Shown: one piece after another, positions 1-64,000 of the stretch | Layout of the letters: the number at the start of each line of letters is the position of its first letter | Position numbering within the stretch: position 1 is the first letter of the stretch | Origin: Rebecca billardiae RCC1528 | Lineage: Eukaryota > Protista > Haptophyta | Length of the DNA stretch: 64,000 nucleotides | Assembly: GCA_965240325.2 (NCBI GenBank) | Contig: OZ251231.1 | Span: 434,001-498,000, forward strand | Direction: 5' to 3' | Translations under genes and position numbers: made by a program | Notes under the pieces: model-generated | The model's database searches: none | Seen by the model: the letters and a program-made list of their open reading frames with translations, nothing else | Told to the model about the DNA's origin: nothing

Positions 1-252
1 GCCCGCACGGTCGTGGTCGCCCGACGACACAGCCAATTCCTCGTGGGTCGCAACGTGCGCGCGCTCTGTGGCCTCGAGAGCGGCGCGAGGAGCCCTGCAC
101 GGCGCAAAGCAATCGTGGAAATCCAGCGGTGAGGTTGAAGAAGCGGCGCGCTCGTGCCCACCAGTGATGAGCGAGCGAGTACGAAGCAGGTCGGAACGAA
201 AAGCAGCAGCTGTGAGAGAACTCCGCAGCAGCGCAAAACTCCAAATCAGCAT
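1..252 (-). CDS. Possible 5' part of a gene running off the window (signal-peptide-like N-terminus)
   Basis: ATG at 252 opens an 84-codon frame that stays open to base 1 (MLIWSFALLRSSLTAAAFRSDLL...). The hydrophobic start with an AAA-F motif resembles bipartite plastid leaders. No domain recognised. Confidence 0.25.
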   Translation of the reverse strand, partial: MLIWSFALLRSSLTAAAFRSDLLRTRSLITGGHERAASSTSPLDFHDCFAPCRAPRAALEATERAHVATHEELAVSSGDHDRAG

Positions 253-840
253 CGCACGCGGCATCGCGCTCGGCGCGGCCGTAGACCGTACGCGCCGAGC
301 GCGGGCCGACGCGGATGCCCTGATCTCGAGTAGCGGTGAGGGCGAGTGCGGCGCGTCGGCCTGGCGAGTGGCGAAGACTCGCGCGAGGGCCAGGGTGCAC
401 CGATCGCAGCCGCGGCATGGCATGGCATGGAGGACGCTCGGGGGCCGAGGGCGGCGGCGGGCGAGCCCCGCTGTCGGGGCTCGCAGGACGTGGCATCGCG
501 CTCAGGAGGCTGAGGGCCTGCCCGTCCGGCTGGCTTGCTGTCTGTGTCTGTGTCGATCCAAGTGTCGACGGGAGAGGGCGAGAGAGCCGGAGCTGCGAGC
601 GAGCGGCGCGCGTGCCGCCCGAGCGCGCGGGCAGGCGCGAGCGGGAGGCGGTCGGCATGGCTGGATCCAAACCAGGCGGATGGTGATGGCGGGTATGTAC
701 AGGAGCACGCGAGAGGCACTCAGCATGGAGTCTGTTGGATGGTGCGACGTCGTGGCGGCGCGCCGCGCGCGCGGGCTGCTGGAGGCGCGCGGCGGCGGCG
801 CGGCTTGACGGCGGGCGGCCGCGGGCAACACGCCTCGCGC

Positions 841-3800
841 TCACGCCACGGACACGCGCGTCGGCTCCGGGTCGTACGGGGCGGGCGGCGAGACCGGCGA
901 GGAGGAGGACGACGACGTCGGCTCGGGCGACGTGCCGTCGTCGCGCTCGCCCGGCACCGAGACCGACGGCATCGAGCGCGCCGACGGCGCGGCCGAGCGC
1001 GCGCCTGGCGTCGGCGCCAGCTCCGGTTCCCTCACGCTGCCGCTCGCGGCCGAGGCTCCGCTGTACGAGCGCACCACGCCGACGGCGCCGGCGCGCGCGA
1101 GCGCCGCGAGCTCCTCCTCGTGCGGGTCGTCCACCACGCGCACGTGCTCCAGCGAGATCGGCGGCGGCAGCGTGGCGCTCGAGATGGACGAGAACATGGA
1201 AGGTGACGAGGCCATCAGGGAGGGGCGCGCGCCGGGCGCGCGGCCGTGCCGGCCCGAGCCGTCGTCGCTGCCTCCGCGGGCCGAGCCGCCGTGCTGCGAC
1301 GTGGCGGGCGAGCGCGGCGGCGTGGGCAGCACGAGCGGGCCGAACGCGAGCGGCGGCTCCAGCTGCTGCCCGTACCTCGTCAGGGGCGGCGAGCCGCCTC
1401 CGCCTCCGTGCTCGCCCGGCCGGCGCGCGATCGGCGAGCCCCGGCCGTAGCCGAAGGACAGGCCCCCGCGGGTCGGGCTGGAGGCGAGGGGCGGGCTGGC
1501 GCCGAGGGGCGGGCGCTCGGGCGCGGCGGCGGCGGCGTCGAGCGAGTGCGCGTACGGCGGAAACTCGGCCGACGACGCCGACGGGTGCACCACCATCCGC
1601 GGCATTGCCTCGTGCATCTCGAACGGCATCTGCTCGTCGGGCGGGCTGCCTGACACGGCGGCGGCGGCGGCGCCGGCCGAGCCCAGGCCCAGCGCCTCGT
1701 CGTCGTCGCCGAGCGCGGCGGCGGCGGCGTCGGGCGGCCCGGCCGACGACGAGCCGTGCGCGCCCTGCGCCTGCGGGCCGAGCAGCGCGCGGATCTCCAG
1801 CTCGAGGTGCCGCCGCGCCGCGCTGAGGAAGGCGTCCTCCCACGCGCGGCGCTCGGCGACGCTCGCGTCCGGGCCGCCGGCCGGCCGGTGGAGCGGGGAC
1901 TCGATCGGCGACATGGGCGGCGTGGAGTGCGGCACGGAGGAGGCGGGCGGCACGCCGGGCAGCGGCGGCGAGGGCGAGCGCGAGCCGGAGCGCGCCGGCA
2001 CCGCGCCCACCGCCCGCGCCGCGCCCGCCTCGCGCGCGGGCGAGGTCGAGTGAGAGCCTGGATGCGAGGGTGGCGCTGAGCTCGAGCGGGAGCCGGCCGC
2101 GGCCGTGGCGACGTGCGGCGGTGGGAACTTGGGGGCGCCCTTAGCGGCGGCGGCGGCGGCGAGGCCGTCGCGCTCGAGCGGCGTGCCCGCGGCGGAGGAG
2201 CCCGCCGCGGTGGTCGGCGACGACGCCTGCGACGAGCCCGTGCGCAGCACTGGGCCCGGGAGCAGGTGCAGCCAGCGAACCTCGTTCTCCGCGACGCCCT
2301 CGGCGTACTCGACCGCGCGCTCGAGCGCGGACGGCACGCGGCCGTCGCGCATCGCGAGCTGCGCGATCTGCGCGAGCGTGAGCCCCGCGCCGACGCCGAG
2401 CTGGAGCAGCATCGTGCCCAGGTGCAGCGTCACCAGCGACTCCTCCGGCAGGGACGACGCGATGCGGAGCAGCGCGGCGTCCGCGTGCGAGTCGAGCGCG
2501 GCGATGTACTCGCGCATGCTCTCGTCGAGGGGCTCCGACGCCTGCGGCCACGACGCCCACTCGAAGTTGATCTCGCCGAGCATGCGGTAGTGCGGCAGGA
2601 TGAAGCCGTGGTCGATGGGGACGAGGGAGAGCACCTTCTCCTCCAGCGCCGCGCGCTCCGCGGACAGGCCAGCGTCCGCCTCGGCGTCCGCGTCGGCGGC
2701 GCGGTGGCCGCCCGCGTCGCCGCGCGCGCGCGTGCGCGCCTCGGCCGCGCGGCGCAGCAGCCGGCCCGCCGCGCTCTCGCCCTGCGCGTCGCCGTCGTCG
2801 CTGCCGCTCTCGTCGGCGTCCGCGTCGCTCTCCGCGTCCACCTGCGTGTCCTGCGTGCGCTCCTGCCTCCGGTGCTCGCCGCCCTGCACCAGCAGGTTGC
2901 CCGAGTGCCGGTCCGAGTTGCACACGCGCACGTCGAAGGCGGCGATGCGCTGCGCCGAGCGGCGCTCGAAGCGCGACGGGCCCTGGTCCTCCGCGGTGCA
3001 CAGGTGCGGCACGTACCGCTGGAACGAGCCGGACTTGAGCTCCACCTTGAGCTGCGAGGCCGAGTCGTCGCCCGTCGCGGTGTGCAGCACCCAAAGGAAC
3101 GCCGTGTGCGGCACGCCCGCCCAGCTGCCGTGGTCGAGCAGGTACGCGGCGCACTCGCGCTGCGCGGCGCGGCCGACGCTCACGCCGGGCTTGGCGAGCG
3201 ACAGCGTGCCCATCGCCTCCAGGTCGCCGGCGTACCCCTTCGGGTTGGCGGGCGCGTAAGGCTCTTCGTCGACAGGCTTGAAGACGCCTACGTTGCGGTC
3301 GGCGTCGTCGCGCAGGTAGTACGCGCCGCCGAGCCCGTCGTTGATCAGCTGCGGCTGCACGCCCGCGTCGAGGCCCGCGCGCACGTCGCGCACCATGCGC
3401 AGCATCCGATCGCCGAGCAGACGGCCGCCCGAGCCCGCGGGCAGGCCGTGCAGCGAGTCGGAGTCTCGCAGCATTACGTGCAGCTGCGTCGCCGAGGTGA
3501 CGCCGCACTCGCGCATCGACGTGGCGTCGGCGAGCGCGCGGCCGCGGTAGTTCACTATGGAGTGCACGTCGTGCACGCCAGCGGCCTCGTTCAGCTGCGA
3601 CTGCGCGGCGAGCGGGCGCGCGCCGCGGCGGGGACGGGCGCGCGGACGCGTGAGCGCGTGCGTGCAACGAGGCCCTCGAGCGCGGCGGCAGCAGCCGTCC
3701 GTGGCAGCCGCGGCCGCCGGTGGCGCGCGCACGAGCGATCGCTCCACCTCTCTCTGTCCCTCCCTCCCTCCCTCTCTCGCGCGCGCGCTCGCTCGCTCGC

Positions 3801-4648
3801 TCTCTCGCTGACCGCGCAGCGCAGCGCCCGCGCGCCATGTCGGGCAGAGCGGTGCGGCCAACTGCCGAGTCGCTCGCGCGCGCGCGCACACCTTCACGTC
3901 AGCGACGGTCATGGTCCCGTCGACGAGGAGCTGCGGCGCGGGCCGCGTGACCTTGGCGACGAAGAAGGAGACGAGCTCGGTCAGCTGCGGCACGACGAGC
4001 ACGACCGAGCCCGGCCGCGCGATCTTGCACACGATTGCATCGCCCGGCAGCTCATACCCGTCGAGAAACAGCCGCGGCGCGCTCGGGGTGCCGTCGTGCG
4101 CCTGGACGAGCGCGGCGACGTCCGAGGCGCGCGTGGACTTGCCGACGTGGCAGACGCGGCTCGACGAGCCGCCCGAGCGCACGTCCTCCAGCGTCACGGT
4201 GAAGCTCGAGTTCGCTGGCGCGACTGGCGCGGGGCCGGCGGCGCCCGCAGCCGCGCCGTCGACCGGCGCGTCCGCAGACGCGTAGAACACCTGCGCGCGG
4301 GCGGCGCGGGCGCGCGCGCGGGCGCGAGGCGGTGAGAGCGCGACCGTTGGCACCGGCCCGCCGCGGCGCGTGCGCGCCGCACGCGCGTCCACGCACCAGT
4401 GTGCCGTCCAGCAGGCGCGCAACCTGCCGGCTCACGAGACCGGGGGCGTCCGCGTCCGCACCGCCCATGTGCGGGCCCACGGCGTCCACGGTGTGCGTGA
4501 GGGAGACGAGGGACTTTTCGGAGAGGGAACGAGCAAGCGCCGCGCCCGTCGTCGGCGACGTATGCTCGATGCCCGCCTTCTGGAGGTCGCCATATGCTGT
4601 GAGCGCACGATGCATCGCGCCCGAGCCGTGGTGTGCGGGCGAGAGCAT
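841..4648 (-). CDS. Type II/gamma phosphatidylinositol 4-kinase with N-terminal ubiquitin-like domains (spliced; introns ~4291-4396 and 3601-3891)
   Basis: Motifs GLGGAYYL, VFKPVDEEPYAPANPKG, RECAAYLLDH, NSDRHSGNLLV, PIDHGFILP and FEWASWPQA. UBL-like segments (YRGRALADATSMRECGV). GT-AG introns restore the frame. Confidence 0.88.
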
Positions 4649-5436
4649 TGTGCGCGGCGACAGCGTGGCGACTGGGAGTGAATAGAGAGCACCTTGACAG
4701 GCTACGCGCGCCCGGCGCGCCTTCCGCCGACACCCGCCTCGTGCGACTCTGGCAAGCCAGACGGCGGCGCCAACTCCCTCCGCCTCGCTAAGACGCCAAG
4801 CTGTTGGTGAGGTCCAGCAGCGGTAGCGGGGGCCGAGCGAGACGCCTGGACTGGCGTCTGGGTGCACAGCGGTGTGCAGCAGGCGAAGAAGGGGGAGGCT
4901 GGGACCGTCAAAGAGGGGTGCCTGCTCCTTGCATCAAAGGCGACTTTTCGTCGGCCCACTGGTGTAACGTACGGGCAGTTGGAGGGTTTTGTCGCCGACT
5001 AAACCGGCGGAGGCCGAAAATGCCACACGATTTCTCGCGCCACAAGCGCACCGCCGCGCCGTGATTTCTGAGATTTGCCGCTTCGTGCGTGCGCCCGCCG
5101 GCGTGCGGCCGTGCGCAAGCACTGTGCCGATTAAGTGCCCGAGTGTTCGCGCATATTACCGACTCGCATACCTTTCCCCAATTGCGACATACGCGTGCCG
5201 CCGCCAGCGGGTGCGACTTGGCCTGCAAGACGGCTCATTGGCCGAGAATGACGCGAGAATAATGATCAAACAGCGTCAAAGGTCACCTTCGCTTCGTTGG
5301 TGTCAGGCCATCTCATCAGGCCGCCGCCGTCCGCATCTTTCTGGCCGGACGGTCCTACATGTCATGACGGAACACCGGCGGCCCGTTGGCCGGACGGGCG
5401 GCGGCCGCGCTTGACGCCCAGCCCACGGCCACGCGG

Positions 5437-8400
5437 TCAGCCCCACGCACGAACCAGCCCGGCCCCTGGCGACGGCAGTGCACGCTCTGGCCCATCGCTC
5501 TCCTCGAGCTGCACCCCCGCGCGCCGTCGAGCCGCGCGCGCGTGCGCGGACGCGGGGGAGCGCCGCGACACGCGTGAGTTGAGTCCCGACCGTGTGGCGC
5601 GCGCAGCTGCCAGCGGCGCCGAGGTCGCGCGCGCAGGGAGCGCGGGTGTCTCCTCTCCGCGGGGGCGCGCGCGCGCTCGCGCGCACCTTGCGCAGGGCCA
5701 GCGCCATGCGCTCCCGATGCCCTTCGAGCGCCGGCAGCAGCTGGCGCAGTTCTGACCCGCCGCCGCCTCGGCCCGCCGGCGCGTGCCGCAGCGACGCGGG
5801 GGATGGCGAGAGCGCGGAGGCGAGCGAGGGCGTGCTTGCGAGCCCAAGCGCGTCCCCTCCCGCCGCGCTCTGCCGCTCGGCGCGCATCGCCGCCTGCACA
5901 TCGCCCAGCGCGCCGCTCCAGGCATCAGCGAACTGAGCAGCGGCCGCGGCGCGCTGCGCGCCGCCGCGCGGACTTGCCGGCATGCTGCGCGCCTGCGCGG
6001 CCTCAAAGGAGCTCGCGAGCGCCTCGATCTCGCGGCGTAGGCCCGCTGCGCGCACGCGCGCGTCCGCCTCGTCCGCCGGGTGCGCGCCCCACGCCTCGCG
6101 CCGCGGCGGCGGCGAGCTGTACAGCTGCTGCGGCCCGCCCGACCACGCGGCGGCGGACGCTCGCGTCGCCGCGGGCGGCGCCGAGGGCGAGGCGCCGGCG
6201 ACGCCGCGGCCGTTGTGTTCGGCGCCGCGCTCGGAGAGCTGCGCCGCAAGCCGGCCGAGCTCGGCGCGCAGCCCGCACGCGTGCGCCTGCGCCAGCTCCG
6301 TCGCCGCCGCCGCCGCCGCCGCGTCGCCGCGCGTCGCGCGCGCCGCGCGCGCCGCGCCGTCCGCCACGCGCATCGCCCCGTCTCGCTCCGACGCGACCTC
6401 GGCAGCGGCGCGGCGGAGCTCGACAGCGTCGGCCTCGGCGGCGATGAGCTGCGCGCGCAGCTCGCCCGCCACCGCCGCGGCGTGCGCCGCGTCCGCCTCC
6501 GCCGCGCGCCTCCGCGCCACCTCCGCCTGCCTCTCAGCCGCCTGACCGACAGAGTCGGAATTCGCCGCGTCAGCCGCGCGGCGCGTCGACTCGAGCGCGA
6601 GCGCGGCGGCGTGGGCGCGCATCTCGGCCTCGGCGCTGACGGCCTTGGCGCGCGCGTCCGCCGCGTCCGCGCGCTCCCGCTCGCGCGCCGCCTCCGCGCG
6701 CGCGCGCGCCAGCGCCCCCTTCGCTTCCTCCAGCTCCCGCGCGCGCGCCGCGGTCGCGCGATCCGCCTCCTCCGTCGCGGCGCGCTCGCGCGCCGCCGCG
6801 TCCGCCGCGACGCTGTGGAGCTGAGCGCGGAGCGAGGCGGCGAGGGCGTGCGCGGAGGCGCGCTCGTCGGCGAGCGCGGCCTCGAGCGCGGCGCGCGCCT
6901 CCGCCTCGCGCGCCGCGTGCGCCTCCGCCTCGGCGCGCGCCTCGTTCAGCTCCGAGCGATCCGTCTGCACCTGCGCGCCCGCCGCTTCCTCCCACTGACG
7001 CGCGAGCGCGCCGAGCGGGGACGGCCCTCCGGCGGCGGCGGCCTCGGCGGCGGCGAGCGCCGCCGAGTCGTACGCGTCGCCGAGCCCGCTCACGGCCGTC
7101 TGGTCGAGCGTCGCGTCGAGCGTCGCGGGCAGCCCGCCCGGCCCGCCGCGGGCCGGGCCACGCTCCGAGCCGCCGCCGCCGCCGCCGCCGCCGATGCCGC
7201 CGATGCCGACACCGCCGACGTGCGCCGAGCCCTCGACCGCGGTCGGGAGGCCGGCGGCGCGCAGCCGCGCGCGCAGCACGGCGAGCTCGAGCTCGCGCGC
7301 GCCGAGCTGCCCCTCGACGCGCGCGACGGCCGCGCGCGCCTCGCCCACCGCGCGCGACGCCGACTGGCGAGCCTCTGTCACCATCCGCTCAAGGGCGAGC
7401 GCGTGCGAGCGCGCGACTGCGCCGCCGGCGGCGGCGTTGGCCGCGGCCGCGCCGTCTGCGCCTGGTGGCGCGAGCGCGAGCGCGACGCGGCCGGAGAGCG
7501 CGCCGTCGCACAGCGCGAGCTCGGCGCAGAGCACCCGCTCGAGGGCGCGCCCCTCCGCCACCGCCGCGTGCGCCACGGCAACCGCGCGCTGCGCTCGCGC
7601 CGCGGCCGCGGCCGCCTCCATCTCCCGCTGCTCGCGAGCCGCGCGCGCGCTGGAGAGCGAGCCTGCGGAGGGCGAGGGCGCACGGAGGCTGGCGCGCGCG
7701 GAGGGCGAGACCGAGCGCGGGGCCGAGCTCGCGCGGCTCGAGCGCGCACTCGGCACCATCGAGCTCTGCCGCGATGGCGGCGAGCCGTACCGCTGCAGTC
7801 GGGCGCCGGTGTACACCGCGTGCGCGGCGGCGGACGGGCGACGCGCGCCAGCGCTGAGCGCGCGCGGTGCCGCGCCGCTTCGCCCGGGCATCACGCCCGG
7901 CATGGACGGCCCGGAGGGGTGCGAGAGCCGGCGCGCGCCCGAGGCGGCGGCGGCGAGAGGCAGCTCGTTTCGCTCCAGCGCCGGCAGCGCGCGCGCGCCC
8001 GCGCTCGCGCCACTCGCCGCGCTGAGCTCGCTCAGCGCGGCGAGGTCCTCGTCGTCGGACTCGGCGACGGAGGGGAGCTTCCACGCGCTGATCCCATCGT
8101 CCGCCTCGGACGGCCCGGCGGAGGCAGCCGGCGATGCATGGCCGCTGCTTCCCGCCTTTCGTCCAGCGGCGGCGGCCTTGGTGGTCGTGCGTGCGCGCGC
8201 TGGCGGCGCGGCGCGCGCAGTGCCCGGCGGCGTGCGCGTGCCCGTGCGCTTCAGTGTGCCAGGTGGCGAGCGCGACACCGTGCCCGTCCGGCTGGACGAC
8301 ACGGACGAGCGCGCTCGCGCCGAGGAGGTCGTCGTGCCGGTCGGCGCGCGGGCGCGGGCGGAAGCTGTACCCGCACGCGCCGCCTCGCGCTTTGTGCTCG

Positions 8401-8503
8401 TGGCGTACGTGCGGCCACGCGCCTTTGGCGTGTAGCCGAGCAGCTCGCCGTCGGCGTTGCCCGCGGAGAGCGCGTCGAGCTGCGCCGTGAGCGAGGCCGA
8501 CAT
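5437..8503 (-). CDS. Large Ala/Glu-rich coiled-coil protein of unknown function (one intron ~5509-5686)
   Basis: About 940-codon open frame from MSASLTAQLD with long heptad-like stretches. GTGCGC donor after ...LALRK and CAG acceptor before LEESDGPE...*. Confidence 0.65.
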
Positions 8504-8811
8504 GCGTGATGCGCAGAGCCGCGGACGGCGTGCAGAAAACTCGCGCGCTCCCAAACCGTTTCGGAAACACCGCCTGCGTTTTCGTTACTGGAAAACCGTA
8601 GTATGGGGGTATCGGAAAACCGCCGAATCATCATGTCGTATGATACACTATCGTTACAAGATGTACTGTGATGCCGTGACTGTCAGTGGCGCGTCATCAC
8701 TCACGACGAATGACTCACCACTCCGACTGTCTGTCGCCTAGTCACTAGTGGGACACCGGAGGTCGATGGGCTCGATGGCCGTCCGGGAGCTCGCACGGCC
8801 TCATCGCCGGT

Positions 8812-9112
8812 TCAGGGGTGCGCCCCCGGCGGCGTCGGCCGCGGCGGGGCCGACGGCACGACGACGCCCACGTCCTGGGCGATGGCGACGAGCTGGGCTC
8901 GCAGCGCGTCCAGACCCTCGCCGCTCACGACCGACACGCGCAGCGGCGGCTCGGACGAGTCGTCGAGCGCGACGCCGCTGCGCAGCACCTCCTGCGCGCG
9001 GGCCACCTCCGCCTCGCCGTGCTCGGCGATGTCGTGCGCTGCCGCGGCGAGCGCCGGGCCGTCGAGCCCGAGCCCGTGCGCGCTCGCCGCGCCCTCCTCC
9101 GCCGCCTCGCCG

Positions 9113-9155
<43 letters not shown>

Positions 9156-10368
9156 GCAGGCAGTCTGCCTTGGACAGGACGTCGATCCACCGCGTGGCGG
9201 GCGCGCACGCGCGCCGCAGCTGCGCGCGCACGTCGAGCTGCGCGGCGGCGTCGGAGTGCTGCCCGCTCAGCCCCGACGCGTCGAGCACGAAGACCACCGC
9301 GCTCGGCTCCAGCTCGGCGAGCGCGCAGAACGTGAGCTGCTCGATCGCGTTGCGCTCGTGCGCCTCCCGATTGAGCACACCCGGGGTATCCATCAGCTGG
9401 AGACGCGCGCCCGGCGCGCCGGCCGCGCCGCCGCCGACGTGGCCGAGGGTGAGGCGCTTGGTGGTGAAGGGGTACGCGTTGACCTCGGGCGCCGCGCTCG
9501 AGAGCGCGCACACCAGCGAGCTCTTGCCCACGTTGGGCAGCCCCACCAGCACGCCCAGCGGCTCCTCTGTGTCCACCGCGGGCAGCGACCGAATTAATTT
9601 GCCGAGCGCGGCCAGCTCGTCGAGGGCCGGCGCGTGCGACTCGAAGAGGTCGATGAGTTCGGACGCGGCCGCCTTCTCGAGCGCCTCCGCCTCGCGCGCG
9701 GACCCCGCCGCGGACGCCTCCGCGCTCGCCTCGCGCCCGCGGATCGTCAGCGCCTTGCGCGCGCGGTCGGCACCAGCCATCACGTCGGCGAACGAAGGCT
9801 CTCCCGCGCGCTCGCGCGCGGCGAGGGTGAGGCGGACGAGCTCGCGCTCGAAGGGGTGCAGGTCGCGCAGGAAGGCGCGCAGCTCGCGCTGGTGGTCGCG
9901 CACGGGCACCGCCAGCCCCGTCGTCAGCGCGCTCAGCCGGCGCACCGCCAGCCGGCACGCGCGCTGCTTGCCGTTGAAGGACTTGGCGCGCAGCGAGCGC
10001 TCGGCCTCCTTGCCCTCCTCCGCAGCGGCCTTGCGCGCGAGCTTGGCGATGCGCGCGAGCTGCATGAGCCGGGGTGCGCCACGAAGACGGCCGGTCGACA
10101 CGCCCGTGGCGTCCTCGTAACCAGTCGGCGGCCGCGCCGCGTCGGGCGCTGGCGCGGGCTCGTCGTCCGCGCCGCCGCCGCCCGCGTGGGGTGGCGCGAG
10201 CGCATGCGAGGCGAGCGCGCGCGCGCGCACCGGCCCCGGGCGGGCGAGGAGCCGCGACGGCAACGAGCACGCGGCGCGCCTCGTGAGCACGCGCTCTGGC
10301 ACGCGTGCCGCCAGTGCGAAGCTCAGCAGTCCGAGGCACATGGCCGGCAACCAGCACGAGGACGGCAT
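8812..10368 (-). CDS. NOG1-like OBG-family GTP-binding protein, probably organelle-targeted
   Basis: G1 GLPNVGKSS, G2 YPFTT, G3 DTPG, RNAIE, G4 SKAD, and the LHPFE helical region typical of the NOG1 N-domain. Hydrophobic N-terminal leader. Confidence 0.85.
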
Positions 10369-10451
10369 GCCGACGGAGCGGGGCCGCCCGGGGCGTCGCC
10401 GCGCGGTTTCGTCGGCTGGTCAGCTGCCAAGGTTTGGCGCCGTTGCGCTGG

Positions 10452-11563
10452 CAAGGGTGTCCAGGGTCCGCAACAGCCAGTGCGCAGCGCGGCAGAGGCT
10501 GTGACATCGCGAGGTCGCCGCTCGCCAGTGGGACTCGCCCGCCCGCCGCCGTGCACGGCGGCGGAGCCGCTCGCGCCGTGCGCTCCTGCGGCCGTCGGAA
10601 CGGGCTGCGTAGGCGGCGCGCGGCGTGGGCCGTCGCTGAGCCACCCAGCGCCCCTCGCTGCGCCGCGCGCCTTCCTCGTCCTCGCCTCCTCCGCGCCTTG
10701 AAGCAGCACGCACACGCGCGGCGCCGCCACGAAAGCAGCGCAGGCGCTCGCGTGCAAGCGCGCGCGCGCAGCGCGCGACGGACTCGACTCGGTGTTCGAG
10801 CCTCTGCGGGGACATGCAGTGCTATCACATGCGCGCGCGACGCCACCTCGAGCCTGCGCGTTTGACCGTCAGTGCACGCTGATGCACGTTACAAAATGGT
10901 CTGACTTGGCATCATCACACGTGCGACGGAAGCTTCCACAACGGGCCTTGAGTACGTCGACGCGATCGATGCGGGGACGGTCATGCTTGCGTGCGCTTCT
11001 CTTGTGGTCTCCACGCTTGCTGAGAAGCGCCGCGTACGTAGCTGTCATCGTGTCTTGCCTAAGAAGTCGTCCTGACGCATGGCAGGTTCTGGTCAGATTG
11101 GGCCTACTTCAACACGAGGACGTGTGAGCATTTGGCGCGTGACGGTCACAGCGATGCGCAAGTTCGAGGTGGCGTCGCGCGCGCATGTGATGGTGCTGCA
11201 TGCCCCCGCAGCGGCGCGAGCCCTGAGTCGAGCCCGTCGCGCGCTGCGCGCGCGCGCTTGCACTCGAGCGCCTGCGCTGCTTTCGTGGCGGCGCCGCGCG
11301 TGTGCGTGCTGCTTCAAGGCGCGGAGGAGGCGAGGACGAGGAAGGCGCGCGGCGCAGCGAGGGGCGCTGGGTGGCTCAGCGACGGCCCACGCCGCGCGCC
11401 GCCTACGCAGCCCGTTCCGACGGCCGCAGGAGCGCACGGCGCGAGCGGCTCCGCCGCCGTGCACGGCGGCGGGCGGGCGAGTCCCACTGGCGAGCGGCGA
11501 CCTCGCGATGTCACAGCCTCTGCCGCGCTGCGCACTGGCTGTTGCGGACCCTGGACACCCTTG
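10452..11563. mobile_element. Non-autonomous DNA transposon with ~420-bp TIRs, CAAGGG...CCCTTG termini and 7-bp TSD (P-element-like)
   Basis: Arms ~10452-10871 and ~11140-11563 are reverse complements. The direct repeat GCGCTGG lies at 10445-10451 and 11564-11570. Confidence 0.85.
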
Positions 11564-12024
11564 GCGCTGGCTAGAATCGTATCGCGTCATTGTAGTTTGT
11601 ACTGGCACTCACTGCGTCTGCGACGACTGATGACGCTACTAGTAGATGCCGTGTTAAGGTAGTCTATCTGGCGGTCTGCTGACGATAACCACGCTCAGCT
11701 GCCATGCGAGCGGCACTGACAAGGGTGGAGGGTGGCCAGAATGATCATCTCGGATCGGCATCCTAGTGGTTCCTGCCGCCTCGTCATGGGAGTTGGGACC
11801 TCGGCGGCGCCGCGGTCCGGATACCTACTGGGCGCAGTACGCGTCGTCACTGGCCGAGCCGACGTCTGGGTGCCCCGGCCGGGCCGGAAGCAGGCCGAGT
11901 CGCTGCGCGTGCGCCGCCGGAGCACTTGCCACTCGGCCAGGCAGCGGCGGCCCCGGCTGCCTGCTCGGTGTGCACGGCCCAGCGCGGGAGGCAGCGTCGT
12001 CGGTCTGCCGACTGGTCTGAGTGG

Positions 12025-13158
12025 TCACCGGTCCGCGGCGGTCGTGGCCTCGCCGACGCTGATCATGCACTTGATGGCGGCCCTGCCATCGGCTCCCTGC
12101 CCGCGCATGCACGCGTCGAACGCCTCGCGCGTGCCCGCGTCGGTGAACGCGAAGCGGTGTGTAATCAGCTTCTGCGCCGGCACCTTGCCCTCTGCGAGCA
12201 GCTGTAGGCAGCGTGGGTAAGTGTTCCGGTATCTGAAGACGCCCTCGAGCCGGACCTCGCGCGTGGCGACGCACTCGAGCACGGGGAGCGAGGCGTCGGG
12301 CGCGCCGAGCCCCACGACGACCAGCACGCCCCCGGGGCGCACGGCGAAGAGGCCGGCGCGCAGGCACGGCTCGGCCCCCGTGCAGTCGATGGCAGCGGCG
12401 ATCTCAGGGGATGCGGGCGAGGGCGCGGCTGCCGCTTCCTCGGCCGCGGCGGCGCACAGCGCGCGTGCGGTGGCCTCCGGGCCGGCCGCTGCGGGGGTGA
12501 GCGTGCGCGCGCTCGGCACCAGCTCGCGCAGCGCCTCGAGCCGCGACTCGTTCACGTCGACCACGAGCACGCGCGCGCCGTTTGCGGCCGCGACGATCGC
12601 CGTGAGAGCGCCGATCGGGCCCGCGCCAAAGACGGCGACCGTGTCGCCGCTGCGCACGGCCGCTTTGGTCTCGACGGCGTACACGGCGACGGAGAGCGGC
12701 TCGCACAGAGCCCCGTGCTCCGCGGTGAGTGGCGGCGGCACCACGTGCGCGAACGCCGCGGGGTGCACCACCTCGGCGCACATGGCGCCGTGCACGGGCG
12801 GCGTCGCAAAGAAGCGAATGGACGGGCAGAGGTTGTACCGCCCTTCCTCGCAGCGCGCGCACGCGCCGCACGGGATGCCGGGCTCGAGGGCGACGATGTC
12901 GCCCACCTTGACCGTGCCGGGCGCGACGCCCTCCGCCGCGACCTCGACGACCGCGCCCGCGCACTCGTGGCCGAGGACCATCGGGTCTTTGACGACAAAC
13001 TTGCCGATGGCGCCGTGCGTGAGGTAGTGCACGTCCGAGCCGCAGATGCCGCACGCGACGATACGGACGCGCACCTCGCCCGGGTTGAGCGCGGCCGAGC
13101 GGGGCACCTGCGCGATCGCCATCTCCCCGCGACCGCGCAGGAGCAATGCCGGTTGCAT
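12025..13158 (-). CDS. Zinc-dependent sorbitol/xylitol (L-iditol 2-) dehydrogenase
   Basis: CGICGSDVHY, LGHE, structural Zn site CGACARCEEGRYNLC, FATPPVHG, GAGPIG and GVFRY motifs. Confidence 0.93.
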   Translation of the reverse strand: MQPALLLRGRGEMAIAQVPRSAALNPGEVRVRIVACGICGSDVHYLTHGAIGKFVVKDPMVLGHECAGAVVEVAAEGVAPGTVKVGDIVALEPGIPCGACARCEEGRYNLCPSIRFFATPPVHGAMCAEVVHPAAFAHVVPPPLTAEHGALCEPLSVAVYAVETKAAVRSGDTVAVFGAGPIGALTAIVAAANGARVLVVDVNESRLEALRELVPSARTLTPAAAGPEATARALCAAAAEEAAAAPSPASPEIAAAIDCTGAEPCLRAGLFAVRPGGVLVVVGLGAPDASLPVLECVATREVRLEGVFRYRNTYPRCLQLLAEGKVPAQKLITHRFAFTDAGTREAFDACMRGQGADGRAAIKCMISVGEATTAADR

Positions 13159-13314
13159 GGCGATGACGTCCGCGGCCGTGATCTACGCCCTTGGCGGTGA
13201 TTGGTCGATTCTGATCGGGCGGGTAACAGTTGGCTGAATCGTAGTACTTGGCGCGGTGAGCGGTCCGGTCGCGGGTCGTCACGCCCCGCTTGCCGAGGCT
13301 TGGACCGCTCTGCC

Positions 13315-14280
13315 ATGTCGCTCGTTCGGCTCGCGCGCGTGCTCGCGGCGCCGCGCGCGATTGGCGCGCGCGCGCTGAGCGCCGCCCCGTCCTTCTCTGG
13401 GGAGACAGCCGACCTGTACGAGGTGGTGATGGCGCAGCACGCGCAGCCCAACGGCCCGTGGCCGCTGGTGGTCGAGGAGGTGCGCGACGCGCTGCCAGAG
13501 AACCACGAGGCGACCGTCCTCGACCTCGGGTCGGGTCCGGGCGAGCCGGCGCTGACGATCGCGACGACGTTCCCGGGGCTGGACGTGCTCTGCACCGACG
13601 TCGCCCCCGACATGGTCGCCAAAGCTCGCGTGCGTACCGACGCGTGCGACAACATCCGGTGCGAGGAGCTCGACATGCAGGACATGCACCTCGTCTCGAA
13701 CGACTCGATCAACATCGTCACGTGCGTGTTCGGGCTGATGTTCCCCGCTGACAAGAAGAAGGCGCTTGCCGAGATCTACCGCGTGCTCCGTCCGGGCGGC
13801 GTGCTGATCGCCACGTGGCCGACCGAGATGAAGATGCTGGATGCGACCAAGGTGGTGATGGAGGCGGCGGTCGGCGGGCCCCCGCCGCCGATGCCAATGG
13901 ACCCGCTCGCGCTCAAGGAGCCGTTCCTCCTCGCGCGGATGCTGACGGACGCGGGGCTCGTCGTCACAAAGACGCGCGAGAGCGAGTACGACTTCTTCCT
14001 CGGCAAGGACGAGGAGCTCGCCTTCAAAATCGCGACCATCCCGCTCGCTGGGAGCCTGGAGGAGCTCGCCACGTCGCGAGGACGCGGCTCGCTGCTCGGC
14101 GCGCTCGGCCACCACATGTCGGGCGAGGACGTGTCGAGCAAGGCCCGCAAGGCGTTCGCGCACTTCCTCGATGAGCACGGGCTGCGGCGTGCGGACGGCG
14201 AAATCGTGATCGGCCCGGCCAAGTTTGGCCTGATCGTCGCAGAGAAGCCGGGCGGGGAGAAGAAGGAGAAAAAGGACTGA
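13315..14280 (+). CDS. Class I SAM-dependent methyltransferase with mitochondrial-type presequence
   Basis: Motif I VLDLGSGPGEP, TDVAPDM, CVFGLMF and EIYRVLRPGG. Arg/Ala/Leu-rich N-terminus. Confidence 0.88.
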   Translation: MSLVRLARVLAAPRAIGARALSAAPSFSGETADLYEVVMAQHAQPNGPWPLVVEEVRDALPENHEATVLDLGSGPGEPALTIATTFPGLDVLCTDVAPDMVAKARVRTDACDNIRCEELDMQDMHLVSNDSINIVTCVFGLMFPADKKKALAEIYRVLRPGGVLIATWPTEMKMLDATKVVMEAAVGGPPPPMPMDPLALKEPFLLARMLTDAGLVVTKTRESEYDFFLGKDEELAFKIATIPLAGSLEELATSRGRGSLLGALGHHMSGEDVSSKARKAFAHFLDEHGLRRADGEIVIGPAKFGLIVAEKPGGEKKEKKD

Positions 14281-15536
14281 CGGGCCGGGTCATAGGGCTC
14301 ATCCCAGGCAACCACATCGTCGGACGCCTCGCCGACGGATCGGGGTCGGGCCGCGCCAATCGCAACGCATGTCAACAGGTCTAGCTGATCGGCGCGGGCT
14401 GCGGAAGTCACGACGGTATCTCCGACGAGGCCTTCGACCGTCCGTTGATGCTACTCACTTGGTGCGGCACGCCGGCGTGGCCCGTCCCGGGCCGTCCGCG
14501 CCCGCGGGCCGTCCGCGGGCCGTCGACGCCGTCGGCCGATGCTCTTGCCTCTCGGGATCGGCTTATTGGCCTCGTCAGACGGCTCAGTCACTAAGTCTCA
14601 GCCTTAGTCCAGTCAGTGGTGGCCGCGGGCCAGCGGCACTGCATGACTATTGACTCGTCAGTTGCCGGGCTGTAATTGGCTTCATTCTTGCGGCGGACAC
14701 GGCACTGGCCAGTCCGTAGTAGCAGAATCATTATATTTCATAATTAATATATAGTATATGGTTTATAATACACTATTACATATATGTACTTATTTTAATT
14801 AATTGATGCGCGTTTATTAATCAATATATGCGCCGCGCGCGCTTATAATAGTAATGCTGACGAGTTCTGTTTAATATTTTATGTTATTAGCCGGGCGCCG
14901 CACGCACTGCGCGGCTCACTCATGGCCGGCCGATCATCATTCTGAGCATCCAGCTACCATCATTCATCTGAATCACTGACTGCAGTGGCCTTCAGCAAGA
15001 GTCCAAGACACTACCGCCACTACGCCGTGCACTCGGCGCGCCCGGGCGCAGCCTGTGCCCCTGTCGCCGTCGGCATCTAGATCTAGTATATATATAGATA
15101 TATAGTATTTATTGTGAATACAGTTATGGAGGCCGCGAGTCGTGACTCACGCGGTGATGAGTCAAGCGCAGACCATATCCGGGTTCATGGCCATGCGCCG
15201 CAGTGGCGTAGTTTGTAGCTACTACATGCACGCGGTGGGGTGGCACTCCAGTGCCGGCCCCATCCCGCAAGCGCAAACAACCGGACGCCCCGGCCCTCGC
15301 AGCTGGTGAGCCAGCGAACCCTCCGGGCAACAGCACCCTGCCGCCGGCTTTGAGGCCGACACGCCATGCTGGGGCACATATCACCTGAGGGCCAGGCCTT
15401 CTGTGTGATAAGCTACCCCAGCCATGCCGCTTATTGATACACGCCTTCCCCAACCGACAGTGGGGCTCCACATTCCATACTACTACAATTACTGCGACAT
15501 CCTGTCGGCGCGGCCGTGTTGCATCGGCGCCCAGTC

Positions 15537-15983
15537 GGCGAGTTCGGACGACGACGTTTTGTGGACGACGGTGGGGCGAGGACGACGGGCGCTGGCGCGC
15601 CGCGAGGCGGCCGCAGCCCTCATCCAGGCCTCGCAGGCGGACGGCTGAACGAATTTTCCGGCGGCGCAGCCATCGGCGACGGCTCCATGGGCGGTGACAG
15701 TTGGCGGGCGTCAATCTCGCCTGCCTGAGCTGTGTGCGTCTCTTATTCTTAGTATAAGGCGAGTTCGGACGACGACGTTTTGTGGACGACGGTGGGGCGA
15801 GGACGACGGGCGCTGGCGCGCCGCGAGGCGGCCGCAGCCCTCGTCCAGGCCTCGCAGGCGGACGGCTGAACGAATTTTTCCGGCGGCGCTACCATCGGCG
15901 ACGGCTTCATGGGCGGTGACAGTTGGCGGGCGTCAATCTCGCCTGCCTGAGCTGTGTGCGTCTCTTATTCTTAGTAAACTGTA
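15537..15983 (+). repeat. Tandem duplication of a ~221-bp unit ending in the 49-bp dispersed motif
   Basis: 15537-15754 and 15758-15983 are near-identical. A diverged inverted copy lies at ~16900-17056. Confidence 0.9.
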
Positions 15984-16832
15984 GTTGGGCGGACACCGAC
16001 GGCTCGGGGCTAGCTGCTGTCGACCCAAAGGACCATCAAATGATGGTCCTTTGGTCGACCGCGGCTCACAAGTTCCGCCTTCCGGGCTTCCGGTCGCGCG
16101 ACGAGCCAGCGATTGTCCGACGACGATGCCATCAGTCGATCGATCATCTCATTGTCGTCATCGGAAATACTACTCAGAAAATATAGGCGGCGGCGCAGCG
16201 CATGCAGCGGTTCAAAATGCGCTGCCTTGGAATACCGCGCCTCCACAACGCCAAACGGGCTGTCGCCGGCCTCCCGCAGCTGCTCAGAGTCAGGCGCCGC
16301 TAGGTCGGCAGGCGTCCACATCGACTACGAGGCCCTCTCCCTCAGGCTCATGGCTCATGCCTCATCCAGGTGCCACCGGAAGGCGCTCGGATGCGGCGGC
16401 CTCTTCTGCCCAGCCGCCGCGTGCCCCAGCCAGCAGCGACCAGGCTGTAGGCTGAGTAGCGCCCGGAAGCGGAGTGCTGTGACTGAGTCATCAGTCATGA
16501 GTGCAGGCCGGCTCTGACATTTATCCCGCGGCCGCCCCGGCTGACCCGTAGTACATAGGTACTAATATTTCATACTATATGACTACCAAGGTAGGGGGCA
16601 GGGCTGCGGGTCACAGTGTCACACGGCCTGACTGACCTGGCTGGGCGGTGAAGGCGCGGACGCGTACCGGCTACGTGCCTGCTGCACTCAGTCAGCAGTG
16701 AGGCTGACGCCTGCCCCGGTTGCATGCCACGACGATGTTAAATATGTAGTATCATAGCTACAAGCCTACAGAACAGTTACTAGTACTACCATATACGACC
16801 CGTGGCTATGAATACTGCTAGTCGGCTACTGT

Positions 16833-16872
16833 TGCCTGAGCTGTGTGCGTCTCTTATTCTTAGTAAACTGTA
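16833..16872 (+). repeat. 5'-truncated copy of the 49-bp dispersed motif
   Basis: TGCCTGAGCTGTGTGCGTCTCTTATTCTTAGTAAACTGTA is identical to the 3' part of the copies at 15935 and 52560. Confidence 0.9.
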
Positions 16873-18295
16873 TTAGTATTTAGTAGGCAGTAGCTAAGAG
16901 GCGCACACTACGACAGCTCAGCCAAGATTGACGCCGCCCGCCAACTGTCACCGGCCATGAAGCCGTCGCCGATGGAAGCGCCGTCAGAAGATTCATTCAG
17001 CCGTCCGCCTGCGAGGCCTGGATGAAGGCTGCGGCCGCCTCGCGGCGCGCCAGCGGCCCAGCGCCGCGCCCCGTCGACCGCCGCCACAATTCCGCCATCA
17101 CATGAAAGCGCATCGCGAGTCGTCATAAAATGCGCCTCAATATTTTGCCCCACGGAGCCGGCATCGTGCATCCGGCGGACTCCACCGCTCCGTGTCTCCC
17201 GGCCCGGGCGGGCCGCGGCGGTGATCGTGCGGGCATCCGTCGACGAGCTCGTTGACAATGGAGCTGCGGCCCCTGCTGCGCAGCTTCGACGCGTCGCGCA
17301 GGGTATGGCGCCACCGCTTGCTGGATCTTGTTCGCGACGCGCCGGCCACACAATCGCCCACCGACCCGGGCCTGGCTGCCGCCCGCGACTACCTCTTCCT
17401 CCGCCGTGCGCTCGCTGCGCGGCGCGAGCTGACAGAGCGGTATGAGCTCGAACGACCCGAAAAGCGTGAGATGGACAAGGCCCGCGATGCGGCTGCGCGG
17501 GTCGGGCTGGCGCTACCCAAGCGCGCCGAATGATCACAGGTTTACTGGTGCGCACAGCCGGTGTGTCAGATCCTATGGCGGTCCGAGGTGCACGGTTCGC
17601 AAGCAAGCTCAGCGCCAAGGGGCCCAAGGTGCATCCGAAGGCGGAGCTGTCACCCTTTTTGCCCACACGCCCTGCCAGTCGTGATCATCGTCGACGCGAC
17701 CCAGGGCCCTTTGCCGTGCCGCTCGCCGTCCTCCTGTGCCGGACATCGCTCGGATCGGCGAGGAGACTCGGATATGGTCAATGGTCCATTATCAACTTTG
17801 AGTCAATGATGGTGACTGGCGGCTTACGGGATTTATGAAGCACCAGCCTGATGCGACGAACGTTGAGGACGAGATTGTTCATCAGCAATGTCGATAGCCG
17901 ATACATGTGGGCGGTCACTAGTTGGCAGTGTACGTGGCAGCGGCCGCGCGCCGCGCGCGGGCGGCCTCGCGTGCCACTCGCGCGGGCCGTCGTGGCGCCC
18001 TCGGCTCGGAGTCGGGGGGCTGCTCAGTCTGCTCGTCATGTCTGCTGGCTCTGCTTGCGACGCCGACACTCGCCCGCACTCGGCCGACGACTCAGTTGCC
18101 AGCAGTGGGCTCGCTGACGCTGATGTGACACGGGCATGAGGCGCCTGACTCGGCTGAGGCCCGACGGTCCGCCTGGTGGCCTGGTGAGTCTGGTCCGATT
18201 TCGATTCGTTGAGCTCACCTTGCCGCCCCTTCTGTCGGAGTGCCAAGCTGCTGTCTTGCTGATGCGGCTCGCAGTCAGGAGCACCGTCCACCGCA

Positions 18296-19671
18296 TTAGC
18301 CCTGGTCGCCAGTCCAGAGAGTGAGGTTGTCGCGCAGGAGCTGCAAGATCAGCACATCGTCCTCGTATGACTCCTCATCGAGCGTGCCCAGTTCGGCGAG
18401 CGCATCGTCAAACGCGCTCTGCGCAAGCTGGCGCGCCTCCTCTGGCTTGTTCTGCACCTCATACATGAAGACTGAGTAGTTGAGCGCGAGGCCGAGCCGG
18501 ATCCGGTTGGTCACCTGCAGCTTCTCGCGTGCGATCCCCTGCGCTCTCGCGTACGAGTCAGCGGCCGCCTCCTCGTCGTTTGCTGCCGACCTGAACTCTG
18601 CAAGATACCCGTGGTAGTCACCCTGCAGGACGAGCAGCATATGTGTAGCCGCAGGAGGAGGTGGATAGTCAACACATGACATCCCCCAAAGGCAAACCCA
18701 CTGGTCCACAGCCACCAACCAAGCCAGGGGAGCACACGGCCACACACACACATGCGTGGCACGTCATCAAGGAAAGCACACGGTGCAGCTGCGCGAGCGC
18801 GCACCTTCATCTTGTAGTAAAAGACCTCGTCTTCCGCGTTTTCCGCGGTCGAGGCCTTCGGGATCAACACATTATTGAGGAGCCCGAGGACGTCATTGCA
18901 GATCTGCTCAAGCTCACGCTGGCTCGTACTCAGGTACCCCGCAATCGTCTCCACCTCCATGGAGTTCGGATCCTTCGCTTCCTCTGCCGACTTGAGCTCA
19001 TTGAGGATGCGGATGGATGCGCGATGGGGGGCTGCAAAGTTCTTGTAAGCAGCCGCCAGCAGGCTGCGCTCCTCGCGAGTGAGGCCGCCATTAGAAGACG
19101 TGGCGAGCTGCATCATGGACTCGGCCATTTCTTCGTACCGCTCCATCTGCTGGAGCAGCTTCGCCTTGTACAGCAACTCAGATCGCTCTCGTGCAGGCAA
19201 GGGAGACGAAGAAGAAGATGGCGGGGGAGACGGAGGCGGTGAGATAGGAATCTTTGGTTCCCAACGCACCGGAGTGCCCATGAACGAACGCATATTCGTG
19301 AACGCGGCCTTGGACATCGTGAAGTCGCCGCCTTTCGTGATGTCAGCGTACATGTAGAACTCCTTCTTCTCCTTCTGTTCGTCTGGGTGTTGACCCGTCT
19401 GCGTCGGCCTGAGCGTCCTGACCCCGTTCTTGAGGAGCTCGGCCCAGGTCAGCTCACCGTCGCCATTCGCGTCCACCTTCTCGAAGTGATAGAAGGCCTG
19501 GCTCTCCCAATCCGCGTCCGACTTCTCCAATGATGGGTACGCCTCGCGCTTGCCAGAGTCCGCCTCGGCCGCGCTGCCGGCAGTGACGGCGACCGCGACG
19601 AGTGCGAGCACCATGATCCCGGCAGCCGTCGCACAGAACCCAAGTGCGTGCGTCTTCGTGATCGTCGTCAT
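18296..19671 (-). CDS. Divergent 14-3-3 protein fused to an N-terminal hydrophobic signal/anchor, EF-hand and Pro/Ser linker (intron 18623-18804)
   Basis: 14-3-3 motifs [28 protein letters not shown]|[18 protein letters not shown] and [13 protein letters not shown]-hand loop [12 protein letters not shown]. Hydrophobic segment [14 protein letters not shown]. All of the N-terminal parts are in the same exon as the first half of the 14-3-3 domain. Confidence 0.88.
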
Positions 19672-19821
19672 GTGGCCGGGGCGGCAGCCGACACGCGCGG
19701 ACGGGGGGCCGCGGCCGCCGCGCGGTGGCCGGTGCACCAAAATCTCGGGGTCCCAGTAGGCTACGCTCGCTTCGTCGAAGCAATAAAACGATCTCCGCGC
19801 TCGCTCGCGTGTCGTGCCGCC

Positions 19822-21824
19822 CAAGGGGAGTCAGGGTACAGCACGTCCAGTTGGGCTGCAGCTGGAGCTTGGGTACAGGTGCATCTAATCTCCCGTAACG
19901 GTCGAGCACCCCTCGCTAGGCGAGGGGTGCGGCGGAAACGACAGTGGAAACCCGGGGACTTTGTCCCCGCGCCCCTATCGCGGGCTCTGGCGCGCGAACG
20001 CTTTGTCACTACTGGCTCCCCGAGGTGGAGAGCGGCGCTCCGTGCACCAACAAAGACATCCCCAGCCGCATGTTGCCACTCGACACCTCGTCTCGCCTCG
20101 CGCGGAGCCAACTTGTGGTGTGCGGGAGCCACCCGTAGCACACTGGGCCGTGTAGCGACGCGCGTGGCGGGTCAACAGTGCATCGCGAAGGCGTCGCACG
20201 CGCAATCCGTTGAGTACATACTCATGTCTGTCCCATGGCACGTCGTGCGCCGCCGCGTGCGCCGATGCACTCCCGACTCGCGACGCGCCGCGTGCAGCAC
20301 AGCCTGTGCTTCGGGTAGCTCCCGCACACCACAAGTTGGCTCCGCGCGAAGCGAGACGAGGTGTCGACAGGCGGTGCATGACGTGCCATGGGACAGACAT
20401 GAGTATGTACTCAACGGATTGCGCGTACGACGCCTTCGCGATGCACTGTTGACCCGCCACACGCGTCGCTACACGGCCCAGTGTGCTACGGGTGGCTCCC
20501 GCACACCACAAGTTGGCTCCGCGCGAGGCGAGACGAGGTGTCGAGTGGCAACATGCGGCTGGGGATGTCTTTGTTGGTGCACGGAGCGCCGCTCTCCACC
20601 TCGGGGATCCAGTAGTGACAAAGCGTTCGCGCGCCAGAGCCCGCGATAGGGGCGCGGGGACAAAGTCCCCGGGTTTCCACTGTTGTTTCTGTTGGCGGTG
20701 TCGCAGAGCGACCCGCCGGCCGTTACAGGGCCATTAGAAGGCGGTGGCTTGGGTACAAAAGCTTCCCGCGGCGCAGCGGCACTCGCCGCCGCCGCCGCCG
20801 TGGAGGGGCGGTTGTGGCGCGCACGGCGTGAGCCGCTGCGGGCGCTGAGGTGCGCGCGACGGCGGCGCGCCCGGCGGCGCTGCTGTAGGAGGCCACTGCC
20901 CTCCTCTCTGCCCCGCGCGCTTCGCTCGTCGTCGCCGTCGCCGCGCCTGCGACCAGCGCGCACGCGAGCGCCGCACCGCCCGGAAGCCGGGGCAATCTCA
21001 GCCGTGACTGCGCATGTGCGTCGCGACCTGGTCGGCCCAGCGCGCGAGGCGCGTGCGGGCGAGGCAGGGCCAGTGTGGCCGCGCGCCATGCCGCCTCAAG
21101 TAAGCCCATCTGAGCGTACAACAGGGAACTGAGCACGTGTGTCTGGTTGGCCGCTTGGACTCGGTGTCGAGTCTTCAAGCAATGCACGGGCCATCGTCGA
21201 GGCGATCTCGAGGCACTCAGTCAAAACGTCAGTTCAGCGCGCAGACGACCTGGGCGAGAGTCACTGACGATACATGACTCGCATGATCACAAAAGGCTCT
21301 GCAACTATCGCGTCTGTACGCCTACTGTCTCGATCGTGCACACTGACGTCTGCGCTTGGGTGCCGCATTGTTTGTCAACGTTGTCGACAGAGGTGCAAGG
21401 CCCGCGACATGCCCACTGGCGCAAGGTCGAGGCGGCATGGCGCGCGGCCACACTGGCCCTGCCTCGCCCGCACGCGCCTCGCGCGCTGGGCCGACCAGGT
21501 CGCGACGCACATGCGCAGTCACGACTGAGATTGCCCCGGCTTCCGGGCGGTGCGGCGCTCGCGTGCGCGCTAGTCGCAGGCGCGGCGACGGCGACGACGA
21601 GCGAAGCGCGCGGGGCAGAGAGGAGGGCAGTGGCCTCCTACAGCAGCGCCGCCGGGCGCGCCGCCGTCGCGCGCACCTCAGCGCCCGCAGCGGCTCACGC
21701 CGTGCGCGCCACAACCGCCCCTCCACGGCGGCGGCGGCGGCGAGTGCCGCTGCGCCGCGGGAAGCTTTTGTACCCAAGCTCCAGCTGCAGCCCAACTGGA
21801 CGTGCTGTACCCTGACTCCCCTTG
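19822..21824. mobile_element. Second CAAGGG...CCCTTG long-TIR element with 7-bp TSD (about 1123 bp without the nested insert)
   Basis: Left arm 19822-19875 plus 20756-~21093 is the reverse complement of ~21433-21824. TSD TGCCGCC at 19815-19821 and 21825-21831. Confidence 0.85.
19876..20746. mobile_element. Nested foldback/MULE-like element, 871 bp, 9-bp TSD
   Basis: TSD GCTTGGGTA at 19867-19875 and 20747-20755. The empty site is preserved in the host element's right arm (~21765-21785). Arms ~19943-20240 and ~20380-20682 are inverted repeats. Confidence 0.85.
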
Positions 21825-21957
21825 TGCCGCCGCCGCCGCCGGCGGCGTGCGTGCGCAGCTGGGTTGCAGGCTTGCAGCGCTGCAAAAAGACATCATCAAC
21901 CAGCTGAGCCGGCGACGTCCGAATCATGGCGCGCGCTTGCTGAATGAGCGCTGCTCA

Positions 21958-24887
21958 ATGTCGAGCCGCGGCAGACGACGCTTGCGATGCGGTGTGGCGC
22001 TCGCGGCGCCACCTCTGCGCGCGATCATCGCGTGCGCGTGCCTGTGCGCCAGTGCGGGCGGGGGCTCGGCGGGCTCGAGCAGCGCGCGCGATAGAAGCGC
22101 GCTCGTGCCGACGGTGGTGCACGCGCCAGCCCCGCTCCCCGAGCGGCACGTGCTCGTGCGGCTCGGCGTGGACGGGGCGCGCGAGCTCGGCCGTGTGCTT
22201 CACAAGCACAACGTCTCGAGCCACGTGCTCCCGCCTCCGCAGGCCGTCACCGTCACCCGGCGCGCCGGGCACATCCGCAGGATCACTCTGGAGTGGCCAG
22301 CGCCCGGCCCGCGCGGCACGCTCTCGCTGCCGTTCGCGCTGGGGCCGGAGGAGATCGGCGAGGCGGACTGCGTGCGGCTCATGCACGCGCTTCTCCGCCG
22401 GCACGCCGTCACCGTCAACCTCCCGGACTCCGCCGAGCTCGTCAACGCGCAGGTCGTCGGCGTCTCGTTTGAGCGCGCGACGCTCCGGCTGCGCATGCGC
22501 GACGTCGAGCTGGACGGCGACGGGACGGAGGCGCGCGGCGCGCGCGGCGCGGGCGCGAAGGCGCCCACGACGATCGTCACCGCCGGCGCCTCCAGCGCCG
22601 GACAGGCCGCCGCCGCGCGCACGGGCGGAGACGCACGCGCCGTGCTCACGACGGCGCCGACGACAGGCGGCGGCGGCGGCGGCGGCGGCGGCGGGCAAGC
22701 TGGCGGCGCGGACTTGCGCAGTGCGAAGAGGCGCGCGGCCTTCGAAGCCGCCGGGGGCGACGCGCCGCCTCAGGAGGCCATCGAGTCGGCGGCGGAGCCC
22801 GGCCCGAGCAGCCCGGCAGCCTCCGCCAAGGCGGCGGTGGCGCGGAACGCGCAGCGGCTGCTGATTGAAGGCCTGCGCTTCACGTTCGGCGCCGACCTGC
22901 ACTCGGCGCAGGTGCGCGGCGCGGCGCGGCGTCGCGCGCGCGGGGGCAGCGGGGCGAGCAGAGCGCGCGCTCACGCGCACGCGCGCCGCGCGCCCTCTGC
23001 CCGCGCGCTCTGCGCGCGCGCCGCCACCCGCAGCACGGCGCGTCGGCGCGGCTGCGAATGACCGTGTCCAACGTCACCGTTGCGTTTGACCTGATCTCGA
23101 CGGTCGAGGCGGCGGCGGACGACGGCGGCGACGACGCCTCGTCGCCGGCCGCGCGCGCGGCGCGCACCGTCACCGGCTTGCGCGTGTGTACGGTCTGGCT
23201 GGGCGGCTGCGCGCTGCGCGCGCCTCGCGGCGCGCCGCCCGCGGCGGCGTACGCAGCGGCGGCGGTCGCCGCCGCCTCCAATGTCGCCACCTCGCCGGCG
23301 GGCGCGGGCGCGCCGACGGCCGGGTCGCGCGTGCCGCAGACGATGCGCACGGGCGCGACGGTCGACGCCGCGTCCGCCGCGTCCGCGTCCACGGGCGTCG
23401 CCGGCTCCGCCGCCGGCGCGTCCGCCGCGAGCCGGCGCGCGGCGCGGCCTGAGCTTCCAGTCGCGCCCGACATTGAGGGCCCGATGCGCTACCTGCGCCG
23501 GCACACCGTCGTGCACGTCAGGCCGCTGGACGAGCCGCTGCGCGCGGTGCGCGGCGCGGGCGCGCGGCGGCCGAAGCGCGCGGCGCGGCCGGACGGCGCC
23601 GCCGGCCCCGACGCGCCGCCGGCCGCCTCCAGCCTGCAAGGCGGCGCGACGCACACCAAGCTGCGCGGCATGCGGAAGTTGGTCGCGCTGTGCCGCTCGC
23701 ACGTGCTCGCTTCGCACGTGCTGCGCGGCGCGGTCACGGACGCCGCGATCGCCGCGCTGCTCACGATGCTGCTGCCGCAGGCCGCGCTGCCGCGCGGCGC
23801 GGGCGGCGGCGGCGGCAGCGCGGGCGGCGGCGGCGGCAGCGCGGGCGGCGGCGGCGGCGGCGGCGGCGACAGCACCGCCTTGACTACGACCGGCGGCGGC
23901 GATGGCATCGGCGGCGGCGGCGGCGGCGGCGCAGAGCACGGTGGCGGCGCGCAGGAGGCACCGTCCACGCTCCCAATGATGCTCGCCCAGACACTCGCGG
24001 ACGCGCTTTCGCAGCGCGCGGCGCTCGCCAACCCGACCGCGCACCTGCTGCGCCAGCTCGTCGTCGAGCGCCGCCCGTTTGGGCTGCCCCTCGAGGCGGA
24101 CGTGCGCGCCGAGCTCGCCGGGCGGCACGGCGTGCTGAGGCCCGCGCTCACCATCGAGCGGTGGGGCGCGGTCGACTTCAGCCTGGCGTCGCCGCACCAC
24201 ACGCTGCGCGTCTCCGACCTGCACGTGCGCTTCGAGTGCGAGATCAAGCGCGCGGTCGGCGCGCCCACCTTCTCCTGGCTTGTCTTTGACGGCTCAATCC
24301 ACCTGCACGTCCACGTGCCGGACCTGGCCGTCTCCTTCTTCCCGGCGAACGGCTCGGTGGTCTCGCGGCCGCGCGTCAAGTGGAAGGTGGTGCGGTGCGA
24401 GGTGGGCACCAACGCGTCGGAGGCGTCGCTGGCGGACTCAGCGCTGCTCCTCGCCGCGCGGCTCGCCGGCGACCCCGAGGCGGAGCTCGCCGCGCAGGTC
24501 CACCGCTTCCTGCAGCACGAGCTCTACAGCCTCGTCGAGAAGGTCTCGACTGACCTGTGGAACCTGCAGCCGCCAGCCGGCGGCAAAGCGGCGGGCGGCG
24601 CCGCGCTCGAGCTCGCGCGTGACGGTGCGGGCGCCGCGGGGAGCGGCGACGCGCCCGACGGCGCGCGCGCCCAGCCGGAGGCGCTCGCCGCCACGCCCGG
24701 CGCGTGGGGGTGGGATCCCGGAGGCGGCGGCGGCGGCGTGCCCGAGGCTGGCGCGGGCGGTGGCGCCGACGGCGGCGGCGGCAGCAGCGGCGCCGAAGCG
24801 TATGGCGTGTCGGGCGAGCTCGCCGCTCGCTGGCGGCGCTGGGCCGCTGACCATCTCGCCGACAGGTCTGGGAGCAGCGGCGGCTGA
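21958..24887 (+). CDS. Predicted secreted protein with low-complexity inserts; C-terminal region possibly BPI/LBP (TULIP)-like (intron 22912-23033)
   Basis: Two long ORFs join in phase through a GTGCGC...CAG intron. Hydrophobic leader. Beta-rich segment followed by a long helix (HTLRVSDLHVRFEC...VVRCEVG...LYSLVEKVSTDLWNL). The family call is tentative. Confidence 0.6.
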
Positions 24888-25165
24888 GCTCAGAGCTCGG
24901 GCGGGCAGCTGGCAGCGGCCCACCTCAAGTCCTCAACTCTCAGTCTCAAGTGATGTCTGGCGTTGCCAGTGTCACACTGCTGTCAGACGAGGGTGGAAGG
25001 AGCCGCCTGGAGGCTGTCAGAGGCCTGTCAGAGGACTCCGACGACTGGGCGACTGGCGGGCGAGGCCGTGGCCGCGTCATACTAATAAACTCTTATTTAT
25101 ATTAGTATTATATATATATATATCATTAATATATATACATATATATATGTGTATATATGTATATA

Positions 25166-25673
25166 CAGGCAATCGCGGGCAATAAGAAGTCAGAGATCTC
25201 ACGGCTAGCCTCGGTTTCTTAGCCGTTCGGTAGCCCGAGCGCCTACGGAGTCTCAGTTTCTTAGCTAGGTCCGCCCGCTGCGCAGGCGCGGGGGGCGCAG
25301 GGGGGCAGAGCCCCCCGCGGAGTCTTTAGGCCCGGCCGGCGAGGCCGACGAAACTTTTGGGCCTTTTTGGAGCAAATCTGGCATGATGTTGCATGGATGC
25401 TGCGGTGCACTGGCCAGGAGTCAGTCATCAGGAGAAGTCGGGACTTGGCCTGTACTCGTAGTCGGGCCGCGCGCCGCGTCCCCGACGGGCCGACTGCGCC
25501 TCGCCCCTCGGCGGACCACTCGTCAGCCGCCGGGACGACGTAGTCCCGGTTTCTTAGTGTGACTATGCGTATAGCGAACCAGCCAATCGCTAGCCTCAGT
25601 TTCTAGGCCAGATCCGCAGATAGCAAGCCCCAGTTTCTTAACGTGACAGCTCCTTATTGCCCGCGATTGCCTG
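25166..25673. mobile_element. 508-bp MITE with 21-bp TIRs inserted in a (TA)n tract (Tc1/mariner-like)
   Basis: CAGGCAATCGCGGGCAATAAG (25166-25186) and CTTATTGCCCGCGATTGCCTG (25653-25673), with TA on both sides. Five internal direct GTTTCT(T)A repeats and a GGGGGGCAGAGCCCCCC hairpin. Confidence 0.88.
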
Positions 25674-26602
25674 TATATATATATATAATACTCATTCGGC
25701 GATGGAGTGATGGGCGACTACGAGGGGGGAGGGGGGGTACGACACTCGACAGGCGAGGAGCGCTGATCCTGGTGTTCAGACTGTTCAGTCGAGTCTGCTG
25801 TCAGACTACTGGCCGCGGCCAGTCTGACTCTGAGTCTGCCCGACTCAACTGTCTCAAGTCTTGCCAGGCACTACTACTAGTGCCCGACGATGCTGCTAAG
25901 CAGCGGATCAGCGCCCGCCGCCCGGTAAGCCTGCCTTCAGGTTGTCGGGCCTCACACATCCCGCGGAGTTCCGATCGCGTTCCAGAGCCCACGGCGCCGC
26001 CGCCTCTGAGTCGGCTGCCGCGGCCGGCCAGCCGGACCGCGGCCCGCCACCGGCGGGTCCGGCCGCGGCCGGCACGGTGCAGACTACTGACTAATCTGAA
26101 TGACTTCCAAGGGCACCGGTGACGGTCACGGTGGTAAGTGGTCACGTGCGAAGCAGAATTTATCGTCTTTGCATCACTCATCTGCTCCGACAACAGGCGG
26201 GCGCATGATGTGGTGACGATACACTGCATCGGCAGTGCGCCTAAACTGGCCGCCGGCCACCGTGCTCTCGTCCTGACCGTCTCACGAACTAACGGCGGAG
26301 AGTGACGTGGCCAGACGCGCGCTCGGCGCGTGCGCCACTGCCGCGGCGAGGATCATAGGGAGCATGGAGCCTGACCGGCTTCGACGGAAAAAATTTCGAC
26401 CCGGGAGGGGAACCGGGGCCCGATCTTTCGTCAGGACGGGCGTCGACGCCATTGTCTTTCAGGCTGCGAAGGTACCAGCAGCAAATTCATTCAAAGAGAA
26501 AGTTCTGATGTATGGTAAGAGAATTGGCAAGAATGATATCGCCGCCCCCCCCGCCGCCGCCGCCGCCGCCGGGCGCCGGCCCGCCACCAAAATCGCGATA
26601 TA

Positions 26603-28185
26603 AAACTCTGCCCTGGCGGGCGGGGGGGTCGGCGGGCCGTGCCAGTGCTGTCGCAATATTTCCCCAGCGGGTTCGCGTCTTTTATTTAGCGGTTTGACGG
26701 GCAGGATGACGAATAACAATGCGACACACAGATGATGGTGAGCTACCTGACTCACTGACGAATAATAACGCGACAGATGACTCTGGTGCGAGCTCACCGA
26801 CAGTGTGCGTACGCGCTGCATGTGCCGCATCTCGACCGCGATGACGTAGTCGAGCACCTCGCCGCCGACGAATCCGCCAGAGGAGATTGTGAGCATCTCC
26901 TCGTGCTGCCAGCTGAGATCGTGTGTCGCGAGGATGCCAATGTCCGCTCCGGGCACGATGGGCTCGGCGAAGGTCGCGTCGGCGTCGTGCACGGCCGCCA
27001 CGCTGCGCAACAGCGCGTCCAGGTCCAAGCGCTCGTCGGCGCTCGCCGCTCCGCGCGACAGGTCCGGCACTCGCACGTTCGGCGGTATCATAATCAGGAG
27101 CTCTCGGTGGTGCGCGCGCGCGCAGTGCGAGAGCGTGTGCCACTCGCGATCGAGGGTGGGCACGCGCTGTTCGAGCAGGCACAGGAAGCGCAGCGCATGC
27201 GCCACTGGCTTTACGACGTTGGCCTCGTCCCGCAGCGACCGTGCCATGGACAAGGATGGTGCGGTGATCTTGCACGCGCGACGTTTCAGCTCGTCGCGAA
27301 TGCGCACCTGGGATCGGTTATAGCGCGCTGTCGCCTCAGTCGCCGACTCGCGAAGACGCGATTCCGGCCACGGCGGCAGAACCGGCAGGTGCGTGCGGTG
27401 CGCCTCGTACGCCGCTTCGCGCTGCGCCTCCGTCGCACTGGCCACCGTCGACGCCATGCAGGGATTGCAGGCTGGACGTGGGCCCTCAGGCGCCGAGCGA
27501 TCTTTGGTCGCGAGCTCGCGAGCGTGAAAGATGATCGCTCGCTCTGGAAAACCACCGATCGTAGCAAACGGATTTGCATGCGCCCGACCTTGCCAACCGG
27601 GGCACGCGACAGTCCGGTGTGTGGATTCCGGTTATGGTGTTCAGAAGGCCGCGCCAAAGCTTGCGTCGCGTGCGATGGCGCTTCCCGCCCGCGAGACGCC
27701 TCGTGATGAATGCGTTTCCGCACCGAGCCCGACGCGCGACGGTGGATCGCGCGAGGCGGCCATCGTGCGCAGCGCATGATGCTATGGCCGGTGCGAGCTT
27801 TCGACGTGCACGTCGGGCGAGGATCGCCCCAGGTCGCACGATCGTGTCGACGCGCCGAGCGTACCGCTCCAAACGCGTCGATTCAGCCCCCGTTCGACCT
27901 GCACGCGAGACGACGAGGGCAGCAATCGCGAATCGGGCGAAAACACGTCTCGGGAATCCTCGCGCGATGTCCGCGCCGGCGTTGGATTCGGCGCGCGCCG
28001 CCCATGCGCTCCGCGCCATGGCCAAGATGGTTTTCGGCCGAGCGTCCCCAGTGGGAGCTGCGAGGGCGCCCGGTAGTGAGCGAAGCGGCGACGATTTTCT
28101 TTTCTCTGCGAGGCGATTTTCTTTTTCCCTTTTCTTTTTCTTATCTTTTTCCCGGGCACTACAAGGGGCGGACCTACGGCCCGCC
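26603..28185 (-). mobile_element. TSD-less element (Helentron/Helitron2-like ends) carrying a Ulp1-like protease relic, copy 1
   Basis: Homologous end-to-end, in inverted orientation, to 51033-52541. 5' GGCGGGCCGT with its inverted copy about 30 nt before the 3' end ...GGGCAGAGTTT. Flanked by T|T. Confidence 0.75.
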
Positions 28186-28785
28186 ATTATGATCATGATC
28201 ATCGTCGATCGTTAATGAGCATTATTTTGATGAGGGCTGGTCGATGACTATTTTATGATCATTTACGAAGCTCGATGAATACCCACATCATCATTGCAAG
28301 TGTTGTGTGAGCACTCACCTATCATAAAGTACCAAGATAGTACTATGACGGTTCAAGGTGGACCCGGGGTTGACAACCAGATTCAATCTCGACAACTCAA
28401 ACGTTATTTTTGGTTTTTGGAGTAGTATGGACGCGCTCATATGGGCTGAACAAGCGAGGGTGCGGGTGTGGCCCATATGATATCATGAACTCTCATGCAG
28501 CCGTTCACGTATAGGTACCGGCTGGGCGGCTACCCTCATTTCAACCCACCACACCCAATCTTGCACACGCTGTTATTCTTCTTCTTGGCCACATTGCCGA
28601 TTTGCTATGGGTTGCCCACGGGTAAGGCGGGTTGGGGGGGTTCCCAGCTTAAGGTTAGGTCAGGCCGTCAGGGTGTGGACCTTGGTACTTACCGTAGTAG
28701 CTCTTTGACCACCCAGCTCAGCACCCGCGCGCTCGGGGAGAGGCAGAGCTCTCATCGGCGTTGACAGCGCGCCCTTCGGGGAGAC

Positions 28786-30015
28786 ATGGACGAGGACGAT
28801 CTCGATGACAGGATGGACGACGACGATGGCGGCGACATGAGCGAGGCGGCGCCGTCATCGGGCGAGCCCGCCGCGCGCGCCCCGCAGCGCCACGCGTGGT
28901 CGCCCGAGGAGGATGAGAAGCTACGACAGCTCGTGGCGCAGCACGGGCCGTGCGAGTGGGGGGCGATTGCGGCGCAGATGGGCACGCGCAAGCACTGGCA
29001 ATGCCGCGAGCGTTGGCATCACCACCTCACGCCCGAGCTCACGCGCACCGAGTGGACTGCGCACGAAGATGCCATCATCCTGCACAACGTCCGCAGCTTT
29101 GGCCAGGTGCGCCGAGCGTCCGCGAAGCACCGCGGCCCCAGGGCGCGTCGGGGGCGCATCGCCTGCGCGCGCGCGCACTCACCTGCCCCGCTCGCCGCGC
29201 GCACGCTCGGGCCCACCGCGTCGCAGCAATGGTCCCGCTTCCGGGCGCACCTGCCAGGCCGCTCTGGCCACGCGATCAAGAACCGATACCACTCGCTCAA
29301 GCGCCGCGCCGACCGGTTGCGCAAGCAGGGCCGGCTGGGCGAGAACGACGACGCGATCCCGCTGGGCACGCCAGGGGGGGCTCCGCAGCTGGCCGGAGCA
29401 GCGCCGCCGGGCGGCTTCCCGGCACAACCGCCGGCTGCCCACTGGCCGCCCTTCCAGCACGTGCAGCCGGCGGCGCCTGCCATGCCGATCGCCGAGGCGG
29501 CTGGCGGGCACCAGCTCGGCCGCCACCCGGGCAGCGGGCACCAGCTCGGCGCGCACCCGGGCAGCGCCCAGCCCTCGGGCGGGCACCAGCTGGGCGCGCA
29601 CCCGGGCAACAACCGCCCGCAGTTCGCGCAGCCAGCCGGTGGGCACCAACTCGGGCCGCACCCGGGCGGCGGCTCGCTGGGCGGACACCGCGTCGTCAAC
29701 TCCTCTGGGCAGCCCCTCGTCACGGCCACGCCCCAAGCGCCCATGCAGTCGTACGTCGTGGGTATCCCGTACGCGCCCGCACCGCAGGCGCAGCCGGCGC
29801 ATGGCTCGGTCATGCTGCCGCCCCACCAGCAGTACGTGCAGGGCAACATCCAGGGCGCAGGCTACCAGGCGATGCCAGACGCGCAGCCAGTCGTGGTCGC
29901 AGGGAACATGCCGGTTCAAGTCGTGGGCAAGGTCGCCGCGGGCATGGCGACTGCCGCCGCCGCGGCCGCCGCTGCTGTGCGCGGCGGTGGCTCGCGCGGG
30001 CGGGGGAGCGGCTGA
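28786..30015 (+). CDS. R2R3-MYB transcription factor (intron 29107-29226)
   Basis: WSPEEDEKLRQLV...W..IA...RKHWQCRERWHHHL, WTAHEDAII, and WSRFRAHLPGRSGHAIKNRYHSL. Confidence 0.9.
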   Translation: MDEDDLDDRMDDDDGGDMSEAAPSSGEPAARAPQRHAWSPEEDEKLRQLVAQHGPCEWGAIAAQMGTRKHWQCRERWHHHLTPELTRTEWTAHEDAIILHNVRSFGQVRRASAKHRGPRARRGRIACARAHSPAPLAARTLGPTASQQWSRFRAHLPGRSGHAIKNRYHSLKRRADRLRKQGRLGENDDAIPLGTPGGAPQLAGAAPPGGFPAQPPAAHWPPFQHVQPAAPAMPIAEAAGGHQLGRHPGSGHQLGAHPGSAQPSGGHQLGAHPGNNRPQFAQPAGGHQLGPHPGGGSLGGHRVVNSSGQPLVTATPQAPMQSYVVGIPYAPAPQAQPAHGSVMLPPHQQYVQGNIQGAGYQAMPDAQPVVVAGNMPVQVVGKVAAGMATAAAAAAAAVRGGGSRGRGSG

Positions 30016-30518
30016 GCATGCACCCCGGATGGTGCCGCCCGCCGCCGCCGTCGCAGCTGAGCGGAAATGACCTCTCGCAAGCGCGGCGGGACGGATGCGA
30101 GCGCTCGCCGGAGCCGCACCGTTCGCGGAGCCTGATCCAGTCCGTCCACTTTCCAGGAGCGCCCCCCGATGCTGACTGGCCGATGCCGGCTGGCCTGCAG
30201 CCCTACGAAGGCCTGCGCTGCATCGGCCTCAGCCTTCGGAGCATGTCGCCTTTGTCCGACGACTACGCTCTCAACTTAGTCGTCGTCTGATAATCAGATC
30301 AGTAATGAGAGTATTTTGAGACTGCCTGGAAGTGGATTACGTAGTGCACTAGTGGCGGCGGTAGTCCGTACATCATCGGAATGCGTATATCATCATCATC
30401 GATATATCAATATTTTAAAAACATCGCGTCGCGTCTGAAATCGTCGGCGCTGCCATCAATATTATTATTGATTAATGAGTCGTCGTCCAATCTCAGAATC
30501 TGAGCAGCAGCATCAGCA

Positions 30519-32720
30519 TTATTCTTCTACTGTCGCCGCCAGCGGTGACCGGACTGCTGGCTTCCCATAGGAGCCGCGAAAGTCTGCGGTCAGCGCCGTC
30601 GTCCGCCGACCTCCGGCTCCGGCACCTCGTCCCGCATCTCCAGTCGACGACGATGACGCCTTATTCGTCCTCCGGTTGCCGACGACACGAACACCGCCGC
30701 TGTGCCGGAGCTGCTGCCGCCCGTGTCTGTAGCGCCAGGCCCAGACGCACGCCGAGGCCAGGCACACGAGTACGCAGCCGAGCGTGACAGAGAAGACCAC
30801 GATGAGCACTGTAGCTGCCTGCCTCAGAACCGACACTGGGATCTCCGTGCCGCAGCTCTCGGCGTCGCAGTACTCCCACTGCTTGAACCCTGTGTGACCC
30901 GTGTAGCACCATGGGCGCTGGGCGCAGGGAGCCGCGCGCGCGGTGGGTGGCGCGTCGCGCGGGCGTCACGCGCGGCACGACGCGTGCTGAGCGCGCGAGG
31001 GCAGGTGTACACGCGAGCAGCACGGACATGCGCGCGCCGCACCTCCCTCTCGAGCCCAGGGTTTCGGCAAAAGTTGTGCGCGCCGAGCACGTCGCCAAAG
31101 CGGTGCACAGAAAAGTAATCGTGTGTGCGGTCACTCCAGCGCTGGCAGGGCGTGCCGCCCTCGGACGTGTTGATCGAGCCGATGTAGTCGTGCACGTAGC
31201 ACAGCGGCCAGCACTGCGGCACGTGGCAGTACTCCCACTCCACGTCGGGATCCGTGGTGAAGCACCACACGGCATCGCCGCGCGCGCCCTGCACAACGCG
31301 CGCGCGCACACGGGCAGCGCGTCAGGCCGCGCGCGTGTGCAGCGTGTGCGCACGAGCCTGCTCACTGCGAAGGGCCTGGGCGGCTCCAATGGTGCAGGAG
31401 AGCGCGAGGCGCGCACCGACTCGGGCATTCGGCAGTAATTGTGCTCGCCCAGCCCAGCATCGGCGTGCGCGGCCGGTGCGAAGCCGTGCGCATGCGGACG
31501 GCTGGCAGACCAGCGCTGGCAGGGCCGACCGCTCGCCGTCACGTTGAGCGCGCCCCTGTACGCGCTCTTGTGCCGCTCCCAGCAGCCGACGCCCGGCATC
31601 GACGCGGGCGCGGCCGCGGGGCATGCCGGGACGGCGCACTCGCTCGTCTGCCCGGGCGCGATCACGCAAACGGGCTTCGCCTGTGCCACATCACGCGCGC
31701 GCGCGCGCGCGGTGCCAGCCCGCCAGGCGAGCGCCAGCATCACAAGGGAGTAAAAGTGAGTAGAAGTGCGCATGCGCGGCGCGCGGACGCCGCGGTGCGG
31801 GGCACGGGCGCGAGGCGCTCGTGCGCCGGGCGAGCGCCGCACATATCGATCTGGAGCGGGGTTGCGACAGGCCGATGTGCCCTCCAAGCCCCGGCCACCC
31901 AACGCCGGCTCCCACGGTCGGCATGCCCTGCCATTGCGGTCCGTCGACAGCGCACCGACGTACGCTCGACCGTCGCTGTCCGGCCCGGTGCTCGGGACGC
32001 ACGCGAGGTGCTGCACGCGGCAGTCGGGCACGTCGCAGAACTGCGCCGTCACGTTGGGATCGGTCGTGAAGCACCACGGCCGCGCCAGCCCGTTTGGGTT
32101 TCGGCAGAAGGAGTGGTTGCCACCCAGGCCGGCATCGGGGAAGTACTCCTCCGTGAACGCATGCGCGTGCGGCGCGTGGCTCGCCCATCGCTGGCACGCG
32201 AGGCCGCCCGCCGTGGTCGCGAGGTGCCCTCGATAGTCCACGCCGCGCTCCGTCGCTGCGCACTCCGTGTCCGCGACGGACGGCCCGCACGCGGGCACGC
32301 TGCACAGCTCGCGCGACACATTTCCCTGTGCGCCGCTCACCAGACACCACGGGCCTGGTGCCTGCGCGCAGCGGGCGGGATGGGGCGCGTGCGGGTCACA
32401 ACGCGCACAGGCGAGTAGAGCGCATACTGCCACGGCGACGCTCGCGCGTGGCACACCTCCCCGCGCGGGTTGCGGCAGTAGGTGCTGCCGGGCTCAATGC
32501 CCGCATCTGGGTCCAGCCGCGCCCAGGCGTCGGCCCACGGAGTGCATGCACGGCCAGACTTGGTCCTGGAGAGCGAGCCGCGGTAGTCGGTCCCGCTTGG
32601 AGTGAACGCGCACTCCCCGCCGCCGGTCGGGTGCACCGTCACGCCCGACGCGTGCGCCTGCAGGAAGCAGACGATCGTTCCGGCGAGTCGGAGCTGGACG
32701 GCCCCCATTGTCATGCGCAT
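30519..32720 (-). CDS. Type I membrane protein with five kringle domains (5 exons)
   Basis: Five YxG...T..G..C..W...(F/Y)CRNP...WC repeats after splicing four GTG...CAG introns. N-terminal signal peptide. TM segment ATVLIVVFSVTLGCVLVCLASACVWAW followed by a basic tail. Confidence 0.85.
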
Positions 32721-32760
32721 TCGTCCATTTCGCGGCCATCAGTCGGCAAGTGGACGAAGT

Positions 32761-33646
32761 CTGGCCGATATGGTACACACCCGGCCGCTCTGCGCGTGGT
32801 GGAACCACGCTCGCAGAGCGGCCGGCCGGGGCTAACCGCTCAGAGATCGGGCCCGTGACGAAACATGGCAGCGCCTCGGGACGCGTGGCCGGCGCTGGGG
32901 GGCGACACGCGTGGTGCTCGTTTGGCGTGGCGCGGTGTCGGACCGGTCGCGCGCTTGGAAGATGGACGCACCTTCACGTTGTTCGGGCACTCCCGCATCA
33001 GGTCTATGCACGCGCGTCTCTCTCGCCGCCCGCGCGGGGCTCGCTTTCACCCGCCGCCTTTGCACCCGCCTCACAATCGAGCCGCTGTAACTCGTTATGG
33101 GCGGGAATGGGCGGGCTCAGACGCATTCTGCGCGGTGGTCTAGTGGTATGTGAGAAGGTTGGATGCGGTCGTTTTCTTGTCGTGGCTTGTCGTCGCTCAC
33201 ACGCGTCCACTTGGCTACCAGTGCGCACTGCCTGTGACTGCCTGTGCGCACGCGCTCTGACATCTCGGCTGGGGAGGGATCGGCATGCCGGTGTCACGAC
33301 GAGCCCGGGCACACGGAACTAATCGTCTACTCCCAAGCCGCGCGCACCTGGCTGGAAGTGGCTGGCGAGCAAGTTGGAACCGAATGCAATCATGATGGCA
33401 CTCTACGCTCTGCTCAGCCTTGTCAGTGTGAGCACGACGGGAACGCCGTACGCGAGGCGAGGCGGCGCAATGAAGCGCGCCCCGATGGCGGAGAGCTCAC
33501 CAACATGATCGAAGAGCCCGCCCGCACCCTCAGGCGTGGCCGCGGGGCGCGCGTCCGGGACCGCCTCAGGCCCCTGAGATTCGCCCCGGCCGCTCTGCGA
33601 GCATGGGTTCCCCATGCGCAGAGCGGTAAGGGTGTGTATCGGCCAG
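32761..33646. mobile_element. 886-bp MULE-like non-autonomous element with 9-bp TSD and hairpin-containing TIRs
   Basis: TSD GGACGAAGT at 32752-32760 and 33647-33655. Termini CTGGCCGATA...TATCGGCCAG. About 80-bp imperfect TIRs. Confidence 0.82.
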
Positions 33647-34049
33647 GGACGAAGTCGTCGTAGTCGGTGAACAGGAGAACGCCATGAGCAGAACTTGGTT
33701 GGGGGCTGGCCAGGGTAGGGCTGGAGGCTTCGGCCGCCAGTCTGATCACCCGGAGCCCGTTATTATATAAATAAGGGGAATTTTAAAAAGAACAGCGCCG
33801 GGATAGACCTAATTCTATGATTGACAGGTTGCACAGGAAACTGTCCTTGGTGTTACATTTCTGAGAGACGGCGCCTCTGAAGGATGGCGCCCGCCCACTC
33901 GCCGCTCGTGGGTGGCGCGCGCCTCGCGTGTCGATGCAGCCCCGCATCATGACTAGCTGAATGCCGTGTCGTCAGGACTTGTCCGCGTGCGCTACATCCC
34001 TTGAGCTAGCACAGCCGGGACCCCCTCGCCGTCGGCAGTGACTGTCATC

Positions 34050-35520
34050 ATCCCATCACACGTCGCGTGAGACGGCAAACAGCCACGGCAGCATCACCCT
34101 CTCGTCCAGGATCATCAGGCAGCTGGAGACAGTCCTCCCTTCGACGCGTCTCGGAGCGAGCGCACACGCCCAGCTCTATCTGCGTCACACCGCCCGCGCC
34201 ATCCGTCTCGAGCCCAACGCCCGTCACCACGCGCAGTATGGCAAACCGTCATGATCGGACCGAGCTCGTCGCCCGAGTGCAGCCTTCGCCCGCAATGCCG
34301 CGCGCGAGCATTCGAGTTCGACAATAAGTCGTCAGCGACTTGTGGGCCGGCGGGGAGATCCACGCGTGGCATAGATACCATGTAGGTCGTCAGCTCCTGC
34401 TCGGTGTACGCACGCGCTCTGCATCTGAACACTTGATAGAAGCTCTCGATCATCACCATCGAGCTGTCTACGTGAGCCTGTGCGACCGTCTGCGCAACAC
34501 CTCGCGCCTCACCCTTGATGCTGAGCTCACGCGAGACAAAGAAGGCTATGTAGGGCTCAATGACATTCATACAGTGAGAGCGTCCTTGCCGCAGCGAGCG
34601 ACAGCTTCCTTCGCCCGCTTCTTAGCACTCGCCCTGCTGTTCTTGGGCGTGAGTGAGGCGTGGTGCCTCGTCAGCCTGCTGAGCGGTTCTTGTCGATGCG
34701 TGTCACAGCGCGGAAGCAGGTGTGCGTTCGCGAGGCGTCGTGCGTGGATGCCGTTCTTCATGCTGACGACATAGATAGACTGCGTAGCGGCCGTCTCCTC
34801 ATCCAAGAGCCTCGAGCATGCCACGACTCTGACACTTCAGCGCTCCGGCCGGCGCGCATGCACCATCAAGTGCAACCGAGCGGTTGAGAGGTAGCCGCCG
34901 CCAGCTTTTCGAACCTCACCAACACGCGCTGGATGAACATTGCAAAGTTGTCGCATACTATGAGTGTCGCGTGTCTCTTCCCGCGACTGTTGCTGCGCGA
35001 CGTGATGTGCAAGACCAGTCGCGCGCGCGCTCCATCCAATACACGCACGGCTGATGAATGGACGTGGCCGAGCGCAAGCACGCACGCGCGAGTCGTAGGC
35101 TGCGAACGTCGTGTGCAGCCAGACTGCGACGTGCACGGCACGTATCCACCTTGCATTGCTACGTCTCTTCACACCGGGCCTGGGACTCTTCCAGGCTGAG
35201 ACGGCCTGCTCTGCTGCCCTCTGTGACTCAGATGCCGCGCGAACGTGCCGCGCGGCTGCGCGATGTCGCGATTGGAGCTCAAGGGTGGTTGACTTTCGGT
35301 ACATGCTACTCAAGCAGGAAGAGGCCGATCGAGGCGCGGAGTGGCGCGCTGCACCCGCAACAGCGGGCATCGTGCAGCGCGCGAGAGCGCGCGCCGCTTC
35401 CGGGCGCACGGCGACGGCGCCATGTACCGAAAGACGGGTGGACAGGTCGCGTCCACTGGGAATGTAACATCTGTCAGTCGCGGGCGGTCATTTTTCCGTG
35501 CAACCTGTCGATTTAAAGAC
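34050..35520 (-). pseudogene. Fragmented coding-like region, possibly a decayed transposase
   Basis: Lower-GC stretch with several short abutting minus-strand ORFs. TLIVCDNFAMF...LAAATSQPL only weakly resembles pogo DDE motifs. Confidence 0.2.
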
Positions 35521-35639
35521 ACAGGCACGAGGGCGCAGCTCTCCTGATTCGTCTGTAGTGGTACTGGTCGAAGCTTGCAGCAGTGGCAGTGGTGTGAGCA
35601 CGTTGATGTTGGTCCCCATGGCGGATGTCGTTGTCGTAG

Positions 35640-35677
35640 CAAGGGGCTTACAAAAGTGGTATTTTGTAAGCCCCTTG
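35640..35677. mobile_element. 38-bp micro-MITE of the CAAGGG family
   Basis: Perfect 16-bp TIR CAAGGGGCTTACAAAA with a 6-nt spacer. Flanks GTCGTAG / GTTGTAG form a 7-bp TSD with one C>T change at a CpG. Confidence 0.7.
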
Positions 35678-35715
35678 GTTGTAGACCCGATCGACAGCTC
35701 GACGTGATCTGACTT

Positions 35716-35774
35716 TACAGTTTACTAAGAATACGACTACAGTAAGAGACGCACACAGCTCAGGCAGGCGAGAT
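35716..35774 (-). repeat. 49-bp dispersed motif interrupted by an 11-bp footprint-like insertion
   Basis: Reverse complement of the motif in which one TA is replaced by TA-CGAC-TA-CAG-TA (35732-35744). Confidence 0.85.
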
Positions 35775-36265
35775 CGACAGTAGCTCAGTGTAACAGCAGC
35801 AGCACAGTGCAGCTGCTGTTACACTGAGACCAAGTGAGTTGCCAAGTACATTCGAATGACGACGAACTGTACGACACTCGCACTGCGGACGTAGTCTGAC
35901 TCTGATGCTCGCAGGGGCGCGTACCGGTAGAGAGAGCAGTAGGATTCGTGACTATCGATGCTGATCGGCGGTTACGACGGCCTAAATTATTTAGTATAAA
36001 TATACTAATACTTGCGAGCTGACCGCCTGACCGCGGTTCCAAGTGAGCCCTCGGGCCGCCTCGGCCTCGTCATGCACTCAATGCAGCAATACACAGCAGC
36101 ATTATATATATATTATTCTGAACAGCAGCCGATATATATATAATACATACCAGCAGCATTGTGGCTTGTGCAGCTCGGCGGGGCTTCACAATCACATCAC
36201 TGAACAGCATTCAACTCGCAGTCCGGCGCGGACCGGTTGGCCCGATCAGGTAACGGGTTCCCCGC

Positions 36266-37406
36266 TTATTGCCCTGATGACTCCGGTAGTGGCAGAGCGT
36301 GGTCTGCTGCATCGCCCGCGCCGCCATTGGAGTCGCTGCCACCGCCATCACTGGCCGCCTTGTCCTCGGCGGCAGCGCCTGGCTCCTGCAGCATCGCGCC
36401 CCGCTGCGGCTGCTGCGGCTCGGGCTGCGGCTGCTGCGGAGGCGCAGTGCCCCGCGGGGGGCTCGGCGTCGCCTGTGGTCGGGACGGCGGCGGTTGGGCG
36501 AGAGCTTGCAGCTGCGCCCACATCAGCCCGAGCGCCTCGTCCTGCAGCTCACGCAGTGCGCGCTCGCGCTCGAGGTGCGCGCTGAGCTCGTCCAGCCTCC
36601 GCTCAGTAGCCAGCAGGCGAGTGCGCACGCGCAGAGAGGAGGTCTGCCGGGCAGCGACCGCCGCGCGCGCCGCGTGCCCGCGCCACGCCGCCTGCACGTG
36701 TGCGGCTGCGTGGCGCCACCGCTGCGCGACCGCGGCACGCTCGCGCACCCGCCGGCCGCGCAGCGTCGCCTGCAGCCGAGCCGCGGCCTGCTCCTCCTCC
36801 GAGGGGGGGGCGGGGCGCGGAGCCGTCCCCGCGGACGTGCTCGCGTGCGCCGCCCCGCGCCGCCCAACCCAGTCTGCCGTCGGGATCGGCCCTGGCGGCG
36901 GCAGCCGTGCCTCTGCCCGGGGCGGAGCCGAGCGCGCGCCGGCCGGCCCAGATGCTCCTCGGCTGCGCTTGAGTGCGGACAGCTCCTGCCGCATCTCGCG
37001 CAGCTGCGCGCCCAACGGGTGTTGCGACGCGCCGGGCGCGAAAACGGGAGGCGCCAGCGGGCGAGAGAGAGAGACACGCGGGCGCGCCCGGCGCCATCGG
37101 CACGCGCGGGCAGCCGGCAGGCCGTCAAGAGCGGCGGCCAGGCGTCCGTGGCGGCAGCGCCGGCGGCGCGGCGGCGTGGCGAGCGCGCGCCGCCAGAGCC
37201 GGGGCAACCCGATGGAACAGGCGGAAGGGCGCGAGCAAGCGGCGCGCGCGCGGCAGCACAGAACGGCGCGTGAGCGAGCAGGGCGCGCGCGTGCCCACGG
37301 TCGCACCGGCACTCCCCCGCCGCGCGCGCGCGCGCGCGCGCGCACCTCGCGCTGCAAGCCAGCCACCGCCTCCATCGCCGACGCTGCACCAGCCGTTGGC
37401 GTGGGC

Positions 37407-37448
<42 letters not shown>

Positions 37449-38782
37449 TGCAGCAGCGGCGGGTGCCGCAGAAGCGGCGTGCTCGCACCGTCCTCTGCGG
37501 GCCTAGCGGACGCACCCAGCCCTCCCGGGCGCGCGGTAGGCGAGTCGGACACGACCAGGTCCGGTGGCGGGAAGGCGGGCGCAGGGCGAGAGGCGGCCGC
37601 GGCCGTGGCGCCACAGCCCAGCTCGTCCGTCGATCCGGCCGCGGTTGCTGCACGCTGCTCACGCGGCATGGTCCCGGCGCCGGCGCCGGCGCCGGCGCCG
37701 CCGCCATCGGCCGCACCCGAGCCGCCCTCGCCCTCGCCCACCGAGCCACCAGCGGCCGCGTGCGCAAGCAGCCATGCCGGCGGCGGCGGCGGTCCGGCCG
37801 TGCCCTGCTGAGCCGTCTCAAGGGCGGCCGCCTCGGCGAGATGCTGTCGGGCTGCCGCGCGCGCGGCCGCGCCCGGTGGCGGCCGCTGCCCGGCAGCCGG
37901 CGGGTGCGCGTCGGCGTGCACGGGCTGCGCGTCCCACGCGGCCGCGCGGGCCGGCGTGGCCTGCGCGGTCTGCGCGGGCCCCACGCCCAAGGGGGCGGCT
38001 GGGCCCAGGAACGCATCCAGACCACCGAAGGACGAGAGGTGATCGAGAAGCTCGCCCTCGGCGCACGGCGGCCTCAGCAGCTCGAGCTTGGCCATGTCGA
38101 GCTGCGCCGCGGCGCCCGCGGCGCCCGCGCCGCCCTCGGCGCCGCTCTCGCTGAAGAGGACGAGCGCCGTCGCGCGCTCGGCGTGCGTCAGCGCGACGCG
38201 GTCCACGGCGGAGAGCGCGGGGCACAGGAACGCGCAGAAGGCGCGGAGCGCGCAGCGCCGGCGCTCCGCGTTGCGCGCGAGCGGGTTGCCCGCGATCTCG
38301 AGCTGCGCGAGGTGCGTGAGGCACGCGAGGAAGCGGAGGCCCTGCGCGTGGGCCAGCCGGTTCTCGCGCAGCCCGAGCTGCACGAGCGAGATCGGCAGCC
38401 GGTTGGGCAGCTCGTCAAGGGACGAGATCGCATTGTCGTCGAGCCGCAGCGCGCGGAGCGAGCCGCAGCCCGCCGCGACGGGGATGGACTGGAGCTCGTT
38501 GTGCCCGCAGTCGAGCCAGCGCAGGCGCGTGTTCCCGCGCAGCACGTCCGCCGGCAGCTCGCGCAGCGCGTTGTGCGACAGGTCGAGCGACTCGAGCTGC
38601 GGCAGCTGCTGGCCGAGAGGCGGCAGCGCGCGCAGCGCGTTGTGCCTGAGCACAAGGCTCTTCAGGCCGCGCACGCTGAGCTGCGAGGGGCGGAGCACAC
38701 CGATCTGCATGCCGGAGAGGTCCAGGCACTCGTCCTCCGAGTGCGGCAGCGCCACCGGCGCCGCGCGCACCACATCGCCCAT
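36266..38782 (-). CDS. CEP97: Centrosomal protein CEP97-like (LRRs, LRRcap, IQ motifs, coiled coil; intron 37004-37345)
   Basis: N-terminal LRRs, LPISLVQLGLRENRL...LRFLACL...GNP, IQ motifs LQATLRGRRVR and VQAAWRGHAAR, and C-terminal ERALRELQDEALGLMWAQLQAL resembling CEP97. Confidence 0.75.
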
Positions 38783-38954
38783 CGGCTGCCACGCTCGTCG
38801 CGGTCGTTGCACTCAACCACTCGTACTTCGAAATCAGCGCTGACGAAACGCGGGCACGGCCGCCATCGTGCCACTCGGACTGGCCTGGGCAGCGCCGGGC
38901 TCGCCCGCCGCCGTCTGGAGCTCCCCAGTGGCAGGTGCCGGTCCAGCCGCCACG

Positions 38955-40088
38955 ATGTACGGTCCAAGCGCGGGCATGAAGCCCGCGTACGAGAACCCGC
39001 CGGCGCACGCCGGGGAGTTCACGCCCGACGACTTCATGTACGGCGCGTCCGTCTCCGCGTGCTCCGCCGAGATCCAGAACGGCTTCCTGCGCAAAGTGTA
39101 CGGCCTGCTGAGCGTTCAGCTGCTCGTCACGACGGCGATCGGCTGCTGGTTCATGTTCCACGAGCAGACGCGACTCTTCGTCACGCGCACGCCGAGCCTG
39201 CTGTACCTCACCTTCTTCGCCTCGCTCGGCTTCCTCTTCGCCTGCCACTGCTACAAGGACAAGCACCCGATCAACCTCGGGCTGCTCGGGGGCTTCACGC
39301 TGTCGATCGCGTACTCGGTCGGCGTGACGTGCGCGGTGTACCAGGCGCACGGGCTCGGGTACATCGTGCTGCAGGCGTTCCTGCTCACCGCCATCATCAC
39401 CACCGCGCTCACCACGTACACGCTGCGCTCCAAGCGCGACTTCTCCTTCCTCGGCGCCGGCCTGTTTGGCGGTCTGTGCGCGCTCATCCTCGGAGGGTTG
39501 GCACACGCTCTGATTGGCTGGATCACGGGATACGGGCTGGGCAGCGGCTTCTCGTTCGTGCTCGCGCTCTTCGGCGCGTGCATCTTCTCGGGCTACATGT
39601 GCGCGCGCGCGCGCGCGCGCACGCCCCCTGCGCTCCGCGCCGCCGCGCCCGGGCACTCAGCCGAGGCTGTGCCACCACTGACTCCCACTGACTCGGCCAA
39701 TACCCGCGCCGACACCGCTTGCCCCGGCCGCCTGCCCCCGCGCGCAGCGTGTACGACACATGGATGATCTCGCAGAAGATGTCGCCCGACATGTACGTGC
39801 AGGCGACGATCGCGCTCTACCTCGACATCGTCAAGTGCGCGCCCGCGCGTCCTGCCCCGGCGCCGCGCCGCGCGCCGCGCCCGTCCGCCGGGTGCGGGCA
39901 GGCACACCTGCGCCTTCGTGCCGTGCCCCTGGGCTGTGGGGCCTCGACACCTGCGCTGGAGCGACGTGCCAGCGCTGACGCACCGCCGCCCGACGCGCCC
40001 GCTCGCCGCTGTGCTGTGCCGCGCGCGCAGCCTGTTCATCGAGCTGCTGCGCATCCTCTCCTACCTGCAGTCCGGTGGCGACCGGTGA
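38955..40088 (+). CDS. TMBIM/Bax inhibitor-1 family protein (LFG4/GAAP-like); introns ~39599-39748 and ~39836-40030
   Basis: GFLRKVYGLLSVQLLVT, PINLGLL..FT, DFSFLG, FSGYIVYDT and LYLDIVNLF after splicing. Confidence 0.9.
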
Positions 40089-40618
40089 GCTCTGGCTCGG
40101 CGGGCCCCGGCTCATCGGTGTGCAGAGTCCGGTGGAGTTCTGCACGGCCAGCGCAGCGCATCGCGCCCCATCAGGCGCGGGCAGCGGCACAGCACCGGCG
40201 TTCGGCATTGCGTGACTGCCACCTCCGCGGCTTCACGGGGCGCGTACTGGCCGGCGCCGCTGAGTGACGCCGGCGCCGCAGCCCGCCACGGGTCATCCTC
40301 GCTGACGCCTCCGTATGCGCCCTGCCAGATCAACCTTCGGATGTGGAGACAGCGCGACACGTCAGCGTCGAAGTAGCTAGACGAGACTCAGCAGCCCGCT
40401 GCTATGACTACCGATGACAACCGCGCTGCCACTGCCCGGTCCCGGACTGGCCCCGGCTCCAATAACAATAGCGGGACCGGACGCCAGCGGACGGCAGGGC
40501 TGCCGCCGCGAGCAGGACCAAACAGGACCACGTCAGCAGATTGCTGCGGCACCAGGAGCGCATCGCCGCATCCGTCCGCCTCATCCGCCGCCGACTTCCT
40601 CTTGGCCGTCGCCTCAGC

Positions 40619-41611
40619 ATGGTCGCCATCCCCTCAGCAGCGCGCCTCGCCAGCCTCGGGGTGGGCGCGCTCTACGTCGCGGCCATGGTCGTGAACGTCG
40701 TCTCGAACACGGGCTCCGTCCCCGTCTCCAACGTGCAGCTCTCGTCCACGCACCCGGTGTACCTGCTGCCGAGCGGGTACGCGTTTGCGATCTGGTCGAT
40801 CATCTACCTGCTGCTCGGCGCGGTGGTGGTCGTGCAGGCGCTCCCGTCGAACGTCGACGACCCGTCCACCCCCGGCGCGGCGCTCTACGCCAAGCTGCGC
40901 CCATGGCTCGCGCTCGCGCTCGCGACGAACGGCGCGTGGCTGTATCTTTTTTCGTTCCAGCTCTTCTGGGCGGCGTTTGTGGACATCGCCGTGTACCTGG
41001 GCGCGCTGGTGGCGATGGTGCGCATCGTCGACCTCGACCTCGCCGCGGACATCGGGCAGCCCGAGTACAAGCAGCGCCTCCTCGTGCACGCCGCGTGCGC
41101 GTCGAACGCGGCGTGGGTGAGCGTGGCAACGTGCCTTCAGCTGCAGATCAATCTGATGGAAGAGGGGTACTACCCGTCCGCGGACCTGAGCGTGGGGCTC
41201 GTCGTGCTCATCGGCGGGGTCGCCGCGCTGCGCTGCTTCGCCAAGGCCGACCTCGTCTGGGCGCTCGTCAGCGCGTGGGCCCTCGCCGCCATCGTGCATA
41301 ACCAGCGGCCAGCTTCCAAGTGGGGGTGCGTGGGCGACGTGTGCGCGGCGTGCGCGGCCGCGCCGCAGCGCATCTGCGCCAGCGAGCGCGCCGCGCCGCT
41401 CGGCTGGGCGAAGACGTGCGCCGGCGGTGCGGCGGCGAAGGCCGTCGCCGCCGGCGAGCTCGGCGCGTGCGTCGTCCCCAAGTCCGAAGCCCTCAGCGCC
41501 GCGTGCGAGGTCGTGATCGCGCTCGTGGCGGCCAGCTTTGTGCTCGGCGTCGTGCGCGGCCTGCTCGCCAAGCGCGCGCGCGCCGGCAATAAGGCCGACG
41601 AGGCCGAGTAG
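40619..41611 (+). CDS. TspO/MBR-related (tryptophan-rich sensory) multi-pass membrane protein
   Basis: PSGYAFAIWSIIY, NGAWLYLF, AAWVSVAT and WALAAI motifs with about 8 TM helices. Confidence 0.7.
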   Translation: MVAIPSAARLASLGVGALYVAAMVVNVVSNTGSVPVSNVQLSSTHPVYLLPSGYAFAIWSIIYLLLGAVVVVQALPSNVDDPSTPGAALYAKLRPWLALALATNGAWLYLFSFQLFWAAFVDIAVYLGALVAMVRIVDLDLAADIGQPEYKQRLLVHAACASNAAWVSVATCLQLQINLMEEGYYPSADLSVGLVVLIGGVAALRCFAKADLVWALVSAWALAAIVHNQRPASKWGCVGDVCAACAAAPQRICASERAAPLGWAKTCAGGAAAKAVAAGELGACVVPKSEALSAACEVVIALVAASFVLGVVRGLLAKRARAGNKADEAE

Positions 41612-42237
41612 GCGGGGTGTGGCGGTGCACGTGCGCGCGCAGGCCGTAGTGCACGCGCGCGAGCGTGGCCGCCACCTGGAGCCGCTGCTGCGCCCCGGGC
41701 GGCGCGGATACCACGGACGATGACGATGGCACTCCCCGCAGCCCCGCAGGCCGCGCCGACGACACGACACGATGCCAGATGAGTAAATCAGAGACGACCG
41801 TTGCCAGAGTCGATGCCAGCAGACCGATACGACTCTCTCTCTCTCTATATATATGATACCGTTGACGATGCTAAGACGGCGGCGGACTAGCGCTGCGTAT
41901 TGTAGTGATGCGCGCATCAGCGCAGTCCGTTCCGTCGGCGCTGCTTCAGATTGTGCTATAGCTACCGGCCAGGATATAGTTGCTATACGCCTATGCCCTA
42001 TACGGCGGCGACTTGGGCTTGGCATCATTGCTGACATGAAGTGTCTCAAGTGATTCAAATTCGGCGGCATCTGACGATGATCGCTATCTGAATCCGATGA
42101 GACGGCGAGGCATACAGTAGCAGCGCAGCTGGCCAGCTGCGGCCAGCTGCCATACGCAGAGTATAGCGCAGTCGGTCCGCGAGTAGTCACGTACGTAGAC
42201 AACACAGCTCGTCCGGGACGACGCCACGCACGACTGC

Positions 42238-44424
42238 TCAGGCGCCGCCACTCGCGCCGCCGGCGGCGCGCTCTCGCGCGAGCGCCGCCTCCGCGTCGGT
42301 GAGGCCCTGCGCGGCGCGCGCAACGAGCATCTCGCGCGCGGCGCCGAGCAGCTGCTCGGCGTACCCCGGCATGTAAGGGTCGCCGCGCCCGTCCCGGTTG
42401 TACGCGGCGGCGTTGGCGCGCATCAGCTCGAGGTCGTCGAGCAGCTCGGCCGCGGCGCCGTACTCATGCTGCTTGGAGCGGCGCAGCATCACGGACAGGT
42501 CGATTGGCCGCGAGACGAGCGCGGCGTACCCAGGCGCGACGCGCGGGTTGACCGCCTTGGAGAAGGGCGCGGCGTGCTTGAAGCGAAGCAGCTCGACGAC
42601 CACGCCCTGCAGCTGCGCGGACACCGCCTCCTGCGCCGCCGAGACCGAGCGTCGGCGGCGCGCGTTTGCCTGCGGCCGCGCGCGCAGGTACGCTTCCTCC
42701 GCCTCCCGCTTGCGACGGCCCGCCTCCCGGGCGCTTTTGAGGTCGAGCTTAATGCCGGTGACGCCGCCGCCGCTCGCGGCGCCGCCCGCGCGCGCGGCGG
42801 CGGACTTGAGCCCGGTCAGCGTGATCTTCAGGTCCACGTCGCCGTCCTTCACCATCCCGAGCGACGCCGCGTCCGCGTCCTCCTCCTCGAGTGCGCCGTA
42901 CAGCGGGCAGCGCCGGTTGGTGCGCGTGTGCCCGTAGCCGCCGCACCGGCCGCACTTGAGCGCGGCGGCCGACTTGCGACCGATCGGCGGACCGGCCATG
43001 CCGGGGAGCGAGAGCTCGAGCGCGCCGCCGCCGAGCGCCGCGCCCGCGCCGCTGCCCCCCGCGCCGCCACCGGCACCACTCCCACCGCCGCCCTCCGCGC
43101 CGCCCGCGCCCGGCGCAATCGGCGCGGCGAAAGGATCAGCGAACGGGTCATCGTCGTCGTCGGCGTCGGCGGCGGCGTCGGCGGCGGCGTCGGCCGCGCC
43201 CGCGCGCGCGGCGGCTGCGGCGGAGGGCTCGGCGCCCGCCGTCGAGGCGCCGCCGCCGCCCGCCCCCTCGGCCGCCATCGCCGCCTCCTGCTGCCGGATG
43301 TAAGCCTCCAGCGCCGCGCGCTGCGCGTGCGCGCGCTCGAGCTCGCGCCGTTGAGACTCGAGCTCGGCGCGTGAGATGCGGTCAGTCGGCGCGCGCGCCG
43401 CGTCCGCAGCGACCGCGCCGCCGGCGCGCTCCTCAGCGGCGGTTGCGCGGCCGAGCGCGGCGCGCGCGCTCGCGAGCGCGCGGACGCGCTCCGCGCCCTG
43501 CGCGCCGCCGCCGCCGCCGCCGCCGCCGAGCATCCGCTGCAGCTCACTCGACTCCTCAGCCGACGCGAGCGCGCGCGCGGCCGCCTGCGCGGCCGCGCCG
43601 GTGGCCAGGCCGCCCAGTGCCGCCTCAAGAGCGGCGGCGGCGTCGTCGTGGTGCTGCGCGGCGGCGGCGGCGCCGTCCATGCCGTCGCCCACCGCGTCGA
43701 TCGCGTCCGCCGCCGCGCCCGCCGCCAGCTCCGCCATCGTCTCCGCCTCGGCGCGCAGCCATGCGATTTGGCGCCGGAAGATGTCTCGCGAGTCGGCAAG
43801 CGTCGCACGCGCCGAGTCGTCCGCGCGCGCGCGCGCCGAGCCGGCCTCGCCGCCCTCCGCTGCGTCATCGTCCATCTGCATGCGTCGCTTGATCTCGCGG
43901 ATGCGCTCCCAACGCGTCATCGTGCGCACCTCCGCCTCGCCCACGCCCAGGCTGCCCAGCAGCGCGACGCACGCGTCCGCGCGCAGCGCGACGAGCGAGC
44001 CGTGCTCGCGGCGGAACGCGGCGAGGCGCGCGGCGCGCTCGGCGCGAGCGGCCGCCTCCGCGGCGGATGCGGGGGCGGCGCCGGCGCCGTCGGCGGCGGC
44101 GCCGCCGCCGCGGCGGCGGAGGGCGTACCCGAAGCCCAGCCCCGCGCCGAGCGGGTCGCCCGCCGCGTCCAGCCGCAGCTGCGCGCCGCCGCGCGCCGCG
44201 GTGGCGAGCGCGCGCGTCAGCTCCCACGGGGCGGCGCGGAGCGCGGCCGCGACGCGCCTGGCGACCACCCTCTCTCGCACGGAGAGAACGGGTGCCTCGA
44301 TCGCGCGCTCGGCGGCGTCGGCGCCGAGCAGCGAGCGCACGCCGCGATCCTGCCACGCCTGCGCCGCCGCCTCCGCCGAGCACAGCCGCGCGAGCGCGTC
44401 CGCGTCGAACACCTCAGCGCCCGA

Positions 44425-44456
<32 letters not shown>

Positions 44457-47403
44457 TCGCGCCGCCGCCGCTGCCAATCGGCATACGGCGCAACTCCGGC
44501 TCTTCCGGAAGGCGCGCGCCCGGCCGCAGCACCCAGCGGCGGGCGGCTGCGCCCGCGCCGCCCTCGTACTCGCACAGCTCGCGCAGCGCGCGGCGCAGCG
44601 CCTCGCGCGACCCCGGCGGCAGCGACGCCTCGAGCGCTCGGGCGTCCACCTCGCCACCACCGTCCAGTAGCGCACGACACAGCGCGACGCGAGCGTACGC
44701 GGCTGTGAGGTCGCGCGCGGCGCGCGAGCGCGGCGCGGGCACCTCGGCGAGCGGCTGCTGCTGCCCGAGCGCGCAGACGGGCGGCATGCGCCGCAGCGTG
44801 TACGCGCGCGCGCCGCCGCCGCCGCCCGCGCGGCCGCGCACGAGCAAAAAGTCGACGTGCCCGCCGTCGGGGTCGAGCGCGTCCGAAGCGTTTTCGTATC
44901 GGTGCGCGGGCGCGCGCATCAGCCGAGACTCGACGGCATGCACGCAGCCGGCGGGCCACTCGGCCTCGTCGAGCTCGCCGAGGAGCGGGAGCTCGGCCGA
45001 CGGCTCCGACAGCAGCACCAGCTTGCCGAACTCCGAGCGCGGCGGCAGCTCCGCCAGCGCCTCCTCCGCGCGCCGCCGCGCCTCAGCGACGGCGCCGCCG
45101 GCGCCGCCGACGACGCCGCCACCTCCCGTCTGCTGCGGCGCGGGCGGCAGCGCAGGCCGATGGTAGGTGAGCTGTTCAGACCACATGCCCGGGCTCGCGA
45201 GCAGCGGCGGCCACTGCTCGAGGTACTCGCGCAGCACCACGTCAGCCTGCCCCGGACCGCCCACCAGCGAGAGATCGGCCGGCGATTGCACTGCCTCCAC
45301 CATCGACGTCGCGCGGTGCGCGGCCGCGCCGCTGGGCGCGCGCGGCGGCGCGTGCGCACGCACGGGCTCGGCGGCGGGGCGCGCGAGCGCGGCGGGGCCG
45401 TCGAGGCGCGGGCGGTAGAACGCGCGCCGCTCGTCCGGCGTGCGCGGCACGCGCGCCGTCGCGTGCACCGTCGCAGGCGTCGTGTGCGGCGCCGCCGACC
45501 CCAGCACGCCGCCGCCGCCGCCGCCGCCGCCGCGCGCCGTGCGCCACCATAACTTGTGAGGGAGCGAGCCCGCCGCGCCGCCCGCCGCGGCGGAGGCGTC
45601 GAGCGGCGGCGCGCGCAGGTGCGAGCGGTCGAGCAGCCGGCGCCACGCGCTCGGGCCCGCGGGCGCGCCGCGCGCGCCGCTCGGCGGCTGCGTCGCAAGC
45701 AGCACGCGCGCGCCCGCCGCCGGGCCCGAAGTCACGAGCGGGCCGTACTGCGCCGAGCGCTGCCGCTCCGTGGCTGCGTCGCGCGGCGCGGGCGCGAGCG
45801 GCGCGGCGGCGGACGCGCCGCGCGCGGCGGGGCAGGCCGAGGTCGCCGCCCTCGCCGGCGCCGCCGGTGGCAGCGGCGGCGCACCTGCCGCCGCCGCGGC
45901 CAGCGCGCTGGCGGCCGCCGCCGGCTGCCGAGGCGTGGCGACGGCAGTGGCCGCGCCGCCGGCCGCGCCGCCGGCCGCGCCGCCGGCCGCGACCAGCGTG
46001 AGCGCGGTGCTTGCCGCCGTCTCGGGCGGTGGCATGAGCTGCGCTGCCGCGCCGCGGCCGCCGCGCCCTCCTCGCACGCGCCCGCCGCGCCCGCCGCGCC
46101 CGCCGCGCCCGCCGCGCGCCGCGCCCGCCGCACCCCGGCCAGCACCTAGGCCGTCGCCGGCCGCCGCTGCGCCGGCTTGGCCACCCGCGGCGTCCGCGCC
46201 GGCCGGCGCGGGCGGCGGGCGCTCGTCGCCCGTGACGAGGGCGTCCGCGTCGTTCAGGTCGAGCACGAGGGGCACGTGCGGCGGCGCGGGGCCAGCCGGC
46301 GCGCACCCGGGCGCCGCACCACAGCCGCCCTCGCCCGCCTCCGCCCCGCCGCCTCCGTCCCAGAGCACGGCAGCCGACCAATCACACGCGAGCTGAGAGC
46401 GCCCGCGGAAGCCGAGGAGAAGGAGCTCGGCGGTGGAGAGCGGCTGCGCGGCTGCGCGTGGGCGGGGCGGCGGTGGGGGCATCAGGCGCCGACGCGCCGC
46501 CGCCGCCGCCGCCGGGGCTGCTTCCTCCGCCTCCGCGTCCGCCTCAGCGTCCGCCTCGGCGTCCGCTTCGGCCACCGGCGCCGCGCCGTCCGCGTCCACG
46601 CCGGCGCCCCAGTCGATGCCGCTCTCCCAGCACGCCGTGCTCAGCGCCGCGTGCCGCCTGAGCTCCGCCTCCGCCGCGCGCGCGCACTCAGCGCCGCCGG
46701 CCGCACCGGCGCCGGCCGCCGCCGCGTGACAGAGCGGCGCGCACGCGCCTTCCTCCAGCCTGGATAGCCGGCGCGGCTGCGGCGCGCGGCGGGCGAGGAG
46801 CCCGGGCGCGCGTGCGGGCGTCGGCGAGGGCGTGGTGCCATCCGCGTCGACGTCCATCGGCGCCGTGCCGCCGGCGGGGGCGCTGTCGCCCGGCGGCGGG
46901 AAGAGGAGTGCCCACGGGCCCTCGCCGCCGTCATCTGCCGGGCCGCCGCCGTCGGGCACGCCCTCAACCGCGGGCGCGGCGGCGGGAGGCGCGGCGGCGG
47001 CGGCGGCGGGTGCGTCGTCCGATGCGGGCGCGACCACGGCGAGCGACAGCGGCACCGCCTCGGCCGCGGCGCCAGGCGCCGCCGCGGCCGCGCGCCGCGC
47101 CGCCGCGAGCACGCGCCGCCGCCGCACCTCGACTGCACTCCCGCGCGCGCTGTCGACGAGGATGCTGGAGAAGCGCACGGCGGGCCACGTGTGCGGCTCG
47201 TCGAGCGGCGCCGCGCCCGTTGGAGCGAGCATCTCGCGCGGCGCGAGCGTCGAGTCCGTGCCGAGTCTCGCGCCGGCCGCACGCGCCCTCCCGAGTGCGG
47301 ACGCACGAGCTTGCGCGGTCTCGCGAGTCGCCGAGGCTTGATGGCGGACCTGTCCGCCCTGCCGCTGGGCCGGGGAGAGCGGAGCAGGCAGGCGGGGCGC
47401 CAT
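42238..47403 (-). CDS. TAF1: Transcription initiation factor TFIID subunit 1 (start may be 47232)
   Basis: DUF3591 motifs (EYLEQWPPLLASPGM, DFLLVR, GQQQPLAEVPAPRSR, APWELT, GDPLGAGLGFGY, MTRWERI), zinc knuckle CGRCGGYGHTRTNRRCPLY and a C-terminal bromodomain. Confidence 0.9.
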
Positions 47404-47420
47404 CGTGAGTTGTCCGCGCG

Positions 47421-50400
47421 ATGACGATGGGCGCCCCCTCGCGGCGGCGGCGCGCCCCGCTCCTGCTCGCGCTCGTGCCGTGGCGCGCGGCATGCGCGCC
47501 GGCGGTGGCCTCGTTCGTCGCGACCGACGCGGACAACGCGCGCCCCGGCCCCAAGTACAACGTGCAGCTCCTCACCGGCGCGCTGCCCGACGCGGCGCGG
47601 CCGCCGCCGGGCGAGGCGCGCGCGGTGCGCATGCGCAAGCGCGACGGCCGGACGTACCTGTGCCACGTGCCCGCGCCGCCGGCGGAGAGCGACGAGGCGG
47701 AGGGCTCCGACGCCGAGCCCGCCGACCTCGCCATGCCCGACGTCGCGCAGTACCTGCTCCCGCTCCAGCAGTCTTGCTTCTACCGGCTCGAGGGCTGGTG
47801 GACGTATGAAGTGTGCTTCCTGCGCTCCATCCGGCAGTTCCACCAGGAGAAGAGCGTCGTGCAGCAGGTGCGCGCGCGCGCCGCGCACGCGCGCCCTCGG
47901 GCCCCACGCCCCTTCCGCCGCGCCCCGCGCGCGCCACGCCGACCCGGCGCGCCGCACGCCCGCGCGGCCCGCGCGCCGCCGCTCGCGCGCGCCGCGCGCG
48001 CCCGCTCCCGTCTCAGGATTACAAGCTCGGCGTGTACTGGACGCCGAGCGGGCTGGCGGAGAGCCAGACGGGTGGGCTGCTCGCGTCGGCGCGGAGCGGC
48101 CAGGTCGTCGCCAGCGCGGCGGGCGGCACGGTGCTCATGCACCGCACGGCGGACGTTGCGGGCGCGGACGCGCCCGGCGGCGGCGGCGGCGGCGCGCTCG
48201 GCGGCAGCGGCGCGGCTGGTGGCGAGGGCTCGGCCGGCCGGGGCGGCGTGTACATCTCGGGCGAGCTCGTGCGCGCGGAGAGCGGCGGCCCGCGGCACGC
48301 CGCCTCCGCGCCGCGCGCCTCCGCCTCCGCCTACTTCCGCCAGACCTACGGCAACGGCACTCTGTGCGACCTGACCGGCCAGCCACGCCAGACAGAGCTG
48401 CGCATCCACTGCGCGCCGGGCGAGAAGTCGTATGTGGGTACGGTGGAGGAGGTGGCGACGTGCAAGTGCGCGCGCGCACGCGCGCGGGGCGGTGGAGGAG
48501 GGGGCGGCGTGCGAGTGCGCGCGCGCACGCGGGGCGGGCGCGGGGGCGCGGGGGCGGGCGCGCTCTCGAGCCGCCCGCCGCGCCGCGCGCCCGCACCGCC
48601 GCGCGCGCGCACCGCCGCGCGCCCGCGCCGCCGCGCGCTCCCGCGCTGACAGCCAGCTCGCCCTGCACGGCCCGCGCCCTGCGCGCCCGGCGCCCGGCGG
48701 CGCGCGCGCCTCGCCCGCAGGTACGTGGTCACCTTCCACACCGACCTCGTGTGCTCGCACCCAGCCTTCGCCTCGGCGGCGACCGAGCAGTCCGCGCAGG
48801 CGGCGACGCCGATCCGATGCGAGCCCCTGGGGCCTGATGGGCTGCCGATTCCGGCGGCGGCGCGGCGCGCGGACGCGGCGGACGGGGCGGGCGGCGGCGC
48901 GAGCGGCGGCGGGGCGGAGGGGGCGGTGCAGCCCGGGTGGGAGGCGGCGCGCGCAGCCTCGCTCGCGCACACGGGAGGTGGCACCCTACTGCACCCGGCG
49001 TCGCCCGCAGCGATCGAGGCGGCGCGGCGCGTCGCCCTCGCCGCTGCCGAGCAGCAGAGAACTGCTGCCTTCGGCGGCGGCGGCTCGGCCGGTCCGCCGC
49101 CGCCCGTCCAGTACGACCTGGGCCAGTGCATCCTGCACAAGAGGTGGGCACCGCACCGCGCGGCGCGCGCGCGGGCGCGGGCCGTGAGGGCCCCACGCGG
49201 GCCGCGCGCCGCCACCTGCCCGCTCCGCTCCGCGCGCCACGCCCCCGCGCGTCTGCACACGCACCGCCGCCGCCCGTCCTCCTGCGCGCGCGGTTCCTGC
49301 TGACGCGCCTCCGACGCCCCCATCCGCCTCACGCGGCGTGTGTGTGCGTGCGCGCGTGCACATGTGCGCGCGCGCGTGCGTGTGTGTGTGTGCGTGCGCG
49401 CGCGCGCGCGTGCACGCGTGTGCGTGCGTGCGTGCGCGCGTGCACGCGTGCGCGTGCGTGCGTGTGCACGTGTGTGCGTCCGTGCGTGCGCGCCGCAGCT
49501 ACCACTACCGCGGCGTGGTGATCGGGTACGACCCGGTGTGCAGGCAGTCGGAGGCGTGGGTGCGCGCGATGGGCGTGGACCGGCTGCAGCGCGGCACCAA
49601 CCAGCCCTTCTACCACGTGCTGGTGCGCGCGCGCGCGCCACCGAGCGCGCCTTTGCCGAGGGGGCGGGGCGCGCGCGCGGCAACGGGCGCGGCGCACGCA
49701 CGCGCGCGCGCGCGCTCGACGGGGGCAGGGCACGTGCACGGCAGCGGGCGCGGCGCATGCATGCGCGCGCGCGTGTGAGAGGCAGGGAGCGAAGGGGCCT
49801 CGGCGAACAGCCGCGCGCGCGGGGCACAGCCGCGCAAGCCGCGCAAGCAGCCCCGCAGAGCCGCGCGCGCCCCGCGACCGCGCCGCGCACACGCCGCGCC
49901 ACGCAGACACGCACACACACACACACGCACACACACGCACACACACGCACGCACACACGCACACACGCACACGCACACGCACGCGCGCGCACACGCACAC
50001 ACACGCACGCACACACGCACACACACGCACACACGCACACGCACGCGCACACACACGCACACACGCACACGCACGCGCACACACACGCGCCGCGCGCACG
50101 CCGCGCCGCGCAGGTGGACACGCGCGACCGGCCCGGTACTCAGCTTACTTACGTCGCGCAGGAGAACGTCGTGCCCGACGCGCCGGCGGAGCCGTTGCAG
50201 CACCCGCTGCTCGCGGAGCTCTTCGACGGCTACTCGGGCGAGCACTTTGTGCCCAAGCCGCACCTGCGCGCGCAGTACCCGCTGGGTGCGGGCGGCGGCC
50301 TGGGCGGCGCGGCGGGCGGCGCCGAGGGCAACGGCGGCGCGGACGCGCCGGGCTTGCTGCCGCCGCCCGCGGACGACGCTGGCAGCGCGGAGGCGGGCGC

Positions 50401-50866
50401 GGCGCAGCCGGACGGCGGCGGCAGCGCGGGGCACCACACGGAGCCCTCCGTGGAGCACGCCACCGAGCACTGGGAGAGCGACTCCGCCGATTCGGCGGCC
50501 CCGGAGTCCGCCTCGGCCGACGCGGCCGACGCGCCGAGTGACGGTCACGGCGCGGGCGCGGGCGCCGATGTGCCCGACGTGGTCGCCGAGGCGCACATCG
50601 ACCTGGCGGCCGAGGCCGAGGGGCAGGGTGCGGAGAGCGCCGAGCTGGCGGTGGCGCTCGAGCACGAGGCCGCAGCCGAGGAGGCGGGCATCGAGGGCGC
50701 GCACGCAGGCTGGGCGGACGCTGAGGACGCACAGCCAGACGGCGCAGTGGATGGGGCGGCGGACGGCGCGCCCGCAAACGCGGAGCATTCGGAGGATCAG
50801 CATGCCGACGACGCCGGCGCCCCGCATGATGGCGACGACATGCCGCGGGGCGTGGCCCTGGGCTGA
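47421..50866 (+). CDS. OS-9/ERLEC-type MRH lectin fused to a YccV/HspQ-like domain (exons ~47421-47867, 48017-48465, 48721-49143, 49499-49622, 50114-50866)
   Basis: Signal peptide. MRH motifs GWWTYEVC...[21 protein letters not shown] and EEVATCKY. YccV motifs [34 protein letters not shown] and HPLLAELF. Acidic tail. Confidence 0.85.
49336..49492 (+). repeat. (TG/CG)n alternating purine-pyrimidine microsatellite in an intron
   Basis: GTGTGTGCGTGCGCGCGTGCAC... tract. Confidence 0.9.
49907..50100 (+). repeat. (CA/CG)n alternating purine-pyrimidine microsatellite in an intron
   Basis: CACACACGCACACACACGCAC... tract. Confidence 0.9.
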
Positions 50867-51032
50867 CGTGAGCCGTGTCGCAGACTTGTCGCGGTGGCGG
50901 CCCGCGCTGTTGGCGGTCCCGCCGGTCCGGGCCGCGCCGGTGTGACTCTGAGACTGAGAGCAGTGAGATGAACAATTGTGCGGAATCGAACTCACTTTAA
51001 TCTCGCCTGCCTGAGCTGTGTGCGTCTCTTAT

Positions 51033-52541
51033 GGCGGGCCGTACGGGTAGGTCCGCCCCTTGTAGTGCCCGGGAAAAAGATAAGAAAAAGAAAAAGAAAA
51101 AATAAAATCGCCTCGCAGAGAAAAGAAAATCGCTTCGCTCACTACCGGGCGCCCTCGCAGCTCCCACTGGGGACGCTCGGCCGAAAACAACAGACGGGTG
51201 GCGCGGAGCGCGTGGGCCGCGCGCGCCAAATCCAACGCCGGCGCGGACATCGCGCGGGGATTCCCGAACGGTGTTTTCGCCCGATTCGCGATTGCTGCCC
51301 TCGTCGTCTCGCGTGCAGGTCGAACGGGGGCTAAATCGACGCGTTTGGAGCGGTACGCTCGGCGCGTCGACACGATCGTGAGACCTGGGGCGATCCTCGC
51401 CCGACGTGCACGTCGAAAGCTCGCACCGGCCATAGCATCATGCGCTGCGCACGATGACCGCCTCGCGCGATCCACCGTCGCGCGTCGGGCTCGGTGCGAG
51501 AAAGCCCTCATCACGAGGCGTCTCGCGGGCGGGAAGCGCCATCGCACGCGACGCAAGATTTGGCGCGGCCTTCTGAACTCGATCGCCGGAATTGTGGCTC
51601 GCGGTCCCTCAGCCCGGGTCAGCCGAAGCCCGCGTCCGCCGTGCATGGCGTCGACGGTGACCAATGCGACGGAAGCGCAGCGCCAACGGCGTACGACGCG
51701 GGACGCACCTCCCGGGTCTGTCGCCGTGGCAGCAACCGCGTCATAACGAGTTGGCGACCCACGCCGCAGCGCGACACGGACAAGCCCGTGATGCCATCCG
51801 CAGAGAGATGAAACGTCGAGCATGCAACATCGACGCATCCTCGTCGGTGGCGCAGGCGCTGCAGGACGAGGCGGAAGTCGTCACGCCGGTGACGGATGCG
51901 CTGCGATTCGTGTGCCCGCGTGAGCAGCTCTTGCCCACTCTCGATCGCGAGTGGCACACGCTGTCGCTGTGCGCGCACGCGCGCACAACCAACAGCTCCT
52001 CGTGCCGGCGAACACGCGGGCGCCAGACCTGTCGAAGATGCGAACAGCGATGACCGCGTGAACGTCAACGCGCTCGTGCTCAGCGTGGCGGCCGTGTACG
52101 ACGTCAACGCGACCTGCGCCGAGCCCATCATGCCCGAAGAGGACATCGGCAAGCATCCTCGCGACGACCGCTCTCGGCTGGCGGCAGGAGGACATGCACA
52201 TGATCTACTCTGGCGGCTTCGTCGGCGGCGAGGCGCTCGATTACGCCATCGCGGTCGAGATGCGGCACATACAGCGCGTACCCGCGCTCGCGCGGAGCAA
52301 CGGGCTACCCGCCCCGCCCCGCGTGCTGCACATTCCCTCGTGGATGTGGGTCTCGCTGATGCGCACAGAGTACAGACATGTACACGTGGGAGATAACTAC
52401 TTCAGGTGTCACTGGTCCTCGCCCTCGTCTGTCCGTCACCCACGGCCACGAGCGAATGTGGAAAGACGCGAACCCGCAGAGGATACATTGCGACAGCACT
52501 GGCACGGCCCGCCGACCCCCCCGCCCGCCAGGGCAGAGTTT
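51033..52541 (+). mobile_element. TSD-less element with Ulp1-like protease relic, copy 2, inserted into the 49-bp motif
   Basis: Splits the motif exactly at CTCTTAT|TCTTAG (50999-51032 / 52542-52556) with no duplication. Homologous to 26603-28185. Confidence 0.8.
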
Positions 52542-52559
52542 TCTTAGTAAACTGTACTG

Positions 52560-52608
52560 AATCTCGCCTGCCTGAGCTGTGTGCGTCTCTTATTCTTAGT
52601 AAACTGTA
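52560..52608 (+). repeat. Intact 49-bp dispersed motif
   Basis: AATCTCGCCTGCCTGAGCTGTGTGCGTCTCTTATTCTTAGTAAACTGTA. Confidence 0.9.
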
Positions 52609-52965
52609 GTGCGACTTCGGCTTGTCTTGAGCCAGATCTCCAGATCTCAGCCCGTCGTGATTCCAGCCGTGCCACAACCAGAACAACGCCCGATATGTCT
52701 GCAAATCATGCTTTGACTGGTGAATCGTGAGTGGTACTCGCAGGTAGTACGCCGCGCAAAAACTTGTACAGTACTACTACAAGTATGATGGGGGTACTGT
52801 ATCCAAGATGTACAGTACTACTTTACTGTAGCAATCACCCGTCGTCACACAAACGTCGAGCGCCCGGCCCGGCCGGCGAGCCCACAAACCCACGACGCTC
52901 GCGGCCGCACAACCCGTCCGCACGCATCACCACCACCCCCGCGCGGCAACACACCCCGCAGCACC

Positions 52966-55772
52966 ATGTCGCTCGCGCGCAAGCTCCGTGCGCGCATCGG
53001 CGACGGCTTCGAGGCGTGGGGCGAGCTCGCCTCGCGCCACCCGCTCAAGCTCGCCGCCGTCGCGTGCGCGCTTCTCGGCGGCCTGTGCGCTGGCGTGCCT
53101 TCGCTGAGCGAGGAGTCGCGCTCCGAGTACCTGTGGACGCCGACGAGCACCAAGGCGTACCACGACTGGCGCTTCGTCGAGGACACGTTCGGCGTCGAGA
53201 ACGACAAGCTCCTCCTGTACCTGCGCCCCGCCGACGGCGGCAACGCGCTCACCTACGACGTCTTCTCGGAGGCGCTCAAGGCGCATCTGTTCACGACCGA
53301 GGAGTGCGAGGGCACGCTCCCCGGCACCAAGACGAGCGTGCTCTTCGACGACGCGTGCAAGAAGGAGCCCGACGCGGAGGAGTGCGCCGTCTCCAACTTC
53401 CTCGCCATCTGGGACTACAACGCGGACAAGCTCACCATGTTCAAGGACTTCCTCGGCGCGTTCATCGACGGGATGCACAACACGGCCGTCAACGCCTCCA
53501 CCTTCGCTGGCGGGCTGGTGCTCGAGAAGGACGAGGACACCGGCTTGGAGAAGGTCAAGGAGGCGACCTCCATCGTCCTCATCTACACGCTCGCTGACCG
53601 CTCGGACAAGACCCTCGAGTTCGAGCGCGCGTGGAACCGCGGCATCGTGGGCGCCCTCGACCGGGAGAAGGTGGTGGCCGCGCGCGTCTCGCCGCGGGTG
53701 GTCCGGGAGGACCTGGCGGCGCACGCGGCACTGGACGTGCCCAAGTACATGAACGCGCTGATTGTGCTCGCCGTCCTCTTCCTCGTTCTCTTCGGCCCGC
53801 TCCACTCGCTCACGCGCGCGCGGCCGCTGATCGGCGTCGCCGCGCTCAGCGTCGCCGCGCTCACGACCGCCGCCGGCTACGGCGTGTGCGCGCTCAGCGG
53901 CGTGCAGGGCAACCCGTTCACGCTGCTGCTGCTGCTCGTGCTGCTCGTTGTGCACGTGCGCGCCGCGCCTCGCCGCGCCGGACCCCTCCGCCCGGCACCT
54001 GCCCCCGCGCGCTGCCCGTCGGCGCACGCACGCCCTGAGCGCACGCGCCTGCGCGCCACCGCTCCCTTCCGCACCGCGCGCGCGCCGCGTTGCAGGCGCA
54101 CTCGTCGGCCGTCCTCGTCGACGCGATCTCGGCGCAGCCCAAGGCGCTCACCGTGAGCGAGCGCGTCGGTGGCGGGCTTCGCGCCTCCGGCCTCGCCGTC
54201 TTCGCGGGCTACGTCGGCGCCGCGGCCGCGCTGCTCACCGGCCTCCACACCGACATGCCCGGCGTATGGGCCGTGTGCGCGTTCGGCGCGGCGAGTCTCG
54301 GCTTGGGCGCGGTGGGCTCGCTCGCGTTGCTGCTGCCGCTTGTCGCGCTCGACGAGCACCGCGCCGCCGCCGGCCGACTCAGCTGCCTCCCGTGCGTCCT
54401 CGCGCCCGCGCACTGGGGCGGCGCGGAGGCTGGCTCGCCGGCCGCTGTCGAGCCCAAGCGAGTGGAGCCCAACGGCGGCAGCGGCCGCGGCGGCGGCACG
54501 GACAATGCGCCGACCAAGCCCCCTCCGCAGAGGTCGGCGGCGGCGGTGGCGAGCACGGTGCTCGACGGCGGCTTCGGCGGGCTGCTCGCTGACGGGCTCG
54601 CCCCGCTCCTCCTCCGGCTGCCCGTCGCGCTCCTCGTCGTCGCCGCGTTCGGCACGCTGGCAGGGCTCGCGGGTGCCTACGTGGGCGACGTGCGCATCGG
54701 CATCGCCGAGGCAGATGCGCTGCCGCCGACGTCGCAGGTGCACGAGGTGCTCGCGATGGAGGAGCTCTTCGGCGGGCGCTTCCTGCTCACCTCGGTCGTG
54801 CTCGACGGCGTCGACTGGTCCGACGCCACCGCGCGCTTCAACGCGACCCGCGGCGTGTCCAAGGTGGATGAGCTCGACTTCCTCTTCTACCGGTACACTG
54901 GCTGGTGGGAGGCGTATGAGAACGGGTACCTGCCGGCGAAGGGCAAGGCGAAGATCGTCGAGGAGGACGGGCGGTACACGGAGGAGCTGCAGGCGTTCCT
55001 CGACGAGGAGGCCAACACGCTCTACCAGGACGACGTCTCGTGCGACGGCGAGTGCGGCGTGCCGAGCAGCTCGCGCTTTCAGATGCTCATGTCGCGAGGG
55101 CTCGGCAGCGACGCCGCGCACCTCCACGGGCGCCGCGACGCGATCGAGGTGGCGCTGGCGAAGAAGGGCGTGACGGGCGCGTTCGCGTTCAACCCGATCT
55201 ACCTCACGACCGCGGTCGACGAGGTCATCTTCGAGCGCGCGCTCGTGCAGGCCGCCGCCGCCGTCGGCGCGCTCGGCCTCATCGTCGCGCTCGCCGCGCC
55301 CGCGTCCGCGGCCGTGTGGACTGTGCTGTGTATGGCGATGGCGGTGGTCGACCTCCTCGGCGTGCTCGTTTGGCTGGCGATCCCGCTAACGTACATCTCG
55401 CACGTGTGTGTGGTGATGGGGACGGTGCTCGCCGCGCTCCCCGCCGTGCACATGTCGCTCACCTTCGCGTCGGCGCTCGAGCGCGGCGCTGAGGAGCACA
55501 GCGCCTCCGGCGGCGCGCGCGAGGCGGCGCGCACGACGCTGCGCACGACGGGCAGCTCGATCCTGAAGGGCGCGTGCGCCGCCATCATCGCGGTCGCGCT
55601 GCTCGCGCCATCCGAGTCCGTCGCCTTCGTGCCCTTCTTCAAGCTCATTGCGTGCGCGATCGCGATTGGTGCGCTGCATGCCCTGCTTGTGCTGCCTGCG
55701 CTGCTGGCAGTGGGCTCGCCGCGCGTGCCGGCGGCCAACATGCCTGCCGCAACCGAGCCCTCCACGTACTGA
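52966..55772 (+). CDS. Patched/NPC1-like (RND superfamily) membrane protein (intron ~53956-54095)
   Basis: LWTPTS after TM1, a luminal loop, a TM bundle ending LDEHR, a second loop (ALPPTS), and a second bundle (GSSILKG, FFKL, GALHALLVLPALL). Confidence 0.8.
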
Positions 55773-56241
55773 GCGGGCTCATCACGTACATGCTCGCGCT
55801 CGCCGCCTCGAGGCTGCGACCTATCCGAGCCACCCAATAATGAGCACGACCCACTTCCCAGCACGCGTCACACCCGCACACCGCCTGCCCATGCATGCAG
55901 TCACTACCGCGCACACATACATAGCGCGCTACTTACTTTCTGGCAGCGCGCGACCAGCGGCCCGTCGGGGCTGCGTCGCGAGCGCGCAGCTGCGCTACTA
56001 TTCATCACAGCGCACTACGACACTTCGTTCACAGTAGCAGCATCAATTGTTTCATCAGTCTCATGAGCATCGTAGTTCTTGTACTTGTAGTCATCACATT
56101 CACATCACTGCTGACATCAGCTGCCTGCAGCAGCCTGCTGGCTGCTGACACATAGACTGACGCGCTTCATACTCGGCGTCGAGATCATCATCACGTCAGC
56201 AGTCGCGCGCGCTGCGCGCCCGCGCCCGCGCTGGGCCCACG

Positions 56242-59200
56242 TCACCACGTGGCTCGCTTGTTGTCGTATCTGTTGTGATGGCGCTGCTGGTGGCTGGCCA
56301 CGACCTCATGCACCTTCTGCATACCCGCGCGATCCTTGTCCAGGCTCAGGTCGAGCCCGGACGCGTCAAAGTCGTCGCGGGCGTGGCTGCCCGGCGGGTC
56401 ACCCGTCAGCCCGATCATCAGGCCCCGGAAGCCGAAGCTGCGCAGCAAGCGGGTTGCCTCCGCCCCCGTCACACGCGGCATCTGGCGTTGCGCGCACGCG
56501 GCGACGACGGCGCGGCCGTGTGAGTCGGCGCGTGGGGGCGACGGCCCGGCGCGGCTCGGAGGCGAGCGAGCGGGGGCCGCGCGACGGCCCCGCCTGCCGC
56601 ACCATCGCGCGCGCGCGGGCGCACGCACCTGGTTGTCCATCAGAATGATCTGGTAGTACTCGGTGCCCCGGGCCTCGATCAGATCCATGGCCTCCTGGCC
56701 GTCCTCGGCCACGTCAAAGGAGATACCGAGCCGGCGGAAGAGCTTGAGCTCCAACGTGCGCCGCAGCAGCTTGTCGTCCTGTGCACGGCGCGCGCGGCCG
56801 ACGGCCGTTCGGATCGGGCGGAGGGCGCAGGGTTGGGATGTGAGGGAGCGCTCGGCGCGCATGGAGGTGCGCGGCGCAGGCGCAGCGCAGGCGCAGCTGA
56901 GCGCGCGCTCGGCGCTTTGACCGCAAGCGCGCACACACCTCGACATGAAGCACGCGCAGCTCAGCCACAGCTGGCTCGTGTGCCGAGGGGGCGTCGGCCG
57001 CCGGTGTTGTCGTCGGCGGCGCAGGCTCGTGCGCCGCTGGGGCGTCGGCCGCCGGCGCTGCCGCCGGCGGCGCCGAGGGGTCTGCCGCAGCGCCGCCGCC
57101 TGCGTCTGCCAACCACTCGAGCTCAGGCAAACGAGTGGGTGGCGTGTGAGGTGGCGGGCTCGCAGTGCCGGCCTCGGCTGCGACAGCGGCTCCGGGCGGC
57201 AGCTGCAGCTCAGTGTCCGCCATCACGCGAGCGTGCGCCGCGAGCGTGGTCTCCTCAGTGACACACAAAGGCGGCAGCTGGCTGGTGGCGGCCGGGGGAA
57301 GCGCAGCGCGCCTCGACTGGCGCAGCGGCTCTGGCTGCTCCTGCTCATCAACGCCTGCCCGTTTCAGAGCGCCGTGCTGGGCGTCGGGTCCGATCGACGC
57401 GGCCCACGGCACCGCGGACATCGAGTCCGCCATCGACCGCGGGCGGGCACGCGCACTCGTGTGCGGGGTCGCGGCGAGCTCGAAGTCCGAGCTGTCCATC
57501 GTGCGGTGGCGGGGTCGGCCGAGCGCTGGGCCGAGCTCATCCTCGTATGCGCCCGGCAGCGAGTGCAGCGCCGCAGCGGTGCCGTCGGGGAGTGGGCGGT
57601 GCCATGCAGGCGAGGGCCTTGTGTTCGTGGGCTCCGGCTCCGGCTGCAGCTCGGCCCAGGCGGAGGGCGTCCTCCACGCTCGGTCTTCCGTCTCGTCAAT
57701 CTGCGCCATCGGTGCCAGGGCCTCAGCGCGCCGGAGGCGCAGGTGCATGCCAAACGCGGTGCCGTGCCCATGGCCGGGGCTCTCGATCTCGAGCCAAGAT
57801 TGGTTGTGCATGCGCAGCAGCCGGCGCGTGATGCTCAGCCCGAGGCCGCTGCCGCCCAGGCCCGCCAGCTGGCCATTGCCCACCTCCCCGAAGAGCTCGT
57901 CGCGGTTCAGCGCAATGAGCTCGCTCTCGCTCAGCCCGACGCCCGTGTCCACCACGCTGACGATCAGCTCGTCCAGCTTGCCGGCGTCGGCGTGCTCTTG
58001 GCACGCGGCAGGCGAGCCTGTCTCGCGCGTGTGCCGGCTGGAGTTCTCGCGCCGGTTCGAGTGCGTGCCGCTCGCGAGGCTGTAGCTCACGTGCGCCGGG
58101 CTGCTGACGAGCGAGCACGAGCGACCGCTCGAGCTGTTGCTGCCCTCGCCCTGGCTGCTCTCGACAGCGTCGCTGCTCAGGACGGTCTCGTGGCCGGGGT
58201 GCTCCTGCGAAGGCCGAGAGCGTTCGCGGGCGTGTACGCGCACAGTGACGGTCACGGTGCCGCCGCGGCCGGTGAACTTGATCGCGTTGCTCACGCCGTT
58301 GTTGAGGCACTGCTGCAGCCTGATTGATGGGCGGATGAGCCAGGGAGGCCGCGTGAGGGCCGCGCGTGCCGCGGGGCGCGCGCGAGCGGCGGTGCGTGAG
58401 GGCGCGTGCGAGCGCGCGCAACGCCGCAGAGCGCGCGCGCGCCGGGGCGCGCGGGCACGGTCGCGCTGGCCACGCGCCACGTTGGTGCGCGCGCACGCCC
58501 GCGCGCCGCGCGCACCGACGCGCGTCGCCTATGTACTTGACCGCGCGCAGCTCAGGCGGCACGCGCTGCACGTCGATGCGCACGCCCTTGGCCTCCGCAG
58601 CCGCCGAGTAGGTGAGCGAGAGCGCGTCGAGCAGCTTCTCGAGCTCGAAGGGCGCCGGGACGAGCTCCAGCTTGCCCGACTCGATGTTCTCAAAGTCGAT
58701 CATGTCGTTCGTGATCGAGTCCATCAGCGAGGAGCACACGGTGAGCACTCGCGCGCACTCGCGCACCTCCTCGGACGCCACCGTCGTGTCAGCCGGCAGC
58801 TCGTTGAGCGTGTCGGCGGCGTTGTGCACGGCGAGGAGTGGCGAGCGAAGGTCGTGCATGGCGACGCGGATGACGCGCGAGCGCGCGTCCTTCGCCGCCT
58901 CGACCGTGCGCAGCGCGAGCTCCGCCCGCGCCTCGTCCTGCTCCGACATGATCAGCTCGCGCGCGCTGCGAGCGATCACGCGAACGTGGTGGAAGTTGGC
59001 ACGCTGCGATCGGCCCAGCGTGACGGCGATGCCGAGCATGAGGAGCATGCAGAAGAAGGTGAGGAAGATGCCCTCGTACTCAAATTCCGCCCAGTTCGGG
59101 TGCGTCACGATGTACACGATCACGCTCGCGAACGCCGACGCGACGAAGCACGTGTGCGTGAGGGGCCGCAGCGGCACGACGCCTTCGATCAGCAGCACCC

Positions 59201-59738
59201 AGAATCGGAGCCAGCCGTACGCCTCGCACGGAGCGAGCGGCTGCCCGTCGCGGCGGGGCTCCCACGCGAGGCTCAGCGCGAGTACCGCCGTCATGATTGT
59301 CACTCCGATCGCCACGACGCCATCCACCACAGCATACCGCAGCGCAAACGGAGCGCGAGCATCGCCGTGCCGCCGCTCGCAGAGCGCGATCGCGGCCAGG
59401 CAGACGAGCCCGACAACGGCACTCGCAAGATCGCGTGCGGTGCGGAACTGCCACAATGCATTGCCTTCGACTCGGTCCAACGCGAACATGCCCCAGCCGG
59501 AGATCAGCATCAGCACGCACACGGGCGTGGCGCGCGTTTTCAAGCGCGGCAGCGCGATGCGCAGCCGAAACTGCTCCTCGAGCCGAGCGTCGCCGAGCTC
59601 GGAGAGGGGCGTGAAGAGCGGGCGGTTGGCGTCGAGTATCTTGAGCGAGTCCTCCACTTCTTGCGGCGAGACGGGGCTGCTGTCCGTCGTGCTGATGGAC
59701 GCCGAGCGCACGCGGTGGAGGAACCTCATCGGGGGCAT
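56242..59738 (-). CDS. Membrane-bound hybrid histidine kinase (TM, HisKA, HATPase_c, receiver; 3 introns)
   Basis: MHDLRSPL H-box, NNGVSNAIKFT N-box, DTGVG, GSGLGLSI and GTAF. Receiver domain LHVE|DD...ILMDNQ|MP...GLTG. Confidence 0.9.
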
Positions 59739-60003
59739 CGCGCGCGGGGCAGGGCGTGACGAGGGCGGGTCCACCCGCTCATCAAACGATGATATTGAAC
59801 GACTTTTACCGGCTAGATACGCGGGCCATCGAAGGAATCGAGATTGGCCGGCGCTAATTCTCCGATTCACGACGCAGGTATAAAGTTAAACGCAGCGCCA
59901 GGCCTCCTGATTCGTCGGCTGATCGCCTGATTCTCGCAAGCATTCCCCTTGCGGGTATATTATTACCGCTTTTTAATCAGCCTACCTATTTTTTCATGCG
60001 CCC

Positions 60004-60112
60004 GCGGAAGGCGCGAACAAACCGGTCTGAGTGAGAAGGAATGGGGAAATGCCGGAGGCGGCGAAGACGCGAACAAACCGGTCTGAGTGATGAGAAGGAA
60101 TGGGAAAACGCG
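60004..60112 (+). repeat. Two-copy tandem repeat (~55 bp)
   Basis: CGCGAACAAACCGGTCTGAGTGA(TGA)GAAGGAATGG occurs twice; the second copy has an extra TGA. Confidence 0.8.
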
Positions 60113-60358
60113 GGAATATATTTATTCCTCCTTCATGCACCAAATGAATCCATCCGATCCTCGTGGTGGGTCGGAAATAACCCCCGAGGTACTTTGACGC
60201 GATTCATCCCAGATGCTAGTGGGTTTGATCGTTGCACTGATCGTTGCCAGAGCTTCGCGCGGTTTCGCCGTCTCGAGGCAGGGTAGGGTAGGATCAGGGT
60301 AGGGTTCCTCGAAATTCCCAGAATTCACCGATGACCGAGCCGCCTCTAACTACCGGTA

Positions 60359-60971
60359 TGGAGCGCTCGTTGGAACTTGACGCCGGTTTGGCGCCCGCGC
60401 GGCGAGGGCGACGACGGGCGTACACGGGCCCGCGGCGGCGGGAAGCGCGCGGGCGCGGCCGAGAACGGCACGGTCCGGACGCCTCTCGCCAGCCGCGGAC
60501 GCGCACCGCGCCTCCTCCTCGCACGCTGCTAACTTGATTGACGGGTTGAACGGTGGCTTTGCTGCCGACCACGGACCAGCTCAAGTTCCACGGCTGGTCA
60601 AGGTACGGCTTGCGACCTCACCGCTGGTGCTTGCAAGAAGGTACACGACTTGGTCGAACTCCCACGCACCCGCTCTGCGCTCGTCGACGCCCTCTGAAGG
60701 TGACTCGGGGTGCATGCCGGGCAGTGGAATGCAGTGGTTCGGCGTTGCCTCTCAGTCGTCCAGCGCGTAGGCCATGTAGCGCGGGTGTGGTGCGCGCATG
60801 GCCCGGTAATTCGGTCGCGGCATGTCTGTCTGGGCTGCCCAAGGCCTGCCGCACCGCAAAGCGAGCGCTCAGGAGCGTGTGCCGACCGTGCCAGCCCCGC
60901 CGAGATGGGGCACTTCGCTGGGAAATGCGGTGTCAAGTTCCACCCCCGCTCAAGTTCCAACGAGCGCTCCA
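60359..60971. mobile_element. 613-bp MITE with 22-bp TIRs flanked by TA
   Basis: TA|TGGAGCGCTCGTTGGAACTTGA ... TCAAGTTCCAACGAGCGCTCCA|TA. Internal TCAAGTTCCA repeats at 60581 and 60933. Confidence 0.75.
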
Positions 60972-63297
60972 TACGTTTCAACCATGAGAAGAACTGCTGT
61001 CGTTGGTTTTGCAAACCGCGTGCTGCGGTGCCGTGCTCGGTGAGACTGCGCCCTCGCACGTCAGGGGCGTTCCCCGCATCGGTCATACGCCAAATTGAAC
61101 CGTCTTCCTATTGGAACGGGCTTCGTCCATTTGAAGCGGGTACATTTAATACGGAAAAAGGCAAAGCCCTCTGCCAGGGGGGGCTTTGCTTTTCGGGAGC
61201 GTGTGGCAGGATCCCGGGAACGCCCTTGTACGGGCTAAAGGAGCCGGCGTAGTAGACATCGTCCTTAAGCGCCCCGGCTTGCGCGGCGGCGTTATTCAGT
61301 CACCGCTGGTAACTACGGGGAATACGGCAAGACTGCGATTGGACTTTCAGGAGCCCTGCGCGGTGCGGAAGTGGCGGCGGAATCACCGTATAGTTCATCG
61401 CGTGCCCGGTGACTCGGCGACTCAGCCTCAGGCGACCCAGGCGGGCGTCGAGGTGGAGCGGTGGCGGCAGAGTGCCGACTGGGTCGAGGTGGACCGCGGA
61501 GCGGGTGCTAGTCGTCACCAAGACGTAACGCTGGTGATACAGTGGGAAGCCGATATGCGCTAATAAACTTATCCCGAGGCACTGATGTGCGCCGGTCTCG
61601 GCCCGTCAGCAGACGGGCGAATGATCGCCGCCTTTGGGCTGGCTTTGGCTTTGAGTTTGACACATCAGGTCATGACCGCGGGCGCACGCTCGTTTACGTG
61701 CGCTCCCACGCAGCCAGGTACGTTCTCCCTCCACGGCATCTCGGGGTGTTGGCGGCGAGGCGCACGGAGCTCCGGTACGCGAAAACCGTGCGATGGCACC
61801 TGGCCTAGCTACGTGCCACTTCACTCTTGGCCGCTTGCCGAAGCGGCTGATGTCTCACCGCCAAACCTGACAGTGACACAAGTTTGACGGCAACGATGAC
61901 CTAAAGAATCACAGAATCTTAAATCACTGTCCGAACGGTCTTGTCACGTATTTTATTATTTATATATATTATTATATGTATTATGTATAAATTGATGTAT
62001 TTAATTACCTTGGCATCACGCGGTGCAGCTTATTTCAGATTCATGACCACTGAACCGCCGTTCAGAAAGTCGTATTCTCGACTCTAACCAGACAGTAGTA
62101 CTATACTACTTCGTCATCAGATCAGTTACCGCTGATGCTACTAGCGCGCATTGTCAACCGGCTGCCAGCTCAGAGCTCTGTCACTGTCAGCGTCGGCGGG
62201 TGGGGCCCGGACGCCAACTCCAACTATCTCAGGGCACTCAAATGATATTATAATGATATTAATTCCCCTTTATGGCTCTATGAGCTCACCGGGTGACCGG
62301 CAGCCGAAGCCTCCAGCCCAACCCTGGCCAGCCCCCAACGATCCACCACCCCCACCCGACCTCAAACCCCAGACCGGAGACTACACCGTCCTAGTACTGA
62401 CTAGATGTGTGGCGCTCCAAGAGAATGGGCAAACGTGGGAGCAGCCGGCGGGACGCCGAACGAGGGTCAGTGCGAGGGCTGTCGCAGGTGTGCCGCGCGG
62501 CAGCAGCGGACAGAAAGCTGCTGGGCCATCTACAGCAGTGGCGGCGGCTTTCCGCGACCGCTCACCCCGCACTCCCAGCATTTCATGGACGATTAGTAGC
62601 TGCCGCCGCGGGGTTGCGAGGCGGCAGTCGAAAGCCTGCCGATGCGACCATGCTTGACACGCCGAAACGCATGCGCGTGCTCGCCGAGCGCGAGCGCTGC
62701 GAGCGGCAAGCTCTACCTGCCCCGCGAGGGGCGGAACCGCAATTCGTGACTCGGCGGCACCGGACACCCCGACTGGCCGCCGCACGGCGGCGTCGGGCTG
62801 GGACCGCCTACGGTTTTGCCTCCGCGCCAAAGCAGGCAGGCAGATGCGCGCGCACGGCGGTCGCCGGGCCGCCTGCGAGCTGAAGGACACGTTGGCTCCA
62901 CTTTGGGCTTCACGCCGGCGGCCACCTCGCGGTCGCGCCTCCCGGACTCACCAGCAAGGCGGGCGGCCGCGGGGCGAGAGTCCGGTAGCACGCGCTCCGT
63001 TCCCGGGTGCGATGGCGTTCTAATTATATATATATATATATATGTCCCCTTGCTATGATCATGTCAGTCTAAATACAACCAGAAAGTCCGGTTTTACCCG
63101 CGCGCCGGTCGCGTGCGCTTTGCAACCACCTCGGCAACGCTCGCCTATCTTTGGCGGAGTCAGGCTGTACAGGCTGTGGCGGCACCTGGCGGGACCAGGG
63201 GGAGAAGGCCACTGGCAGCCCGCGTGCGGCCTTCGCCTGAGCGGTCGCGCGGTCGCGCGGTGCTGGTGGCGCCGGCGCGCAGCGCGAAGGAGGCCTC

Positions 63298-64000
63298 ATG
63301 CTCCGGAGACGATCCAGGGCCGCCGCCACCGCGGCGGGGCTCCTCGTGCTCGCCGCGTCCGCTGTGAGCGACTCGCGCAGCAAAGTCGAGCTCGCGACGA
63401 GTGCGGAGCTCTTGCAGTGCCTCGATGCCGGGTGCTCCGAGCTGGTGCTGGACGGGCGGGCGAGTGGCACGCTGCCGACCGAGCTGGGCACCATCCGTGG
63501 GCTCACCCGCCTCGAGCTGCTCGACGGCGCGCTGCATGGCAGCGTGCCGACCGAGCTCGGCCTCGCGACCGAGCTGCGCGTCCTGCGGCTCTCTGGCAAC
63601 GCGCTGAGCGGCACGGTCCCGGCGGCTCTGGGCGCGCTCGCGGCGCTAGAGAAGCTCGAGCTCGCGGCCAACCGCCTCGGCGGCAAAATCCCCACCTCGC
63701 TCGGTGCGCTCCCGCGGCTGACGTCGCTCGATCTGTCGTCGAACCGGCTGCGCGGTCGCGTGCCGCCGTCGCTCGTCGCGCGCGAGGACGGCGTGAGCGT
63801 GGCGCTCGAGTCGCTGCAGCTCGAGCACAACGTGCTCACCGGCACGCTCCCGACCGAGCTCGGCCTCGCCGCCCACCTCCGCGTCCTCGCGCTCGGCGAC
63901 AACTGGCTCTCCGGCACGCTTCCGCCGCAGCTTGGCGGCGCGCGCTCGCTGCGCCTGCTCAATGTCGCTCGCAACCGGCTGCGCGGCGCGGTGCCGGCCG
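63298..64000 (+). CDS. Plant-type LRR protein/receptor (partial, runs off the window)
   Basis: Signal peptide, then repeated LxxLxLxxNxLSGTVP / GTLPTELG units. Confidence 0.88.
   Translation, partial: MLRRRSRAAATAAGLLVLAASAVSDSRSKVELATSAELLQCLDAGCSELVLDGRASGTLPTELGTIRGLTRLELLDGALHGSVPTELGLATELRVLRLSGNALSGTVPAALGALAALEKLELAANRLGGKIPTSLGALPRLTSLDLSSNRLRGRVPPSLVAREDGVSVALESLQLEHNVLTGTLPTELGLAAHLRVLALGDNWLSGTLPPQLGGARSLRLLNVARNRLRGAVPA

What the first reader, a model, noticed from the sequence alone, without database searches (positions are those of the whole stretch)
18296..19671. Signal-sequence + EF-hand + 14-3-3 fusion with a broken phosphopeptide pocket
Seen: one exon encodes a hydrophobic leader, a canonical EF-hand loop ([12 protein letters not shown]) plus a degenerate second one ([11 protein letters not shown]), a [11 protein letters not shown] linker and then the 14-3-3 domain. 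The canonical KGDYYRY reads KGDYHGY, so the Arg127-equivalent is Gly while the K49, R56 and Y128 equivalents remain. YKDST has become YEDDV. Known: 14-3-3s are normally stand-alone cytosolic dimers that bind pSer/pThr through K49/R56/R127/Y128. Inference: a secreted, luminal or membrane-anchored Ca2+-responsive 14-3-3-fold protein with altered ligand specificity. I do not know this architecture from described proteins. The frame is intact across a proper intron. TE-rich flanks suggest recent exon shuffling.
Basis: partly seen in the sequence, partly recalled or inferred. Interest (0 to 1): 0.75.

Follow-up and report, generated by a model that had tools for sequence, protein, structure and literature searches.

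The report
Leader plus EF-hand fused to 14-3-3
A very GC-rich haptophyte alga carries an intact two-exon gene that joins a hydrophobic leader and a calcium-binding EF-hand loop to a fast-evolving 14-3-3 domain lacking one of its four phosphate-binding residues, a design I found nowhere else, but no RNA data or ortholog yet shows that it is expressed or conserved.

Summary
On the minus strand, exon 1 (19671..18805) and exon 2 (18622..18296) are joined across a 182-nt GT-AG phase-0 intron. Pfam 14-3-3 positions 1-116 end exactly at the end of exon 1, and 117-223 start at exon 2.

- **N-terminal part:** upstream lie one strongly hydrophobic segment, one perfect EF-hand loop (the only PROSITE-pattern match in the six-frame window, none in random windows), a weakly supported degenerate second unit, and a Pro/Ser linker.
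- **Pocket:** R127 is Gly. K49, R56, R60, Y128, N173 and N224 remain.
- **Coding signal:** codon usage marks residues 1-135 as coding in this frame, as strongly as the 14-3-3 part. DNA upstream of the ATG and the intron look non-coding. The linker looks non-coding too.
- **Origin:** the 14-3-3 part sits on a terminal branch 9-16 times the median and shares its intron site with a stand-alone algal 14-3-3. It is therefore a diverged duplicate, not a recent shuffle.
- **Relatives:** no relative of the N-terminal 160 residues, and no protein with this architecture, appeared in any search.
- **Untested:** expression, location and binding.

Verdict: a real, intact, lineage-restricted 14-3-3 variant of moderate interest. 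The scan had not noted it before on other DNA.

The parts
19567..19671 (-). Start codon and hydrophobic leader (residues 1-35). It is either a signal peptide with small residues at -3/-1 before Glu36, or a signal anchor.
   Evidence: First ATG of the open frame. Kyte-Doolittle mean 2.39 over residues 11-29, and small -3/-1 residues at 33/35. Coding LLR +1.02 per codon, against +0.13 just upstream of the ATG.
19435..19473 (-). Canonical EF-hand Ca2+-binding loop (residues 67-79).
   Evidence: Only PS00018 match in the six-frame window, with 0 matches in 40 random windows. Pfam EF-hand_5/_7/_1/_6 hits are below threshold.
19309..19344 (-). Degenerate second EF-hand-like loop (residues 110-121). 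Thr at loop position 3 and Lys at position 12 make it probably not Ca2+-binding.
   Evidence: Sequence reading. Weak in-register internal similarity to the first unit, E 0.002. No profile hit.
19192..19266 (-). Pro/Ser-rich linker (residues 136-160) with non-coding-like composition. An unverified in-frame 84-nt GT..AG candidate intron (19269..19186) overlaps it.
   Evidence: LLR -1.30 per codon and GC3 0.40, against 0.78-0.86 in the rest of the gene. Donor GTGCGT resembles the proven donor GTGCGC. The acceptor context GAG is poor.
18805..19191 (-). 14-3-3 domain, first half (helices up to the KMK motif). K49, R56 and R60 are kept.
   Evidence: PF00244 positions 1-116, E 1e-29. PDB 14-3-3 chains, E 1e-26.
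18623..18804 (-). Intron, 182 nt, GT-AG, phase 0, between KMK and GDY.
   Evidence: Pfam profile is continuous across it. Non-coding LLR. Same site and phase as the 90-nt intron of a stand-alone algal 14-3-3 (L002).
18296..18622 (-). 14-3-3 domain, second half, plus stop codon. Holds GDYHGY (R127G) and YEDDV.
   Evidence: PF00244 positions 117-223, E 3e-37. PDB chains, E 6e-35.
18608..18610 (-). Codon GGG at the Arg127-equivalent position. It is one base away from CGG.
   Evidence: Arg in 69 of 71 comparable motifs.
19822..21824 (.). 2003-bp transposon, 150 nt upstream of the start codon. It has CAAGGGG termini, a 7-bp target duplication TGCCGCC and nested long palindromic arms.
   Evidence: It is context, not part of the coding gene.

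Best explanation
This is a genuine, lineage-restricted protein-coding gene.

**How it arose.** A duplicate of the alga's ordinary stand-alone 14-3-3 gene, still carrying that gene's intron, became joined at its 5' end to an older coding sequence. That sequence encodes a secretory leader and an EF-hand pair with one working loop. The join runs through a short stretch that still looks like former non-coding DNA. The copy then diverged fast under a constraint that kept the frame and the fold.

**How it most likely works (inferred).**
- The leader takes the chain into the ER, either as a cleaved signal peptide or with the N-terminus in the cytosol. The EF-hand module and the 14-3-3 domain therefore lie in the lumen or outside the cell.
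- The 14-3-3 part probably still dimerises. R18, E89, Y82 and L12 are kept.
- It probably still clamps extended peptides through N173, N224 and the hydrophobic wall. Without Arg127, phosphate recognition is weakened, so binding would be phospho-independent or would favour acidic ligands.
- At luminal Ca2+ levels the single EF loop would be a structural or Ca2+-dependent docking element.

**Shown:** gene structure, domain content, residue changes, coding signal, divergence and absence of relatives.
**Inferred:** expression, topology, dimerisation and binding.
For: - **Splice and frame.** The profile junction 116|117 is exact and the 397-codon frame is intact.
- **Coding signal.** It runs from the ATG onward, equal to that of the 14-3-3 part. 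Upstream DNA and the intron score as non-coding.
- **EF loop.** It is not a chance match.
- **Leader.** There is one strongly hydrophobic N-terminal segment with small -3/-1 residues. The N-flank is positive and the C-flank is net acidic.
- **Selection on the frame.** Substitution-only neutral walks from the nearest canonical coding sequence to the observed divergence stay open in only 0.75% of 2000 trials.
- **Fold conservation.** 79 of 109 columns that are at least 90% conserved are kept, including the fold core.
- **Origin.** The intron site is shared with a stand-alone algal 14-3-3.
- **Linker.** It has a non-coding composition, as expected for a read-through join.
- **Pocket chemistry.** The phosphate pocket is K49/R56/R127/Y128, and N173/N224 hold the peptide backbone (PMC9523730).
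Against: - **No expression evidence.** No RNA run holds the locus. The only run gives DNA-like 151-nt contigs.
- **No conservation evidence.** No ortholog was found, so conservation of the fusion and dN/dS cannot be tested.
- **EF-hand support is thin.** The Pfam hits are below threshold. The fold of residues 36-140 could not be predicted, with pLDDT 37.
- **Promoter.** A 2-kb transposon sits 150 nt upstream of the ATG and may have cut the promoter.
- **Glycosylation.** The only N-glycosylation sequons are at N173 (NYS) and N224 (NLT), the two groove asparagines. In the ER these could be glycosylated and block the groove, which argues against a working groove in the lumen.
- **Leader length.** The hydrophobic stretch is long for a cleaved signal peptide, so topology is open.
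Confidence: 0.5

Rival explanations
1. Membrane-tethered, cytosol-facing adaptor. The leader acts as an uncleaved signal anchor that leaves the C-terminal part in the cytosol, as shown for the Arabidopsis calmodulin-like proteins CML4 and CML5. The EF-hand then senses cytosolic Ca2+ next to an endomembrane, and the 14-3-3 dimer recruits clients there.
For: The hydrophobic stretch is long (about 23-27 residues, KD 2.39), more like an anchor than a signal peptide core. EF-hands work as sensors at cytosolic Ca2+ levels. The groove asparagines sit in sequons that would be at risk in the ER. PMC4915527 gives a precedent (abstract, listed).
Against: The charge balance (Lys6 plus the free N-terminus against a net acidic C-flank) favours the N-terminus in the cytosol and the C-terminus translocated. 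Small residues at -3/-1 fit cleavage. No experimental or predictor result is at hand.
Confidence: 0.18
2. Wrong or partial gene model. The functional product is a cytosolic divergent 14-3-3 translated from Met127 or Met131, or with other 5' exons. Residues 1-126 would then belong to a separate, older reading frame that merely lies in phase. A variant of this idea is that the linker is an unspliced in-frame 84-nt intron (19269..19186), so the fusion exists but without the Pro/Ser linker.
For: The linker scores as non-coding (LLR -1.30, GC3 0.40). It starts with GTGCGT, close to the proven donor, and ends after a long pyrimidine tract. In-frame Met127 and Met131 lie just upstream of it. No transcript data exist.
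Against: There is no stop codon between the EF-hand part and the 14-3-3 part, and both have the same strong in-frame codon signal. The only acceptors available are GAG, a poor context, whereas the proven intron uses CAG. A 14-3-3 that begins at Met131 would still carry a 30-residue non-canonical extension.
Confidence: 0.2
3. Silent or decaying chimera: a duplicated 14-3-3 that lost its function and its promoter to transposon activity and has simply not yet acquired a frame break.
For: It sits in a TE-rich neighbourhood with a TE 150 nt upstream of the ATG. It has a very long branch, has lost a key Arg, and has no ortholog or RNA evidence.
Against: An open frame at this divergence is expected in under 1% of neutral walks, even without indels. 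GC3 of 0.78-0.86 is kept, against 0.60 in the intron. The fold core and most groove residues are conserved.
Confidence: 0.12

Closest known systems
Canonical stand-alone 14-3-3 proteins (Pfam PF00244). Examples are human gamma/zeta/epsilon, yeast BMH1 (PDB 5n6n), and the algal stand-alone genes of L002 and L009.
   Same: The full-length domain matches across both exons. K49, R56, R60, K120, Y128, N173, E180, N224, W228 and the hydrophobic wall (I166, L172, L216, I217, L220) are kept. The intron is at the same site and phase as in L002. Lineage-typical motifs are shared ([17 protein letters not shown]).
   Different: It carries a 160-residue N-terminal extension with a leader and an EF-hand. 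It has R127G, P165R, K212E, S214D, T215V and 25 other changes at columns that are at least 90% conserved. Identity is only 46-62%, and the terminal branch is 9-16 times the median.
Arabidopsis CML4/CML5, calmodulin-like proteins with an N-terminal signal anchor (PMC4915527).
   Same: An EF-hand module is tied to the endomembrane system by an N-terminal hydrophobic segment.
   Different: They have four EF-hands and no 14-3-3 domain. Their topology is shown to be cytosol-facing. There is no sequence relationship (no hits).
Secretory-pathway EF-hand proteins (CREC family: reticulocalbin, calumenin). This comparison rests on my own knowledge and was not tested.
   Same: A signal peptide is followed by EF-hand units acting at high Ca2+.
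   Different: CREC proteins have six or seven EF-hands and an ER retention signal. Here there is one canonical loop, no retention motif at the C-terminus, and no detectable homology.
Other divergent 14-3-3 paralogues with a damaged phosphate pocket. Examples are the environmental transcript L057 (Ser at the R127 site) and the first domain of the tandem 14-3-3 P0001 (Gly at the R127 site).
   Same: They are natural 14-3-3-fold proteins that have lost Arg127.
   Different: Neither has a leader or an EF-hand. Neither is close to this gene. L057 is far more degenerate.
14-3-3-like domains built into larger proteins (SMG5/6/7, yeast Ebs1; PMC2190716, listed).
   Same: The 14-3-3 fold is used as one module of a multi-domain protein.
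   Different: Those are remote, TPR-like relatives that PF00244 does not recognise. This gene is a true PF00244 member.

Membership tests
14-3-3 (PF00244) | Profile match above Pfam's gathering score over the full domain | tested here: met
   104 bits (exon 1, profile 1-116) and 129 bits (exon 2, profile 117-223), against a cut-off of 33.2. More than 120 PDB 14-3-3 chains match each exon.
14-3-3 (PF00244) | Phosphate-binding set K49, R56, R127, Y128 (PMC9523730) | tested here: not met
   K49, R56 and Y128 are present. R127 is Gly. Arg occurs in 69 of 71 comparable motifs.
14-3-3 (PF00244) | Backbone-holding N173 and N224 and the hydrophobic groove wall | tested here: met
   N173, N224, I166, L172, L216, I217, L220, L227 and W228 are kept. 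V46A and P165R are changed.
14-3-3 (PF00244) | Dimer through the N-terminal helices | tested here: inconclusive
   L12, R18, Y82 and E89 are kept. A16M, K85T, E14Q and R83L are changed. There is no structural or biochemical test.
14-3-3 (PF00244) | Nine-helix fold | not tested
14-3-3 (PF00244) | Stand-alone cytosolic protein of about 250 residues | tested here: not met
   397 codons, with a 160-residue extension that begins with a hydrophobic leader.
EF-hand | 12-residue Ca2+-binding loop with ligands at positions 1, 3, 5, 12 (PROSITE PS00018) | tested here: met
   Residues 67-79 match. It is the only hit in the window, with none in 40 random windows.
EF-hand | Pfam EF-hand profile above the gathering score | tested here: not met
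   Best score 18.7-19.2 bits, against cut-offs of 25-30.
EF-hand | Paired helix-loop-helix units | tested here: inconclusive
   The second unit lies in register at 43-residue spacing, with weak internal similarity (E 0.002). It lacks ligands at positions 3 and 12. The AF2 model was unusable, with pLDDT 37.
Secretory signal peptide / signal anchor | N-terminal hydrophobic core, positive n-region, small -3/-1 residues | tested here: inconclusive
   Heuristics only: KD 2.39, Lys6, and Ser33/Ala35 before Glu36. No trained predictor was available.

The most novel reading that the evidence does not exclude
This would be the first 14-3-3 sent into the secretory pathway by a classical N-terminal signal. 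There it would act as a Ca2+-loaded, phospho-independent dimeric clamp for luminal or extracellular clients. That would give a genetic route for the 14-3-3 proteins repeatedly found outside cells, for example in the coccolith matrix proteomes of other haptophytes (PMC11685980).
Probability: 0.25. Interest if true: 0.7.

Novelty: new variant of a known kind. Interest (0 to 1): 0.45.

Why it matters
14-3-3 proteins are among the most conserved eukaryotic adaptors. They are almost always stand-alone, cytosolic and phospho-dependent.

A copy that carries its own targeting leader and a cis-linked Ca2+ site, and has lost one phosphate ligand, would do three things. It would show how far the fold can be repurposed. 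It would offer a natural test of what the groove does without Arg127. It would also link Ca2+ and 14-3-3 signalling in one chain.

The gene also illustrates how a fusion forms. The join still has the composition of non-coding DNA, while both partners carry mature codon usage.

If the locus proves silent, it is simply a curiosity of a transposon-rich genome.

Tried and rejected
- **Word-index protein searches.** Searches with exon 1, with residues 1-160 and with the 14-3-3 half gave nothing, nothing, and one canonical 14-3-3. The index is too coarse for this sequence.
- **Exhaustive representative search with exon 1.** It found 2116 hits, none below 1e-30, and all listed ones match only the 14-3-3 half. 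The long N-terminal extensions among them are mis-called upstream sequence or vector fusions of canonical proteins, not EF-hands.
- **ESM Atlas.** It gave only weak EF-hand leads for residues 1-160 and no usable hit for exon 1.
- **Metagenome scans.** Exon 1 gave no relatives. Exon 2 gave 55 canonical or divergent stand-alone 14-3-3s and no ortholog.
- **Reads.** One run holds 30% of the sampled words as read-length contigs. It shows no joints and no RNA label, so it says nothing on expression.
- **AF2 of residues 36-140 without an alignment.** pLDDT was 37, which is unusable, so no fold search was made.
- **NCBIfam.** Only noise.
- **Scan's own notes by sequence.** Blank.
- **Rejected: the EF loop is chance**.
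- **Rejected: the gene is a retrocopy.** It keeps an intron at the host site.
- **Rejected: the gene rides inside a transposon.** No flanking repeat pair was found.
- **Rejected: W59I and Y126H are special.** Leu or Phe at position 59 and His at 126 occur in canonical relatives.
- **Left out under the operators' rule.** Every search or fold of the joined two-exon protein was omitted. The exons were handled separately by reference.

Full report
**1. What is there**

The gene lies on the minus strand.
- The first ATG of a long open frame is at 19671.
- Exon 1 runs to 18805 (289 codons).
- A 182-nt intron follows (18804..18623, GTGCGC...CTGCAG, phase 0).
- Exon 2 runs from 18622 to the stop at 18296.

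Pfam's 14-3-3 model matches residues 169-289 of exon 1 to profile positions 1-116 (E 1e-29). It matches exon 2 to positions 117-223 (E 3e-37). The proposed splice is therefore exact to the residue. Both exons match more than 120 solved 14-3-3 chains.

Every search or fold of the joined product was left out.

**2. The N-terminal 160 residues**

- **Leader.** Residues 11-29 form the only strongly hydrophobic segment (Kyte-Doolittle mean 2.39). They are preceded by Lys6 and followed by small residues (Ser33, Ala35) and an acidic stretch. This fits a cleavable signal peptide or a signal anchor with the C-terminus translocated. No trained predictor was available, so topology stays inferred.
- **First EF-hand.** Residues 67-79 fit the PROSITE EF-hand loop pattern. 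This is the only match in the six-frame translation of the whole window, and 40 random windows of the same dinucleotide make-up gave none. Pfam EF-hand models hit the same place but below their thresholds.
- **Second unit.** A second unit (loop at 110-121) lacks the ligands at positions 3 and 12. It aligns in register with the first only weakly (27% over 26 residues, E 0.002 for that single comparison). I call it plausible, not shown.
- **Fold.** An AF2 model of residues 36-140 without an alignment was unusable, with pLDDT 37.

**3. Is the N-terminal part really coding and part of the same gene?**

I trained a codon table on two Pfam-supported genes of this window: an alcohol dehydrogenase and a methyltransferase. 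I then scored each segment in all three frames.

| Segment | In-frame score per codon |
|---|---|
| Residues 1-40 | +1.02 |
| Residues 41-100 | +0.82 |
| Residues 101-135 | +1.66 |
| 14-3-3 part, exon 1 | +1.08 |
| 14-3-3 part, exon 2 | +1.09 |
| 153 nt upstream of the ATG | +0.13 |
| Intron | -0.23 |
| 3' flank | -0.64 |
| Linker, residues 136-160 | -1.30 |

For all the coding segments the other two frames are strongly negative. The frame is thus coding from the ATG onward, with no stop before the 14-3-3 domain.

The linker is the exception. Its GC3 is 0.40, against 0.78-0.86 elsewhere. There are two readings.
- It may be former non-coding DNA that became the join of the fusion. It could also be a young slippage-made Pro/Ser tract.
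- It may be an unspliced in-frame 84-nt intron (19269..19186). This has a GTGCGT donor and a long pyrimidine tract, but only a poor GAG acceptor.

Either way the EF-hand part and the 14-3-3 part stay in one frame.

**4. The 14-3-3 domain**

I compared it with 20 full-length canonical domains. It keeps 79 of the 109 columns that are at least 90% conserved.
- **Kept:** K49, R56, R60, K120, Y128, N173, E180, N224, W228, I166, L172, L216, I217, L220, and the dimer residues L12, R18, Y82, E89.
- **Changed:** R127G (a single-base step from CGG), P165R, V46A, K212E, S214D, T215V, M218L, A16M and others.

The phosphate pocket is defined as K49/R56/R127/Y128, and N173/N224 hold the peptide backbone (PMC9523730). 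So one of the four phosphate ligands is gone while the peptide-holding frame remains.

Loss of this Arg is rare but not unique. Among the best 150 representatives the motif shows 69 R, 1 G and 1 H. An environmental transcript (L057) has Ser there. His126 and a non-Trp residue at position 59 are normal in relatives.

**5. Origin and age**

The nearest relatives are stand-alone 14-3-3s of marine algae. They share lineage motifs such as [11 protein letters not shown] and LDEESY.

One of them lies on a 454-kb environmental eukaryotic contig (L002). It has a 90-nt intron at exactly the same site and phase. The 14-3-3 part is therefore a DNA-level duplicate of a host gene, not a retrocopy.

Identity to L002 is 46% for the first half and 62% for the second. 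In separate trees of the two halves, the query's terminal branch is 6.29 against a median of 0.38, and 1.42 against 0.15. Its placement among the L002/L009-type sequences is only weakly supported.

This argues against a recent shuffle. In 2000 substitution-only neutral walks from the L002 coding sequence to the observed divergence, only 0.75% kept the frame open. The frame has therefore been under selection for most of that time.

**6. Relatives and architecture**

- No protein in the exhaustive search of 1.84 billion representatives reached E 1e-30. All listed hits match only residues of about 160-289.
- The long N-termini among them are mis-called upstream DNA or vector sequence. None carries an EF-hand loop.
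- The N-terminal 160 residues found nothing.
- Of the 55 environmental loci found with exon 2, every complete ORF is a stand-alone 14-3-3.
- Paper searches gave no description of an EF-hand/14-3-3 or signal-peptide/14-3-3 fusion.
- An InterPro architecture query could not be run, so 'absent from databases' holds only within these searches.

**7. Expression**

This is untested. One public run holds 30% of the sampled words. Laid on the locus, it gives four identical 151-nt contigs at depth 2-3 and no joints. That is compatible with plain genomic DNA.

**8. Surroundings**

Earlier notes of this scan place the genome in a very GC-rich haptophyte of the Pavlovales group.

A 2003-bp transposon (19822-21824) sits 150 nt upstream of the ATG. 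It has CAAGGGG termini, a 7-bp target duplication TGCCGCC and two nested long palindromes. It has the terminal motif and duplication length of the family noted earlier at 10445-11570 as sitting in promoters.

More repeats lie at 15537-17072. No repeat pair encloses the gene.

**9. Reading**

| Reading | Confidence |
|---|---|
| Real lineage-restricted gene, product enters the secretory pathway | 0.5 |
| Cytosol-facing membrane tether | 0.18 |
| Mis-modelled 5' part or spliced-out linker | 0.2 |
| Silent chimera | 0.12 |

In the best reading the product carries one Ca2+ site and uses a 14-3-3 dimer with weakened phosphate dependence.

One caveat argues against a working groove in the lumen. The only N-glycosylation sequons are at N173 and N224, the two groove asparagines.

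**10. Verdict**

This is a new variant of a known kind, of moderate interest until expression or an ortholog is shown.

Noticed in passing
window 19822-21824: A 2003-bp transposon with CAAGGGG...CCCCTTG termini and a perfect 7-bp target duplication TGCCGCC. Inside are two long palindromes: arms 19935-20254/20370-20689 (98% complementary) and 20747-21097/21429-21779 (99%). It lies 150 nt upstream of the gene's ATG. Its terminal motif and duplication length match the family noted at 10445-11570.
   Followed up: partly
window 19192-19266: The Pro/Ser linker has GC3 of 0.40 and a negative codon score inside an otherwise strongly coding frame. It is either a fossil of the non-coding DNA through which the fusion formed, or an in-frame 84-nt intron (19269..19186).
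   Followed up: partly
window 15537-17072: Block of direct repeats (121 and 101 nt, spacing about 221 nt) and inverted repeats (138-nt arms, 88%) downstream of the gene. It is probably another transposon or a cluster of fragments.
   Followed up: no
window 12028-13158 (-) and 13201-14277 (+): Neighbouring ORFs with clear Pfam matches: a zinc alcohol dehydrogenase (ADH_N, ADH_zinc_N) and a class I SAM methyltransferase. They are divergently arranged.
   Followed up: no
L002 3154-3957: Stand-alone algal 14-3-3 on a 454-kb environmental eukaryotic contig. Prokaryote-style gene calling split it into two ORFs at a 90-nt intron, at the same KMK|xDY site as the window's gene.
   Followed up: yes
L057 46-903 and L056 153-914: Environmental transcripts encoding very degenerate 14-3-3-like proteins. 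L057 has Ser at the R127 site and a changed K49 region, and both have Ala-rich basic tails. They are another lineage of pocket-less 14-3-3 folds in marine protists.
   Followed up: no
P0001 (514 aa): Tandem double 14-3-3 protein. Its first domain also has Gly at the R127 site (DYYGY) and a changed AYKN motif.
   Followed up: no
L001 11-475: A 14-3-3 first half (shares KDPNS.EV and KASTAE with the window's gene, 52% identity) that breaks off after GDY and overlaps an RCC1-repeat gene on the other strand. It is a truncated copy or an assembly chimera.
   Followed up: no
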